Origin: a virus | IMG/VR virus record: IMGVR_UViG_3300027977_000009 | DNA length: 64,000 bases | Strand: one strand, 5' to 3' | Shown here: positions 1-64,000 of the stretch, piece after piece | Numbering within the stretch: position 1 is the first letter of the stretch | Layout of the letters: every line of letters begins with the position of its first letter | Program-made: the position numbers and the translations under genes | Notes under the pieces: model-generated | Told to the model about the DNA's origin: nothing | What the model saw: only the letters and a program-made list of their open reading frames with translations | Databases searched by the model: none

Positions 1-65
1 TATCTAACGTTAATACCCAACGGAGAGTTCACTCTCACTTTGTAGCCTTTGTGCTACATTATTAT

Positions 66-1130
66 TTATCGCTTGACGTATGTATCATTAAATTGTTTAT
101 TTACCCGAACAAAGGTTGTGCATTTACTTAAGTGTTTAAGTTCGGAAGCCCCGGTATACGTACACGCACTTCTTAAACCGCCTAGAATATCCTTAACAGT
201 ATCTTCTACCGGACCCTTATAAGGAATCTCTACCGTTCGTCCTTCACTACTACGATAGTCAGCAACACTGCCGTGATGCTTACGCATAGCCGAATCGGAA
301 CTCATACCATAGAACTGTACTCGATATTCGCAATCGCGAATGGGTTTACCTAGTTCACTAGAATATTCAGTTTTTACCCAGCGTTTGAATATTTTTCCGC
401 CGCCCTCGTCGTGGCCAGCAAGCATACCACCTAGCATCACGAAATCTGCACCGGCGCCGAATGCCTTAGCAACATCTCCTGGACAGGTGCAGCCTCCGTC
501 GGCAATGATATGGCCACCAAGACCGTGAGCAGCATCACTGCACTCCACAATAGCACTAAGCTGAGGATAACCAACGCCAGTTTGAATACGAGTTGTGCAA
601 ACGCTCCCTGGCCCGATGCCCACCTTAACAATATCTGCTCCACGTAAAATTAACTCCTGTGTCATGTCTGCGGTAACAACATTGCCCGCGATAATTGTGT
701 GGCTGGGGTATTCTTTTCTAATCTTAGTAACAAAGTCACCAAAGTGTTCGCTATATCCGTTAGCAACATCAATACAGATAAAATGAATATAAGGATGCTT
801 GTTTAATAGCATTTGTAAGCGTTCAAAGTCTCTGTCGCTTGTACCAGTGCTGATAGCATATCTATCAGAATTTAACCCAGGGGGAATTTCAATATTATCT
901 TTGGTTAAGCAAGTAAATATGTCTTGAGTTTGCAATGCCAAAGCCATTTCGACGGTGCCTACGCCATCCATGTTAGCAGCCATAATAGGGATACCATTCC
1001 AAACATGACCGCTATGCTTAAATGTATAGGTTCGATGCAGATGTACGTCTTTACGGCTAGCTAGTGTTGACCTTTTTGGCCGAATCAACACGTCACTAAA
1101 GTCTAGTAGAATTTCGTTTTCAATATGCAT
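66..1130 (-). CDS. guaC: GMP reductase
   Basis: IMPDH/GMPR motifs [47 protein letters not shown]; no CBS domains. Confidence 0.95.
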
Positions 1131-2317
1131 TAGTACTTTGCTTCCTTAGAATACTTACGATAGTCAGTTGACATGCGTAACCACCCTTCACCTTTACCTT
1201 CGATGATATCAACGATGCGATCAACAGTACCATTAGTCCAATCACTGATCTTGCCCATGTTGACATGAGGTTTCCTGAGAAGAGGATCCAACTTATTAAC
1301 TGCATCTTCTAACGACCATGGCGTATAGAGACGTTCATGATCATTTGCGAATGTTTCAGGGAACGAGCGATACGCTGGATAAAGTACGTTACAACCTAAT
1401 GCATCTGCTTCGCTTACCGTGTTTGAGACCCAATCTTGCAATGCACAATTGAAGACTACACGACTATCGTTAAGAATCTCGTAATACTGATCCTTTTCGA
1501 GGTTTTCGTAGATAGTCAGCTTGCCGCTATCTTGCATCTTACGAGTACGGACCATGTAACTTTCATTGTTTGACTTCAGTGAACTACCACTACAAACAAC
1601 GAACTCAACATCTTTACTGGGATATCTTTCACTCCATGCTTCAATCAAATCCATATAGAAGTCTGGCTGCTTCTCCTGATCCCAGCGGGCGCTAAATACC
1701 ACTCGCATACGACGATCAGTAAAAGCCTTAATCTTTTCTACTCGTCCAATAACTTCATACTTGCCAAAAGCAAGTCCTGAGATATTGTAGATAGGAGCAG
1801 TCCAACCTGCGACCTTCATGTTCATGACCATTTCTTCACTAGTTGCGAGAATTGCACCCTTAGAGAAAGAAACGATGTCATTAACCATATGTTCGTAGTT
1901 GCTCATCCACTTGTTCATGCCCCAGACATGAACAAAGTCATCGGGGTCGATAGTCTGTGCTAGACAACGAACAAAGATGCGTGGACGTAGTTTATCAGGA
2001 ACCTGATTCAAGATATACCCAAGACTCTCAAAGCCCGGCTGAAACATATCTTCGAAGTAGATTACGTCTTCGTTAGTAATTTCACCTTTTTGCATCATCG
2101 CTACCAGATTCATCATCTGACTCATGGCAAAATAGCTGCGACCATGTGCATCTAGTACTTGTCCAACAACGATCTTTTGCCTATTATCGAGCGTTGTTCC
2201 GGGAACATACACGACCTTGAGTTTACGGTCATGAAATACCCGACTGTTCCAATCGGTCAACTGTAGCGTGTAACGAGCGGTATAGGCCTCAAGCCCCATG
2301 TAGTAAAGTTTACGCAT
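1130..2317 (-). CDS. GT-B fold glycosyltransferase (possible DNA-modifying)
   Basis: C-terminal GT-B features [40 protein letters not shown]. Confidence 0.75.
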
Positions 2318-3074
2318 TGTGTTTTCTCTCTATGTCTTCTTCGTTGCATTCTGTGCCATATTGAATCTCGATGATCTTTAATGGAACATCTGGTGATGCA
2401 TTTGATAGTTGGTGCCAACTATCTTTGGGAATATGAATAATATCAAACTGCTTGTGTACTGTTGTAACATCAGCTAGGCTTTTTAGCAGAGCTACTCCTT
2501 CTGCAACAAACCACAGTTCTGACCTATTTTTATGCCGCTGCATACTCAAACATTTGCCTGGATCGATCACAAGTTCTTTGAGTTTTACTTCGGGGTGCTG
2601 CTCGTGTAATACTCGATAGTATCCCCAGCTACGAGTTGTTTTGGGCACTTTCCATTCGTGTAGTAGCTGGCTTGAACTATTGACTTTGTTACTGCCGCCA
2701 ACACCAAATACAAATTCGATATTGTCATCATCTATATCCATTTCAGGAATATTTTCGATAGTACGGTCGCCTCCATTAGCAAAGATTAGTTTCGAATTTG
2801 GAAACATGTTTCTTGCTATTCGAATAGCATCTTTTCCGCTACCATCGGTATCATCGAATGTCCACACATAATCTACACCTAGTAAAGCTGCCATGATAGC
2901 CGATCTTTCTTGGTGTGACATGAATGGCCGATCCTTCTTACGTATCAGCCACTCATCACTGTTAATTCCCACAACGAGAATGTCACCTAATGCACGCGCT
3001 GCATTGATATAACTCAAGTGCCCGCTATGCAGTGGATCGAAGCCTCCCGTTACGATGACAACTACTTTATCCAC
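2310..3074 (-). CDS. Cytidylyltransferase-like (HxGH) nucleotidyltransferase fused to a mannose-6-P-isomerase-type cupin
   Basis: TGGFDPLHSGH, VGINSDEWL, FANGGDR; C-terminal RSWGYY, LSMQRH..RSELW, WHQL, IIEIQYG..EEDIER. Confidence 0.85.
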   Translation of the reverse strand: MDKVVVIVTGGFDPLHSGHLSYINAARALGDILVVGINSDEWLIRKKDRPFMSHQERSAIMAALLGVDYVWTFDDTDGSGKDAIRIARNMFPNSKLIFANGGDRTIENIPEMDIDDDNIEFVFGVGGSNKVNSSSQLLHEWKVPKTTRSWGYYRVLHEQHPEVKLKELVIDPGKCLSMQRHKNRSELWFVAEGVALLKSLADVTTVHKQFDIIHIPKDSWHQLSNASPDVPLKIIEIQYGTECNEEDIERKHNA

Positions 3075-3309
3075 GACGACTGGTTGTCGCCTGTTCTTTA
3101 AATCGTGCTAAATCAATCTCCCATTGATTCTTCACTGGCTTACCAGCAATAAATTTCTGATATTGCCGATAAACATAGCTCTTATTACTATATAGATCAC
3201 GCTCATCGAATCCATAACCGAAATCTCGGCAGAAAGTACGATAAGTATCAAGGTCATCAAAAACCTGACGAACACGGACGGCATTAGACTTAATTGGGCT
3301 CTTAGACAT
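3067..3309 (-). CDS. hypothetical protein
   Basis: ORF with SD, overlaps next gene. Confidence 0.7.
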   Translation of the reverse strand: MSKSPIKSNAVRVRQVFDDLDTYRTFCRDFGYGFDERDLYSNKSYVYRQYQKFIAGKPVKNQWEIDLARFKEQATTSRRG

Positions 3310-3320
3310 TTTATATTCCT

Positions 3321-3797
3321 TTAGATGGGGATTGATTGAGAAGGACGAGTTGCATTATAGTAGATAGTGGCACCGTTCTCACCGTCTTCTGAAACAGTAA
3401 TCTCAATGTCACGTTTTGGATAGCGAGTCGCAATCATATCATAGAGTTCATCGCTAACCATTTCACACGAACGATAGTCTAGTTGCATCAGTCCATCATT
3501 GAAACTCTTTTCGAGCCAACGCTTGAACTGAATAAACTCTATATCTCGGTCGTTATGAAATACTTGTATTCCCACTGTAAAGTGGAAAATATGTCTGTGC
3601 GGGAAACCTAGAAAACTGACATCATATTCGTCTCCCGTTGCCAGACTCGGATCAGTGTCTGCTCCCGGATACTTGTGGATACCTTCTCGCTGAAAAGTTA
3701 CCCAGATCATGCGCTTTGCATGTTCCCTGATACGAACACGCTTTTCAGCCTGTGCTTGTTCTCTAACAGAGAGTATAGTTGTTACAGTATTTTCCAT
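3321..3797 (-). CDS. QueD/6-pyruvoyl-tetrahydropterin synthase-like T-fold protein
   Basis: Putative Zn-binding H..HRH pattern, DIEF..K, SCE, VSEDGENGA; next to a TGT-like gene. Confidence 0.65.
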   Translation of the reverse strand: MENTVTTILSVREQAQAEKRVRIREHAKRMIWVTFQREGIHKYPGADTDPSLATGDEYDVSFLGFPHRHIFHFTVGIQVFHNDRDIEFIQFKRWLEKSFNDGLMQLDYRSCEMVSDELYDMIATRYPKRDIEITVSEDGENGATIYYNATRPSQSIPI

Positions 3798-3861
3798 TAG
3801 TAATATCTCACTACCATATTTTTAATATAACACGGAGTCGTGTCGATTGCAAGTGTTTTAT

Positions 3862-5448
3862 TCAATCTAGTACTTCCAAAATCGCATCGTCGCTATCTTC
3901 AACGACTTCTTCGATCTCTGGTTCCTCTTCTATAGTGAACAATTGACTGAACATCGTTTGTGCGTTGACGGTTTTCTTACCTGAGAAACCTTGACCAGCT
4001 TTAATCTGCTGCCAAAATGTATCATAATTGTCGATCATGTCAAGACTTTTTTGACGATCCTTCAGAGAAAAAATCTCATCAACAATGTCAGCAAATTTAA
4101 GGTGTCCGAGAGGATCCATAACCATCTTAGGTTTGACCCCAGTTTCATACCTGCGATTAGCTTCTTGAACAGCACTCATATGCTGGTAAACGTTGTGAGC
4201 CTGAATCAATGTATAACTCAATGTATCCCAACTAGTCTTGGTCTCTTTGCCATGCTGACCCAAGAATCCTTGTCCGCGATAGCAAATGTCTTTCACAGTT
4301 AATAGATCAGTTACCGGACTGTCAGTAAACAACATATGAATACCATCAGCTAATACACCGTCACTGAACTTGCGAGTATCTGTTGCATACTTCTTGTTTT
4401 CAGCAGTCTTCTCCATTGCATACGCCCATTTCTTATCATGCTCAAACGTATTGTTGTTGTAAGCAAGACCCTTAGCAGCCGCAAAGAACGGACTAGCACA
4501 GTCAAAGGTGATCTGTAGTTTAGGATTGTGATACTTACGTATTGCTTTCTGGATATCAGTAAACAATACCGCATATTCCATAATCGAAGTTCCAAGACAG
4601 TGAACTAAGTCCTGCTTACCTTCTTCAAGATAACCATCATGAATGATGCCAACAAGACGCTTGAGCATCAGGTGGATATCGATCTTGTTTTGGCCGCCGA
4701 ATGCCCAACCATTGAATGCACGATCTCCGTACACTGTTGTATCGCAGTACTTCTTCATCTCTTCATACCAAACGTCTGACTGAGTATGATTGCGACCCTG
4801 TAGAACGTTTAGAAACTTGCAACGACCGTCACGATTAGCAACAAAATACTCATTGTTGATATGGGTAGCGGTGATAGCATCTTGAATAGTTGCAATGCCA
4901 TGCATAGATATACCCGTACCCGGTATAGGCTTTTTAGTTACCGGGTCTTTTTTCTGAGTTTTTGGATCTTCAATGTGATAAGTCGTAAGAGACTGTGATG
5001 GAATATCAAGACACATGCCATAGTCAGCATTGTCGTCCATCCACTTAAGAACTTCTGTGCGCTTCTTCATCGCACGGGGACAGCTAGGGTTCTTCCAGTC
5101 AGCGGGCCACTGACACTTTAATATTTGAAACCCTCCCGAGTCTGCTAACATAAATGTGTTATTACGGTCTCTATTAACAACTAGATGTTCGTTGGGATTA
5201 GTTTTATAATTTACTAAATCAGCATGTCCTGCGCTGTATAGTACCCATTTATAACTAAAAATGCCATTTTTTTCGTCAAGAAAGTTTAGTCTATTAGTGT
5301 TTTTTAATCCACTCGGGACTCTTTCTGTTGGAAAATAGTTACCTTCTACTTCTTGTTTACCCAATCCGGATATAAAGAAACTACTCAGTGCAGGTAAGAA
5401 TAGGGCCCATTCTGGATCATGTGACGCCGAGAGATTAATTTGTTCCAA
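3862..5448 (-). CDS. tRNA-guanine transglycosylase-like protein, probable DpdA (DNA 7-deazaguanine inserting enzyme)
   Basis: TGT motifs in order: ADSGGFQ, CLDIP, NVLQG, GWAFGG, HCLG, TFDCASP; no CxCxxC Zn site. Confidence 0.75.
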   Translation of the reverse strand: MEQINLSASHDPEWALFLPALSSFFISGLGKQEVEGNYFPTERVPSGLKNTNRLNFLDEKNGIFSYKWVLYSAGHADLVNYKTNPNEHLVVNRDRNNTFMLADSGGFQILKCQWPADWKNPSCPRAMKKRTEVLKWMDDNADYGMCLDIPSQSLTTYHIEDPKTQKKDPVTKKPIPGTGISMHGIATIQDAITATHINNEYFVANRDGRCKFLNVLQGRNHTQSDVWYEEMKKYCDTTVYGDRAFNGWAFGGQNKIDIHLMLKRLVGIIHDGYLEEGKQDLVHCLGTSIMEYAVLFTDIQKAIRKYHNPKLQITFDCASPFFAAAKGLAYNNNTFEHDKKWAYAMEKTAENKKYATDTRKFSDGVLADGIHMLFTDSPVTDLLTVKDICYRGQGFLGQHGKETKTSWDTLSYTLIQAHNVYQHMSAVQEANRRYETGVKPKMVMDPLGHLKFADIVDEIFSLKDRQKSLDMIDNYDTFWQQIKAGQGFSGKKTVNAQTMFSQLFTIEEEPEIEEVVEDSDDAILEVLD

Positions 5449-5812
5449 ATTTCGGCTCTTCTCTAACTAAGATTTGTACCATCTTGATCTTGTCATCAAG
5501 ATTTTTTTTCTGTTCGATTAAGCCAGCGATAGTAGGATTGTGTTTTGCTAATCTATCAAGTTCAGTTTCTTCATGCATCTTTTTCTTAGCCCAATCAAGG
5601 ATATTCGCCGCTTCAGGAGTTAGACTCACACTAGTATGCCCTTGCACAATCGATATCCAAGATATACCATCGTATACTTCAAACCATTGAAAGTTAGTAT
5701 TCCATCGCACATTCCCCGCGCCCAAAGCACTCGACGAGTGAGTGAAGTAAGTTCCTCCCGGAGACCCCCCCTCGACCGTTATATATCTATTACCAACGAC
5801 GGTCTTGATCAT
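5435..5812 (-). CDS. hypothetical protein with C-terminal coiled coil
   Basis: ORF coupled to flanking genes. Confidence 0.65.
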   Translation of the reverse strand: MIKTVVGNRYITVEGGSPGGTYFTHSSSALGAGNVRWNTNFQWFEVYDGISWISIVQGHTSVSLTPEAANILDWAKKKMHEETELDRLAKHNPTIAGLIEQKKNLDDKIKMVQILVREEPKFGTN

Positions 5813-6543
5813 TACTTAGCCTGTGCGGGAAGATAATAGTGATACTTAGAGATTGGGTTATCAACCACAATCTGAGCAACACCCTGATCAGAAAAACTGA
5901 CGGTCTTGTCACCGGGAAGATCCATAATGGCAAGAAACACCTTCACGGGCCAATTCCAAGGCCGTGCAAGACTTCCAGAGACACCCGACTGAAATACAAA
6001 ATTGCCAGAGTGTGAAGACGGATCACCAAAGTACACAACTAAATTGTTGTTTTCTGTCTTAGTTTTGAAATGAAGGTCTTCACTGTGAACTGACGACTGC
6101 TTCTTAAGACGCTGGACACCAGCTATACTAGGATCGAACGAAACGTCCCAGCCTGCGCCATTGAATGTTACTTTCTTGATCTTGTCTTCGACCAATGTCT
6201 TTGACATCAGCCGATAGTCATTAACGAAATCACCCGTTTTCGTTTCGAAGTGAATACTTGCAGGAGCTTGTGGATCTTCCTTAGTTCCTCGCCCCACGTT
6301 GATAGTAGAAGTGTCGTCGTAGTCATCGAACGACAAGATAGTCCTCAACTTCGACAAATTAGGCATGCCGAAGGTACCAATAAATTCTGCGATCGGGGCC
6401 TTAAACGTGCCGTTAACAATAACAGTCTTGTCGTCTGATACCGCAGAAACTAATGTTTCTGTATCAGTACCGACAATCTTTACGAGATCAACAACACCCA
6501 GACCATGAGTGTGTTGGATCAAATCAAGCAGATAATCCTTCAT
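5812..6543 (-). CDS. DNA polymerase sliding clamp (gp45-like)
   Basis: 243 aa from MKDYLL (AAGGA SD); clamp-like size and pattern, C-terminal YYLPAQ; next to polB; clamp loader present in window. Confidence 0.65.
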   Translation of the reverse strand: MKDYLLDLIQHTHGLGVVDLVKIVGTDTETLVSAVSDDKTVIVNGTFKAPIAEFIGTFGMPNLSKLRTILSFDDYDDTSTINVGRGTKEDPQAPASIHFETKTGDFVNDYRLMSKTLVEDKIKKVTFNGAGWDVSFDPSIAGVQRLKKQSSVHSEDLHFKTKTENNNLVVYFGDPSSHSGNFVFQSGVSGSLARPWNWPVKVFLAIMDLPGDKTVSFSDQGVAQIVVDNPISKYHYYLPAQAK

Positions 6544-6619
6544 TTCTTTTTCCTTTGTAGTATTTAGGTATCTATAATGTGTATAATATCGGAAGTTATT
6601 ACGATTGTCAAGGATGTTG

Positions 6620-7603
6620 TTAACCGAAACTGAACAGATCACTGAATGTACTGTTAGTGTTAGTATCTGTTCTGATATCCCAGTCAAGTACACCTAATAG
6701 GTTATCGATTTTCTCATCGACTAGCTTACGTTCCATTTCATTATCATCAAAAGGAAGTTCAAGGAACCATTGTGGTAGCCTAAGCTCATCAGTTGGATAT
6801 GCAATCGAAGTCAACCCTAATGGATTTGATTTGAGAGTACACACAACAACCTTCATACCATCTACGATCTTCTGACTATACTGGTCACCGTTCATCTTAC
6901 GCAAGTAGTTATAATTGATAGCAGCTTTCGCATGTCCAACACTACACTGACCGGTCTTCTCATACTTGATCGTATGTTTAGTAAGATTGTTAACTGACTT
7001 AGGAGAACCTTTAGTCCAACTATCTTGTTCAGAAAGCCAAGTCTTGAATTCTCTGATCTTAGTGATAACTTCGGCGCGAGGAACGCCACCCAATACCTGC
7101 TCAAGTACTTCCATCAAGAACGTCTGAACATACTTAGGAGTATCTGCTCGTTTCAAGTCAAGACCCATAGCCTTGATCTCACCCATCTTACCATTCACAT
7201 CTTTACGCTTGCCTTCTTTATCAAAGATATTGATTGCATAACGCTTCTTTGTGATGAATAGAGTACGATCCCCGATCAGTTCACGACCAGCTTTGATGAT
7301 CTCACCGTTCTTGCGGGGACAATGAAATGCCTTCTCCATGAAGCCTGGAAAACTATCGTTTGCGATATCAGCAATATTATCGTATAATTGGATGCATACT
7401 TCCTTGTTCCATTCAATCTCACCCTTATCGATCTGTGGTTTGATCGCGTGATATGCACTGAAATAACAGCTATCAGTGTTATGAACTAGGATATCATTTG
7501 CAAAGAAAAACGGATCACTATCTACAATACTCAAGTCGTATACATAGTCATCAACTTCACCAAGACATTCTACCTTTTTTATTTTTGTCCACTCTGCATC
7601 CAT
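6620..7603 (-). CDS. polB: DNA polymerase B C-terminal half preceded by 42-aa C-intein (7478-7603)
   Basis: VYDLSI...FFANDILVHN|TDSCYF, then KKRYA, KAMGLDLKRADTP. Confidence 0.93.
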   Translation of the reverse strand: MDAEWTKIKKVECLGEVDDYVYDLSIVDSDPFFFANDILVHNTDSCYFSAYHAIKPQIDKGEIEWNKEVCIQLYDNIADIANDSFPGFMEKAFHCPRKNGEIIKAGRELIGDRTLFITKKRYAINIFDKEGKRKDVNGKMGEIKAMGLDLKRADTPKYVQTFLMEVLEQVLGGVPRAEVITKIREFKTWLSEQDSWTKGSPKSVNNLTKHTIKYEKTGQCSVGHAKAAINYNYLRKMNGDQYSQKIVDGMKVVVCTLKSNPLGLTSIAYPTDELRLPQWFLELPFDDNEMERKLVDEKIDNLLGVLDWDIRTDTNTNSTFSDLFSFG

Positions 7604-8541
7604 GCTTTCACCTTATTAATTGTATTTTGTTTATCTAATTTAAATTCAGATTCCCACACCGTATACGTGCGAAACCCAAGATCAGTTGCTGTCTTCAATT
7701 TTTTACTATCATATTCTTGAATCTCTAATGCAGTACGACCCCGAATAACTGCATCATTTTTATATAAAGACGGATTCGCATGCCAGTAATCACCGTTAAA
7801 TTCAATTATACAGTCTTTGTGTTTTATATCGTATATCACATATGTTCCTAAGAAAGAAGACCATCTTCCGTAGGGTCTAGTAAACGTAGTATACTCTAAT
7901 GATCCATAATTGTCAATCAGCATGGTCGTAAATTCTTTTTCTATGTTGGAACCCCAAATATTACCGGGATATACTACCCGGTTTAAAATTAGTGTGACCG
8001 CTTCATCAAGGGATATTCCCAATTTAGTTGCTACTAATTGCGGATTAAATGAGCTACCTTTTTCGATATTTAACTGTAGAAATCTAGACGTACCCTCTTC
8101 AGTTCCATACTTGTTAACGAAATAGGTTTTACTATTGGTGTATGCTTGTCGTTCACAATACGCTAGCCACTTAGTAGTACCTAACTTTTCCCCATGACGG
8201 GCAATCATTTTTTCTAAGGTCTGTGCCCTAGACGAATTATACTCATTATACTGTTCAACTGTCCATCCGTGTTTTTTACGTTTGTACTCAAATGAATTAG
8301 AATCCGCTTGTTTAACTTTGTATTGGTTCCATCGAATCGTACCCTCTTCTATCCCATACTTTTCAATCAATCTCTCTTTTGTAATAGCCGTTTTTGCGGC
8401 AACATCCGCTGATACTAACACGGCTTGAGGATATGCCAACTTGTATTCTTTGGAATTAGAAAATTTACCTGTGCAGTTATACTTAAAATGAGTCCACTGT
8501 AGTCTACTAGTTTCCATTCCACATTCTAAACACTTTATCAT
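7579..8541 (-). mobile_element. Free-standing Vsr-like/DUF559 homing endonuclease between polB halves
   Basis: N-terminal CxxC..H..C finger, three KYGxEEG-type repeats, C-terminal YD..IIEFNGDYWHANP..VWESE. Confidence 0.8.
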
Positions 8542-8571
8542 ATGCTGATACTCCTATCAGCATATATTTAT
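8539..8571 (-). promoter_or_regulatory. Late promoter TAAATA overlapping an 11-bp hairpin that encloses SD and ATG of the endonuclease
   Basis: ATATGCTGATA-GGAG-TATCAGCATAT perfect stem (8540-8565); TAAATA at 8565-8570. Confidence 0.85.
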
Positions 8572-8574
8572 GCG

Positions 8575-10773
8575 TTATGGCACAAAAGTAATAATTCCAT
8601 CAGTTTCAAGAATTTCATTAGGTTTACATTCTACTAAGAATCCATCCCGATCGACCATTATACTATGATCTTCAGTGACAGTTACCTGTTTCCCGTTCTC
8701 TGTTGTGATTTTATAAAGTTTTTTCCTAGTTTTATGTCGCATAACGTAACTAATTTTTGCCCCAGTAGGTTGCATATCATGTGAATTAAATCCAAGCACA
8801 GTGGAATCATTCCATACTCCATACTCTTTTTCACCCACAACTGAATGCTCAATGCACTCATCAAAAAGTTGCGCTATTGTTTTATCACCATCGGTTGTTC
8901 TAATAATAGAATCACCAGTAACACTGTCACCGTATACGATTGCATCACCGTCATGTTGATATTTTTCGGTGATAGTCTCGTTGATCTGACTCATCATGTG
9001 CTTTACGATCTGTCTACCGGACAACGTAACTGACTGCCCGATACGCTTATCATAGAACCTACAATGCTCATTGAGAAGCGCGCCGTATGCAGAGTTAAGC
9101 AAAATCTTACGAACAAGCTGTCGCTTGTCATAATATTCGTACATATCAGTGCCATACGCTTCTTTAGCTTGCTTCTGAAGTATTTTACGTTCAGAATACC
9201 AACGTGAGAGCAATCCGGGAATAATGCCTTCTTTCTCATAGGTAAAGATGGTCCCGTTCGCCGATAGCATATAAGGCTTGTGACTATCAAAAATCATCTT
9301 CCAAATTTCAGCAGCAGACATCTCTTTTGATCGACCATCTTCATAATCGATGGTGAGCATAGTGCCGCGTTCTTGGTTCATGATAGCGGTATATTCTAAT
9401 GAACCGAATAGGTTTTCCCAAAGAATAGCACCAATCACAGCTTCTGCATCGTCGCCGTTCTTTTTCTTACGCTTTTCTTTAGCAAGAGCAATACTCTTTT
9501 CATGCATATACTGATCAGTAAGTGTTTGACGAACCTGCCCGATAATAGTTTCTGGAGCCATGTTAAGGGCTCTGATGGCAGAGGGGTAGAGTGAGTTGAT
9601 ATCAACTGCGCCGACGTATTCGTGAATCCCCGTCTTCGGTACAGCAACATATGCACCTGCTGCTTGTTGTCCGTCACTAAACGAATCCCTACGCTTCTTG
9701 TCAGGGACGATAAATCCTCGTTCATGTGCTTCATTATAAACTGCCATTTCAATCATGGCCACCGAACCCATAACAGTTGGTAGCAGTACTGTGTTTTCAT
9801 GCGCTAGTGCATTCGCAAGATCAAGAAATTTGAGTTTGTTGTGGATCTTGAATACAAGCATAGTGTCTTGCCTGTTGTATTCTACGAAAGTTTTGAAGTC
9901 TCGGTTGTACAATTGATCCAGTGTGCCCTCATACTGAGTCTTGCGCTCGCCTAGTTCATATTCACCGATAGCATCGAGTGAATAACTATGTCGTGACTCG
10001 TAGTTATACTTCTTATACAATTGAAGATAGTCCATATGAATTCTACCAACTAGATCATAGGTCTGTTCTTCTTTACCGAATCTCTCGTATGTGCGAGTCT
10101 TTGGTAGTTGTCCCATGAGGCAGAACTTGCGAGTATCATCTTTAGACATCACACGAGTAATACGATTTACCATATATGGAATGTCGTATCCTTCTGAGTT
10201 CCAACCAGTCAATACATCTGCATCTTCGATCAGATCAAAAAATGTCTCGAACATTTCTATCTCACTGCGATATAGGAAAGTGTTCGGGAAATCTTTGATC
10301 AGTTCTTGGGCAGTCTCATCCGTCATGTGTTTCGGTGGAATAACTAACGTAACAAGCTGATCCAACCAATCTAGATAACAACTGATCGCTGTTACTGGAT
10401 TGAATGGATCTGAAGTTGGACTGAAACCCTTTTCAGGATCAAAGTCCACTTCAATATCGAAGAAACAAGTGTGAAGCTTTGGAGGTTCTGCTCTTAGGTA
10501 GTTTTCAGACAAACATCTGAAAATTACGTTGACATCACTTTCGAAAAGCTTTTTATTAGAATGAATCCTGCGCTCTTTTTCGAACTCACTGCGTTTACGG
10601 CTAGAGAAGCGAGTTACAGGATCACCGTAGATAGAGCGATGCTTCCCTTTAGGATCCTGGTAATAAAGAACATAATTGGTATGATATTCTTTATACGCTC
10701 GTTTCCCGTCGGCGCCCCGCTCAACTACACGAATGCGGTCAGAATTGCTATCTAATATCGCATCAATATACAT
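8575..10773 (-). CDS. polB: DNA polymerase B N-terminal half (exonuclease + palm) ending in 116-aa N-intein (8575-8925)
   Basis: FFDIEV, GWNSEGYDIPY, YNRQD, DINSLYPS, KILLNSAYG, IVYGD|SVTGDS...VTEDHS intein block B. Confidence 0.95.
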   Translation of the reverse strand: MYIDAILDSNSDRIRVVERGADGKRAYKEYHTNYVLYYQDPKGKHRSIYGDPVTRFSSRKRSEFEKERRIHSNKKLFESDVNVIFRCLSENYLRAEPPKLHTCFFDIEVDFDPEKGFSPTSDPFNPVTAISCYLDWLDQLVTLVIPPKHMTDETAQELIKDFPNTFLYRSEIEMFETFFDLIEDADVLTGWNSEGYDIPYMVNRITRVMSKDDTRKFCLMGQLPKTRTYERFGKEEQTYDLVGRIHMDYLQLYKKYNYESRHSYSLDAIGEYELGERKTQYEGTLDQLYNRDFKTFVEYNRQDTMLVFKIHNKLKFLDLANALAHENTVLLPTVMGSVAMIEMAVYNEAHERGFIVPDKKRRDSFSDGQQAAGAYVAVPKTGIHEYVGAVDINSLYPSAIRALNMAPETIIGQVRQTLTDQYMHEKSIALAKEKRKKKNGDDAEAVIGAILWENLFGSLEYTAIMNQERGTMLTIDYEDGRSKEMSAAEIWKMIFDSHKPYMLSANGTIFTYEKEGIIPGLLSRWYSERKILQKQAKEAYGTDMYEYYDKRQLVRKILLNSAYGALLNEHCRFYDKRIGQSVTLSGRQIVKHMMSQINETITEKYQHDGDAIVYGDSVTGDSIIRTTDGDKTIAQLFDECIEHSVVGEKEYGVWNDSTVLGFNSHDMQPTGAKISYVMRHKTRKKLYKITTENGKQVTVTEDHSIMVDRDGFLVECKPNEILETDGIITFVP

Positions 10774-11030
10774 TAATCAGTACGACCAACAGTCTCCAAG
10801 ATATTATTTAGTTCAGCGTTTTCGTCATTCGTCTCATTCAAACGAGCCTTATGAGCCACTTTAATCGCTTTCTTGAGAGTGCTTGGCTTGATCTCAAGTT
10901 CCTCAGCGATTGCCTTAATTGTGTCATTGAGGCCTTCGTTTAATGCCTCAACCTCTTGTAATACACCCATACCTTCATGGACTAAGTTAGTTAGTTTTAG
11001 TTTAGCTTCGGAATTGAATACTCTAGACAT
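10773..11030 (-). CDS. small dsDNA-binding protein (T4 DsbA-like)
   Basis: 85-aa helical protein from MSRVF, SD AGGAG, sigma70-type promoter upstream. Confidence 0.55.
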   Translation of the reverse strand: MSRVFNSEAKLKLTNLVHEGMGVLQEVEALNEGLNDTIKAIAEELEIKPSTLKKAIKVAHKARLNETNDENAELNNILETVGRTD

Positions 11031-11107
11031 GTTTACTCCTTCTAGTCTGTTCAGTATATAGCAACAGCAAAGCAAGTCAAGGTTTTTATTGAGCAGTGTG
11101 CCCAATA

Positions 11108-11821
11108 CTATTGGAAGATATAATTGTGATCTGCGCCATATATCTTGATGTATTTTCCGGCTAAGAGGTCTGCCATCGCCTCAATAGGACTACCGGGATA
11201 ACTGGAATCTGGCTTGATCATGTTAAGCTCACCTTGTCTTACGTGTACGAGTTCGTGAAAGGTGGTTCTCAATATGTCTACCAGATTACGATTCTTAGCA
11301 TAGACCCAGATACTGTCGGCACCTGGCGTATGACCGCCGGTATGATGGTTGGTTTGGGCCTCTTCGGTGTCCATACTTAATTCGATTTTTACAGGATTCT
11401 GTAGGTTAATTTTCTTGCTGGCCCAATTGGCAAACTTCTGCACTTCATCAGCTAAATCAATTTCACTAGTTGTCTCGTTTAGCTTATTTTTTATCCAATG
11501 ATCAGGTGTAGATTTGAATTTCTTTTTAAACAAGTCATGTAATGCTTTGCTGGTGATTTTGTGCTTACGAGCAATTTTTTTCATCAATGTGTCAATCGCA
11601 TTATAATCATGCTTTGCGAGTGAGGGGAGTCTTTTGGCTAACTCTAACTCTGGCGCCTCGTTGATGCTCTCTCCGCCCCCGCCATCGCCCCCGCCACCTG
11701 ACTCGCCCGAATCACTAACGCCAAAAAAGGTATACCCTGGATAGAAATATCCTCCATACGCCTTTTTCCCGGGCTTTTTTCTTTTACGCTTACGTTCGGT
11801 GATGAATTCAGTAGCTCTCAT
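11108..11821 (-). CDS. putative internal virion protein with zincin HExxH domain
   Basis: starts MRATEFITE; TFHELVHVRQ..E motif; late promoter upstream. Confidence 0.65.
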   Translation of the reverse strand: MRATEFITERKRKRKKPGKKAYGGYFYPGYTFFGVSDSGESGGGGDGGGGESINEAPELELAKRLPSLAKHDYNAIDTLMKKIARKHKITSKALHDLFKKKFKSTPDHWIKNKLNETTSEIDLADEVQKFANWASKKINLQNPVKIELSMDTEEAQTNHHTGGHTPGADSIWVYAKNRNLVDILRTTFHELVHVRQGELNMIKPDSSYPGSPIEAMADLLAGKYIKIYGADHNYIFQ

Positions 11822-11851
11822 AATATATATATTTATCATTAGATATGGAAA

Positions 11852-11875
11852 TGGCGACAATGTTAATTGCCGCCA
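11852..11875 (-). terminator. hairpin terminator after porin gene
   Basis: TGGCGGCAAT-TAAC-ATTGTCGCCA stem, weak U tail. Confidence 0.5.
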
Positions 11876-11889
11876 CTCCGTTAGTCTAT

Positions 11890-12453
11890 TTAGAAATTAC
11901 GAGTTACCGAAACACCGACAGTTTCGTTATCGAAAGTACCTCGAGTACGATAGTATCCTGCACCAAATGAGGTCTTGTCACTAAATGCATAAGAAAGTCC
12001 GAGATTCAAACGATCTTCATTGAGGTAGTCATTCGCAAATCCTTCACGATGACGATATCCAGCAACCACTGACACTGGACCAAATATAGGCCTAGTAAGC
12101 TTCACGCCAGCACCCCAAAACTCACCGTTGTTACCATCAGCGAGAACTCCCCCCAATTCGCCGTATACAGCAGTTTGGACGCCGAAGTAAGACGGACCGT
12201 CGACTCCTGCCTTGACAGAAAAGGCAGCTTGGAGCTCACCTTCACGAGCAGCTTGGTTAGCTTGAAGCTCAGCTCCGACATTAACCTTTCCAATAGTATC
12301 CCAGGCTTCGACCCTATATTCAGTCGAATCAGCACGGGCACCGCCCCGTGCATCACCAAAATGAACTTCACCTGTCACCATCGGTTCTGCTAAAGCAGGG
12401 GTAGTAAAGGCAACTAGCGACATAGCCGCTGCGATTGTAAATAGATTCTTCAT
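11890..12453 (-). CDS. small outer-membrane beta-barrel protein
   Basis: Sec signal peptide (..PALA|EP), alternating amphipathic beta strands, C-terminal Phe (VTRNF). Confidence 0.8.
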   Translation of the reverse strand: MKNLFTIAAAMSLVAFTTPALAEPMVTGEVHFGDARGGARADSTEYRVEAWDTIGKVNVGAELQANQAAREGELQAAFSVKAGVDGPSYFGVQTAVYGELGGVLADGNNGEFWGAGVKLTRPIFGPVSVVAGYRHREGFANDYLNEDRLNLGLSYAFSDKTSFGAGYYRTRGTFDNETVGVSVTRNF

Positions 12454-12585
12454 GCTTTTCCTTTGTTTAAATCTGACTACGATTATCGATAGTCAGTAAT
12501 AGTATATAGCATTGGCCCATGCTGTTGTAAATTTTTATCGGGTGATTGGGATAATGCCGGTGCCCTTTTTGCGGTAGCCATTTAA

Positions 12586-12614
12586 AAAGTGTCTCAGTTT
12601 TCACCGAGACACTT
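12586..12614 (-). terminator. rho-independent terminator
   Basis: AAAGTGTCTC/GAGACACTTT stem with U-run on the minus strand. Confidence 0.7.
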
Positions 12615-12640
12615 TCTAGTTGATAGGAACACGAATAGAT

Positions 12641-12967
12641 TTAGGAATAGATGCTTTTCGGTGCAGGGGGTGCTGAGAAAGTAGCAAGAACTTCGTTGAA
12701 CTTTTCGAGGCTCTGTGAAGCCAGTTCTTGCATTACTTCACGATCTGAAGGTATCATTTTGGAGTACCGATTCAGGAATTGTTGAATGATGTGGCGAGGA
12801 ATTATAGATTTGCTACCGTCCTTAAACGTGATAGGATAGTTCTTAAGGTTAAGTGCTTTCCTAAGCTGCATAACAATATGAGGAATCTTGTCCTGTTCAG
12901 GATCGGGAGCTTCTTCTTCATCCCAATCGTCGTGTGCCGATTCATTAAGCAATTCGTTAATCTTCAT
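12641..12967 (-). CDS. putative internal virion protein
   Basis: starts MKINELLNE; late promoter and SD. Confidence 0.65.
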   Translation of the reverse strand: MKINELLNESAHDDWDEEEAPDPEQDKIPHIVMQLRKALNLKNYPITFKDGSKSIIPRHIIQQFLNRYSKMIPSDREVMQELASQSLEKFNEVLATFSAPPAPKSIYS

Positions 12968-13047
12968 GTCTTAATCCTTTGTATTATTTATCAAAGTGAA
13001 GCGAAATGCTCTTAGTAAATTTACTATAGCAAACTTAGTTTCCGAAG

Positions 13048-13527
13048 TCAAGCCTTTTTTATCAATTCTCGCCAAAAAGGACCTTGAATGGGGTCTGCAC
13101 TTCTCTCTGGATATAACTGGCTGTTCAATTTTTCTATCCATTCTGGAGTCATGTGACGATTACGATATTGTCTAGGGAAGATATGCACTTCTTGAACCTG
13201 TGTTCCTTCTAAATCTTGTAAGGCGATCATTCGGTTTCTACCTTCGTGTCCTGAAACTCTAGCAGGACGAGAAAGATCACCGTCTTCCCATTCTTCAGGT
13301 ATGTCTATCAATAGAAACGGAGCAGCAAGTTTTCCACCTTGTTCTAGATGTTGCAAGATAGCTTTTGAACTAGTTGGTTCTGTCAGGCGTGCGGCCAACT
13401 TGAGGAAAACTGATGGACGCATACGGACACGCAGCCCCATATAATCAACGTTTTGGTTGTTAGAGGTAGCTCCCCAACCATTTACGTTGTCCATTTGGTG
13501 TTCAGTTAAAAATTCGTGCGCTCGCAT
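13048..13527 (-). CDS. putative internal virion protein with ParB/Srx-like domain
   Basis: starts MRAHEFLTE; GHEGRNR motif. Confidence 0.6.
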   Translation of the reverse strand: MRAHEFLTEHQMDNVNGWGATSNNQNVDYMGLRVRMRPSVFLKLAARLTEPTSSKAILQHLEQGGKLAAPFLLIDIPEEWEDGDLSRPARVSGHEGRNRMIALQDLEGTQVQEVHIFPRQYRNRHMTPEWIEKLNSQLYPERSADPIQGPFWRELIKKA

Positions 13528-13530
13528 TGT

Positions 13531-14730
13531 TTATCCAGATGCAGGTTGATTATAAAATTGCATGATGGCATTAAATTTCTCTTCCCGATCGGATAATCCC
13601 CTCAAGCCTGAATTGATTGGTTTAGTGACTTCACGAGTATCTTTAAAATTACTAACTTTAGGTTGTACTCTAGTCTGCCAATACCATAGTGTTGCTTTAG
13701 CTGCGATGTCAGGACGTTCTAACAGTTCGGGTTGATCTTCTAGCGGGAGACCTAATGCTTCGCCTGCTTTCCTATAATTGTAACGACCGGTCAATTGAAT
13801 GTATCCGCGCCCACGATAGCGGGCGCCGTCACCTGGTTCAGTATTCCCGAGCATCTTGGCTTTCTGCGGATCATGTTGTATGTCGTATTTTCTAAAATAA
13901 GTGGGGCCACCAAACTCCTTTAGTGAAGTAAAGTTTTGAGTTTCATGGGCACATTGTGCGATAAGTTGTGCTAACTCTGCGCCCTCGATTCCGGCAATAG
14001 CAGCTTCTCTCCTAAGTGCCTTCGCTATTGGATTATTGATAAGTGCATTAACTCGTTGTGTTATTTCTGAGTCAACTTTTGGTAGTTGTTTGCTGATTGG
14101 TCGAGGAGTAGGAGCAGGTTTATTTGGGTCAGGAAGAAAAGTGTGACCAGCTAAAGCTAGAGCACCAGCAGCCGCAAGACCCTTGGCCGCGCCCTTCCAA
14201 CCTTCTTCTAACTCTGATTCTTTTAATGCCTGTTTGAGAAAATTTGCACCGATGACGACCGTGTCACCGACTTTTACTGATACTTTCTTACCAGGAATTA
14301 TCTCAGCGTTAACGATTTGTATCTTGTACTTTCCTTTAGGTGAGATATCAAGTATCTTACCTTTAAGGATGGAATAATGCGGATAGTTCTTAGTGAGATC
14401 AAGTACTCTACCTACTTCTTCATATATAAATTCATGTAATCTCATAATTTCACCTTCAAACACACTTCCGCTAGGGCTGCCGGTTCTTCTGATAGCGTGA
14501 ATGCCTTTACTACCTGGCTTATTGGTACCGCGTTTTGTCAACGATTGTGTTTCACCAAGTTTTCTAGAACGATGTAGGAAAAGTCCCATTGTTTGTGGAG
14601 TAATTTTATATTCCTTAGCGATATCAGCCCTGCTAAACCCTGACGCATACAGGTCAGCAATCTCTTGTTGTTGTTCAGGTGTTGGGCTAAAGGGAGGCCT
14701 TCCTTCAGTTATAAATTCAAACGCTCTCAT
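13531..14730 (-). CDS. multidomain protein: HTH + GH19 lysozyme/chitinase (probable virion-associated)
   Basis: AQCAHET, LGN..PGDGARYRGRGYIQLTGRYNY; starts MRAFEFITE; in-frame internal start MRLHEFIYE at 14445. Confidence 0.8.
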   Translation of the reverse strand: MRAFEFITEGRPPFSPTPEQQQEIADLYASGFSRADIAKEYKITPQTMGLFLHRSRKLGETQSLTKRGTNKPGSKGIHAIRRTGSPSGSVFEGEIMRLHEFIYEEVGRVLDLTKNYPHYSILKGKILDISPKGKYKIQIVNAEIIPGKKVSVKVGDTVVIGANFLKQALKESELEEGWKGAAKGLAAAGALALAGHTFLPDPNKPAPTPRPISKQLPKVDSEITQRVNALINNPIAKALRREAAIAGIEGAELAQLIAQCAHETQNFTSLKEFGGPTYFRKYDIQHDPQKAKMLGNTEPGDGARYRGRGYIQLTGRYNYRKAGEALGLPLEDQPELLERPDIAAKATLWYWQTRVQPKVSNFKDTREVTKPINSGLRGLSDREEKFNAIMQFYNQPASG

Positions 14731-15734
14731 CGCTGTGCTTGATCAGGACGTCCAAATAGATGATTCATCTCTTCTTGACTAGCAGTATTTTCCGTAGTAG
14801 AGTTGTATGCAGTTGGATACATCCTTTTAATTCTTTCAATTTCTTCAGGAATATTCCAACCGCCCCGTGTACCCATTTGTTCAGATGCATTCTTTAATTC
14901 TTCTGAACGTGACGATAATGCATCGGCGATTTTCTTCATCAAGCCAGGAAACAAATCAGCGAATTGATCTTCGCCCACGTTATAATCTTGTGTAGCATTC
15001 TTTAATTGACGAGTTGAAGTGTGCATCTGCCACTTGCCGTTTTTATCATCCATGTTCTTTTTATCAACGATACTAACGATAGGGCCATCTCTTGAATAAC
15101 GTTCGAACCAAGTTAAGCCGCTGCTGCTTCCTGTGCAGAACTGTCCTTGAGCACCTTCTGCATTATTAAAGATATAGCAAGAACCATAGTTCAACGGAAC
15201 AATAACATAATATCTGTCATCATCAATAAGAACGATTTGTTTAGAATTTTTCTTCATAGATGCCAACTTTTCAGCATCGGCAATTTTTCTTAATGCTGCA
15301 CCATACTTTTCTTTGCGAACTACACTTTGCAGTTGTGCAATAGATGTAAAACGATTGAAGTCTTGATCTACAGGATCAAGTAAGTTGCGAACACTCAATG
15401 CTTTCCACGCACCTAATGCGTCACCGCCTTCGCCGTTAATGTCTTCATAGTCGTTAATGTGATTGATGTACAACTTTGTTAGCCAACTATCAAATTTACC
15501 ATCTCTAGACAAGTCACCGTAGTTAGTGTTTGATAGAGTTCTATCGATCAGATCACTCCACATTTTAACTACATCTTCGTCGCTTGCTTTGGGTCCCAAT
15601 CTTGCTAGCATAGGTCCAGGAATGGTATGATCATGCTTAACAGCAATTGCTAGCATTTTTGCCATCTTGGGATCTCTGAGGACCTTCTCCCCTGGATTGG
15701 CTTCTGATAATTTAGTTCTTGATAGTTGTTTCAT
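14727..15734 (-). CDS. hypothetical protein, distant paralog of the WCT-domain proteins
   Basis: VIVPLN..FCTGSS..WFERYSRDG..KWQMH aligns with VIVPED..WCTAAT..YFDQYNRQG..KYQLH. Confidence 0.65.
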   Translation of the reverse strand: MKQLSRTKLSEANPGEKVLRDPKMAKMLAIAVKHDHTIPGPMLARLGPKASDEDVVKMWSDLIDRTLSNTNYGDLSRDGKFDSWLTKLYINHINDYEDINGEGGDALGAWKALSVRNLLDPVDQDFNRFTSIAQLQSVVRKEKYGAALRKIADAEKLASMKKNSKQIVLIDDDRYYVIVPLNYGSCYIFNNAEGAQGQFCTGSSSGLTWFERYSRDGPIVSIVDKKNMDDKNGKWQMHTSTRQLKNATQDYNVGEDQFADLFPGLMKKIADALSSRSEELKNASEQMGTRGGWNIPEEIERIKRMYPTAYNSTTENTASQEEMNHLFGRPDQAQR

Positions 15735-15745
15735 GTCTAGCCTTT

Positions 15746-16765
15746 TTATGGGTGCAGCAACGATTGTTTTAGGTAATTCATGAGAGTTGTTAGTTTCTGT
15801 TGATCGCCGTTTGCGATATCATCAATCACTTTTTTCACGCCCTCTTGATTTTGTGGTCCGCCTCTGCCATATCTCTCGACCCCTAAAGTAAAATTACCTG
15901 TTTCATCTGGATAAAAATGACTTGCTGTCAGATACAATGCGGGTTTTAATCTGTCTTTTATTTTAGCGGGGACATCTTTTGGATCGTTGATTAATTCTTG
16001 TTTTATATTTTGTAAATTATTTAGGATCTCTAACTTCTGTTTTACTTTCTGGAAAGAATCGTTCTTTAATGCCGTACCAGTGACACCTTTAATGTCAGCG
16101 ATTGCTTTATCTATATATTTTATGTAGAGAGGACGTAATTTATATAATACTGCTTGCATATTCTGTGACTGGGGTGCGTTTGGGTCTAATGTGTTTGGTT
16201 TCGTAATTTTTCTGGCCACTCTACGGTCCGCGCGTAATCTGTCTACAGGTCCTGTTGTATGTGTAGATGCCCCGCGACCCCAGGCTAATTGACCGGCATT
16301 AATAGCAGACCAGTAGTTTCTGATTTGGCCGATAGTTTCTTTGATTTGCCTAAATAAGACATTAATACTACCGTCACTAAATTTTGTTATGCCCTCTTTA
16401 CTAGATAGCACGACTACCCAACGAGAACCATCCCACTTTATCGCACCGGTACCATCTTTACCTTGAATGAGTACATAGTTAGGTGATCTACTTTTGATGT
16501 CTGCCCAGGTTATTTTTTGTTCTTCTCTCCATCGGATATCGTGCGACATAGCTAACTCTTTGTGTACATACCTAACGAGTGCGTCAGCGTATGGACTTTT
16601 GCGAACGGCTGAAGTGATGGTTGAGTCTTCATCTAGAATTTCCTCAAGTAGACTAGTCACAGTAGTGTGCAGTGCTAAACGAGCAGGATCATTCGCCGCA
16701 ACTCTGTGTGTCACTCTCGGCTTGAGGATGTTGATGTTTTCTTTAAATAGTTCTGTACTTCTCAT
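15746..16765 (-). CDS. putative internal virion protein
   Basis: starts MRSTELFKE. Confidence 0.6.
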   Translation of the reverse strand: MRSTELFKENINILKPRVTHRVAANDPARLALHTTVTSLLEEILDEDSTITSAVRKSPYADALVRYVHKELAMSHDIRWREEQKITWADIKSRSPNYVLIQGKDGTGAIKWDGSRWVVVLSSKEGITKFSDGSINVLFRQIKETIGQIRNYWSAINAGQLAWGRGASTHTTGPVDRLRADRRVARKITKPNTLDPNAPQSQNMQAVLYKLRPLYIKYIDKAIADIKGVTGTALKNDSFQKVKQKLEILNNLQNIKQELINDPKDVPAKIKDRLKPALYLTASHFYPDETGNFTLGVERYGRGGPQNQEGVKKVIDDIANGDQQKLTTLMNYLKQSLLHP

Positions 16766-16767
16766 TG

Positions 16768-17208
16768 TTATGCCCTTGCAGTCTTTAGGATACTTCTAAG
16801 CATCCATACTTTTTTAGAATATAAGTCTTGTAAATCCGCCATGTAGTTAGCTATCCCTTGCTCTCGGGTTTCAGTAGCAACGTCAAATATAGTTTTCACT
16901 AATTCAACCATATCAGATGAATCACTCAACAATTCTTCAAACATCAAAGCCGCTCGCGGTATTTTATGTTGTTCCCGTACTATACTAAGTTCCAATAGGC
17001 GAGACAGGTTACCTGGAGTATAGGAATCTAGTGAGCGTATATGCTCACCCACCGTGTCGATTGATTCATATACCTCTGAATAGAATGAGCCTAGAAACTC
17101 ATGGTATTGTGGGAAATCACTACCTTCAACATTGAAATGGAAACCGTGTATCTTAGTGTACAAGACAAACGTGCTTCCTAACAATGTTTTTAAGTCATCT
17201 ACTAACAT
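16768..17208 (-). CDS. dps: Dps ferritin-like DNA protection protein
   Basis: HGFHFNVEGSDFPQYHEFL..Y..D.VGEHIR, WML. Confidence 0.9.
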   Translation of the reverse strand: MLVDDLKTLLGSTFVLYTKIHGFHFNVEGSDFPQYHEFLGSFYSEVYESIDTVGEHIRSLDSYTPGNLSRLLELSIVREQHKIPRAALMFEELLSDSSDMVELVKTIFDVATETREQGIANYMADLQDLYSKKVWMLRSILKTARA

Positions 17209-17242
17209 TACTTTATCCTTATGTAGTATTTATCATTATGGC

Positions 17243-17314
17243 ATAAATATAGATGTAGTTCGCGGATCTAGGCAATCCCAACTACTCTAATGCTATAGAG
17301 GAGCATCAGCTATG
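17243..17314 (+). promoter_or_regulatory. Late promoter plus conserved structured leader (copy 1)
   Basis: near-identical to 59063-59135; stem-loop with compensatory changes. Confidence 0.85.
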
Positions 17315-17917
17315 TGTATTTATTGTGGTACTCAGTACCATCGCTTAATTTATGAGAATCATTTTGGACCTATTCCTTTTGATGAAGAGGATAGAAGTTA
17401 CGAAATACACCACATTGACGGTAACCATAATAATAACTCGCTTGAAAACTTACAATGTGTCTCTATTAAAGAGCATTATCAAATCCATTTGAATCAAGGT
17501 GATCTTAAAGCCTGCCTTATAATGTCTAAAAGAATGAGTTTGTCCCCGAAAGAGAAATCTAGGTTAGCTAAGATATCAAACGCCGGGCCACGCAATCCCT
17601 CATTCGGTACTATATGGATAACAGACGGGGCAACTAATAAGAAGATACAACAAGATGATTCTATACCGATTGGTTGGATCAAAGGCCGGTCCTTTAACAC
17701 CGACTTTGCTGACAAATTTACTAAAAGAAGTAAGGTGGGTAAAAATAATCCCAGATATAACCACACACAGTATCATTTTAGAAATACAGGAACAGGTGAA
17801 GAAGTCACCCTTACCCCCGGTGAATTTTCACTTGCGTACGGAATCAACATTAAGAAAGTGCGCTGTCTGTTTCGCAAAAAGTTAGATTCAATTAAAGATT
17901 GGATTATTATTTTCTAA
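17312..17917 (+). mobile_element. HNH homing endonuclease
   Basis: EIHHIDGNHNNNSLENLQCVS..EH; WITDG..GW.KGR and NPRY DNA-binding modules; opposite strand to neighbours. Confidence 0.88.
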
Positions 17918-17919
17918 TA

Positions 17920-18060
17920 TTACTTTTGGTTTAGAAGATCGCTAGCTTTTGTTTTCCAAACATCAGGGAATATGCCATGCACTATTAAAACAATCGCAAT
18001 TTTCCATGCATGACATAGATGCTCAAAATATCCCTTGTTTACTTCTTTTAAGTGTGACAT
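17920..18060 (-). CDS. 46-aa small protein not in ORF track (DUF6356-like pattern)
   Basis: MSHLKEVNKGYFEHLCHAWKIAIVLIVHGIFPDVWKTKASDLLNQK; starts 2 nt after upstream stop. Confidence 0.65.
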   Translation of the reverse strand: MSHLKEVNKGYFEHLCHAWKIAIVLIVHGIFPDVWKTKASDLLNQK

Positions 18061-18062
18061 TA

Positions 18063-21000
18063 TTATTTCTTAAATGTCTTCAGTTGCAACATGTAGTGCT
18101 TGCCAGTCGCTCCCCTTTTCCAGGAATCAACAAGCTCATATTCAGGCAGTCCTCTGTCTAATCGGGCAATGAATGCGTCATATAACTTAACTCTACTAGG
18201 TTCTTCAGCGAAAAAATGTATTTCTATAGGTTCATGCATGATGGTATACTTTTTGACAATATCGATGACGGTGGCAAAGACTCTACGCGCATCACCTGTA
18301 TTTTCGATTCCGGTTTTAGGTTTTCCATTTTTATCATCGATACGAAATGATACCTCAATAGGCTCGCCGTCGGCGGTCAGTGCGGCCTGTGTGTTAGTCA
18401 TACCCAATAGCCTTATAATAGTCTCATATTCAATATTATTAGCAGTCACGAAAGTAGCTATGTAATTATTTCCAATTTGGTAAAAATCATATTTGTATGG
18501 TTTAGAGTCTAGTGATTCATTTGTCATCGCAGTGAGGTGTTCGGGCCCTTTACTCTTGAGACGACCATGCTTTTGTTGATGTGTTCCTGATAACAGTAGA
18601 TCGGTACTTTCTTCTACTGAGTTACTGCCAACCGACATATTAGCAACATCACTTGCTTTGATGTGAACCAATCTTAATGTACCCGTTGCTCTTGCTTCCC
18701 AGTAACCAGTATTATGAATATGCATCATCATGTAGTATAGATACGTAGGATCTAGTACATCAGTAGCAGTGACTTTGATTCCGATATTGTCTGGTGAAAA
18801 GGTTTTAGTTGGTGTGCCAACTGTAGATTCACTACCATTGCGTTGTAGCCAAAAGTCAGCATCAGGGAAATTAGTCTTTACCGTGCATAGGTCCTTGAGT
18901 CTTGCTGATGTTGCTTCGATTAGCTCTTCCTCACCTATATCGATGTACTTGATAGGTCTTTTAGTTAGTGCGGCTGCGATAGCACGATGATTGCCATCAA
19001 CAATATAACCGTTGTCTAGTACAATAATTCTATTTGAAAGATTTGGATCGTTGATGTATTCATCAACAATCTCGTGTTGTTCTTCGCTCAATCTTCCAAA
19101 CAAGTCTTCAATAAACTCTACTCCATACTGCTCGCACAAAAACAAGTCTAGCTTTCTAGGGCCTATTGTTCCTACTTCAAATGGGGTGTCCCAGATACCC
19201 GTGCCGTAATCCCAGATTCTCTCGTCGTTATCTGGCTTGTTATTCTTGTAAATTTGATTTAAGGTGATAGTCTGGTCACTCGTATCTTCATTAGTCATCG
19301 CAATGATTCTACGAGGACCCTTGCTTTTGAACATGCCGTATTCTTCTTCATACGTAGTAGGGCCGCCGACCATTTGTCCTCCATTTGACCCTGCACTTCC
19401 TCCGCCTTGGCCGGTGCTTGCAGTCTCAGATAAAGCATTTCCTGCTCTACCGATTTTCATAAAACGAGTATAATCTGTTTCAGGATCAGCTAGTTCTTTT
19501 TCACCAGTATAATAAGTTTTTTCTAGGGGAAACAGTTCATCAAATTCTTGTAAGTCGTCGGTACTAATCAATACATCATCTACGTTGTTTCTTGCTTGAA
19601 ATGCACAGAGCATACCCTTAGGTATTTTAGTGAGAAATACCGGGCCTGTCTCATTGCAACTTGTATTGATTATTATTCCGGGCTTCTTAAATACTACATC
19701 TTCCGCCTTTTGATGCAGTAAAATTAACTTGCCGTCATCATTTAACGTATCAAGTAATTCTTTGCTACGTGCCAATGATTCTTCGTCTGGTTCAACTAAG
19801 ACAAGCTTATCAAACTGTACGCCGGCTTGTTGTAAGAATATCCCAATATTACCGTACCAGCTACCCAATGCATATATAGTACCTGCATTCTTACCCTTAA
19901 GACCTTTTGCTAACATCTTGCATAACCAAGTCTTACTCTCAACTAAGTCTGGGGTAAAGCTACCCTCTATTGTGTCGGGGCTTGCTTCAACCACAGTGTT
20001 TTCTGTTATTGATCGATAAGGATGATGGACTATCCAACGACGTTCCCCATCACCATTTACCGACTTTGTTACCAGTAACTGACGCACCCATCTACCTAGC
20101 CATACCAAGGCGATGTAGCTGAGCGCGCTGGGCGCCGCTTTTTGTATCTGGGTACCCACTAATAGTGGTATCTGCTCCATGGTAATAGAGTACGGCGAGG
20201 GCGGCTCGTCATCCTCAGAATCAAAAAACGTTCCATCGACTAACTTAGTAAGTTTATATTTCGACAATAATGCAGAAGGGTATTGGTCTAGCACAGATTT
20301 TACGTTGAGAGGGAAAATTTTAGCTTTTTCATTATTATCTAAATCGTTTGCACCTGCTGCTATCATTTCGTCAGCACGAGCTAGTGTAAGCTCGCGTATT
20401 TGCTGTACAACATCGGCTATCGTCTCAACATCTGCAAAATACAGAAGGTTTTTAATTTCAGGTTCATGCTTCTTGAAGAATGGAATCAATTTCGGAAAAC
20501 GTTTATTTAAAAGTACAGGAAGAGGTACTTCAGAATCATCTTCGTCCATGAATTGATTTGTAGGGAAGTGCAATTGATACTTCTCCCCTTCATGTGTCGG
20601 TGTCTTTGGAATAAGAATATACATTTTACCTTGACGATTGTACTGATCAAAATAGTTCTGACCTCTAGTAGCAGCAGTACACCAGCGAGTTCCGCGGCCA
20701 TAACGACATGCGGCTGCGGTGTCTTCCGGGACTATCACAGTTACGGTATCGTCTTCGTATACTTTCGATGCTTTACCTTTTTCTTCTTCTTTTTTGATAT
20801 TTTTTTCGATGTCATCAAACTCATAATTGTCAAACATCATGTTTTCAAATTCGTGATATGTTTTAAAACGATTGATGTCACTATGTTCTGGCTTGATCAT
20901 TCTACGTTTCTTGCCAAGATCATAGATTCCCAACACACCTTGACGATTGATATCCTCAAGATTGAAATTACCATTGGCATACATTCGTGCTAACCACGGG

Positions 21001-21236
21001 GTATAAACTTTATTTGGAGTAGGATCGGAATTTTCAATCGTGCCGAGAATAGTATTGGTCCAAGATCGCAGTTGATCAATTCCCCATCGGGCAATCCCTC
21101 CCCGTAATTTTTGGTGAATTGATATAAGGTTCATTGGAGGTCGGATATCTTTTGCGAGAGCTTGGAGAATTTTATCCCCGACCATCTCAGCAGTTTTAGC
21201 TCTGCTATATTCTATTAAGAATTCACGAAATCTCAT
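18063..21236 (-). CDS. 1057-aa multidomain (polyprotein-like) putative internal virion protein: WCT domain, SAM methyltransferase-like, ParB-like, HsdS TRD-like, C-terminal unknown
   Basis: starts MRFREFLIE (ATGA overlap); LGSWYGNIG/INTSCNE; IVDGNHR; LKDLC..LDPTYLYY. Confidence 0.75.
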   Translation of the reverse strand: MRFREFLIEYSRAKTAEMVGDKILQALAKDIRPPMNLISIHQKLRGGIARWGIDQLRSWTNTILGTIENSDPTPNKVYTPWLARMYANGNFNLEDINRQGVLGIYDLGKKRRMIKPEHSDINRFKTYHEFENMMFDNYEFDDIEKNIKKEEEKGKASKVYEDDTVTVIVPEDTAAACRYGRGTRWCTAATRGQNYFDQYNRQGKMYILIPKTPTHEGEKYQLHFPTNQFMDEDDSEVPLPVLLNKRFPKLIPFFKKHEPEIKNLLYFADVETIADVVQQIRELTLARADEMIAAGANDLDNNEKAKIFPLNVKSVLDQYPSALLSKYKLTKLVDGTFFDSEDDEPPSPYSITMEQIPLLVGTQIQKAAPSALSYIALVWLGRWVRQLLVTKSVNGDGERRWIVHHPYRSITENTVVEASPDTIEGSFTPDLVESKTWLCKMLAKGLKGKNAGTIYALGSWYGNIGIFLQQAGVQFDKLVLVEPDEESLARSKELLDTLNDDGKLILLHQKAEDVVFKKPGIIINTSCNETGPVFLTKIPKGMLCAFQARNNVDDVLISTDDLQEFDELFPLEKTYYTGEKELADPETDYTRFMKIGRAGNALSETASTGQGGGSAGSNGGQMVGGPTTYEEEYGMFKSKGPRRIIAMTNEDTSDQTITLNQIYKNNKPDNDERIWDYGTGIWDTPFEVGTIGPRKLDLFLCEQYGVEFIEDLFGRLSEEQHEIVDEYINDPNLSNRIIVLDNGYIVDGNHRAIAAALTKRPIKYIDIGEEELIEATSARLKDLCTVKTNFPDADFWLQRNGSESTVGTPTKTFSPDNIGIKVTATDVLDPTYLYYMMMHIHNTGYWEARATGTLRLVHIKASDVANMSVGSNSVEESTDLLLSGTHQQKHGRLKSKGPEHLTAMTNESLDSKPYKYDFYQIGNNYIATFVTANNIEYETIIRLLGMTNTQAALTADGEPIEVSFRIDDKNGKPKTGIENTGDARRVFATVIDIVKKYTIMHEPIEIHFFAEEPSRVKLYDAFIARLDRGLPEYELVDSWKRGATGKHYMLQLKTFKK

Positions 21237-22540
21237 CTTGGTTTTGGTACCGACACCGACGCAGCCGTCCAAGTACTACCGTCTCTTTTCATGAAGATGT
21301 TTCTATTAACAAAGTCCGCCAGGGCCAAGCTGGCGGCTGAGGTTCCGGGCCGCCTTTCCTTCTCTATGTTTGCAGCAATGACATAAGTTAGGTCAGCAAT
21401 AGAAGGCAACTGATGAAAATCTTCAGGATCTACCAAACTGTGCAATTGACTCTTTAAATATTCTGCTGAGGGACGAGTTGCTTGTTGCATGTCAATGCTA
21501 AATCTGCGAGCCTCGTCACTCCACCTTATATAATCGTCGCCGGCGTTATGAACTTTATCCCAGTCAATCTCACCGTCATCGTCACCATATTCTTTTTGCA
21601 TTGCTTGGTAGTAATAATCGTCATTCTGTTCCCAGTCAGATATTATTTCCCACATATGATCTTGGGCAATATCTGCAATCTGATCAATATACTTTTGTAA
21701 CACTTCATCAGGCATGAATAACATACTATTTTTAAGCTCGGGTTCATTCTCATAAAAGAATTCAAGTAATTCTGGAAATCTTTTAGTCAATAAATTAACT
21801 ACATCTACGTCGCTGTCTTTCTCGTCCATGAATTGAGCCGAAGGAAAATGAAGTTGGTATTTCTCTTTAGCATACTTTGGATTCTTTGGAATAAGAATAT
21901 ACAGTTTACCCTGACGATTGTAATGATTAAAGTAGTTCTCTCCTTTAGTAGCAGCAGTGCACCAGTGTGTCTCGGCGCCGTATCGGCAAGCAGCGGCTTC
22001 ATCGTGCGGGACAACTACAAGAACATCACCGTTTTCAAATACTTTAGATGCTTGACCTTTTTCTTGTACTTTTTTCTCAGTGTTATCTATGGCATCCAGA
22101 TCATAGCCCACACGCATTGTTCCTTCAAAGTCTTCATAAGACTTGAAAACGTTGATATCATTGTGTTCCGGTCTGATCATACGTCTTCTTTTACCAAGAT
22201 CATAGATTCCCAATATATTTCCCCGATTCAAGTCTTCTAAATTGACACCGCCGTTGACATACATTCTTGCTAACCAAGGTGTATATTGTTTATTTGTAGT
22301 AGGATCTTTTGTTTCGATGACGCTCAGCAAGTCTTCTAGAAATCTCGCTCTGACCGCAGGGTCTTTGATGAGGAGGCCAGCCTTTTCTCGGTTAACTTCT
22401 CTAAAACTACTTCTCACCTGATCAAGCGGACCCACATTACCTCGATCAGCCATTACAGCTTTTTCAGCTTTCTCGCTTCCAGAGATTATCTGAGCAGTTT
22501 TCTTACGATCATACTCAAGTAGGAATTCACGGGCCCTCAT
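21233..22540 (-). CDS. putative internal virion protein, paralog of N-terminus of 18063-21236
   Basis: MRAREFLLEY; shares DPT.NK.YTPWLARMY, IYDLGK.RRMI, AACRYG..T.WCTAAT, EKYQLHFP. Confidence 0.75.
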   Translation of the reverse strand: MRAREFLLEYDRKKTAQIISGSEKAEKAVMADRGNVGPLDQVRSSFREVNREKAGLLIKDPAVRARFLEDLLSVIETKDPTTNKQYTPWLARMYVNGGVNLEDLNRGNILGIYDLGKRRRMIRPEHNDINVFKSYEDFEGTMRVGYDLDAIDNTEKKVQEKGQASKVFENGDVLVVVPHDEAAACRYGAETHWCTAATKGENYFNHYNRQGKLYILIPKNPKYAKEKYQLHFPSAQFMDEKDSDVDVVNLLTKRFPELLEFFYENEPELKNSMLFMPDEVLQKYIDQIADIAQDHMWEIISDWEQNDDYYYQAMQKEYGDDDGEIDWDKVHNAGDDYIRWSDEARRFSIDMQQATRPSAEYLKSQLHSLVDPEDFHQLPSIADLTYVIAANIEKERRPGTSAASLALADFVNRNIFMKRDGSTWTAASVSVPKPR

Positions 22541-22545
22541 AACTG

Positions 22546-24123
22546 TTACTTAGTCAAGCCCTTCATGATAGAACTCTCTTTTTTCATACGAGTGCCGGCA
22601 CTCTTTGGTGTGAACTTACGATATGATTGTCCGGCGTTCCCGCCTTGCCCCATGCCACCTGCGAATGCAGTGTCTTCTTCTATCTCGCCGGCTGATTTGG
22701 GACGATACGTTCTTCTTCCACCCGGCTGAACTCCCACTGGACCTGATGTATCCGGCATCTCAGTTAGAACTTTCTTCCAGAAACGATTAACACTTTCGGG
22801 TAATGCCGGATGATTTTTGTCATACATTTTTTCAGTATCTTTTTCCATTCCTTGTTTCATTACTCGTAATACCGCTTTCTCATTTCCCTGCATCTGGCGA
22901 AGTGCCTGTAAAGTAAGAATTGGATCAAGTGGAATGGGTGAGTCAAATCGAATATATTTGTATAGCTTCGGTGCTACTCTTTTTAATGTTGCATAAGCGT
23001 CATCATGTTCCGGTGTGATGAATCCACCTGTTTGATTAGCAGTTGTCTGTGTATCACTTATTTCGCTGATTGTCCCGTTAAACTGACGATCTCTCGAACA
23101 CCCATCCGTATTAATCTTTATAACCTGCTCTGTCGCGAGTTTTCTATTATAGTCTTCTTGTACGTGTGGTCTAACTCGATCATATACGGCATCAAACAGT
23201 TTATCGGGATCAACACCTGCGTTTTTTGCTTCGGCTTCAATTGCATCGAGAATCATAGAATTGCTAGGGTTTGGACCTATATAATCAACTATATATTGAA
23301 CTAACTGGTCAAACGTCATACGGTTGTGCCATTTTTCTGAGGCTTCTCGCAGTTCTTTCTTGATCTTGTAGGTTTTGTTTGGATGCTTTTTCTTCATCAG
23401 GTTGACACTGTTTTCCGCATCTTTGGGATCAACATACTTGACAGTTGGCTTGCCATTGGCATAGATCACTGAAACTAACTCACTTTCAGATAGCATGATG
23501 CCCTGCAATATGGCGCTTTCATTATTTTTGCTCTTATTTCCCCAGTTCTTTGCGCCCTTCTTGCGGCACTGTACTAAAGCACCACTGGCATAAGCACTTG
23601 GCCATACTTTGTATCGTGCTTTAACTTTATGATAGCAAGCATCCTGCTTTTCATTAATCATTGATTCATGCACAATAGGTCCACGACAGTTTGGGCATTC
23701 GTTGAATGGAATATCTTGATTCATCATGTCTTCGTTCTTTTTCTTTCCGGCACAATGTGCTTTTTGACTAAAGCCTTTTGGATTAGAGCAATTGATACTA
23801 TCTTTGTATGATTGACTCCACTTTTCGTTTAATTGAGTATCTTCGTTTGTCTTTTTCTTAGTAGCTACATTTTTAGCCTGGCCTCGACGTTCTGGGTTTG
23901 GGTCTTCTCTGCGCTTCTTACTAGCAGCATACTTGCGACCCTTCTTACCTAAATTCTGTGCTTTCTTCTGCGGGAGGCACTTCGGCTTACCTTCACTATC
24001 ACTGCCTCTTGCACAAGCTCCGCGAATCTTGCCATCAGGACCAAAACGAACCCACTTCTCTTTGAACCACTTACGTAGATTCTCGTCAAGCTGTTCAATG
24101 TCACCGAATTCGTCACTAGTCAT
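22546..24123 (-). CDS. modular low-complexity protein of small basic Cys-containing modules
   Basis: LRKWFKEKWV..KPKCLP, KWSQSYKDSINCSNPKGFSQKAHC, DACYHKVK..WPSAYASGALVQCRK modules separated by xxE linkers. Confidence 0.7.
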   Translation of the reverse strand: MTSDEFGDIEQLDENLRKWFKEKWVRFGPDGKIRGACARGSDSEGKPKCLPQKKAQNLGKKGRKYAASKKRREDPNPERRGQAKNVATKKKTNEDTQLNEKWSQSYKDSINCSNPKGFSQKAHCAGKKKNEDMMNQDIPFNECPNCRGPIVHESMINEKQDACYHKVKARYKVWPSAYASGALVQCRKKGAKNWGNKSKNNESAILQGIMLSESELVSVIYANGKPTVKYVDPKDAENSVNLMKKKHPNKTYKIKKELREASEKWHNRMTFDQLVQYIVDYIGPNPSNSMILDAIEAEAKNAGVDPDKLFDAVYDRVRPHVQEDYNRKLATEQVIKINTDGCSRDRQFNGTISEISDTQTTANQTGGFITPEHDDAYATLKRVAPKLYKYIRFDSPIPLDPILTLQALRQMQGNEKAVLRVMKQGMEKDTEKMYDKNHPALPESVNRFWKKVLTEMPDTSGPVGVQPGGRRTYRPKSAGEIEEDTAFAGGMGQGGNAGQSYRKFTPKSAGTRMKKESSIMKGLTK

Positions 24124-24552
24124 TTAGTCGGCCTTCTTATTCTTGTCTTTTTCAGTGATTGGGCCGCCGGTTACCCATGCTTTGCAACTACGACTACCTG
24201 CACACTTGAAGTGTAAGAAGTTGCAATATCCCAAATCACTTAAATTGATAGTAGCATTAGGATCAATATTATCTTCATCGCCTTTGATACCACTTGCTAT
24301 ACAGTCACGCATACTATCACTGACATCAAATGCTGCACAATTTCCGCACATCATTGACTTAGCTGTGGGTTCGTCTACTTTAAATACTTTACTCAAGTCT
24401 TTCCAGTAGGAGCCGGGCTTATTTGGATTAGCTGGCCCGTACAAGTATTCATCAATCGCAACTTGACGATTCTTAAGATTTAAATCGATATCATGGGTGG
24501 CACGGGGGCAACCTTTCTCAACTGCTTCTAGTAGGTTGATTATGTCACGCAC
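24124..24552 (-). CDS. Cys-rich hypothetical protein
   Basis: GTG start MRDIINLLE; CGNC, GYC..FKC..RSC..W. Confidence 0.7.
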   Translation of the reverse strand: MRDIINLLEAVEKGCPRATHDIDLNLKNRQVAIDEYLYGPANPNKPGSYWKDLSKVFKVDEPTAKSMMCGNCAAFDVSDSMRDCIASGIKGDEDNIDPNATINLSDLGYCNFLHFKCAGSRSCKAWVTGGPITEKDKNKKAD

Positions 24553-24687
24553 TTATCCTGCCCCTCTGCTAACAATCATGCTTTTACGAATAGAACTCAT
24601 GATTACCTTCCACTATTATTATTTGCCACTGCGGACTCACACCGAACCCACTTCTCTTTGAACCACTAGTGGCTGCTCATGTGACTA

Positions 24688-25980
24688 CTAGCCTTTTTTG
24701 TTCTTGTTAGCTAACATGCCACGTTTGTTAGCAGTCGCCCAAGCAATATTCTCAGCTTCTTTCTTTGACTTGCCTGTTTTTTCTTCAGATTTCTTGATGT
24801 GCTTTACCATTCGGTCAACTTTAGCACCTTCCTCTATATTAGTTCCGGTTAGTTGAGGTTTTTCACGAAGTTTCTTCATTACTTGCGTTTTGTAGTGCGG
24901 AACTTCTCTCTTTGATAACCCCGTAACAGCTGGTTTGCCATCAACTAGAACAGCCCAACTATGTTCATCGTTTCCGCCCCATTTCTTAACCGTGATTCTT
25001 TTTTCGATAGGGTCTGCTGCCTCGCCAACACCGCCACCGGCGATAACACCGCCGGTCATCTCACGAACTTGTTTACCCTCAAGATACTGACGAACTGAGT
25101 TTAGATAATCTGCTGCTTTAGTGATCTTAGCCTGTACCCAGCCTTCGAGTCCTTGATCTTCAGACACACCTTGAAGCATCTCAAATGTCTGCTTAGCATT
25201 CTTTGCTGCTTGGAATAAGTCACTGCGAGCCATCTCGACTTCATGATCTCTACGATCTTGATCGTGAGGAATAAATCCGCTCTTTAATCTATGCCCTTGT
25301 CCTGGCACGATGATCAATTCATCTTCATCTAGGTGTGCTTCCTTGATGCCTTTAGCGTCCGGTGATAGTTTCCCATTAAACATTTTTCTCACTGAATCCT
25401 TAGTAAATCTGCCCTTAGAATCTAACTCAGCATCAAACTCATCTTTACTTTTCTTAGTTTTCGCACTTTCAAACATATTTCCTGTTCGATCTCTGGCTGA
25501 GCCCTGCAGGCGCCAGTCTGACCGAATCCACTTTTCGGCGTCGTTGAAGCCAGACCTAGTATTACTGAATTGCCTAACTTTGCCGGTTGGTAAAAACTTA
25601 ACTTTAATATGGGACTGCCTGCCTGTACTAGGATGTTCAAAACCCGTATATGTGGCTACAACATCTCCATTGTGTATGTACTTACCTGTATTTACTGTTC
25701 CAGACCAGTGTGAAGTATCACCACTACCATACTCGTGAGTCCATTCTTCTGACACACTTTTCTTACCTTGACTCATTCTGGGTAAAGCAGCCGGCGATTC
25801 TGAAATAGAGTCGGCAAGCTTTTTATTAGGCTCTTTACCAGTGAATAAGCTACCTGCTTTTTGATTAGGATAGACGCCTTGTCCAACGTTAGACCGTTTC
25901 AGTACCTTGACAATCATTGGCTGTGCTACAGTTGCGACCGAGCCGGCTGTTGTACTTTCGTAGATATCGTTAATTTTCAT
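24688..25980 (-). CDS. modular putative internal virion protein
   Basis: starts MKINDIYE; late promoter; LEGWVQAKITKAADYL and IAWATANK modules. Confidence 0.7.
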   Translation of the reverse strand: MKINDIYESTTAGSVATVAQPMIVKVLKRSNVGQGVYPNQKAGSLFTGKEPNKKLADSISESPAALPRMSQGKKSVSEEWTHEYGSGDTSHWSGTVNTGKYIHNGDVVATYTGFEHPSTGRQSHIKVKFLPTGKVRQFSNTRSGFNDAEKWIRSDWRLQGSARDRTGNMFESAKTKKSKDEFDAELDSKGRFTKDSVRKMFNGKLSPDAKGIKEAHLDEDELIIVPGQGHRLKSGFIPHDQDRRDHEVEMARSDLFQAAKNAKQTFEMLQGVSEDQGLEGWVQAKITKAADYLNSVRQYLEGKQVREMTGGVIAGGGVGEAADPIEKRITVKKWGGNDEHSWAVLVDGKPAVTGLSKREVPHYKTQVMKKLREKPQLTGTNIEEGAKVDRMVKHIKKSEEKTGKSKKEAENIAWATANKRGMLANKNKKG

Positions 25981-26076
25981 TGATAAAATCCATCGTTATA
26001 GAGTATATAGAGTATTTATCACTAGTTGCTTCGATTTACGATTGTCCATCCACGACATTGATTGTACCGAAATAGC

Positions 26077-26110
26077 CAAAAAGGTAGGGAAGATTAAATC
26101 TTCCCTACCT
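26077..26110 (-). terminator. rho-independent terminator
   Basis: perfect 13-bp stem AGGTAGGGAAGAT/ATCTTCCCTACCT plus U tail. Confidence 0.85.
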
Positions 26111-26123
26111 GTATTATAGAAAC

Positions 26124-27023
26124 TTAGATTTCGTTTCCGTTTTCATCAATGATCTTGTAGCCCTTGGCCTTTTGAGCTTCTGCCCACATGGGACCAATCG
26201 TATCCAAAAGATGCTGCTGATTTTCCATGCAAAAAACATATGAACCGGAATGTCTTAACAAGACACGCTTGTCAACATAAATCTTGCCACCTAGGTCTCT
26301 AAAGTTCTCGCAGGCCGTCCAGTCCTCGGAATAATAACGATTTTGACGTACTGCGGTATCAAAGTACGTCTTCAAGTATTGATCATACATCGGGTCAAGA
26401 CCAATATCGTTCTTGTACTGCTTGACTGCTGGATGAGAATCCAGCTTACCGAATACATGCTTCTTCATAAGAAGGAAGCCAGTGCCCGCTTTTGAAACTT
26501 CCTGTAGGCCATCAGCGCCCTCTTCAGCACCTTCAAATCCATTGACGACCCACTTGATTGGCATCGTCTTCATTGGGTAAAGTCCACCAATGACATCAAC
26601 GTCACGATTTAGTAGAACGAGTAGATGCCAAGGTTCCCAACCAATATCTGCGTCCACGAAGAATAGGTGAGTCGCGTCCGGCATTGCCAAAAACTTTGCA
26701 GTGAGAGTGTTACGTGCGCGACTGATGAGTGATTCGTTCACCATAGTCTCAAGCGTCCAATCGATGCCTAACTGACGCGCAGTGTTAGCCCACTTGATAA
26801 AACTCATGAACGTAGATTCAGTCAACATCCCGCCGTAACATGGCATTGCGATGTGAACTTTTGTAGTACGTAGGAAGTCAACGTTAACTTGAATTTGACC
26901 TTCTTGCGGAGCTTGCTGTTGTTCTGTTGCTGCTTGATCAGCAATTTCTTGAATCTTTTCTACGGGAACAGTACGCTCTTCGCCGCTCGGTGCAGTAGTT
27001 GTAATCTTTGGTTTCTTAGCCAT
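26124..27023 (-). CDS. GT-A fold (GT2-like) glycosyltransferase
   Basis: IAMPCYGG, ESLISRARN, LFFVDADI (DxD), GTGFLL, SEDW. Confidence 0.8.
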   Translation of the reverse strand: MAKKPKITTTAPSGEERTVPVEKIQEIADQAATEQQQAPQEGQIQVNVDFLRTTKVHIAMPCYGGMLTESTFMSFIKWANTARQLGIDWTLETMVNESLISRARNTLTAKFLAMPDATHLFFVDADIGWEPWHLLVLLNRDVDVIGGLYPMKTMPIKWVVNGFEGAEEGADGLQEVSKAGTGFLLMKKHVFGKLDSHPAVKQYKNDIGLDPMYDQYLKTYFDTAVRQNRYYSEDWTACENFRDLGGKIYVDKRVLLRHSGSYVFCMENQQHLLDTIGPMWAEAQKAKGYKIIDENGNEI

Positions 27024-27143
27024 GAAGTCCTCTTCTAATGTAAGCTATAAAGATATTTACAACAGAACGAGGGTATGGATTTTTTTTATTTGACAGAAAG
27101 TATCATATTTACTGTGTTTTGGCTAGCCTAAGCCAATCATTAA

Positions 27144-28199
27144 TTATCTTTCTTCTAAGTAATCATTGGTTGTGATTCGATCAGCATCGATAACTTTTTT
27201 GATCGCAGCTTCTAGTTTTTCGCGGCTCGGGCCATATGGACTCACCTGCACAAAATTGACGAATGTATACATATCTGTAGTATCAGGAACCTTAGTATAG
27301 ACTGCATAATTTACTTTACGAACATCGTCATCTTCATCGACTTCTTTAGACAGATAATAGTTATTGCCCAAATCTCTAACGATGTCGATATCTCTACCAT
27401 CTTTGTAAATTGGTTCTCTTGTACTTTCACTCTCATAGACACGCTTATTGTGTTTGTAGAGTTGAGTTTTAGCTTCGCTCAATAAATGAACGAATTTTGC
27501 TTTTTGTGCAGGAGTCGCTTCATTGATCAACGGTTTGATAGTAGCAATCAACCTACGAATGCTCTCAGTAATCTGCAGGTTATTGTCGAATGTTTGTTTC
27601 ATCTTTTCTGCTGAATCTCCGTATAAGTCAGTTAGAATTCTCATTTTTTTCTTGGTATCGGCACCTGCATATGCCTTGCGAATAGCACTTGCGTCACGCA
27701 TTGTTTCCCCCGCGATAGGAAACTCGGCTACATCAGTTGATAACACATATGCATGTTTAGTCATCGGCTGTGGGTTTTGCATCGCTTTTGCTGAGTAAGG
27801 TTGCATGTAAGGAGCAGAACCATCTTTCTTGGGCTTGAAACTAAAACGAGGATCCGGAGCGATGCCCATTGACGGGTCACCCTCCATATCTTTTTTGCTC
27901 ACCCCAAACACTAGCATAGTATTATCAGGGTCGCCGCCATTCATTTCTACCTTATCTAAGTATTCCTTTGCCATATATGGATTACTAACTGCCATAATGT
28001 TCTTTGAAGGAATGCCCAAAGCAGAAGCCATCATAGCACGATCTTGTGATGAGAAAGGACTCTTTGGTTGTTCTTGTTTAGCTGAGATAGCAAGATATGT
28101 ATTCGCCAAACCAAACTTCTGCGCCAACTGCTTAAAGCTAGCTGCGTGGCCTTTGTGCAGAGGATGGAATCTCCCGGGATATACTGCTATCACATTCAT
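27144..28199 (-). CDS. HxGH cytidylyltransferase/adenylyltransferase-like protein with C-terminal extension
   Basis: YPGRFHPLHKGH, DASAIR. Confidence 0.75.
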   Translation of the reverse strand: MNVIAVYPGRFHPLHKGHAASFKQLAQKFGLANTYLAISAKQEQPKSPFSSQDRAMMASALGIPSKNIMAVSNPYMAKEYLDKVEMNGGDPDNTMLVFGVSKKDMEGDPSMGIAPDPRFSFKPKKDGSAPYMQPYSAKAMQNPQPMTKHAYVLSTDVAEFPIAGETMRDASAIRKAYAGADTKKKMRILTDLYGDSAEKMKQTFDNNLQITESIRRLIATIKPLINEATPAQKAKFVHLLSEAKTQLYKHNKRVYESESTREPIYKDGRDIDIVRDLGNNYYLSKEVDEDDDVRKVNYAVYTKVPDTTDMYTFVNFVQVSPYGPSREKLEAAIKKVIDADRITTNDYLEER

Positions 28200-28202
28200 T
28201 GA

Positions 28203-28388
28203 TTAATTTGCTTCTTTGCGTGCATTCTTTTCTTCAGTGATCTCGTTGCGACGAGTCTTGCACAACTTAGCAAGTTCACCTAATGCCTTACGGGCACGAG
28301 TACCAGCAGCACTATTGCCTTTGTTAAACTTTTCGTTTTCTGCGAGGAATACCTCGAACTGTGCTTTGATATTGATTGTAGTTTCCAT
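28203..28388 (-). CDS. histone H1-like (Hc1-family) protein
   Basis: KGNSAAGTRARKALGELAK..R.EI. Confidence 0.75.
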   Translation of the reverse strand: METTINIKAQFEVFLAENEKFNKGNSAAGTRARKALGELAKLCKTRRNEITEEKNARKEAN

Positions 28389-28399
28389 TGTAATTCTTT

Positions 28400-28786
28400 C
28401 TAATAGCTTATCTTTACAAAATTTACAGCGCCGCCTTGAAAACCTTCAATCTTCGCTCTGACATAAACAAAATTGCCTTCGACATTTGTGTACACCCTAG
28501 CATTGGACGCGATTTGCGGAAGTGAGTTTGCTGCTGCGTTAGCATTTGCCTCTAACTCATAGACTTTGAACCAATCCAAATCTACGGGCTGAGAAGCTAG
28601 TGTGGCTTCCAGTACAATGTTACCTGTACAGTTGGTTAAACTTATGTTGACCGTTTGCAGGTCTTTATTACCTAGATAATATGCCGCGGCAGGACGTGAG
28701 TCGCCCGTTACTGTATACGGTGCTCCGTTTCCTGGATTAACGTATGCTGTTTGTGGAAATAATATTAGTGTGGTAGAAGCACTCAT
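28400..28786 (-). CDS. hypothetical beta-rich protein, probably structural
   Basis: start MSASTTL; beta-sandwich-like composition. Confidence 0.6.
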   Translation of the reverse strand: MSASTTLILFPQTAYVNPGNGAPYTVTGDSRPAAAYYLGNKDLQTVNISLTNCTGNIVLEATLASQPVDLDWFKVYELEANANAAANSLPQIASNARVYTNVEGNFVYVRAKIEGFQGGAVNFVKISY

Positions 28787-28862
28787 GCTTTTTCTCCACA
28801 CTGCCCGCAAAATATTGCAGCAGAAGACCAACCAACCAAATATGTGTAGAATACGAAAGCCA

Positions 28863-29027
28863 TTATGTGTTAGCGACCTCTACAATCACTCCCGGGCCTG
28901 CTAATTCCTGTGCCACTTGCTCCAATGCTAGTTGTGCATCTTCCGAAACAATGTGTTGCGTTGTATCTTCGTCTTTTACAAGTTTTGATAACCTAATAAC
29001 GATGGCTTCTTCTATCATTCTAGCCAT
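28863..29027 (-). CDS. 54-aa protein not in ORF track
   Basis: MARMIEEAIVIRLSKLVKDED...VIVEVANT; GGAG SD and late promoter at ~29053. Confidence 0.7.
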   Translation of the reverse strand: MARMIEEAIVIRLSKLVKDEDTTQHIVSEDAQLALEQVAQELAGPGVIVEVANT

Positions 29028-29062
29028 ATTAATACTCCAAATTATATAGAGTATTTATCTAA

Positions 29063-29680
29063 TTAGGATGATTTCTTTTCTAATTTGTAGGTTTTACCAA
29101 TGACATTGGGAAACATCAGATGAATGTAGGTTAACATAGCTGGGTCGTTATAATCAATATAGTAATGATCATAAATCCAAATGTATTTGTATCCCCAACT
29201 GCTTAGGGGATACAAACATCGAAGAAAAGGATGATTCGGGCGTAACCCATCAGTTCGTTCTAGATATTCTACAAACGCTGGCCTAAACTCAGCTTCTACC
29301 CTTTTTGTCTTAAGATAGGACCTAAACTTAGCAGGAGGAGTATTCTTAAATAGTTTTACGCCATGTGTCACAATAGCTTCAGTTATGGGGCCGGCATTAG
29401 CCAGTAATTGAAATTGCTCAACCAGTGCTAAATCGTTGCTAAAGAAGGTGATACGGTCCCCTTCTAGCCTGAACTTATTATTCTCTCGATGCAAAGCAAG
29501 GAATATACTGATTTTTTCCCGATCAGTATATGATGTTGTATGCATCTCTGGCAGACTGATGAGGTTTCCCAGCTGTATACTTTCTTGACCTCTGGGTGTC
29601 CGTACACTAACTCTATACTTAAATTTATTGTAGTAAAGGATAGTCCGATCTTCAGCTTTGAATTTCAATGATGCCGTCAT
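29063..29680 (-). CDS. hypothetical protein
   Basis: start MTASLKF with AGGA SD. Confidence 0.6.
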   Translation of the reverse strand: MTASLKFKAEDRTILYYNKFKYRVSVRTPRGQESIQLGNLISLPEMHTTSYTDREKISIFLALHRENNKFRLEGDRITFFSNDLALVEQFQLLANAGPITEAIVTHGVKLFKNTPPAKFRSYLKTKRVEAEFRPAFVEYLERTDGLRPNHPFLRCLYPLSSWGYKYIWIYDHYYIDYNDPAMLTYIHLMFPNVIGKTYKLEKKSS

Positions 29681-30860
29681 GGCCAATCCTTGCGTTTTGC
29701 TTTTGAGTAATTTGGAAAACAATCTCGTCATTTTCTAAAACTGCCATGATACTTGAATTCGCAATGCGCTCAAAGAGAATCTTCTTTGAGAGGGGAACGC
29801 GAATCAGTTCATCGATCTTGCGAGCGAGCGGGCGGGCTCCCATCTTACTATCGTATCCTTTAGCAGCTAGGTAGTCAACTACCGATTCGCTCAAATTAAG
29901 AGTGATATTGTGCTTTTCGAGCAAGGGCTTCTTGACCTCGTCGAGGAACTTGATAACGATCTTCTTGATAGCAAGCGTATCCAACTTGTTGAACTTACAA
30001 ATCATATCAAGACGATTGCGGAACTCAGGTTTGAAGAACTGCTTGAGTGCTTTCTCGTCTTCATCGGTTTTTTCTAACATACCGAAGCCAATGTTATTAC
30101 GCTCATTGTCTGCTGAACCAAGATTAGAGGTCATAATAATAATAGTGTTCTTGCATGAGACTTCCTTACCGTTAGAACCGGTGATGCGTCCCTCATCCAA
30201 AATCTGCAAGAAGATGTTGAAGATATCGGGGTGAGCCTTTTCAACTTCGTCGAATAGCATAATCGAATGAGGGTTCTTGCTCAAGTCTGAAATCAAACGT
30301 CCACCCTGCACCTGTGAATCGCTGAAGCCTACATATCCCGGGGGAGGACCAATCAAGCCACTTACGCTGTGCTTCTCTCCGTATTCCGACATGTCATACT
30401 TGAGAAGCGGCATCTCCAAATTCTTAGAGAGCAGCTTAGCAAGCTCAGTATTATGATGAATAAAACCATTTGAAGTTTGATACAGGTGAGAATCCGATAC
30501 TACACTAAGATCATAAAATAACGTATCGTCAATTGGAACAACATCCAGAACAGAAACCTCGGACCCATTTTGCTTGCAAATTATATCTCCAGTCTGCAAT
30601 GAATCAAAATACAGACATTCCTCACCATCGTGAATTAGGTGTTTATCGGCAGCAGAAATCGTGTCTCCTGAATCAAAGGTTATTTTTCTACCCGTAGTTT
30701 CTTTGGTAATAGCAGCATTCACTTCTACCCAATTGTCATTCTCATCTTTGATTTGAATTTCGGAGTTTAAAAATTGCTCATGTTCAGGTACGAATGTGGT
30801 CTTTTCATAAAGACTAATGAGGTTGAAGAGTTTTGCGATAGGTAGAGTGATTTCTTTCAT
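29652..30860 (-). CDS. clpA: ClpA-like ATPase C-terminal part preceded by 137-aa C-intein (30450-30860)
   Basis: FYDLSV..SNGFIHHN|TELAK, DMSEY, LIG.PPGYVG, LFDEVEKAHP, FKPEFRNRLD, GARPL. Confidence 0.92.
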   Translation of the reverse strand: MKEITLPIAKLFNLISLYEKTTFVPEHEQFLNSEIQIKDENDNWVEVNAAITKETTGRKITFDSGDTISAADKHLIHDGEECLYFDSLQTGDIICKQNGSEVSVLDVVPIDDTLFYDLSVVSDSHLYQTSNGFIHHNTELAKLLSKNLEMPLLKYDMSEYGEKHSVSGLIGPPPGYVGFSDSQVQGGRLISDLSKNPHSIMLFDEVEKAHPDIFNIFLQILDEGRITGSNGKEVSCKNTIIIMTSNLGSADNERNNIGFGMLEKTDEDEKALKQFFKPEFRNRLDMICKFNKLDTLAIKKIVIKFLDEVKKPLLEKHNITLNLSESVVDYLAAKGYDSKMGARPLARKIDELIRVPLSKKILFERIANSSIMAVLENDEIVFQITQKQNARIGHDGIIEIQS

Positions 30861-30986
30861 ATAATTCCCTTTGTGTTAGTGACAGTGTATTTAATATAAT
30901 ACTATAATACTGTGTTTTTCATAAAAAGTAAAGCTGTTTGTTGATTTTCTTGCCCAAATGATAAATAAACATAGGAGCAACATGTT

Positions 30987-32069
30987 ATGGCAAGACGTTT
31001 AGAAACAAGACTCGAAGGCAGCAAGCCCTTTAAGGACAGAATCGGAAGACCATTAATTTCCGTTGAAATTGAAAGATTATATGAATTTCATCATAGAGTA
31101 GGCTACACTCCGGACAGGATACATGCGATAGTCCAATTTATTTTATTAGGATACGATGATTGGAGTAGTATTTGGAATAAATTAAAGACCTTGCACAACG
31201 GTACATTAGAATACCAAACTCTACTTTACGGAGATGTTATGGGCAAAACCAAATATTTGGAACTTAACAAGAAAAAAACTAAAGGATTTGACCATTCGTC
31301 TGATGCTCAAAGAGAGAAGGGAAAAAAATCAGCCAAGCTATCAAAAGGAAATAAAGAATGGAGTGTGCGCGGGTTGGGGTATTGGATCAAAAAAGGATAC
31401 ACAAAAGACGAATCATTAGAGAAAGTGAAGGCAATACAAATAACTAATTGCTTAGATAGATACATAAAAAAATACGGTATTGATGAGGGGACCCAAAAGT
31501 TTAATGATAGGAAGAATACTTGGAAAAAAACGATGAACTCTTCGATTATTGGCAAAAAAAGAAGTCTGGGACTATGGAGATACGTAGAAAGATACGGTGA
31601 AGCTGAAGGAGAGAAAAAATATATCGAAATGCGTATTAAAAGAAATTCTAAATGCAGTATAGGAAGAGCGTCTGCCGAGTCGCTAGATGCACTTTCCCCA
31701 ATCATACGTATCTTAGATCAAAATGGTATTAATTACTATATAGGAATAGAAGGAAATAAAGAATGGTTCATATTCAATAAAAAAGAAAAAAAGATGTTTT
31801 TCTATGATTTAACTATACCTTCATTGGGGATAATAGTAGAATATCACGGTGAGGGATTTCATCCTAATCCAAACTGGGAAGAGAAGATGCTAACTGAGTG
31901 GAGACAAGTTAGAACAGGAAAAGGCGCTAAAGAAGTGATGGACTATACTAAAATGAAAAATCTTACTGCAATAGAAAACAGATGGACCGTATTTGAAATC
32001 TTCTCGTCAGAGGTTTCAAATACGGTCCCCAGGATAAAAGACGTTATACTGAAATCAATCCGTTCTTAA
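30987..32069 (+). mobile_element. Free-standing Vsr-like endonuclease between clpA halves, inverted
   Basis: KYGxxEG repeats, FYDL..IIVEYHGEGFHPNP; own late promoter ATAAATA at 30961 and SD. Confidence 0.78.
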
Positions 32070-33600
32070 CAGCAAAATTGTACATATCATCGGTAATTTT
32101 TACAGTAACTTCTTGCTCACCCGCCAAACACTTACCCGTACCTGTAGGTCCCAAGAACAAGAAACTTGCGATGGGCTTCTTATCATTGCCGATACCAGCG
32201 AATGATACATAAACCCGTTCAAGAACTTTATCTACTGTCTCGTCTTGACCATAAAGCTTATCCTTGACGTTTGTGTCAAGCTGATGAATACGATCAAGGT
32301 TGTCGCCGGACATTTTGTCCGCAGGGACCCCAGTAAACTTTTCAACTTGATCATAGATCAACTGTTTGGTGATGACTGCATTCTTGTTTTCAAGCACCCG
32401 CTGCTTTGCACAAGCTGCATCTAGCAAGTCAATCGACTTGTCGGGGTTCTTGCGGTCGTGAATATAACGATCTGCACTTTCGACTGCTGCTTCGATTGCC
32501 TCTTCGCTAATACTAACGTTATGGAAATCATTCAGACGGGTAGAAAGTCCACGCAGGATTCGAACAGTAGAATCATGTGAAGGTTCATCGATAGAAACAC
32601 GATAGAATCGGCGCATCAACGCTCGATCCTTTTCGAATGATTCGTAGTATTCTTCCCAAGTCGTAGATGCGATTACCTTAAGGTTGCCCTTAGTGATAGC
32701 GGGCTTGATCATGTTAGAAAAGTCAACAGCTCCAGAAGTCGAGCCGCCGGCACCCTGCATAGTATGTGCTTCGTCGATGAATAGAATAGCCTTCTTCTTG
32801 ACAGTAAGTGCCTGCAGTACGTGCTTTACCTTTTCTTCGAAGTCACCTCGATATTTAGATCCAGCAAGCAACGTGCCGATTTCAAGCGAGTAAAGTTCAT
32901 GGTCTAGCAAGAAGTCTGGAACTTCTTCATTGACGATTGCATTTGCGATACCCTCAGCGATAGCAGTCTTCCCGACGCCAGGGTCTCCCACCATCAATAC
33001 GTTAGCTTTGAATCGCTTTGCCAAAACGTTGATGATGTCATCGATCTCTTTAGTGCGACCGATCACTGGTTCTAGTTTTTCATTTCGTGCAAGCTGAGTT
33101 AGATTGATAGTATATTCGTCAAGAATCTCGTCAGCCTGGACATCACTGATGCCGCTAGCATACTCGCCGCCGCGATAGTTCTTTTGCCAATGAGCGAGAA
33201 ACTCTGCCTTACCGATGCCGTACTTGAGCAGGAAGTAATGTCCATGCGAATTGCCTTCACTAGCGATACTCATGAACAGATCAATCGTAGCCATCTGTCG
33301 GCGGCCAGTGAACAAGACCTGAGTAACAGAACGGTTCATGACGCGTTCGAGTGTATTAGTACGCTTTGGCTGGCTGGCTGGGTCTTTAGATTCAATCGCG
33401 TGCAGGCCGTTAAGATACGCTTCGACTTCAGTGATTAGCATATCTGTGTCGGCATTAAAGCTGTTCAAACACTTCCTAAAAGGAGAGTGAGTAATCAATG
33501 CAAGAAGCAAATGTTCTACTGTGCAATATTCATGGTTGCGTTGCTTAGCAGCTTCAATTGCTCGTTCAATGATATTTTCAATTTCGGGCGAGGTCTGAAT
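32044..33600 (-). CDS. clpA: ClpA-like ATPase N-terminal part ending in 28-aa N-intein (32044-32130); probable ATT start
   Basis: HEY..VEHLLLAL, GDPGVGKT, LFIDEAH, FEKDRALMRRF, PDKSIDLLD, FLGPTGTGK|CLAGEQ. Confidence 0.92.
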   Translation of the reverse strand: MQTSPEIENIIERAIEAAKQRNHEYCTVEHLLLALITHSPFRKCLNSFNADTDMLITEVEAYLNGLHAIESKDPASQPKRTNTLERVMNRSVTQVLFTGRRQMATIDLFMSIASEGNSHGHYFLLKYGIGKAEFLAHWQKNYRGGEYASGISDVQADEILDEYTINLTQLARNEKLEPVIGRTKEIDDIINVLAKRFKANVLMVGDPGVGKTAIAEGIANAIVNEEVPDFLLDHELYSLEIGTLLAGSKYRGDFEEKVKHVLQALTVKKKAILFIDEAHTMQGAGGSTSGAVDFSNMIKPAITKGNLKVIASTTWEEYYESFEKDRALMRRFYRVSIDEPSHDSTVRILRGLSTRLNDFHNVSISEEAIEAAVESADRYIHDRKNPDKSIDLLDAACAKQRVLENKNAVITKQLIYDQVEKFTGVPADKMSGDNLDRIHQLDTNVKDKLYGQDETVDKVLERVYVSFAGIGNDKKPIASFLFLGPTGTGKCLAGEQEVTVKITDDMYNFAVKNGLISV

Positions 33601-33620
33601 GGTACTTTTCCTTTACAAAA

Positions 33621-34424
33621 CTATTTATTTTTACTACGATTGATACTATCAATTATATCATTGTCTATATTATCAGGGATGTATGGCTTGATCAATAGTA
33701 TTTGGTCACCCATCGTGCCATCACGAGAGGGCATACCATAACCAGGTACCCTAATAACCTGAGCAGGTTGTGTATTGGGTTTAATTACAACCTCTATTGT
33801 TTTTCCATTAATGGTTTGAATTGGAACTTTAGCGCCCACAATCAAGTCTAGTACAGAGATAGTCAGTTGCGAATATAGATCACTGCCTTTCCGTTCATAT
33901 CTATGATCAGGAGTGATGGCGAACTCAACAATTAGTGTTACATTGTTGATGATATTATCATAGCGCATCGTGTCACCGTTGTCAACACCAGGAGGAATTT
34001 TTATGTTGATGACTTTCACCCCTTGGGGGGTACTAAGCTGTATTATACTCTCGGTTCCAGTATATGCATCAACCAATGATACACCAAGACGAGTGCGCAT
34101 CACTTGTTGCTGCTGTGCGAATGGGTTAGGTCTGTTTCCAAAAATCTGTCCGAACAAATTTTCTAGATCAAACGCATTACCATATACTGAGAATTCTTCT
34201 CCCCCACTACCGAATGGATTATGTTGCTGTCTAGATTGAGGGCTGTCGTATCGTAAACGCTTATCGGTATCACTTAATATTTCGTATGCATTACTGATTT
34301 CTTGAAACTTATTAATGTCGCCGCCGCGATCAGGATGATGCTGCATCGCAAGTTTACGAAATGCACTTTTAATTTCTTCCTGAGTAGCGGTGCGAGATAC
34401 CCCGAGAGTAGTGTAATGATCCAT
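33621..34424 (-). CDS. dnaJ: DnaJ/CbpA-type co-chaperone (no Zn finger)
   Basis: J domain HHPDRGG, AYEILSD; C-terminal GYGMP..GD. Confidence 0.92.
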   Translation of the reverse strand: MDHYTTLGVSRTATQEEIKSAFRKLAMQHHPDRGGDINKFQEISNAYEILSDTDKRLRYDSPQSRQQHNPFGSGGEEFSVYGNAFDLENLFGQIFGNRPNPFAQQQQVMRTRLGVSLVDAYTGTESIIQLSTPQGVKVINIKIPPGVDNGDTMRYDNIINNVTLIVEFAITPDHRYERKGSDLYSQLTISVLDLIVGAKVPIQTINGKTIEVVIKPNTQPAQVIRVPGYGMPSRDGTMGDQILLIKPYIPDNIDNDIIDSINRSKNK

Positions 34425-34462
34425 TATTAAATAATAGCAGATTAGCTAATAGATGTCAATAA

Positions 34463-34960
34463 TTACTTTACACTACCTACTTCGGTATTTATGTTAGTTG
34501 CACCCTCAATCTTTTCCTTAGTGCGACCATAAGCAGCGATACCGAGTACGGCGCCCATCGCGATGTGGAATAGACCAGCACCCTGTAGTGAGATTGGTTG
34601 CCATGGAGTTGTTACGCTACCGTTTGTTGCAGCCTGTAAGATAGACCAAGCAATTGGAAACAGAATGAAGTCGGTAACACAGACTGCCATGTACACCCAT
34701 CCCATTGCGGGGCGCCATTTCTTGTTGACCCAATCTTCATTGTCATTCTTAACTAAAACATCTGCGTTTTGGGCAGCATTGTTGCCGGCTTGAGTTAATG
34801 CGGCGTTATTCAGGTTCAACATCTGATTTGCTTGCTCATTGCGTTGCTGTATTAGTCCAAAGAATTCTTTGTCATTTACCATTGAATCATAATGATTATC
34901 ATTACGAGCAATGATATCTAACCCTTCTCCTACTTCTTTATTTGGTAACAAGTTAATCAT
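34463..34960 (-). CDS. holin-like membrane protein (3TM GTA-holin family-like)
   Basis: KWRPAMGWVY, hydrophobic segments, GAVLGIAAYGRTKEK. Confidence 0.7.
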   Translation of the reverse strand: MINLLPNKEVGEGLDIIARNDNHYDSMVNDKEFFGLIQQRNEQANQMLNLNNAALTQAGNNAAQNADVLVKNDNEDWVNKKWRPAMGWVYMAVCVTDFILFPIAWSILQAATNGSVTTPWQPISLQGAGLFHIAMGAVLGIAAYGRTKEKIEGATNINTEVGSVK

Positions 34961-34961
34961 A

Positions 34962-35537
34962 TCACATTCCTGCCATTGCTTTTAGATTTTTAATGTAAGT
35001 ATCTTCTTCGTATGCTAGACGGGTGGATTCTAATCCCGCAAGGTTTCTAACTTCATTCAATTCAGCGGTTTCGGCGGCGGCTTCGGCTTCAGTTTCGGTC
35101 CTAGCTGCGTATTCATTTGGATTCAGAATCATGTTTTGACGGATGATTTCTTCATCAGCATCAAAATCGGCGCCTTCGATCTCAACGGTCCAGTCTCTCA
35201 TCTTGATTCCAGTTAGTGGCTCTAACTCAGAAAGTAAACGAATGATTCTGCTTGGAACCTTTGATCTACGTTCGATTTCGACAAATACGAGATATTCACC
35301 GGGCTCGATTTCACCATCACTAACACTCGCGTCTAGTACGAACTCATAGCCTCTTTCGAACCAAGACACTAGGTCTTCGGCTGCGAGTTTAGACTTAATA
35401 TTGAAAGTTAACGTAACAATATTCTTATCTTTACCCATTTTGGCTGCATATTCATCGACGGTTATCTTGGGTTCTATCTGTCCCACCATATCCATATAGT
35501 CTAGGCTTTCATTTAGACGTATCATATTTTGCCTCAA
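34962..35537 (-). CDS. hypothetical protein
   Basis: acidic; RLNE near N-terminus; LAGL/MAGM motifs. Confidence 0.65.
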   Translation of the reverse strand: MRQNMIRLNESLDYMDMVGQIEPKITVDEYAAKMGKDKNIVTLTFNIKSKLAAEDLVSWFERGYEFVLDASVSDGEIEPGEYLVFVEIERRSKVPSRIIRLLSELEPLTGIKMRDWTVEIEGADFDADEEIIRQNMILNPNEYAARTETEAEAAAETAELNEVRNLAGLESTRLAYEEDTYIKNLKAMAGM

Positions 35538-36137
35538 TTATATCTGCGTCGACTGGAATATAGCAGAAGACTGTGCTTGGTCTGCTTGAGTAGATGGACC
35601 ACTATTTTCAGATTTGCCAGCTGCGGTATCTAAGTCTTCGTTGTAAGCATCTTCGATATCTGATAGATCGATAGTAGTATCAGCGAGATCGATAGTACCT
35701 TCTTTAATGTCATCCATAAGTTCAAGTGGAACCTGAATCTCAACGAACCAGACCTTACGTTTATTCATCTTTGGATAGCGGGTACCTGGTACAAAATCTT
35801 CATAATCTTTTACTTCTACGGGAACGTTTATTTCGCTCTTGCCAAAGGTAACTTTACAGCCAATATTAGTAAGTCTCCGTCCACCTCTTGGGTCAGGCAT
35901 TAACTTGTGAGGCCACATAAAGATGCACTTAACAGAATATCTACCAAGTACGGGACCTTGAACAAGTTCACCGACAATCCAATTTTTGAACGCGTACACA
36001 TCAGCTTCATCCAACACTCTTTCGAAATCTAATAGAGTACTCATGGAACCGTCGCTCATGTAAACATTCTTGATGGTATCAACAATGCTTACAAAATCAA
36101 TGTCATTAAAGAAGGTGTCTGCTGGTAAACTTTTCAT
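35538..36137 (-). CDS. hypothetical protein
   Basis: ORF with late promoter. Confidence 0.65.
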   Translation of the reverse strand: MKSLPADTFFNDIDFVSIVDTIKNVYMSDGSMSTLLDFERVLDEADVYAFKNWIVGELVQGPVLGRYSVKCIFMWPHKLMPDPRGGRRLTNIGCKVTFGKSEINVPVEVKDYEDFVPGTRYPKMNKRKVWFVEIQVPLELMDDIKEGTIDLADTTIDLSDIEDAYNEDLDTAAGKSENSGPSTQADQAQSSAIFQSTQI

Positions 36138-36314
36138 ACACGTATTTATCTTTTTGGATTATTTACCGTAATTTTGGGTGTTCTTCCTGATATCAGATTA
36201 TTATTTATCATCTAAAACTAATTTGCACTTGCTCATAGTTTACTCAGTTGAAGTGTTCTAAGTAACTTTGAGAGAAGAGTTCACCTCTCATGTATCAGTC
36301 ATTAGGAGACACAT

Positions 36315-37088
36315 GTGACCAAACGCAAAACTAGCGCATTGAGACAAAAAGATACTAAATCACACAGATATGGAGCCGAAAGTAAACCACTTGACACTAG
36401 AGAATCAAAAACCATCGACTTTAATCAAACCCTGCCCCGTAGGGCCAAAAAGCCCATCGAATTAATACCTCAGAGTATAAATCAGGAAAAATACATCATC
36501 GCATTGACCGACCCTGAAACCGATATCGTTATGGTCAGTGGTCCTGCGGGAACAGGCAAGACATATCTAGCAATGCTAGCTGCTATAAAAGCCATGAGAC
36601 AAGGAGATTGCGAAAAAATACTGTTGACCAGACCTGCTGTTGCGGTTGACGATGAGAAGCACGGGTTCTTGCCCGGCGACTTAAATGACAAGATGGAACC
36701 CTGGGTCAGGCCTTTGTTCGACGTACTAAGAGAGTTCTATACTACAAAGGAACTCGATTATATGGTCGAAGAACAAGTAATTGAAGTTACCCCACTCGCC
36801 TTCTGTAGAGGGCGCAACTTTAAACATTGTTATATTATTTTAGACGAAGGACAGAATGCAACACCCAACCAGATGAAAATGCTAATGACTAGAATTGGTG
36901 AGGGCAGTAAGATAGTCATTACTGGTGATGTAGAGCAAACTGATCGTAGAACAACCGATAATGGGTTATTAGACTTAAAAAATAGGATTCAGCAACACAA
37001 TGTCCCGGGCTTCTCAGCCTGTGAATTTGATACACGAGATATTAGGAGACATAAAATCATTGAACATGTTTTGGAACTGTACTCTTAA
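36315..37088 (+). CDS. phoH: PhoH-like ATPase
   Basis: GPAGTGKT, LTRPAV, GFLPG, RGRNF, ILDEGQN, TRIGEGSK, GDVEQTD, RH. Confidence 0.95.
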   Translation: MTKRKTSALRQKDTKSHRYGAESKPLDTRESKTIDFNQTLPRRAKKPIELIPQSINQEKYIIALTDPETDIVMVSGPAGTGKTYLAMLAAIKAMRQGDCEKILLTRPAVAVDDEKHGFLPGDLNDKMEPWVRPLFDVLREFYTTKELDYMVEEQVIEVTPLAFCRGRNFKHCYIILDEGQNATPNQMKMLMTRIGEGSKIVITGDVEQTDRRTTDNGLLDLKNRIQQHNVPGFSACEFDTRDIRRHKIIEHVLELYS

Positions 37089-37113
37089 AGAGCAACTGCC
37101 CTATTAAGACAAT

Positions 37114-37142
37114 TAACTAGGAGAGTTAACCTCTCCTAGTTA
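37114..37142. terminator. hairpin between convergent genes (bidirectional terminator)
   Basis: TAACTAGGAGAG-TTAAC-CTCTCCTAGTTA 12-bp stem. Confidence 0.8.
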
Positions 37143-37149
37143 TATGTTT

Positions 37150-37470
37150 TTACTTGCGTCTTGGAGCTGGTCTAGTAGTTTTAGGCTCCAATGTTTTTTT
37201 TAGCCGCTCTCTATTCTTAGTAATAGGAGCTTCATTTTCCAACTGAACAATCAAGTTAGGATAAATCTTAAGATAGTATTCGCGCATCTTGTCGAAGGTA
37301 GTATCATGTTCTTTACCTTCAATGATACACTTGACAATCTTTTTTTCAGCAAAATCTAGAATAACGTTGTTACTGGCGAGGTCTGAGTCACGTACTCGTT
37401 GCGAGATTGATACCATCTCATCAATCTGCCCATTTACCTTCCGCAAAAAACTGATTAAAAGGTATCTCAA
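37150..37470 (-). CDS. hypothetical protein
   Basis: TTG start overlapping upstream stop. Confidence 0.6.
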   Translation of the reverse strand: MRYLLISFLRKVNGQIDEMVSISQRVRDSDLASNNVILDFAEKKIVKCIIEGKEHDTTFDKMREYYLKIYPNLIVQLENEAPITKNRERLKKTLEPKTTRPAPRRK

Positions 37471-37778
37471 TAATATTTCTCCACTTCTTCTGGATTATCA
37501 TAGTTTACATAACGATCTGCTTCGTCATTCCAATGTCGATTGTCAACAAATGAGACATAGATGAATCTACGAAGTAACCCGATATCAAATACAAGCCCGG
37601 CATGTGACTCTCGAATAGAATATCTAAGACTTCCGCCGATGAGAAAATTACCCATCCTGCTGATTTGTATCTCTAATGTCTTGTTTTTAGTTATCGGCCA
37701 ACTCTTATAGAAATAATCCTTGCTATATTCAGGATCAAATTTGAACGGCCAATTTATGTATGCTGATAGATAAATCAT
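37467..37778 (-). CDS. hypothetical protein
   Basis: GGAG SD. Confidence 0.6.
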   Translation of the reverse strand: MIYLSAYINWPFKFDPEYSKDYFYKSWPITKNKTLEIQISRMGNFLIGGSLRYSIRESHAGLVFDIGLLRRFIYVSFVDNRHWNDEADRYVNYDNPEEVEKYY

Positions 37779-37814
37779 TCTTTCTCCATATAACCTGCTA
37801 TCTTGATCGTTATT

Positions 37815-38744
37815 TCAGCTAGAACAAAGCTCTGCTAACGAGGCCGCGACGGATATTTCCGGGATACCCACTAGTGGCAAGTTAGCTAATCCATTACGAA
37901 TAATGATGATTGCTGCGTCTTTTTGTTCAGGTGACTTCCCCCACAGATCAAGATTGTCATATAACCAGCGATATGTATCTTCAACCCTAGAAGGATACAA
38001 TGAGATATATTGCATAATTTGTTGACGACCTTCAAGAATCTTACCAGTCTTGAACAGATTAGTGGCGGCGATGAGAATCTCATCTTCACTGTTTCCGATA
38101 GACTGGGGTGCCTTCAATGTACCGGACTTAGAATTGTTCTGCAATTGATTGAGACACTTACGCAAATCTGGATATGCAGCACGAACGTATGTGTCGAGAG
38201 TATCTAGCTCAAAATCTACGTTCTCAGCAACCAATACTGTTGCTGCACGAGCGGTAAACTCATTCAGATCGGGCTTTGCGAGGTGAAACTTGAAACAACG
38301 AGATTCACGCAATGCAGGAATGATCTTGTGTTCATAGTTACAAGTCAGAATGAATCTAACTGACGAAGCGTATGCTTCCATATCGTTACGCAACGCAGCT
38401 TGGAACGCCGGAGTCGTATAGTCAGCTTCATCCAGTAACACGACTTTAAACTTGCCGAATGGCATTGTTTGAGCAAAGTTGTTAATCTTATCCTTGACGA
38501 TATCAACCCCGTTCTCGCGTGACGCATTGATCTCAAGGACATCATACTCTTCGATCCCCAGTTCGTGAATAAGAACTTTAGCAAGTGTAGTCTTGCCAGT
38601 ACCTGGATCTCCTGACAGTAAAAGATGAGGAATAGAGCCTTCTTCTATCCAACTCAATACCTGTTCTCGCTGACGATCATCTACGAACACGTAGTCATCG
38701 ACTGAGTTCGGGCGATAGCGTTCAACCCAAAGGATGTTTTTCAT
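37815..38744 (-). CDS. clamp loader ATPase subunit (gp44/RFC-like)
   Basis: LWVERYRP, GDPGTGKTT, EINAS, LLDEAD, FILTCNY, SRC, PDLR. Confidence 0.93.
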   Translation of the reverse strand: MKNILWVERYRPNSVDDYVFVDDRQREQVLSWIEEGSIPHLLLSGDPGTGKTTLAKVLIHELGIEEYDVLEINASRENGVDIVKDKINNFAQTMPFGKFKVVLLDEADYTTPAFQAALRNDMEAYASSVRFILTCNYEHKIIPALRESRCFKFHLAKPDLNEFTARAATVLVAENVDFELDTLDTYVRAAYPDLRKCLNQLQNNSKSGTLKAPQSIGNSEDEILIAATNLFKTGKILEGRQQIMQYISLYPSRVEDTYRWLYDNLDLWGKSPEQKDAAIIIIRNGLANLPLVGIPEISVAASLAELCSS

Positions 38745-38784
38745 ACTTGGTTTCTTTCGTTGTCATGTGATTTATTATAGTCAA

Positions 38785-38889
38785 TTACGTCGGAAAGTCA
38801 ATGTCGTTGATTGTTTTATATGCCCTATAAAAAAGATAGGCGGCGACCACGATTGCACCTAATGTCATAGGAATAATTTTCTTTTTCAT
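38785..38889 (-). CDS. 34-aa single-TM peptide not in ORF track
   Basis: MKKKIIPMTLGAIVVAAYLFYRAYKTINDIDFPT; TTGACT-N17-TAACAT promoter ends 6 nt before ATG. Confidence 0.55.
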   Translation of the reverse strand: MKKKIIPMTLGAIVVAAYLFYRAYKTINDIDFPT

Positions 38890-39038
38890 GATTCTATGTT
38901 ACTTGCTGTATATTGAAAAGTCAATAATGATCGTACCCATTATTTGGAAAATGATCAGAGATGCACCGACAATAATAATTGATTGACGAGGTCATCAACC
39001 CCTAGGCTTAATTTTCTCATCTCTGACTTAAAGTTATT

Positions 39039-39404
39039 CTAATACTCTTTGTCTGTCATCGTATAATCGTTGACGTATTCTTCACTTACTAATAAAATGT
39101 CATTGGGGTCTACCTTACGGATTACTTTCTCGCCTTCGTCGTCTTCGATGGTCTGACCACGACTCCAGCGACCGTGTGCTATCATAATATAATCGCCTAC
39201 TTTAACATCTTGTACGTCTGGGCCAACAGCATATACCTGGGCCCAACGGGGACGGATACCTGCACTTTTCATATCATCATCGAGAAGAATAAGTCCTCCC
39301 CTACTGATACGTTCTCTAAACTCCATGCCGCACACTAAAATAGTGTTTTTGATTGGATGTAGCTTACGTAATTTAGTTCTAGTTATGTTAACTTTTTCAG
39401 CCAT
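39039..39404 (-). CDS. groES: GroES-like co-chaperonin
   Basis: LHPI.N.ILV, SRGGLIL, VYAVGP..VKVGD, DILLV. Confidence 0.85.
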   Translation of the reverse strand: MAEKVNITRTKLRKLHPIKNTILVCGMEFRERISRGGLILLDDDMKSAGIRPRWAQVYAVGPDVQDVKVGDYIMIAHGRWSRGQTIEDDEGEKVIRKVDPNDILLVSEEYVNDYTMTDKEY

Positions 39405-39406
39405 GT

Positions 39407-39820
39407 TTATTTAGTTTTCTTTGGTTCCGGGCGAACAAATTCTGGAGCTTCACTTGCTGGCTTCACCACGAAGTTAAGCTTTTCTTCTGCTACTTTGAGT
39501 GCTTCGATTTCCAAATCTTCGTCTAACGTATCCTCAAACTCTAATTCTTCGGGCAGAAGTTCTACTTTGGTTTCTGTGTTGTCAGCGACCTCAGCAGGTA
39601 AGTGATCAGGCTTCACTATGCTATCTGTCTTAGTAGTGACAGTGCGGTGATACCCTTCTACAACTTTTTTGGTTACCGGAACAACAATCCTTCCCTGAGC
39701 ATCAATAGTATCTCCTCTGGCATTTACTTTCATGTTGCTTACCGCTCGAACTTGTTCATTCATATTAACAAGCCGACCCATGTCAACTGTTCTGCCTAAT
39801 GCTGTTCTATGCTTTGCCAT
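39407..39820 (-). CDS. hypothetical protein
   Basis: AGGAG SD, late promoter. Confidence 0.65.
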   Translation of the reverse strand: MAKHRTALGRTVDMGRLVNMNEQVRAVSNMKVNARGDTIDAQGRIVVPVTKKVVEGYHRTVTTKTDSIVKPDHLPAEVADNTETKVELLPEELEFEDTLDEDLEIEALKVAEEKLNFVVKPASEAPEFVRPEPKKTK

Positions 39821-39865
39821 ATTATACAACTCCTCTATATTATATTTATGTGCGAGAAACTACGA

Positions 39866-40372
39866 TTATTTTAAAAATTCGTTGACATCTAATTGATAAA
39901 ATAAAGAATTGATTTTATGAACCCCGATGAGGAAAAGCACAAAACTTGCTACGCTGGACCCGCGACCCACGCCCCATACTAAGTTATTGGCTCTCATCGT
40001 ATCTACGAGATACTTTAAGTAACGAAGAAGCATAAACATATCTCGTTCTTGATAAAGAAGCAATTCTTCGCCTGCACGTTGTAACTCTGCTTCAGTTGAA
40101 CACTGATCTAACACGAATTTAGCGATATCGAAGTTTTTATAATCATCAGGAATGAACCAATTTAATTGCTTTTCTTGATCAAAGTCAGTGATAGACTGGT
40201 CGCTCGTCAGGTACTGAATCATTTCAGGGGTGTTTTTCAAGTTTAATCTTGTATCGAAATGTATTGGTTCGGATACGAACACTCGCTTTAGCGTAATATT
40301 TGGATCAGTCATGTACATGTCGAGTAGTTCATGTTCAGAGTAAATAAATTGTCCAAATTTATCTGTAATCAT
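39866..40372 (-). CDS. DNA polymerase III alpha (DnaE)-like fragment 1
   Basis: R..EEL..Y, YL..LVD, WGVGRGSSVASFVLFLIGVHKINSL, EFL. Confidence 0.8.
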   Translation of the reverse strand: MITDKFGQFIYSEHELLDMYMTDPNITLKRVFVSEPIHFDTRLNLKNTPEMIQYLTSDQSITDFDQEKQLNWFIPDDYKNFDIAKFVLDQCSTEAELQRAGEELLLYQERDMFMLLRYLKYLVDTMRANNLVWGVGRGSSVASFVLFLIGVHKINSLFYQLDVNEFLK

Positions 40373-40408
40373 ATAGTAATAATACATGATTTACCGCAAA
40401 TTGTCAAC

Positions 40409-40957
40409 CTATTTTTTAACTCTTTCCTTCCAAATTAATCCTAGCTCTACCCAAACTTTTTTGGCAAACAGGTTTACTATTTTGTCATTCGCATCTTCAT
40501 TTTCGCCGACACTGCCGTCAGCTTGGTTCCACCAAGCCTTCTTACTAAATGCACATTCTGCCACTTCGGAAACAATATTGTATTTTACTCCATCACTCAG
40601 GGATGATCCCAAAACCATATCAGTAATTTTTATTCGGCCTTCGGTGATCGCATTTAACTTCAGAAGTAAAACCATGGCAAATATCTGGTCATGTGGATCA
40701 TCTGGAAGTTCGCATACTTTTAAATTAGCATTCTTGTACAGTTGAATAGCAGTAGTGTCCTTACAATTTACAATTACTGCATTCTGTATGACATCAGATA
40801 AGAAATATGTTATCCTATCCATAGCTATATTTTTTTCCCTAGCCGATTCGGTCTCGACTAGTATAGAAAGTACGATTTCATAGCTATTAATGTGGTACTT
40901 ATTTTCAAAATGTATCCCAGTTTGAAAATAAAAGTCTTTTTCAATTCGCGTATTCAC
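40409..40957 (-). CDS. hypothetical protein
   Basis: GTG start overlapping upstream stop. Confidence 0.65.
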   Translation of the reverse strand: MNTRIEKDFYFQTGIHFENKYHINSYEIVLSILVETESAREKNIAMDRITYFLSDVIQNAVIVNCKDTTAIQLYKNANLKVCELPDDPHDQIFAMVLLLKLNAITEGRIKITDMVLGSSLSDGVKYNIVSEVAECAFSKKAWWNQADGSVGENEDANDKIVNLFAKKVWVELGLIWKERVKK

Positions 40958-41196
40958 TGTTTATCCGACTGAATGTTGATTTTAGTATCTATCTTTTGTT
41001 TAACGAACAACTCGTCCATTTTTTTAGTGAGTTGAGTACGATAGCTTTCTAGTGCCATTTGTAATTGTTGTATAAGGGCCATGTTACCAGTTCTATGTGC
41101 AAAACTTAGTTTTGTAGTAAGTCCTGATATAGTTTCGTGAAGTTCTTCGGTTGATTTACTAGTTAAATCAGCCTGCTTAATGAATGGATGTTCCAT
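40954..41196 (-). CDS. hypothetical coiled-coil protein
   Basis: tightly packed ORF. Confidence 0.6.
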   Translation of the reverse strand: MEHPFIKQADLTSKSTEELHETISGLTTKLSFAHRTGNMALIQQLQMALESYRTQLTKKMDELFVKQKIDTKINIQSDKQ

Positions 41197-41197
41197 G

Positions 41198-42919
41198 TTA
41201 CCAAGATGTCAAGTTAATGCGTTTCCAGATATCATTGCCGCCGGTATAACAAGTTGCAACACAATTTCCGTTCGCAGTGGTCAATAGTACTTCAGGTCCA
41301 GCAATCCCATTAACTCTAGTACGGCTAACTGTAAGTTTACTATTACCCAAATCGTTAGACTTGACATAATAAACTATATTTCCTTCTAGTCCGCCGAACG
41401 TAGAGCCAGTAAAGATGATAGGTGAGTTTACTTCTAGGTAGGTTGTGTTTTCTAGTGTAATCAGATTAGTAGTTGCAGTCGTATTAGTAGTCTGCCTAGC
41501 ATACGTAGTTGAGTTATACTTGTTAGTCGCAACATATAGATATGATCCAGGATTGAGATACATATTGCCCGAAGCATTGGCGAGTACTACCATACTACCG
41601 CTTGGTGTAGCAGAGATAGTTATTGAGTTGGTATCTGCGACTTCTTTAATATAATATGTATTTCCAGGAAGAAGATTTGCTCCACCAAACGTACTACCGG
41701 TAAATGTTAATGGCATGTCTCTATAGAAACCAGCTGTATTAGCAACCGTCAATACATCGATTGCCCCGTTTATAGTCGTAGGTGTCGCCCACTGAGACGT
41801 GCTGACTCTCCATAAAGAACCCGATCCGGATCCAGCAAGATTCTGTACTACCCAAGTATTTGCAGTGACTCCAGATCCTGAAAGAATCATGCCTTCTTGC
41901 ACAACTCCGGATGTTTGCACCCCTACGTAAAGAACAGGGTTATTAGTCACAGCAGCAACATAGATTCCTGTCTTACCGTCGATTGGCCCGGAACTTACAG
42001 ACTGACTCTGATTTACTACCCATTTGGAGCCTGAACCTGATCCAGATGTGTATCCGGTGATGTATGTATTAGCTGCCGCGCCTGACAGTATCATGCCTAT
42101 ATTCACATTGCCAGTAACAAGTGTACCTATAGTAAGTTCAGTACCAACGATAGTACTTCCTGTAGTCGTAAAAACGTTTGCAGTGATAACCGTAGGGACA
42201 TTAGCAGTTTGAGTTACCCGTACTTGACTAACTGAGGCACTTACTGCAACATCCCCGTTAACATCTCCTATCAGTCCAGTGGGGGGCGGGTCACGAGTGA
42301 TGATTTGAGCAGTCTGAAACGCTCTATTTACTGGGGAAACTGTAATAGTGTTTCCGCAATCTAACGAACTGAATGTGTACTCCATGATACCAACATTAGC
42401 AGGAGCAGTAATCGTAGCGGTGCCGCTAATGTTAGCGTAATTTTCAAGTATAGTTACACCATAATTATTGTTGGACGAAACACATGCACTTGGTAATGAA
42501 ATAATAGCGGCAGTGTTAGACACTGTTAGTCTTAATACAACATTACTCTCGGTATTAGTAGGAGCCCAGCCTCCAAATTGAAACGCTACATTTCCAGTTA
42601 CTGCACCATACTGTACGTCAGCACGATTCACATCTACTAGTATCGTCCCAGAGAGTGCATTTCCCAGATTGTAAGTTGTTGCCCTGAATCCACGCGTTGA
42701 AGCATTACTGATTAACGTATTTGCCATATCGTTGTTCAAAGTAGTGTTGTTGAGTGCTGCTTTAACTACGACTTTAGACTCTAAATCAGTGAGTTCGGTT
42801 GCAGCCGTATTGATATTTGTTCTGATGGCAGCAAAATTATCACGGAATGGTTGAGAACTGTTGTTCTGACCCGGTACCGGATAGTTTACGTTGATTCCGT
42901 TTGTGTTTATTTGGCTCAT
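41198..42919 (-). CDS. virion structural protein (tail fibre/baseplate-type)
   Basis: T/N/G/V-rich; N-terminal YPVPGQNNSSQPFRDNF; repeated TGSTFGG..YY.K modules; C-terminal WKRINL. Confidence 0.7.
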   Translation of the reverse strand: MSQINTNGINVNYPVPGQNNSSQPFRDNFAAIRTNINTAATELTDLESKVVVKAALNNTTLNNDMANTLISNASTRGFRATTYNLGNALSGTILVDVNRADVQYGAVTGNVAFQFGGWAPTNTESNVVLRLTVSNTAAIISLPSACVSSNNNYGVTILENYANISGTATITAPANVGIMEYTFSSLDCGNTITVSPVNRAFQTAQIITRDPPPTGLIGDVNGDVAVSASVSQVRVTQTANVPTVITANVFTTTGSTIVGTELTIGTLVTGNVNIGMILSGAAANTYITGYTSGSGSGSKWVVNQSQSVSSGPIDGKTGIYVAAVTNNPVLYVGVQTSGVVQEGMILSGSGVTANTWVVQNLAGSGSGSLWRVSTSQWATPTTINGAIDVLTVANTAGFYRDMPLTFTGSTFGGANLLPGNTYYIKEVADTNSITISATPSGSMVVLANASGNMYLNPGSYLYVATNKYNSTTYARQTTNTTATTNLITLENTTYLEVNSPIIFTGSTFGGLEGNIVYYVKSNDLGNSKLTVSRTRVNGIAGPEVLLTTANGNCVATCYTGGNDIWKRINLTSW

Positions 42920-42942
42920 AATTCTCTATTTCCGTCTTCTAT

Positions 42943-45465
42943 TTAGTATTGGGTACTGCCCGGTAAAATTGTTTTACGTGGAAAGAGGGCGTAAAAGTCT
43001 TTCGAGTCAAGTGGGTCAGGAACAGGAGTACCACTAGGTAGACCAGTCCAAGCTGCCGGATTAAGGTTTTTATCATAATTATACGTGATACTTTTGTCAA
43101 CTGTAAATCTATCTATCCTGAAGTTAATCGTGTTAAGAGTTTTTACTTGTCCCGCTGAGTCTTTCCACTGTGTTTCGATGTTGTTCTTGATAATATCAGC
43201 ATATCCAGGTTTGGTATAAGCAATTACCCAAGCAGGAACGAATCCTGTGGTAGACCCATTTCTTTGCTGGCTGGTCATCCAAACGGGAAGTATACTAGAA
43301 TTGTAGTCTTGTCCTAAGACTTGACCGACGCGAGATCGCATGTCAGGGAGAGAATTCGGATATAGTATTCTAGCATAACCGGGCGAAAGACTAGTATAGT
43401 ATAGACTTCCGTTTGTAGCAGATACATAACTAGTAAATATATTAGTTATGCTAGTGTACCATGGCCCCAGATTTAATGGAATAAATCTTGGCCAATAAAT
43501 TTCTTCTGGTATGCTTACTCCATCTGGATTAACTAAGTTGTCAACAATCGTACTATACACGACTTCATAGATAATATTGCCATTCGCATCGCGTGCAACG
43601 GCAGTGTTTAATTCACCTAATGTAAGGTTTCTCCAATAATGATTCCTAGTTATGGCAGCAACATATTCGTCGAAGCTACTGGCATAAATGCCATATGCAT
43701 GTTCATATATGACACTAGTTGCTTTACCGAAATACGGGTCATTCGGCCGGTACAAATAATCATCAGGAATCAAAATGTTGTCTTCTAACAAGGACGCAAT
43801 GAGATATCGATCTTCTACACTAGGCGAACATTTGATGTATAACGTATCTGTTGGTTGATTGAATTCCTGAAACACTGATAGAGTAAATTCTCTCGTCGAT
43901 TTTATTACAGGATAGTCGGGAGAGAAAGCTTCAATCGTGAACGTGAAATCTGTAATAGTAGCTAAAGATAAGAGCGCAGTTGTGGGTTGATATGCCACTA
44001 CGCCTGAAATTTCGCCGTTATCTAATAATACAAGATTGGGAGGAAGTTCACCTTCTATCACTCTATATGTCAGTGACACGTCAGAGATTGCTGAAACGTT
44101 AAGCAGGCTGATTGATCCATTGTTGATTTGACCCAAATCATTCGCTGTGGTCCATATTATATCACCTGAAAGGCCATTGCTTATTTTTAGTGAGAAATTG
44201 ATGGACGGAGTAGAGATTGTTGGGTTTGTGGCTTTTCTTGCTGAAACACTGAAATAATATTCGCTGATACTATTGTCCGCAATAACAGGATTACCTGTAA
44301 GCCATCCTGTCTCAGGGTCTCCAGTTAACCATTCGGGCAAATCTGAGAAAGCGTATTCAAGTGTATTTCCATCAAAATCGTGACCCATCATTCTGAATGA
44401 GAAATAATTTTCGCTCGCTGCCTGTCCTGCATATGCAGGCGTTGTCAAGGGATAGGTAATTCCCGGAGTTACTGTACCTATAGGTGGCAACAAATAGTAT
44501 CTATAGTTCTCTTGATCTGCTGATATGTCATAAGTTGGTGGCCTGGTATTGTATAATGTAGGCACCCGTGAATTTGGTGGATAGCCTGGACCGCCAAAAC
44601 TTACCGGAGTGTTTTGATTTATTACTGTGATAGCGTAAGAAGTAGTGTCTTGTCCTAAGGGGCTTTCTAGATTTAAAGTGACCGAATATGTCTGTATAGT
44701 TGGCTGTCCTACTTCTACTCCGGGTAAGGTAACTGTCATGTTTCCGACTGAATTACTCAACGGGTATATAGGGCCGTCGACAGTAGTTGATATAGTAAAC
44801 GTAGTTTCATTTAGGATTGACTTGATGTAATACGTTTGTCCAAGAGTTACACCGCCGAATACTGAACCGCTAAATTTGATTGGTCTACCTATAGAAAAGT
44901 CAGCCGTGCTAAACCCAATAATATTATTAGAACTAATTGTAGTCGCAACAGTAACTACTGTGGGTAAAGTAACATTAAGTAAAGGAGGAGCAGCATATCC
45001 TCTGATAATTCCAGATGTGTTTATCTCTATTCCAGGTGGTAATTGTCCCTGAACTACTCTGATAGCGACTGGATTAGTTGGAACTGGATTAGTATATCCT
45101 ACTTGCAGTTCTACCCAGGTGCTATCATTTACTACTATGGGACCGATCGAATCTACAAATTGAGGACCCGATACGCCAGACACCTCCATAGAAAAGGTTC
45201 GGTCTCTAATATTTTGTAGATTGTCAGTTACTCGAACCACAAAATAATATATAGTATTGGCTGTTACTAATCCGGGCGTGCCAAAAATCAATCCGGCTTC
45301 ATTCATCGTCACCCCTAGAGGTAAATTTCCGCTAATAATAGCATATGACACAGTGGTCGCAGGTAATACTGCCTGCGCTTGCAGTTGAAATGCAGTAGCC
45401 ATCACTACATTAGAAGGATATGAACCTATACTACCTGCAATTGTGATCCAATTGGGCTGTGCCAT
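42943..45465 (-). CDS. virion structural protein with Ig-like (He_PIG-type) repeats
   Basis: repeated G.LP.G..L...G.I.G.P modules. Confidence 0.75.
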   Translation of the reverse strand: MAQPNWITIAGSIGSYPSNVVMATAFQLQAQAVLPATTVSYAIISGNLPLGVTMNEAGLIFGTPGLVTANTIYYFVVRVTDNLQNIRDRTFSMEVSGVSGPQFVDSIGPIVVNDSTWVELQVGYTNPVPTNPVAIRVVQGQLPPGIEINTSGIIRGYAAPPLLNVTLPTVVTVATTISSNNIIGFSTADFSIGRPIKFSGSVFGGVTLGQTYYIKSILNETTFTISTTVDGPIYPLSNSVGNMTVTLPGVEVGQPTIQTYSVTLNLESPLGQDTTSYAITVINQNTPVSFGGPGYPPNSRVPTLYNTRPPTYDISADQENYRYYLLPPIGTVTPGITYPLTTPAYAGQAASENYFSFRMMGHDFDGNTLEYAFSDLPEWLTGDPETGWLTGNPVIADNSISEYYFSVSARKATNPTISTPSINFSLKISNGLSGDIIWTTANDLGQINNGSISLLNVSAISDVSLTYRVIEGELPPNLVLLDNGEISGVVAYQPTTALLSLATITDFTFTIEAFSPDYPVIKSTREFTLSVFQEFNQPTDTLYIKCSPSVEDRYLIASLLEDNILIPDDYLYRPNDPYFGKATSVIYEHAYGIYASSFDEYVAAITRNHYWRNLTLGELNTAVARDANGNIIYEVVYSTIVDNLVNPDGVSIPEEIYWPRFIPLNLGPWYTSITNIFTSYVSATNGSLYYTSLSPGYARILYPNSLPDMRSRVGQVLGQDYNSSILPVWMTSQQRNGSTTGFVPAWVIAYTKPGYADIIKNNIETQWKDSAGQVKTLNTINFRIDRFTVDKSITYNYDKNLNPAAWTGLPSGTPVPDPLDSKDFYALFPRKTILPGSTQY

Positions 45466-45476
45466 ATTATTCCTTA

Positions 45477-46100
45477 TTAGCTCAACGCTGCTAAAGCGAG
45501 GGCATAATGGTGCTTTCTATCTGCAAGCCCTATCGTTCCTCCGTTGATGCGTCTAGTAAGCCCAATGAAGTCACCTTTATCAGCATAGATATTTAACTTA
45601 TTTACATTCCAGAACCAACCCGCTGACGCCACTGCACCGTGCGGTGTTTCTATATATGCAATTGCTTCATCTATCGTTTTGTTAATAGACAATGCAAATC
45701 TTGTATAATTTTGTCGTCCGGTTAACTGAATGAGGCCGCGACCACGGAACTTATATCCATCGCCCGAAGATTCAGGCCCATTGCTCATGCGATTTGCATA
45801 GACCTTATTGGCGATCTTCGCTGGTTTTTTCGCGTATGGTACTGCCGATTCTACTGTAGGGAAATATTTCTTGAAGGTTTTATTCAATCCTGCAACTGAA
45901 TAGTTTAAATTTTCTTTGGTGACATTAAAGCCACCGGATTCGTGTGCTGTCTGTGCTAAGAATGCCGCTATTCGTCGTGAATTTTCAAACAAGCCAAAAT
46001 GTTCACCAATAGTGTTTAATGGTTCGACATATTTGGCCAAGACTACTTCTTTTGTTCTCGGGCAAATGTCTTTTAATAGCGTGAGGGTTATTTTGTTCAT
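45477..46100 (-). CDS. GH19 endolysin
   Basis: AFLAQTAHESGGF..ENLNYS, GDGYKFRGRGLIQLTG, TRRINGG..GL.DR. Confidence 0.92.
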   Translation of the reverse strand: MNKITLTLLKDICPRTKEVVLAKYVEPLNTIGEHFGLFENSRRIAAFLAQTAHESGGFNVTKENLNYSVAGLNKTFKKYFPTVESAVPYAKKPAKIANKVYANRMSNGPESSGDGYKFRGRGLIQLTGRQNYTRFALSINKTIDEAIAYIETPHGAVASAGWFWNVNKLNIYADKGDFIGLTRRINGGTIGLADRKHHYALALAALS

Positions 46101-46109
46101 GTCTGTGCC

Positions 46110-46277
46110 TTATGGGTTACCTTGACCGCGACTAGCTTTAAAGCTTCGGCGCTTATGCTTATTCATAGTACTGAATTTTATTGATGATGGGTTTCCTCCA
46201 ATAGTAGTTTTACCCTTCGTTTGATTTGAAAAACTGATTTTATTTCCGCCGGATGATCCGATTTTTGTTTTAGCCAT
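46110..46277 (-). CDS. small basic protein
   Basis: MAKTKIG...KHKRRSFKASRGQGNP with AAGGA SD. Confidence 0.65.
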   Translation of the reverse strand: MAKTKIGSSGGNKISFSNQTKGKTTIGGNPSSIKFSTMNKHKRRSFKASRGQGNP

Positions 46278-46291
46278 TAGTAATTCCTTTC

Positions 46292-48997
46292 TTAGGCGTA
46301 TGTTGCACCGACTGAGTACCACCGAGTAGTAGTAGGAGCGACGAATTGTAGTGTTGCACCGGCAGTGTGAGTAAATGCCGCATTGGCTGCAAGACTATTG
46401 ATTGCTGCACCGGATGCTGGATAGACGAGCATTGCATTTGCAGTCGAGTTAGTGATGGTAAGTACCATACCAGCAACTGCCGTCGGCAAAACGATTCCAT
46501 TTGCAGTAGACGGAACACTACTGATGAGATTGAGTTCTTTACTGATTGCCGTAGCAGTACCTTGGGTAGTTCCTGCTGCTGCGATGCCTGTTCCTACTGA
46601 CCGAATAAGATAAGCAGATGCAATTACGTTTGAACCTGAAATGTTACCACTTACACCCAACGTACCGGTAATGTTAGCACCAGTTGAGGTAGCAATGATT
46701 CTTGCTCCACCGACTGCATTGATAGTGACGTTTGCGTTATTAGTAATAGCTACGTTCGAATTGCCGTTCTGCAATAATCCACTGTTGATAGTAGTGATGT
46801 TACCTGTGGTAAAGATTGCGGTAGTAGCACCGATGTTGCCGACGTTTGCGTTACCGATAACACTTAACACGCCTGCTGTTGTTAGATTGCCACCACTTAC
46901 GTTTCCTGTTGCAGCAACGACGCCTGCTGTTGTTAGATTGCCACCACTTACGTTTCCTGTTGCAGCAACGACGCCTGCTGTTGTTAGATTGCCACCACTT
47001 ACGTTACCGGTAACGGTGAGAAGATTAGTAGATTTGTTAAATGTCAACCCTGAGGTAGCGTTTGCGTTACCGGTATCATTGAATATTACCTGAGTATTTG
47101 AACCCGGAGCAGTTAGTGTACCGCTAATGTTACCTACAAATGTCGTTGCTATAATAGCACCGTTTGCTAAGTTTGCACTGATACTTGTATTAATAACTAC
47201 ACTTGAGTTGCCGTTCGCACCTGATGTGGTAAAGGTTGGGTAAACCGTAGTTGCAGTTGATGTGTTTTGTAATAATGCTGCTGCATTGGTTGCTGCTCCA
47301 GCAGTAGCTACACTTAAGTTTGCTACTTGTGTAGTTGAAGTCACTACGAATGGAGCAGTACCAGTTGCTATGTTAGAGATCAATTGTGGTGCGGTTATGT
47401 TTGCGGTAGCGAGTACTTGTGCAGTACCCAAATTACCAACGTTACTGTTACCACTTACACCCAATGTACCGGTAATGTTAGCACCAGTTGAGGTAGCAGT
47501 GATTCTTGCTCCGCCAACTGCATTGATAGTGACGTTCGCATTTGCTGTTATAGTTACGTTCGAATTGCCGTTCTGCAATAATCCGCTATTGATAGCAGTG
47601 ATGTTACCTGTGGTAAAGATTGCGGTAGTAGCACCAATGTTGCCGACGTTTGCGTTACCACTTACACCCAATGTACCAGCAACGTTTGCACCAGTGCCAG
47701 TCACAACAACAATGTTGGCATTACCTACTGCACTAATGTTAACGTTACCATTTGCTGCAGGAATACGAACACTTGAGTTGCCGTTGACTACTGAGCCAGA
47801 AGTAGCAACATTGAGGTTAGCTACCTGTGTAGTTGAAGTAACAGTTAATGGAGCAGTACCAGTTGCTATGTTAGAAATATATCTAGTAGCCGATGATACT
47901 CCCGTTGCATTTAAGTTGCCTACATTAGCGTTGCCGTTTAAAGTTAGTAATTTAGTGGAATCATTGTATGTAAAATCAGGGTCACCGTCTAGTAGATTAG
48001 TATTATTATATTGAATAGTCGAGTTAGAACCACCCGCGCCAACACTATTGCCGGCAATTGCAAATGAGACGGCCCGGCCCCCCTCTTGGTAAACAGCGGC
48101 CGATAAACTAGTGGCCGTTGATAGTACTACTACGTTTCCGGCTACTCCGTTGGCTAGCAATTCACTAGATACTGTCATCGTAGTGGTACTAGGTGTAGAT
48201 TTTACATAATACGTTATATTAGGAAGTAATCCTGTTAGATTACCGCCCGAATTAGATGTGATGTTTCCAGTAAATCTGACCGGAGCATTGACCGTCAACA
48301 ATGCTTGCACGTTTGCAGCAACCGTAATAAGATTAGTGTTTACTGTAGTAGCACTTACGGTTGTGTAGCCATATGCAGTATACGCAGATGAATTTACGGG
48401 AGTAGTCAACGAAGAATCGGTGTATAGTGAAAACGTATTAGAAGTCAACACATTGGCATAATAAGAATTACCATTTAATTGGGTCATTCCTACTGCATTA
48501 GTAATCGTAATTGCAGCGCCATCGGTGAAAAAATTGTCTTGTGTAGTGGTGACTACTGCCGGGTTAGCCTTCGTTACATTTTGAATATACGCCACAATAG
48601 TTGACTTAGGAGTCCAAGATAAATTTCCTAGACCGTCTGTTTCTAGCACATATCCAATACCGCCGCCTTCGATATTAACATTTGACACATTTCCTAGCGT
48701 GATCAGGCCACCCGCATCGCCGCCACGATTGACCCAGTTCGAGCCATCGTATACAAGAGCTTGCCCGTTTGCTAGTGTTACTGGATTTATATTTAAGTTG
48801 CCTATCGCACCTGTGATTTGACTGAAACTTATATTTGAATAAGCGGTCATCACTTCGATGTTTTCGTTGGGTGTAGTTTTACCGATAAAAAGTCTTTTGG
48901 TGTCGGTTGCCCATCCCAATTCGGCTTCGGCTAACTGCGGCAAGTCAACTTGATTACCTGATCGATGCTGTATCCTAGAGATTTGCAAGATGGCCAT
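46292..48997 (-). CDS. long tail fibre protein
   Basis: N-terminal IQHRSG..LPQL..AELGW..DT.RLFIG anchor; long G/N/A/T/V repeats. Confidence 0.8.
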   Translation of the reverse strand: MAILQISRIQHRSGNQVDLPQLAEAELGWATDTKRLFIGKTTPNENIEVMTAYSNISFSQITGAIGNLNINPVTLANGQALVYDGSNWVNRGGDAGGLITLGNVSNVNIEGGGIGYVLETDGLGNLSWTPKSTIVAYIQNVTKANPAVVTTTQDNFFTDGAAITITNAVGMTQLNGNSYYANVLTSNTFSLYTDSSLTTPVNSSAYTAYGYTTVSATTVNTNLITVAANVQALLTVNAPVRFTGNITSNSGGNLTGLLPNITYYVKSTPSTTTMTVSSELLANGVAGNVVVLSTATSLSAAVYQEGGRAVSFAIAGNSVGAGGSNSTIQYNNTNLLDGDPDFTYNDSTKLLTLNGNANVGNLNATGVSSATRYISNIATGTAPLTVTSTTQVANLNVATSGSVVNGNSSVRIPAANGNVNISAVGNANIVVVTGTGANVAGTLGVSGNANVGNIGATTAIFTTGNITAINSGLLQNGNSNVTITANANVTINAVGGARITATSTGANITGTLGVSGNSNVGNLGTAQVLATANITAPQLISNIATGTAPFVVTSTTQVANLSVATAGAATNAAALLQNTSTATTVYPTFTTSGANGNSSVVINTSISANLANGAIIATTFVGNISGTLTAPGSNTQVIFNDTGNANATSGLTFNKSTNLLTVTGNVSGGNLTTAGVVAATGNVSGGNLTTAGVVAATGNVSGGNLTTAGVLSVIGNANVGNIGATTAIFTTGNITTINSGLLQNGNSNVAITNNANVTINAVGGARIIATSTGANITGTLGVSGNISGSNVIASAYLIRSVGTGIAAAGTTQGTATAISKELNLISSVPSTANGIVLPTAVAGMVLTITNSTANAMLVYPASGAAINSLAANAAFTHTAGATLQFVAPTTTRWYSVGATYA
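46870..47004. repeat. ~2.6 exact copies of a 51-bp tandem repeat (GGNLTTAGVVAATGNVS)
   Basis: units start at 46870, 46921, 46972. Confidence 0.9.
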
Positions 48998-49230
48998 TAT
49001 AAATTATCCTCTTTATAAGACCAAAATCGCTTCCCGTCAATAGACATACCATTGGATAGTAGTTCTATACTATCGTTCTCTAGCGTATTTTTTTCAAAAT
49101 TTTCTTTGCCGTGATTGTTGACGGCATTGGGTAGAGCTTTGCCTGACCCCAAATAGGATCGGAGATTATTAGCATCTTTGCTAATAAAACACTTACCTAA
49201 TAAATTATTGGTGGTTTTGTAAACGATCAT
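48997..49230 (-). pseudogene. degenerate Seg-like GIY-YIG endonuclease remnant
   Basis: IVYKTTN..GKCFISK (YIG lost), YLGSGK, HGKENF; truncated at 77 aa. Confidence 0.7.
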
Positions 49231-49283
49231 ACGTATAACCTAATCCTTGATTACACGTATTTATCTTAGTTGAGACGAAACCC

Positions 49284-49997
49284 TTAAACGAATTTAGAAT
49301 AGTATTGTTCTAATCGCTTATACCACATATCCTGATACTTATCGTATTCGTTACCTTCGATGACGAACTCGATATACTGTGGTTTAGTCCAAGTATTGTT
49401 TACTAGTTCTGGCTTGACACACATAAAGATAACACCTTTGCGTATCTTAGTATTATACACTTCATCGTGTGCAGTTCCATATGCAGCAGTCTGAACAAAG
49501 TAGTCATCGATCCATTCTCGCTTCTTTACTTTGTTTGATTGTTTATGATCCATGATAGCTTCTGCACCAGCATGTATTCCGCACAAATCAGTAGTGCCTG
49601 CATAGACTTCGGGGAAATATAATGCAACTTCGGTGCCCCAATATTCGTTGCAGTTAACTAATCCATGTTCGATGATCTGAGTTGCCATCAGATGGCTTTG
49701 CTGACTATATGGATTGCTGCCCGGTGAACCGGGATCGTCATCTTTGATGTAGTTTTCGATCCACTTGTGCATCCTAGTACCTCGATTCGCGGCTTCAGAA
49801 GTGATCTCTGCTGCTCTCTTGTGACCTATGTTGTTACGCCAATTCTGTAGAGCTTGTTTAGATTCTTCAGATTTTGTTGCATCTAGGATCGTGGTTACGC
49901 TTGGAACTTTGTTACCGTCGGGGGTAAGATATCGACGCTTACCATCGACTTCTACCTTCTCCATCGCAGCGTATGGAAATTTGTTAATCAGTGCCAT
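49284..49997 (-). CDS. PD-(D/E)xK exonuclease (Cas4/RecB-like)
   Basis: PSVTTIL, RGTRMH, E..L, YAGTTD, IMDHK, Q.AAY. Confidence 0.85.
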   Translation of the reverse strand: MALINKFPYAAMEKVEVDGKRRYLTPDGNKVPSVTTILDATKSEESKQALQNWRNNIGHKRAAEITSEAANRGTRMHKWIENYIKDDDPGSPGSNPYSQQSHLMATQIIEHGLVNCNEYWGTEVALYFPEVYAGTTDLCGIHAGAEAIMDHKQSNKVKKREWIDDYFVQTAAYGTAHDEVYNTKIRKGVIFMCVKPELVNNTWTKPQYIEFVIEGNEYDKYQDMWYKRLEQYYSKFV

Positions 49998-50317
49998 TAT
50001 ATCGTGAAACTTTCTCCGCAACCACAATAGTCGGTCGCATTAGGATTGATAAAGCTAAATTTCGAATCAAAATCTTTCTGTAAATAATCTATGATTGTTC
50101 CCTTCAAGTACTCGACTGACTTAGGGTCAACAAACAAGACAAATCCATTTTGAGCAAGCGTGATGTCCGTGCTTATTGCAGTATCGACGTAATCTAGAAC
50201 GTAAGATAGTCCAGAACATCCGGTATTTTTCACGCTGACTCTGATGCCTATACCAGAGCCGCGCTTCGATAGATGTTGTTTGATTTTTTCTTCGGCGTGT
50301 TTAGTTAATGTAATCAT
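49997..50317 (-). CDS. iscA: A-type Fe-S carrier IscA/HesB
   Basis: GCSGLSY, NPNA..CGCGESF. Confidence 0.93.
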   Translation of the reverse strand: MITLTKHAEEKIKQHLSKRGSGIGIRVSVKNTGCSGLSYVLDYVDTAISTDITLAQNGFVLFVDPKSVEYLKGTIIDYLQKDFDSKFSFINPNATDYCGCGESFTI

Positions 50318-50371
50318 TACAATATTTACTTTATTCTATAGTATAGATCAAGTTATTGCAAACGTCAAGTT

Positions 50372-50701
50372 TTATTTCATTGCTCTTTTAGCCATTTTAG
50401 CGACTGTGTTATTAGCGTCACTGTCGGGTAATTCTGGAGCGGGGGTTCCCTGTTGTCCCTTAAATACTATTTTGTCTCCCTGGATGTTCTTAATAAGGTC
50501 TTTTAATGGCGGAGATTTGATCATTCCATACAAGTCTTCAACATCAAGAATAACATCGTAATTTTGAAAATAATTCAATAGGTCTTCGACGGTGTAATCG
50601 TCTCCGAGTTCCCCGTCTTTGAGATCCTGTGCTAATTGATTAGTCAATGCTACAATTTTAGCAACGAAGGTTCGGTCTTGATCTAGTTCAAAAAGAAGCA
50701 T
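50372..50701 (-). CDS. hypothetical protein
   Basis: MLLFEL start. Confidence 0.65.
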   Translation of the reverse strand: MLLFELDQDRTFVAKIVALTNQLAQDLKDGELGDDYTVEDLLNYFQNYDVILDVEDLYGMIKSPPLKDLIKNIQGDKIVFKGQQGTPAPELPDSDANNTVAKMAKRAMK

Positions 50702-50705
50702 TTGG

Positions 50706-51395
50706 TTATCGCTTCATTCTTCCTACGCTGCTCATCGAAGCATTTGGTTCTTCCGGGCTACCTAGATCAGGCATCGGAGGAAGGTCTTCCTCTGCTGGAG
50801 CTTCGTCGTCCAAACCAAAATCTACTTCTTCGTCCCCCATATCAGGTTCGCTTCCGAATTCATTCATATTACCTTGACCAGTTAAACCGTTAAGTGCGTT
50901 TGTCATTGCGGTTTTTGCTGATTGAAGCGCAGTGTTAAGCGTCGCCAGTGCGCCACCGGCCTGTTGGTTGTATGTGTCACTTTCAGTAACCCCGATTTCA
51001 GATTGAATCGAGTCAACAATGGCTGGTAATTCTTTGACGAGCATATCGTTAACATCTTCATAATACTTCTGAATCGAGTCAACCATGTCTTGCGCCGCAA
51101 GAATAACTTGTGATCTATCTACTTCTTCGTTTTCGAACACGATACGAGGAGTCTTAGCTACTCTCAAGTGTTGAGATAGTACTTGTTCCATAAACTTCAA
51201 CTTCAAATAAGTTGGATCGTTCAGTGCTGTATGAAACTTGGGTGATCTTCTAGATTCGTTGATAAGGCTATTTACTCTGTTAAGCATTGCACGAGTCTTT
51301 GCTTGGTCTAGTTTAGATACATCAAAATTCATAGCAAAAGACTCGTGCAATGCTCTAGCCGCTGCGTTCTTTTTGTCAAAATCATTAAGTTTCAT
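50706..51395 (-). CDS. hypothetical helical protein with acidic tail (possible head scaffold/core)
   Basis: late promoter; LHE, INE, VFE sites. Confidence 0.6.
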   Translation of the reverse strand: MKLNDFDKKNAAARALHESFAMNFDVSKLDQAKTRAMLNRVNSLINESRRSPKFHTALNDPTYLKLKFMEQVLSQHLRVAKTPRIVFENEEVDRSQVILAAQDMVDSIQKYYEDVNDMLVKELPAIVDSIQSEIGVTESDTYNQQAGGALATLNTALQSAKTAMTNALNGLTGQGNMNEFGSEPDMGDEEVDFGLDDEAPAEEDLPPMPDLGSPEEPNASMSSVGRMKR

Positions 51396-51440
51396 GAGTA
51401 GTACTCTTCCCGTGTTGATATAGTATTTATCACACCTAGT

Positions 51441-51920
51441 CTAAAAACTTGGACGTTTAAGTTTTTTAAACCTAGTAGACTGGATGTGCTTACAGCTATT
51501 TATATAATAAGTGAGTTCGTCGAGAATACCTCTACGCTTCGTCCTATCTTGTTGCAGTTTAACAGTGTATATGAAATTAGATTCAGTAGTATTGGACATT
51601 TTGATCAAACGTTTGTGTATAGTGATTTCAGTTTCGATGCTGCATAGTTTCAAATCTAACATTTCGAACTTTTCTGCTTCTCGATATTTACGTTCGTTGT
51701 GTAACACACACCAGATAGTCGCATTCCTAAGCGTAGCGAAATCGATTGGTTTTGGCATGACGTTGGACTTTACTCTATAGTAACCAGACTCTGCAAGAAC
51801 AATGGTATATTTTCCATATAGCTCATAGGTTCCTTTTTTGTCATACGTGATGATTACATGTTTAAGATCAGAGCTAAGTTCTGACATAAAAAAATGATCG
51901 AGTTTTATCGCATTGTGCAT
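51441..51920 (-). CDS. hypothetical protein
   Basis: TAATG coupling. Confidence 0.6.
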   Translation of the reverse strand: MHNAIKLDHFFMSELSSDLKHVIITYDKKGTYELYGKYTIVLAESGYYRVKSNVMPKPIDFATLRNATIWCVLHNERKYREAEKFEMLDLKLCSIETEITIHKRLIKMSNTTESNFIYTVKLQQDRTKRRGILDELTYYINSCKHIQSTRFKKLKRPSF

Positions 51921-52357
51921 TATACTACCTCAAAATAGATGTTCTTTAACTCGTCTGAAGTGTCCAAAAATGCCGGCATCGTATCTTGTTGTCCATAACA
52001 TAATATCATCGGGACACCGTCGCAGTCCTTGTACAATGCCCCTAATGGAACAATTCCATTCTCAAAAACGCTAGAATGCTGTACTTCAAATTCAAATTTC
52101 CAATAGTGTTTGAGGTTGTTTCTGTACAAAACCCCAAACTTGCCAAATTCTGTTTCATGAACGTTTATTTTATTTGGCATTTTAATTACTTCGGGCTGTG
52201 AACGCAATGATATAACTTGCAACAAAGTATCAAAATTACATTGTGTATTGCGCCGATTTATCCAATCGTCAACGTCATCAGAATTAGGTTTACTTCTATT
52301 CATTACTCCGGTGTGTGTAATATCAAACAGTGTAAGGCAACTGATACGATGTGACAT
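51920..52357 (-). CDS. hypothetical protein
   Basis: late promoter just upstream. Confidence 0.65.
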   Translation of the reverse strand: MSHRISCLTLFDITHTGVMNRSKPNSDDVDDWINRRNTQCNFDTLLQVISLRSQPEVIKMPNKINVHETEFGKFGVLYRNNLKHYWKFEFEVQHSSVFENGIVPLGALYKDCDGVPMILCYGQQDTMPAFLDTSDELKNIYFEVV

Positions 52358-52375
52358 AGATATATTTAGAGTACA

Positions 52376-52407
52376 AAAACCCGAGAATAATTAAATTCTC
52401 GGGTTTT
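52376..52407 (-). terminator. rho-independent terminator
   Basis: AAAACCCGAGAAT/ATTCTCGGGTTTT stem. Confidence 0.85.
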
Positions 52408-52428
52408 CGATTTTATGTATGACTATAA

Positions 52429-52842
52429 TTAGCCAGTGAAGGTAGCGTATGCGAGACCAGTTGTAGTGTTAGCAACTGAAGCAGCAGTAAGCGCAGCATT
52501 GACTGCTGCAACAACGTTAGCACTTGCGCCGTAAGTAGCGTCAGCAACTGCCCAAACGCCAACTGGATAAATAGCGAATGCTATAGTATCAGGGCCAGCA
52601 GTGGTGAACTCATACATGTGGATAGTAGCTTTTTGCTGAACAGTCTGAACGATGACGTTTACTTGTGTTGTGCTGAAAGCTGATGTGCTGGCTGCAACGA
52701 TAGTGAAGAAGTCGAGCTTTGGACCCTGTGGCTGAACTGTTGCAGCCGAAGTAACAGCGTTAACACCAGTGTTGGTGTATGCTGGGGAGTCTATATTCAA
52801 TACTGGCTTGAAGTCGCCGTTTGTACGTGTAAATTGTGCCAT
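52429..52842 (-). CDS. small A/T/V-rich protein, probable abundant virion (decoration) protein
   Basis: own late promoter, GAGG SD and terminator; strongly biased codons. Confidence 0.6.
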   Translation of the reverse strand: MAQFTRTNGDFKPVLNIDSPAYTNTGVNAVTSAATVQPQGPKLDFFTIVAASTSAFSTTQVNVIVQTVQQKATIHMYEFTTAGPDTIAFAIYPVGVWAVADATYGASANVVAAVNAALTAASVANTTTGLAYATFTG

Positions 52843-52926
52843 ATTAGTATTCCTCTAAAAAAGTGAGTTCATTGACTCATGCATATATTTATGCCTAATA
52901 TTAAAAAAATAGGATCTGGGTATGAT

Positions 52927-54060
52927 TTATCTCTGGACTGCACGATTGGCGGCGGTAAATCCGCTACGATTTACAAGTTTGATATCCCCCTGCGGATCTG
53001 CGATGACGTACCCCTCCCCGCCAGGTTGGCCTGCGGTCTTGGCTTTGATGCTACTACTCTTATCGAGTTGCACAATAATATCATTCTTTACATTCATTAT
53101 GCCTGCAACCAATGTCCATAATGCTTGCCAGCCCGTAAGATTATCAGATATATGCTGGATTATTTTAGCTTGCTTGACAGTACTTACTTTACTGGATGCT
53201 AACCATTGTTGGAAATCAGCGCCGATATTGGTTAGACCCGTGTCTACTTTGCTATTCACGTAAGTATAGAGTATGTTAGCAAAATCACTTATCTTCTTTT
53301 CACGCAACTCACTATCATCCAACAACATATCGATATCGCGTCCGTGTGCACGAGCGATTGACATCAGTTTGTTAGTTGCTTTGTTATCTACCTGCGGTGG
53401 TTGTTCTACTGTTACTGGCGGAACTACTAATAGTTCTCCACTACGCAATATTTTACCGTCCGTCAATGGGCTTTCGTTGCCCATTTCATCAATCTGACGG
53501 TGTATTACTACACCTACTTTAGATTGACCGATCTGTTTACCTAATATAGAGTTAGTAGGAACATAATATTCTACTACATTGGGCTTGAATACATAATGTC
53601 CATTAACTACAGGCGGAGTATTGAAATACAACAAGTCACCTTTGAAGTAACCTCTATAATCTTTAGGAACCGCTCTAGCGAATATGTCAAATACGTTCTG
53701 CATATTCGTAGCGAAGTTCACATAACTAGGATTCTCTCTGTTCTTGCCGCCCGACCTGTTCAAGAACATGTTCTTTAAGTCGTTACCTGATTTAGCTTTG
53801 CCGTCATACCCTCTGGCAGTGAATCCACTTTTGTCAGTAAAGATGAACTCTCCATTGTCATCTCTACCAAAAATAACAGCGGGGCTTCCATCCCACTTGA
53901 CAGTAGTAGCTTTGTTGCCACCTTTCTCCATGTTGATTAGACTTTGGATGGCACGAACTGCTCCTTTGCTGCCTTCCCAAAAGAGTATATCTTCCGCATG
54001 CTGGATTCTAGCAGATTCTAATAATACATGCGACTCATTGATAATCTCTCTAATCTTCAT
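52927..54060 (-). CDS. ATP-dependent ligase-fold protein (DUF6267-like)
   Basis: TVKWDG (motif I), FKGDLL, EGYV, IKLVNR; starts MKIREIINE. Confidence 0.7.
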   Translation of the reverse strand: MKIREIINESHVLLESARIQHAEDILFWEGSKGAVRAIQSLINMEKGGNKATTVKWDGSPAVIFGRDDNGEFIFTDKSGFTARGYDGKAKSGNDLKNMFLNRSGGKNRENPSYVNFATNMQNVFDIFARAVPKDYRGYFKGDLLYFNTPPVVNGHYVFKPNVVEYYVPTNSILGKQIGQSKVGVVIHRQIDEMGNESPLTDGKILRSGELLVVPPVTVEQPPQVDNKATNKLMSIARAHGRDIDMLLDDSELREKKISDFANILYTYVNSKVDTGLTNIGADFQQWLASSKVSTVKQAKIIQHISDNLTGWQALWTLVAGIMNVKNDIIVQLDKSSSIKAKTAGQPGGEGYVIADPQGDIKLVNRSGFTAANRAVQR

Positions 54061-54926
54061 AATATAGTATCCAGCAATATCCTAAACCATTCAGTAGAAC
54101 CTATCTTAGCTTCTGATAGATCGGGCTTGATGTCATCTGGAACGCCCGCGTCTTTGACTACCGAGTTGTTTGCGAAATCTTTTAGTATTTTCTTGACTAG
54201 TTCAGGTGGATAATTCTTGTCCATTGCCTTATGTAATGTCTCATATGAATATAAGTCATCTGCGTCGTCTAGTTTAAGTACTTTGGCGATCTCGTCTGGA
54301 TTCTTATAGGGCCCATCGATGATCTTGTTGATGTTTTTCTTTGTGTAGCCGTCACCTTTTTTATTGGGTTCAGGTGTTCTCTTAACTCTGACTAGTCCAT
54401 CGGATGAACTCCACATATATCGTTCAGATTGAAGTGACCTACCATCTGGTATTTTTTCTTCAGAATCTTTGCGATCAAGAAATGCAGCGATTGTTGAAAT
54501 CAAGATGTTTCGATAAACTCCTTTATATTTCGAGTCTTTCTCGTGCGGAGCATGATAGAATGTTTTCATCCAACCCGGATCGCCGGGCATAAAATCAACT
54601 TGAACAAATCCCGTGCGTGGTTTTCCAGGCGTTTCTTTCTCAGGATCGTAATCAGCAATTTTAACTTTAGTCATGATCACCGAACTTTTAGCAAGTTCCA
54701 TGATCTCAGGAATGGACTTTAGTTTCTCAACAAAGGCAGGAATATCATCTGGTTTGATATCGATAGCGACATCGATGTCACCCGAGAATTGCTTTTTACC
54801 AACACTACCCAGAGTGTTATTACGCAAATCTATGCCTAATACTTTTTCCAATGACTTAAGAGTAGGTTCGATCTCACTAATATGAATCGCACCGACTCCG
54901 GGCATCGAGCCGCCTTCTGTAAGCAT
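54057..54926 (-). CDS. Pol-beta superfamily nucleotidyltransferase
   Basis: LGSVGKKQFSGDIDVA, VQVDFM. Confidence 0.75.
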   Translation of the reverse strand: MLTEGGSMPGVGAIHISEIEPTLKSLEKVLGIDLRNNTLGSVGKKQFSGDIDVAIDIKPDDIPAFVEKLKSIPEIMELAKSSVIMTKVKIADYDPEKETPGKPRTGFVQVDFMPGDPGWMKTFYHAPHEKDSKYKGVYRNILISTIAAFLDRKDSEEKIPDGRSLQSERYMWSSSDGLVRVKRTPEPNKKGDGYTKKNINKIIDGPYKNPDEIAKVLKLDDADDLYSYETLHKAMDKNYPPELVKKILKDFANNSVVKDAGVPDDIKPDLSEAKIGSTEWFRILLDTIL

Positions 54927-54929
54927 AAT

Positions 54930-55556
54930 TTATCCTGTAATATTAATTGGGTTTAAAGCTCTAACTAATTCATTATAAGCTTGGGGATTACTCTTGCTCA
55001 AGTTGTCAAGTTCAGTTTTAATCTTTTCTACAGATGCGAGTTCTTGTTGTTGAGCTTTTGTGAATTCTGGAGGAGCGCCCGCCGGCGCTCTTCCTTTGTT
55101 GACGCTAATTAATGCTAGTCCAACTCTTGCTAAAGTCGTGAGATTTTCTTTTACGTTTTTAGGATATTCATCCTGTAATTTTTTGAGATTTTGTTGAACA
55201 ACCGTTTTGCTCGATTCCCAATTTACCCCGTACATATAATGAGCGAACCAATCCATCATAAAATCACTGATTGTTCTTAGTTCTGTTTCTTCGTTAATAT
55301 TAATAATACTTTCGAGGACATGATTCATCATGTCATACCTCGATTCGGTTGGGATGGTTGATTTTGCGTTTGGATCAATCAATCCGCCTTTGATGCCGTT
55401 GTTCAATGAAGTTGCTGCGTCTCCTACAAAATCTTTGATAAAAATATCCTGAATCATCTGAGACTTGATTGTGGTTCCGGGCTGACCTTTACTTCTAAAT
55501 GCCGCAGCGCCTACGTCTCCGATTACGTTGTGTAATCCTATTTCATTAATTTTCAT
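54930..55556 (-). CDS. hypothetical protein
   Basis: starts MKINEI. Confidence 0.6.
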   Translation of the reverse strand: MKINEIGLHNVIGDVGAAAFRSKGQPGTTIKSQMIQDIFIKDFVGDAATSLNNGIKGGLIDPNAKSTIPTESRYDMMNHVLESIININEETELRTISDFMMDWFAHYMYGVNWESSKTVVQQNLKKLQDEYPKNVKENLTTLARVGLALISVNKGRAPAGAPPEFTKAQQQELASVEKIKTELDNLSKSNPQAYNELVRALNPINITG

Positions 55557-55791
55557 TTTTCTTCCTTAAGCTTTTGGAAAATCTTGCCTGATCCTTCCCT
55601 CGGATAGCACTAAGCAATTTCTTTTCGAGTAGTTCTGCTTTTTCAGGAGAATAATTACGCTGCATTAGTTCTATCAAGTTGATAGCACTCGTGATGATAT
55701 TAGATGCACGCGATTCGATCACGTGATTGATATCACGAGTTTCACTATACGACTGCAACTCCTCGAGGAGGCTTTTTGTTTTTTTCTGCAT
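55546..55791 (-). CDS. hypothetical protein
   Basis: late promoter upstream. Confidence 0.6.
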   Translation of the reverse strand: MQKKTKSLLEELQSYSETRDINHVIESRASNIITSAINLIELMQRNYSPEKAELLEKKLLSAIRGKDQARFSKSLRKKNEN

Positions 55792-55836
55792 TGAGAGTAA
55801 AATCCTACTAACAGTATTTATTAAAAAGAAACAAAA

Positions 55837-57237
55837 TCATTTCTTAAGGGAATTCAATAGAGATTTTAATTTTGCGCTTTGAATGTCAGGAACTACTCGT
55901 TTTTCTTCAATAGATGGGTGTGATATATCTATGCTCGTCCCGACACTGCTAGTATTCTTGATCTGACTCATGATCTGGCTTGCACTAGGCTGTGGCTTGC
56001 TATCACCTTCTGGGTCTTCATCAGTAATACGCATAGTTTCAATGTTATATTCTAAGTCAATCTTTTGACCTACACCAGTCGAACTACGAGATTTCATACA
56101 CTGTATCTGGTATTTACCGCGTTCGCGCATCGAGCGTGAAGTAAAGATACCAAACACATTATCAGCAGTATTGATCTTTGAGATACCACCTGCGATGTGA
56201 CTATGATCAAACTCGATCTCTTCGACCGCCGAACGATTCAACTGTGACGCAGTTACCATGAGAACACCTAGTTCTTTCGCTAGGTTTCTAAGTTCTTCCG
56301 AGACATACTTATCTTTGATAAACTGATCGTTTGGATTGACTTTCACTGAGACTGGCATGACAAGATCAAGATAATCGATCATCACGAAGTCTACTTTGAT
56401 ACCGGTCTGAATCTGAACTTCTTTGAGATAGCTACGAATGTCGTTTACTGTGCTTTGTGCAGGCATACCCTTAACACGATATTTACCAGACTTCTTGCCC
56501 ATCATCACGACCTTCAAGCCAGTCGTTTCAATGTCCTTGCGAATGTCTCTTGTACTCATGCTGGTTAACATCGCATCTGTGCGCAACGAAGTTAATTCTT
56601 CTGATAGTTCGAGACTAACATACACTCCACTGAGGCCTCGCTGTAGCCAGTTTAAAGCGATGTTCATCATGACAAGTGACTTACCAGAACCAGAACCACC
56701 CGCAAAGATGTTCAACTCGCCGCGACTAAATCCACCGTACAACAGGCGATCCATCTGAGGCCAACCAGTACTGACTTGTCCACCTGCGTTGAAATACTTA
56801 TGGATACGCTGTTTAGGATCAGCAAAGTAATCAGTACCCATATCCCTCTGGAGGCTGATCTGAACCGCGTCTTTAATCAGTTTCTCGACTGGATCGAATT
56901 CTCCCTTCTCAAGCATGTCGGCTGCTTTGAGGATAGCTCGTTCAAGCTCTTGGCGTTTTGTGAATGATTCAAATTCTTCCAAGAACCAATCGTAGTGCCC
57001 CTCATCTAGTTCAGGGATAGTATCGATAGTTGTTCCGGTCGTTGCTTTGATCTGCAAGGGATCAGGCATCACGCTATACTTTGTAGAATGTTCTACTATG
57101 AATTCTGCAACGGGCCGAAGCGTACGATCAAAATTTGCTGGATTCATGATATTCATAACACGAGTGTATAGGTCTGCATTTGTAACCATCATTCTTAAGA
57201 ATAGTTCTTGCACGTCTGCGTTAAAGTTTTTTATCAT
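55837..57237 (-). CDS. replicative helicase (gp41/DnaB-like)
   Basis: GGSGSGKS, SLELSE, IDYLDL, TASQLNR, KSR. Confidence 0.93.
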   Translation of the reverse strand: MIKNFNADVQELFLRMMVTNADLYTRVMNIMNPANFDRTLRPVAEFIVEHSTKYSVMPDPLQIKATTGTTIDTIPELDEGHYDWFLEEFESFTKRQELERAILKAADMLEKGEFDPVEKLIKDAVQISLQRDMGTDYFADPKQRIHKYFNAGGQVSTGWPQMDRLLYGGFSRGELNIFAGGSGSGKSLVMMNIALNWLQRGLSGVYVSLELSEELTSLRTDAMLTSMSTRDIRKDIETTGLKVVMMGKKSGKYRVKGMPAQSTVNDIRSYLKEVQIQTGIKVDFVMIDYLDLVMPVSVKVNPNDQFIKDKYVSEELRNLAKELGVLMVTASQLNRSAVEEIEFDHSHIAGGISKINTADNVFGIFTSRSMRERGKYQIQCMKSRSSTGVGQKIDLEYNIETMRITDEDPEGDSKPQPSASQIMSQIKNTSSVGTSIDISHPSIEEKRVVPDIQSAKLKSLLNSLKK

Positions 57238-58192
57238 GTTTTCTTTTCGCCATTTCTATTTTGATTTTACTGCTTGTCGCATTTTGTAAGATAGATAAAA
57301 GTGTTGGTAGCTTACCATATTTTAGTACGGCATCATTAACATCTTTTACTCCTGAGCCCCAGTCTGGAATAGACACTTGAAAACCGAACTCTAATGCTTG
57401 TTCGCATATCAGTAATCCTGTTTTATCCTGATCAGGGACGACGATGACTCGTCTATTAAGTTTACGTATAAGTCCTGCTTGTTCTTCACTAATTGTGTTG
57501 TGTGTAAGTGCTAATGCGTTAAGAGATAGTGCATCGAATATGCCTTCAACTACGATACATATTTCCCAGTTTGGTTTCTGCAAATCATATCCAAACACGA
57601 AACCAGGTTGTTGATCTTTAATAAATTTGGGCGCGCGGTTGTCGAGATAACGACTAGTATGTCCTACTATCTTGTTCTTGTACGTATAGGGAATGATGAT
57701 TCTATTACTATTTCTTCCATAGTCATCTGGAGTAACCATGAACGGATAATCCGTAGCTTTCAGTCCCCTACTGTTTATATAATCTACAAATGGTTTATGC
57801 TTTGGATTATTCTCGTCTAATAGTTCAGCTACAGGAAGAGGAACTTCGTTGAATTTGAGATTGATTTTTTGCTTGGCTTCTGTAACATATTCGATCAAAT
57901 CCTTATGTCGTAGGTTTTCTAGATTCCATCTGGTAATCTGATTCTCATCGATACCTAACCAACCAAGGAACTGTTTGGTCACAATCGAAAATTGTCTACC
58001 TAATATAAAGCTACACTTAAAATCACAGTTGAAGCAATGAAAGGTCCAATTTTCACCATGGTGTTTAATGCCGCCGCGCATTCTTGTGTCAACACTATGT
58101 CCGCGATGATGACAGCAAGGAGCATTGAAGCTATACCAGCCATCTTGTGTACGCTTTTTCTTGCCTTGAATAAGTGTCAGGACATCAAACAT
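57221..58192 (-). CDS. DNA primase (gp61-like)
   Basis: Zn finger CC..HCFNC; TOPRIM VEGIFDA, PDQD, KDVND. Confidence 0.88.
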   Translation of the reverse strand: MFDVLTLIQGKKKRTQDGWYSFNAPCCHHRGHSVDTRMRGGIKHHGENWTFHCFNCDFKCSFILGRQFSIVTKQFLGWLGIDENQITRWNLENLRHKDLIEYVTEAKQKINLKFNEVPLPVAELLDENNPKHKPFVDYINSRGLKATDYPFMVTPDDYGRNSNRIIIPYTYKNKIVGHTSRYLDNRAPKFIKDQQPGFVFGYDLQKPNWEICIVVEGIFDALSLNALALTHNTISEEQAGLIRKLNRRVIVVPDQDKTGLLICEQALEFGFQVSIPDWGSGVKDVNDAVLKYGKLPTLLSILQNATSSKIKIEMAKRKHDKKL

Positions 58193-58239
58193 AGTCTATT
58201 GTAACATATTTGATATGAAACTCAAGTATTACGGTTAAG

Positions 58240-59019
58240 CTATCTAGCCAAAATCTTTGTAACTTCGCCTGAATCAGATTCGAATACCATTCTTACGAAT
58301 GGATGATAACCCCTGATAGTATATCCAACCGTGTCACTCGTATTGGCGTAGTAATCGTCAGTTATCGGGTACCAGTCAGTGTCTGGCTGACAGGATCCTT
58401 CAATTAACACATTGCCGTTGTATTCGTTGAATGTAGTTTGGATCGTAAGAATTGGATTATCCTGAGTATTGATTACACTGCTGTAGTATGAACGTGCATT
58501 AGCTGGTAATGTCCACTCGGTTTGGTTATTGAGATTGGGGAAAGGTTGACCAGTTGGAATGGTAATGTTGGATGACGGCACGAACGACGGGAGAACTGAG
58601 TCAACTACATTCAAATCACCGCGCGCTCCTGCGTTCTGATCTACGAATACTGGATAGTTAAACGCACCGACAGGAATCTCTAATGAATAATAGCATTTCT
58701 GAGCAGGGATGTCTTCAACTTCCGCAGCGTTAAGTTCAAGTGCTGCGATTCCAGTCAATGCTAATTGCAAATTAAGAGCTTTTTGAATAAGAACTTCGGT
58801 GCCGTCAGAGTTGATGATTCTGCAAATTATTTCCTTGCCAGTGATGTCAACGGGTTTTTGCTCACTGTTGAGGAACTGGAAGGTTAACCTATTATCTACC
58901 CCCCTATGGAGTGTCAGAGGCTTGCTATACACGGGTAAATATATCCTTCTTGAGTTGCCGGTGTTAACAATAACAATCTGCCTCTGAACGTAAACAAATA
59001 CTGATGTAGAGTAGGACAT
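58240..59019 (-). CDS. probable structural (baseplate-type) protein
   Basis: RGVDN.L.FQFLN..QKPVDITG pattern; late promoter. Confidence 0.55.
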   Translation of the reverse strand: MSYSTSVFVYVQRQIVIVNTGNSRRIYLPVYSKPLTLHRGVDNRLTFQFLNSEQKPVDITGKEIICRIINSDGTEVLIQKALNLQLALTGIAALELNAAEVEDIPAQKCYYSLEIPVGAFNYPVFVDQNAGARGDLNVVDSVLPSFVPSSNITIPTGQPFPNLNNQTEWTLPANARSYYSSVINTQDNPILTIQTTFNEYNGNVLIEGSCQPDTDWYPITDDYYANTSDTVGYTIRGYHPFVRMVFESDSGEVTKILAR

Positions 59020-59062
59020 ATTATATTAATCACCTTTGTCGTCTAATATTTATCATCGGGAG

Positions 59063-59135
59063 ATAAATAAAGATGTAGTTCGCGGGAGTACGAATCCCCA
59101 ACTACTCTAATGCTATAGAAGGAAACATCAGCATG
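59063..59135 (+). promoter_or_regulatory. Late promoter plus conserved structured leader (copy 2)
   Basis: near-identical to 17243-17314. Confidence 0.85.
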
Positions 59136-59975
59136 ACTATTTATTATGTGTACGCATACCTACGCAAAAGTGACAACACCCCTTACTATATAGGAAAAGG
59201 CAAAGATAAACGAGCATATGATCCGAATCATGCTGTTCCTGTTCCCAAAGATAAATCCAAAATCATATTCCTTGAACGAAACTTAACCGAACTCGGAGCA
59301 TTGGCTATTGAACGCAGAATGATTCGTTGGTATGGTAGAAAAGATATAGGAACCGGTATACTTCGTAACCGAACTGACGGTGGCGAGGGTACATCCGGAC
59401 GAATCAACAACTATGGTTTATTAGGAGATAAAAACCCTAGTTATGATCAAAAAGTGTACACCTTTTATCATGTCAACGGTAAGATTGAAGAATCTACCCA
59501 GTACGATTTTCGGATCAAATATAAATTAAACGGGGGAAATCTCAGTGAAGTTATTCACGGCAAACAACCGTCAGTAAAAGGATGGAGGATTACACCTGAA
59601 ACACAGCATAATGCTTTAGGAATGAACCACCCGAGCTTTCATAAAGTACACACGTTTTACCACGAATCCGGCGTTGAAGAAACTTGCGGAAAACTAGAGT
59701 TATCTAATCAATATGGATTATCCCTTAAAGTAATCAGTAGTCTTATACGCGGTGATATAAAGACATGTTGTGGATGGCGAATGAGCAGAAATACCTCAGT
59801 ACATGGTAAGGTGGACACCGCATTGTATAATTTTGTACATACTGATGGTACTGAAAAGCACTGCACAAAGAAAGAACTAATAGATTCATTTGACATCCCT
59901 AGAAGTACATTAAATGCGGTAATAAGAGGTGAACGCGGGTACGTTTCAGCAAAGGGTTGGAAAGTCGTTAACTAA
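59133..59975 (+). mobile_element. GIY-YIG homing endonuclease with three C-terminal DNA-binding repeats
   Basis: YYVYAY..PYYIGKG..RAY, E..MI..YGR, LRN.TDGGEG; repeats Y.F.H..G..E..KGW. Confidence 0.88.
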
Positions 59976-60029
59976 CCCTATAATATGAAAATATTAACTT
60001 TGGGCAATTTGGTGTAAATATACTTTAGC

Positions 60030-60410
60030 ATGAACGCAAACGATTTTTTTAAGAAACTAAACGAAAATTACCCGTTTATAACGGTCTGTTCCTATGCCCA
60101 ACAAGACTATGTTGGCATCATTCAGAATCGAGATTATGTGGTCACTACTATGTATGACTATGGTTCGTTAGCTCTCCCTGAACTAAGAACGAAATTCTTA
60201 GAATTGGGTGAAGTTTGGTGGTGGGAATCAAATAGAACGATCCCCATCAACATATTCTTGAAAGATGAATGGGCTATCTTTAAACCTTATATTCGTACTT
60301 TTAACAACAAGAGTTTAGATATCGTCTATGGCCCAGTCGTTAGTATGACAGATTTCACGAAAAAACGAGCGAAACGCAAAAGCGTTATGTTCATTAAACG
60401 GATGCCTTAA
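60030..60410 (+). CDS. hypothetical protein
   Basis: late promoter TAAATA at ~60015; WWWESNR motif. Confidence 0.7.
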   Translation: MNANDFFKKLNENYPFITVCSYAQQDYVGIIQNRDYVVTTMYDYGSLALPELRTKFLELGEVWWWESNRTIPINIFLKDEWAIFKPYIRTFNNKSLDIVYGPVVSMTDFTKKRAKRKSVMFIKRMP

Positions 60411-60903
60411 TTACCTTTGCTAAACTTTTCTTGCGTTTCTCTTTAGCCATCTTCATACTTAAATTTCCTACCCTTTGATCGAACGTTACCCCAAGCAAGT
60501 GATCATACTCATGCAGGAACACCCGTGCCTCTAATCCAGCAAGTTCACGTTCAACAATCTGACCACTGACATCTTGATATTGCACGATGCACTCGGTTGG
60601 GCGCTTTACCTTCAACCAAAGATTAGGAAAACTCAAACAGCCTTCTATATCTACTTCACGCTGTTCAGATAGACCAACAATTTTTGGATTAATGCACACG
60701 ACTAGTTTAATGAAGTTGCCCATGACAAAAATACGCTTGCTGATGCCGCATTGTGGCGCGGCAAGTCCGACTCCGCCATTAATAGTCAATGTTTTGACCA
60801 TTTCGCTTACGAGTTCTTCGGGGCTGCCATCCACTTCAAAATCCCACGGCGACGAGACTTCTAACAGTTGTGGATCATTTTCGTTAAGTAGTTCTAAATT
60901 CAT
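60394..60903 (-). CDS. def: peptide deformylase
   Basis: GVGLAAPQ, EGCLS, HEYDHL.G. Confidence 0.95.
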   Translation of the reverse strand: MNLELLNENDPQLLEVSSPWDFEVDGSPEELVSEMVKTLTINGGVGLAAPQCGISKRIFVMGNFIKLVVCINPKIVGLSEQREVDIEGCLSFPNLWLKVKRPTECIVQYQDVSGQIVERELAGLEARVFLHEYDHLLGVTFDQRVGNLSMKMAKEKRKKSLAKVIKASV

Positions 60904-60925
60904 CGTGTTCTTCTTTAAATGTTAT

Positions 60926-61504
60926 TTATAATTCTATGTTTTCTGCTAAAAGATTAAGATGAACTACAACCAACATTGCGTAGGCAAGGCTATGCGAACG
61001 CTTAAAATGGTAGCCAGTATCATCTTTATCCCAGACGGTTTCGTTGATCTCTTTCCAAGACTTGTTTAATAGATGTCGTTTTGCAGGTCTGATTACTGCT
61101 AGAAACATCGCTAGTCTAGGAATAGAATCTATGGGTTCCGGCATTCGTCTGATTGTATTATATTGATTACCTAGGTGTATCAGTTGCTCGACAACTTTCC
61201 TATTTTTCAACATTGACCAATCTGGTTCTTGCATCAAGTTAATCAGATGTTCTTCGTCACGAACTAGATTGTAGACATGAACATTTAGTAAATCTAGTTT
61301 AAAATATCCACGATCTTCGGCTTCTTTGTAATCAAGAGATGACATATCATAAGTAGGGTCATATGGTATATCAGTGATATATACACCACTAGGATGCTTC
61401 CTAATAGGAGTTACATTGCGCATCGACGCAGGAATATATTTGATCAAGCCAAGTATCTTGTCACGGTCGCCGGTGTCAATGTCAACGTCTGAATCAATTC
61501 TCAT
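60926..61504 (-). CDS. DNA polymerase III alpha (DnaE)-like fragment 2
   Basis: SDVDID, KHPSGVYI, GYFKLDLL, LAVIRP, Y.FKRSHSLAYA. Confidence 0.8.
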   Translation of the reverse strand: MRIDSDVDIDTGDRDKILGLIKYIPASMRNVTPIRKHPSGVYITDIPYDPTYDMSSLDYKEAEDRGYFKLDLLNVHVYNLVRDEEHLINLMQEPDWSMLKNRKVVEQLIHLGNQYNTIRRMPEPIDSIPRLAMFLAVIRPAKRHLLNKSWKEINETVWDKDDTGYHFKRSHSLAYAMLVVVHLNLLAENIEL

Positions 61505-61786
61505 CTATTTCCATTTCAATAGAAACAAAACATACAACTTTTCGTCAACGATGTCAAACTTATCGGTAATCTTGTTATTAACAATATGCATCCTGAGACC
61601 ATAGTTTCGTTCTACATGCATACTGAAATCGTCAAGGTCGAAGTTTCTTACAAAGTCCTCGTCGATAGCCTCGAGGCGGACTTTCGTGATCATGTTCCAA
61701 TAGTCCTGTCGTTTCTTGCGAAACTCGATATCAGGATCATCTGAGTCAAAGTCTTCGATGTTACTAGGAACATTCATTCTCATCAC
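61505..61786 (-). CDS. hypothetical protein
   Basis: ends FLLKW. Confidence 0.6.
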   Translation of the reverse strand: MMRMNVPSNIEDFDSDDPDIEFRKKRQDYWNMITKVRLEAIDEDFVRNFDLDDFSMHVERNYGLRMHIVNNKITDKFDIVDEKLYVLFLLKWK

Positions 61787-62334
61787 TTGAGGTGAACAAA
61801 GCCTGCATTATAGAGTTTTTGATATGCACGCTGAACTACAATCGCTTGATGTTCAGCATCTTCTACTGCTTTGTGCGAGGTAACATGCCCACCGTCCTTG
61901 AGACTGACACCTGCAATATCATATATCGTGCGACAATCTCGAATAGCCCAAAACTGCCAGGGCACCCGCATCTCTAGGTCTTTGAAAGCCGACTCTGCGA
62001 TCATGATGTCAAACACAGATCCATTGGACCAGATATTCTTTTTGTTCCAACAGAACTTGTAAAGTTGTTCCATACATTCACGATAGCTAATACGATCACG
62101 GTCGCCCATCGCTTCGTTGATGGCTTCGGGACTCTGTTCACTCCACCAACGCAGGGTATCATCACTTATAGTGCGATTATATACATCGGTCTGCTCATCT
62201 ATCGTAGGACGAAGTTCTAGGCGCTCAATAACACCAGAACCCATTGGGTCAAAAAGTACCGCACCGACAGTGAGAATAACAGTTGACGTAGCTGTGTCAA
62301 GCGTTTCCATGTCTAGCATGATGGCAGTAGCCAT
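61783..62334 (-). CDS. DEDDh 3'-5' exonuclease (Rv2179c/DUF5051-like)
   Basis: MLDMETL, WSNG..FD, RDCRT, HKAVEDA. Confidence 0.85.
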   Translation of the reverse strand: MATAIMLDMETLDTATSTVILTVGAVLFDPMGSGVIERLELRPTIDEQTDVYNRTISDDTLRWWSEQSPEAINEAMGDRDRISYRECMEQLYKFCWNKKNIWSNGSVFDIMIAESAFKDLEMRVPWQFWAIRDCRTIYDIAGVSLKDGGHVTSHKAVEDAEHQAIVVQRAYQKLYNAGFVHLK

Positions 62335-62407
62335 ATAAAATATACCTTTCTTTTTAGTATATCATCATAATACACGATGATTTAGTGGATGTCAAGTACA
62401 AATAAAT

Positions 62408-62695
62408 CTATTCGCACAATTTATAGTGGGTATATGTCTTTTCATCTAATATGATGTAGCCGGATACTTTGAACCAATTGCCAAGATATCTCGGTTCCTT
62501 GTAATGGTCACGACACCACTGCTCTAGCTTTTCGGCGGTTCTAGATATACGTTCCGATCCGATCGGAATGCGAATGAACAGTCTGTCTTCCCAAACACCA
62601 TCTACATCAATCTTCTTCTTGATCTTCTGTGTCTGGGGCACTGCATCAATTATTTCATCTTGATAAGAAGTTAACCCCATACTAGTCTGAACCAT
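62408..62695 (-). CDS. hypothetical protein (start uncertain)
   Basis: ORF in array of small genes. Confidence 0.55.
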   Translation of the reverse strand: MVQTSMGLTSYQDEIIDAVPQTQKIKKKIDVDGVWEDRLFIRIPIGSERISRTAEKLEQWCRDHYKEPRYLGNWFKVSGYIILDEKTYTHYKLCE

Positions 62696-62928
62696 ATAAA
62701 ATCTCTCTCATATCTAAACTTAACTTTCCATATTCCGTCAACAAATCCCCACCTACTATGCTTTTCACAATTATCAATTTGGTTATATAACCAGTCAAGA
62801 AGGTCAGTATAGTAAACATGACCATTTGGGTCAAATACTACTGCTGTTTCATACCAACCCATATTAGTATTTTCCCAACCTTTACTGCTGTCGTAGTTTG
62901 CCAGCTGCTGATCTTGCATCAAGCCCAC
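62671..62928 (-). CDS. hypothetical protein
   Basis: ends FRYERDFIWFRLVW. Confidence 0.6.
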   Translation of the reverse strand: MGLMQDQQLANYDSSKGWENTNMGWYETAVVFDPNGHVYYTDLLDWLYNQIDNCEKHSRWGFVDGIWKVKFRYERDFIWFRLVWG

Positions 62929-63188
62929 CTCAATTTAAAAAGCATAGCATGTTTTTCTTCTTTAAACCAAAAACTAATGTCAGATTCACGATAATACTCC
63001 CAAACAATACGTTTAGTAGTATGGTTGTATCCGGAGTTCCCGAATGTCATATGGCACCAAGTGACCATTTCGAGTAGTTCAGAGAAAGAATACATGATTG
63101 GATTGGCACAATAGCTGGGATAGTCGGGCATCATACGCTGCACCGATATAATTTGTATCGTTCGAGCTACAGGTTCAAACTTGTCCAT
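62919..63188 (-). CDS. hypothetical protein
   Basis: ends FKEEKHAMLFKLRW. Confidence 0.6.
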   Translation of the reverse strand: MDKFEPVARTIQIISVQRMMPDYPSYCANPIMYSFSELLEMVTWCHMTFGNSGYNHTTKRIVWEYYRESDISFWFKEEKHAMLFKLRWA

Positions 63189-63403
63189 TATTTCATCAAC
63201 AAAAATATTATATATTTGGGTTCATCTACGATTTCAAATTCTCGGAAGGACCAGCGTAGCAACCGTATACCCCAAATTGGTTGTATGATGTCATTAACAT
63301 ATTCATTACTTGTGCCGATCTGTTTCCAGTCATATCCTGATTCCAACATCCAAATTACTAGATCATCAAATGCAGGTTCATTTAGTGTAAACCGAGACAG
63401 CAT
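63188..63403 (-). CDS. hypothetical protein
   Basis: ends IVDEPKYIIFLL. Confidence 0.6.
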   Translation of the reverse strand: MLSRFTLNEPAFDDLVIWMLESGYDWKQIGTSNEYVNDIIQPIWGIRLLRWSFREFEIVDEPKYIIFLLMK

Positions 63404-63411
63404 AACAAGTC

Positions 63412-64000
63412 TTAATATCCTGCTTCTGCTAATAGTTCCTTTACCTGAACAACGATGTCTGAACTACGCCTGAACTTTATAGCCCATTGTTCTGGGTTGA
63501 TGTATTCCAAAATCATTTTCTGCTGTGTTTCGTCTAGACTTTCTACCATTGTGATACCAGATTCGGTATGGTATAACATCCAAGGACTGATTCTTCCTGT
63601 AGTGATCTGATGGCAAATTTTATTACGATTGCCATAACGAAGATAGTCCCTACTTTGGATACGTTCGTCTTTGGCAAGCTCAATCGTAGTTTCTATGCTA
63701 CGAGCAATTGCGTCTAGTGGGTCTTCCGTCTTAAGATGGTCGATAATGAACTTAGTATAGCTATTGTCACTTGTCCAATTGTCAATCTTGATATCGTTCT
63801 TTAATAACCAATCAGCATATCTATTGACATTTAGGCACTTGATGTTGACACAATAATGACCAAACCTAACAAATGCTAGGTAATATGCAGACTTAGTGAA
63901 GTCAAGGTATGTCTTAGATTTCTTTGTGGCAGTGTTCTTTGCATAAAACCTGACCCAAGATTGGAAACCAATACGGTTGCCCGGCAAGTCTTTATCCTGC
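63412..64000 (-). CDS. hypothetical protein, probably 5'-truncated by window edge
   Basis: frame appears open to the window end; GRISPW motif. Confidence 0.6.
   Translation of the reverse strand, partial: QDKDLPGNRIGFQSWVRFYAKNTATKKSKTYLDFTKSAYYLAFVRFGHYCVNIKCLNVNRYADWLLKNDIKIDNWTSDNSYTKFIIDHLKTEDPLDAIARSIETTIELAKDERIQSRDYLRYGNRNKICHQITTGRISPWMLYHTESGITMVESLDETQQKMILEYINPEQWAIKFRRSSDIVVQVKELLAEAGY

Follow-up and report, generated by a model that had tools for sequence, protein, structure and literature searches.

We found that two homing endonuclease genes in a 64-kb stretch of DNA from a large uncultured phage (IMG/VR record IMGVR_UViG_3300027977_000009; the whole stretch, 64,000 nucleotides long, is hereafter the window) each begin with a copy of the same short cassette, and that this cassette recurs in front of several kinds of nuclease genes in uncultured phages. 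Judged on its sequence features, the cassette is probably a portable regulatory unit in which facing late promoters would give, besides the mRNA, a 65–80-nt cis-antisense RNA lying over the endonuclease’s whole 5′ untranslated region (UTR) and ribosome site. The fold of the cassette’s helices is selected on the antisense strand, and the facing promoter-like box, which sits within the first codons of the endonuclease gene, is under nucleotide-level selection.

The window holds exactly two occurrences of the cassette’s 22-nt core, compared with none in 100 shuffles, and a covariance model of the family (see below) identified two cassette sites only, at 94 and 92 bits; the two copies reported in the preliminary description of this DNA are thus present as described. 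Both are on the (+) strand, at 17243–17323 and 59063–59144, and both continue past the ATG into codons 2–4. Copy 1 leads into an HNH_3 (I-HmuI-like) homing endonuclease gene (17312–17917, +) oriented opposite to both of its neighbours, and copy 2 into a GIY-YIG-like homing endonuclease gene (59133–59975, +) with a weak NUMOD-like match; the other genes of the window are almost all on the (−) strand. The first copy had been drawn as starting at 17227, but this position falls in the native promoter box (17227–17234, −) of the neighbouring ferritin/Dps-like gene (16768–17208, −), which adjoins the cassette without being part of it. The cassette proper starts at 17243 with a sense late-type promoter box, ATAAATA (17243–17249, +), a motif that is also found 25–45 nt upstream of approximately 20 native genes in the window. 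This box is followed by a hairpin, P1 (17255–17285), by a second helix, P2 (17287–17309), and, in codons 2–4 of the HNH gene, by a promoter-like box facing the first (17317–17323, −). The corresponding parts of copy 2 are the sense late-type box at 59063–59069 (+), P1 at 59075–59105, P2 at 59107–59131 and the facing box in codons 2–4 at 59138–59144 (−). In P1 of copy 1, an outer stem of 6 bp is separated from an inner stem of 4 bp, which is closed by a 7-nt loop, by two single-base bulges with one G-C pair between them. Seven of the 11 bases of the hairpin top differ between the copies, including bases of the loop and two compensatory pairs in register, which bears out the compensatory changes first noted in the inner stem, and only one of the 46 flanking bases differs.

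Two further features of the window were recorded. The leader of the ORF at 7579–8541 could form a perfect 8-bp hairpin (8541–8572, −) with GGAG in its loop, 3′ of a native promoter box; this hairpin ends in ATCAGCA-type bases, like the arm of the cassette that precedes the ATG. Downstream of the GIY-YIG-like gene is a 126-aa ORF (60012–60410, +) assigned to PHROG 11637 (function unknown), which has its own variant promoter box approximately 11 nt before its ATG and no evident Shine-Dalgarno (SD) sequence.

The cassette proved to belong to a large family. A hairpin-anchored pattern gave at least 120 matches in IMG/VR, as did a second pattern whose anchor was confined to the ribosome site and the start (at least 120). 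Among the matches listed for the second pattern were 135 distinct copies, only 37 of which had the window’s outer stem; three matches (L179, L185 and L221) were chance matches of this anchor, with no cassette in the DNA upstream, and nearly all of the remaining copies had the same architecture with a different yet complementary outer stem. A covariance model built from 89 copies identified 118 sites in 100 loci, and this search of phage metagenomes, combined with tabulation of the downstream genes, revealed both covariation and association with endonucleases, as the preliminary description had anticipated. A single genome may carry many copies: there are 13 in a 360-kb phage record, complete and with terminal repeats, 8 in a 259-kb record and 5 in a 139-kb record. 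The family occurs hundreds of times in lake phages, all uncultured, and there was no copy in 50,697 GenBank phages, where megablast with both loci returned nothing and blastn with two cassette copies returned only chance hits. In prokaryote genomes, 7 of 23 pattern matches were true copies, and because all of these are on contigs of metagenome-assembled genomes (MAGs), mostly short, they point to no reliable host. Two of the true copies (L328 and L343) are on longer contigs, of 148 and 43 kb, from a Haliscomenobacter sp. MAG; their presence on contigs assigned to Bacteroidota may be either a host hint or a binning artefact. Neither the whole window searched against Rfam 15 at the gathering score (no hits) nor a permissive search of positions 17150–17400 at E ≤ 10 (just two chance snoRNA matches, 11–13 bits) connected the cassette to a described family, in agreement with the earlier remark that it was not recognised as one.

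Some copies are incomplete or precede damaged genes. At L003:698–804 and L115:2785–2892 the promoter, P1 and linker are intact and unrelated sequence takes the place of the SD, the start codon and the facing box; these truncated cassettes may be remnants left after loss of the endonuclease gene. At another locus (L319, G003:C1:89100–90407), the cassette is still intact in front of a GIY-YIG-like gene with a stop after 30 codons.

The ORFs behind the cassettes are mostly GIY-YIG-like, and the other kinds found are HNH_3 proteins, classical HNH proteins with NUMOD3 and an I-TevI-type DNA-binding domain, TnsA/Vsr-like PD-(D/E)xK nucleases, and zinc-finger proteins. The cassette is shared by at least four nuclease superfamilies, and the notion that it travels with interchangeable nuclease domains, formed on the two window copies, holds for the family. 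The gene behind copy 1 had been called HNH, and it matches Pfam HNH_3 (PF13392) at 49.7 bits against a cut-off of 24.8, as well as a PHROG annotated ‘intron-like DNA endonuclease’. For the gene behind copy 2, the earlier GIY-YIG assignment finds support in a GIY-YIG-like motif pattern that is conserved in relatives and in the best, weak fold matches (E 0.09–0.9) of a low-confidence protein model (pLDDT 56), which are to the GIY-YIG domains of UvrC and of a 5hmC-specific restriction endonuclease (PD-T4-3); the assignment finds none in Pfam, where there was no GIY-YIG hit, or in sequence searches of the PDB, which gave no hit even with a profile of the GIY-YIG-like domain.

We examined the helices in a covariation alignment of 105 distinct rows derived from the covariance model. 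In P1, all 11 pairs are changed on both sides, 95% of cells are paired, and the covariation score was reached by none of 500 shuffles; sliding the helix partners by 1–3 columns lowered pairing from 91% to 26–41%. The bulges of P1 are invariant. P2 is shorter, and its three central pairs covary modestly; its outer three pairs are unproven, because they are invariant in alignments that were anchored on those very bases. The original view of a conserved, covarying structured element is therefore upheld by covariation in every P1 pair. Its outer stem had been described as invariant, which is true of the two window copies and not of the family, across which this stem covaries fully, and an alternative GATG/CATC fold is not conserved, since the spacer usually differs between family members.

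We next considered the promoter boxes. The sense box lies 68–70 nt before the ATG in both window copies and in the family, and in 77 of 88 family members it is followed by a 5-nt spacer and then the first G of P1; P1 and P2 are wholly downstream of it, in line with the original placement of the structure 3′ of a late-type promoter. The second, facing box had been overlooked. Counted in an 89-copy set whose anchor excluded it, the reverse complement of the late-promoter motif follows closely on the start codon in 84 copies, and in 74 of these 84 it lies 5 nt from a conserved CAGC. Both strands are consequently arranged in the same way, with a box, 5 nt and then a G, the antisense G being the base just before the start codon. 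Because the start codon ends 0, 1 or 2 nt before the facing box, the box is read in three frames. Codon choice in proteins with M-x-I-Y starts also reflects the box: isoleucine at codon 3 is encoded by ATT in 59 of 60 cases, compared with 41% of Ile codons elsewhere (p = 4e-22), and tyrosine at codon 4 by TAT in 55 of 62, compared with 67% (p = 8e-5). The variants at the seventh position of the facing box are those of the sense promoters, and there is no covariation with the sense box, which argues that the facing box is a second promoter and not a pairing partner. It is retained whichever way the neighbouring genes point (92/94 and 66/71). Homologues of T4 gp55, the late sigma factor, are present in cassette-bearing records. 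One locus (L154:3592–9538) has three cassettes within 6 kb and, among them, a gp55-like late sigma gene (5390–5821). In T4, a late promoter consists of a TATA box of 8 bp located roughly one turn of the helix upstream of the start site (PMC2988020).

The strand on which the fold is maintained could be read from the pairs that depart from Watson-Crick geometry. Written for the sense strand, helix cells of this kind comprise 125 A·C and 10 G·U, and all 10 G·U are at the loop-closing pair. As a sense A·C is an antisense G·U, this means that the helices have stayed intact on the antisense strand, whereas breaks have been tolerated on the sense strand. Fold energies of the identical segments agree, with a mean of −17.4 kcal/mol for antisense and −13.0 kcal/mol for sense; the antisense fold is better by 4.4 on average, and it is the better one in 96 of 104 copies (Wilcoxon p = 5e-18). 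P2 reaches 8 pairs only on the antisense strand, where one G·U is invariant in the alignment and the loop is the complement of the SD. Its sense counterpart is a weaker helix that touches the last SD bases, has A·C mismatches in most copies and is left with only 3 contiguous pairs in most. Copy 2 on its own displays the asymmetry, for two G·U among its 8 (−) strand pairs are two A·C mismatches on the (+) strand. The preliminary description had treated the linker and the bases before the ATG as single-stranded; they are conserved because they are the two arms of the antisense P2 helix.

These data bear on the reading of the cassette as a sense leader, in which a 5′-terminal P1 would protect the mRNA from 5′-end-dependent decay, P2 would tune access to the SD, and the (+) strand fold alone would matter. 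The spacing from promoter to P1, from which the mRNA is predicted to begin with the first base of P1, and the location of the SD in or beside P2 are what such a leader should have. The majority of helix cells are Watson-Crick, so that the sense RNA folds as well and may have a part to play. We nevertheless think a sense leader unlikely: it leaves the 125 A·C against 10 G·U cells, the weaker sense fold in 96 of 104 copies and the reduction of sense P2 to 3 contiguous pairs in most copies without a reason, and it does not explain a box in the codons that is independent of reading frame. Of the cis-regulatory leader first proposed, then, the structured and covarying element stands, and the strand does not, the selected structure being the antisense fold.

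We propose instead that the cassette encodes an antisense RNA. The late-type box would fire into the gene, with the mRNA starting at about the first base of P1, and the identical facing box in codons 2–4 would start an antisense transcript five bases on, at the G before the start codon (predicted at approximately 17310–17311 in copy 1 and at 59132 in copy 2). The antisense RNA would pass through the region where ribosomes bind and form a pair of adjoining hairpins, first P2′, presenting the anti-SD in its loop, and then P1′, with one base between them, before ending at a U-rich tail 3′ of P1′. Box, fold and tail together predict an RNA of about 65–70 nt from copy 1 (17243–17311, −) and its equivalent from copy 2 (59063–59132, −); across the family, the product would be approximately 65–80 nt long and fully complementary to the endonuclease 5′ UTR. 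Pairing with the mRNA would probably begin loop to loop, and it would keep ribosomes from binding, make the duplex a target for a double-strand RNase, or do both. The expected outcome is that a potentially harmful nuclease is kept low, independently of the copy number of the phage genome. That both boxes fire, that transcription terminates at P1′ and that the gene is repressed is what we infer from the sequence.

After P1′, the antisense tail of this putative RNA has a mean of 6.7 U in 12 nt, being the sense promoter and its A-rich spacer reversed (in copy 1 the box at 17243–17249, read on the (−) strand, is part of it). With its 11–12 pairs and bulges, P1′ followed by this tail looks like an intrinsic terminator. 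A simple terminator scan flagged P1′ in neither window copy. Termination could be weak, for the foot of the P1′ stem is rich in A/U and the U run begins only after two bases other than U. The U-rich tail is also no independent proof of a terminator, as an A/T-rich spacer is expected of late promoters anyway.

A hairpin of this kind could act without any regulatory RNA, as a bottom-strand insulator in which P1′ and the U-rich tail terminate backward transcription, whether read through from a neighbour or started at the facing box, before it reaches the neighbour’s promoter, and any short RNA made is non-regulatory. This would account for the strand asymmetry as well as the tail, and the genomic setting is suited to it: of 124 cassettes, 54 point against both neighbours and 23 the same way as both, many are located beside sigma-70-like early promoters of divergent genes, and cassettes in the window, L228 and L288 adjoin a neighbour’s promoter. 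What an insulator does not explain is why a promoter-like box just upstream of the terminator should be kept in both orientation classes, or why an 8-bp P2′ with an anti-SD loop should be conserved together with invariant bulges, and we consider insulation as the sole function improbable. The orientation data fit a self-contained unit, one that would both restrain its own gene and halt backward transcription ahead of the neighbour’s promoter.

The site upstream of the ferritin/Dps-like gene illustrates how the cassette moves with its gene. It is empty in L226 (3960–4001), occupied by the HNH_3 cassette in the window (17208–17242) and by GIY-YIG cassettes in L228 (3960–4001) and L288 (3940–4001), each of the three cassettes adjoining the native promoter. 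A site that is empty in one relative and that holds three different endonuclease cassettes elsewhere is therefore an insertion hot spot, and the presence of different nuclease cassettes at one site, each abutting the native promoter, indicates that cassette and gene form a mobile, interchangeable unit with the cassette at its 5′ end. In another reading the element works as DNA: bottom-strand hairpins in single-stranded DNA would serve as a site of recombination or priming, or would mark one end of a mobile unit that has 7-bp inverted repeats on either side. The G·U/A·C asymmetry would fit a fold of bottom-strand single-stranded DNA equally well, since DNA hairpins also tolerate G·T pairs; inverted 7-mers do bracket the cassette, and the same cassette occupies one site with different nuclease genes. 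Yet the inverted 7-mers are the phage’s own promoter motif, each with promoter-like spacing to a G, the HNH, GIY-YIG and PD-(D/E)xK families have no common known hairpin-binding domain, and neither a target-site duplication nor a second end was seen, all of which makes a DNA-level element very unlikely.

Control of endonuclease genes by late promoters has precedents in T-even phages, in which the late promoters of I-TevI, I-TevII, I-TevIII, segB and Aeh1 mobE are located inside sense hairpins that sequester the ribosome-binding site (RBS) (PMC2988022). The cassette resembles these in having a late promoter directly upstream, RNA structure at the ribosome site and an apparent limit on nuclease expression. 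It differs in that the T-even promoter is in the 5′ arm of a hairpin formed in sense read-through RNA, whereas here the promoter is outside both helices and the fold is that of the opposite strand. The starts of the T4 homing endonuclease genes mobB, mobC and I-TevII are without the cassette. A mask of the T-even type, in which the transcribed promoter box of read-through RNA would pair with the facing box to block initiation and transcripts from the cassette’s own promoter, lacking that 5′ arm, would be translated, draws on this established principle and on the perfect complementarity of the two 7-mers in most copies, but we regard it as highly improbable, given that a matching facing-box variant is absent from all 8 copies in which the sense box carries a C or G variant, that the pairing would consist of just 6–7 A-U pairs across approximately 75 nt, and that sense read-through should be rare where most cassettes face against their neighbours, so that retention of the facing box in both orientation classes argues against any mask that depends on it.

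A related description comes from ocean metagenomes, in which Dassa et al. (2009) reported that free-standing endonucleases of the GIY-YIG and Vsr-like kinds are preceded by hairpins that have a TATAAATA box (PMC2677866). The authors interpreted them as RBS-sequestering sense hairpins and proposed neither an antisense RNA nor a strand analysis (PMC2677866). Compared by description, those hairpins and the cassette have in common unrelated endonuclease families, a 5′ hairpin, a T4-type late-promoter box, two conserved motifs complementary to each other and an origin in uncultured phage DNA.

The arrangement we propose would work like that of IS10/Tn10, in which the antisense RNA-OUT controls the transposase mRNA, RNA-IN. 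Like that system, the cassette has facing promoters, here at the level of motifs, at the 5′ end of a mobile element’s nuclease-type gene; a short, stably folded antisense RNA, here predicted, complementary to the 5′ end and ribosome site of the mRNA; and copy-number-independent restraint as the expected effect. The cassette has no sequence or model similarity to it in the Rfam search, and its gene is a phage homing endonuclease and not a transposase. The overlap in the cassette would span the whole 5′ UTR of approximately 68 nt, with the antisense promoter within the first codons and the antisense tail overlapping the sense promoter, and both promoters are phage late-type boxes. Phages also encode small antisense RNAs, such as P22 sar and lambda OOP, which act in cis, finish in a hairpin and repress an overlapping gene. 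Those are single-copy regulators of lysis–lysogeny genes, whereas the cassette is multi-copy and portable, sits on selfish nuclease genes and has no Rfam match. Nothing relevant came up when full texts were searched for antisense RNA in combination with homing endonucleases, and the cassette itself was described in neither Rfam nor the literature searched.

The hypervariable tops of P1 invite a further suggestion. They could be a specificity module that makes the first loop-loop contact with the cognate mRNA, giving up to 13 partly orthogonal regulators per genome, while the conserved P2 cross-represses endonucleases of co-infecting phage. In the genome with 13 copies, 12 of the 13 tops differ, but the family-wide pool of P1 tops is just as diverse, so diversity within a genome is uninformative on specificity, and we hold this suggestion to be a long shot. 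If it were true, selfish nuclease genes would be using RNA to compete with one another or as a form of immunity.

To our knowledge, no selfish genes are more common in large phages than homing endonucleases, and we know of control of their expression only from a few T-even examples, all via sense-strand hairpins. If the cassette, of which one genome can hold up to 13 copies, works as we propose, it would represent both a new level of control over these genes and a new and abundant phage RNA family. Its design would be compact and dual-use, with a promoter that is also a terminator tail and first codons that are also a promoter. The cassette also offers a simple metagenome marker for free-standing endonuclease genes and for the hot spots at which they insert.
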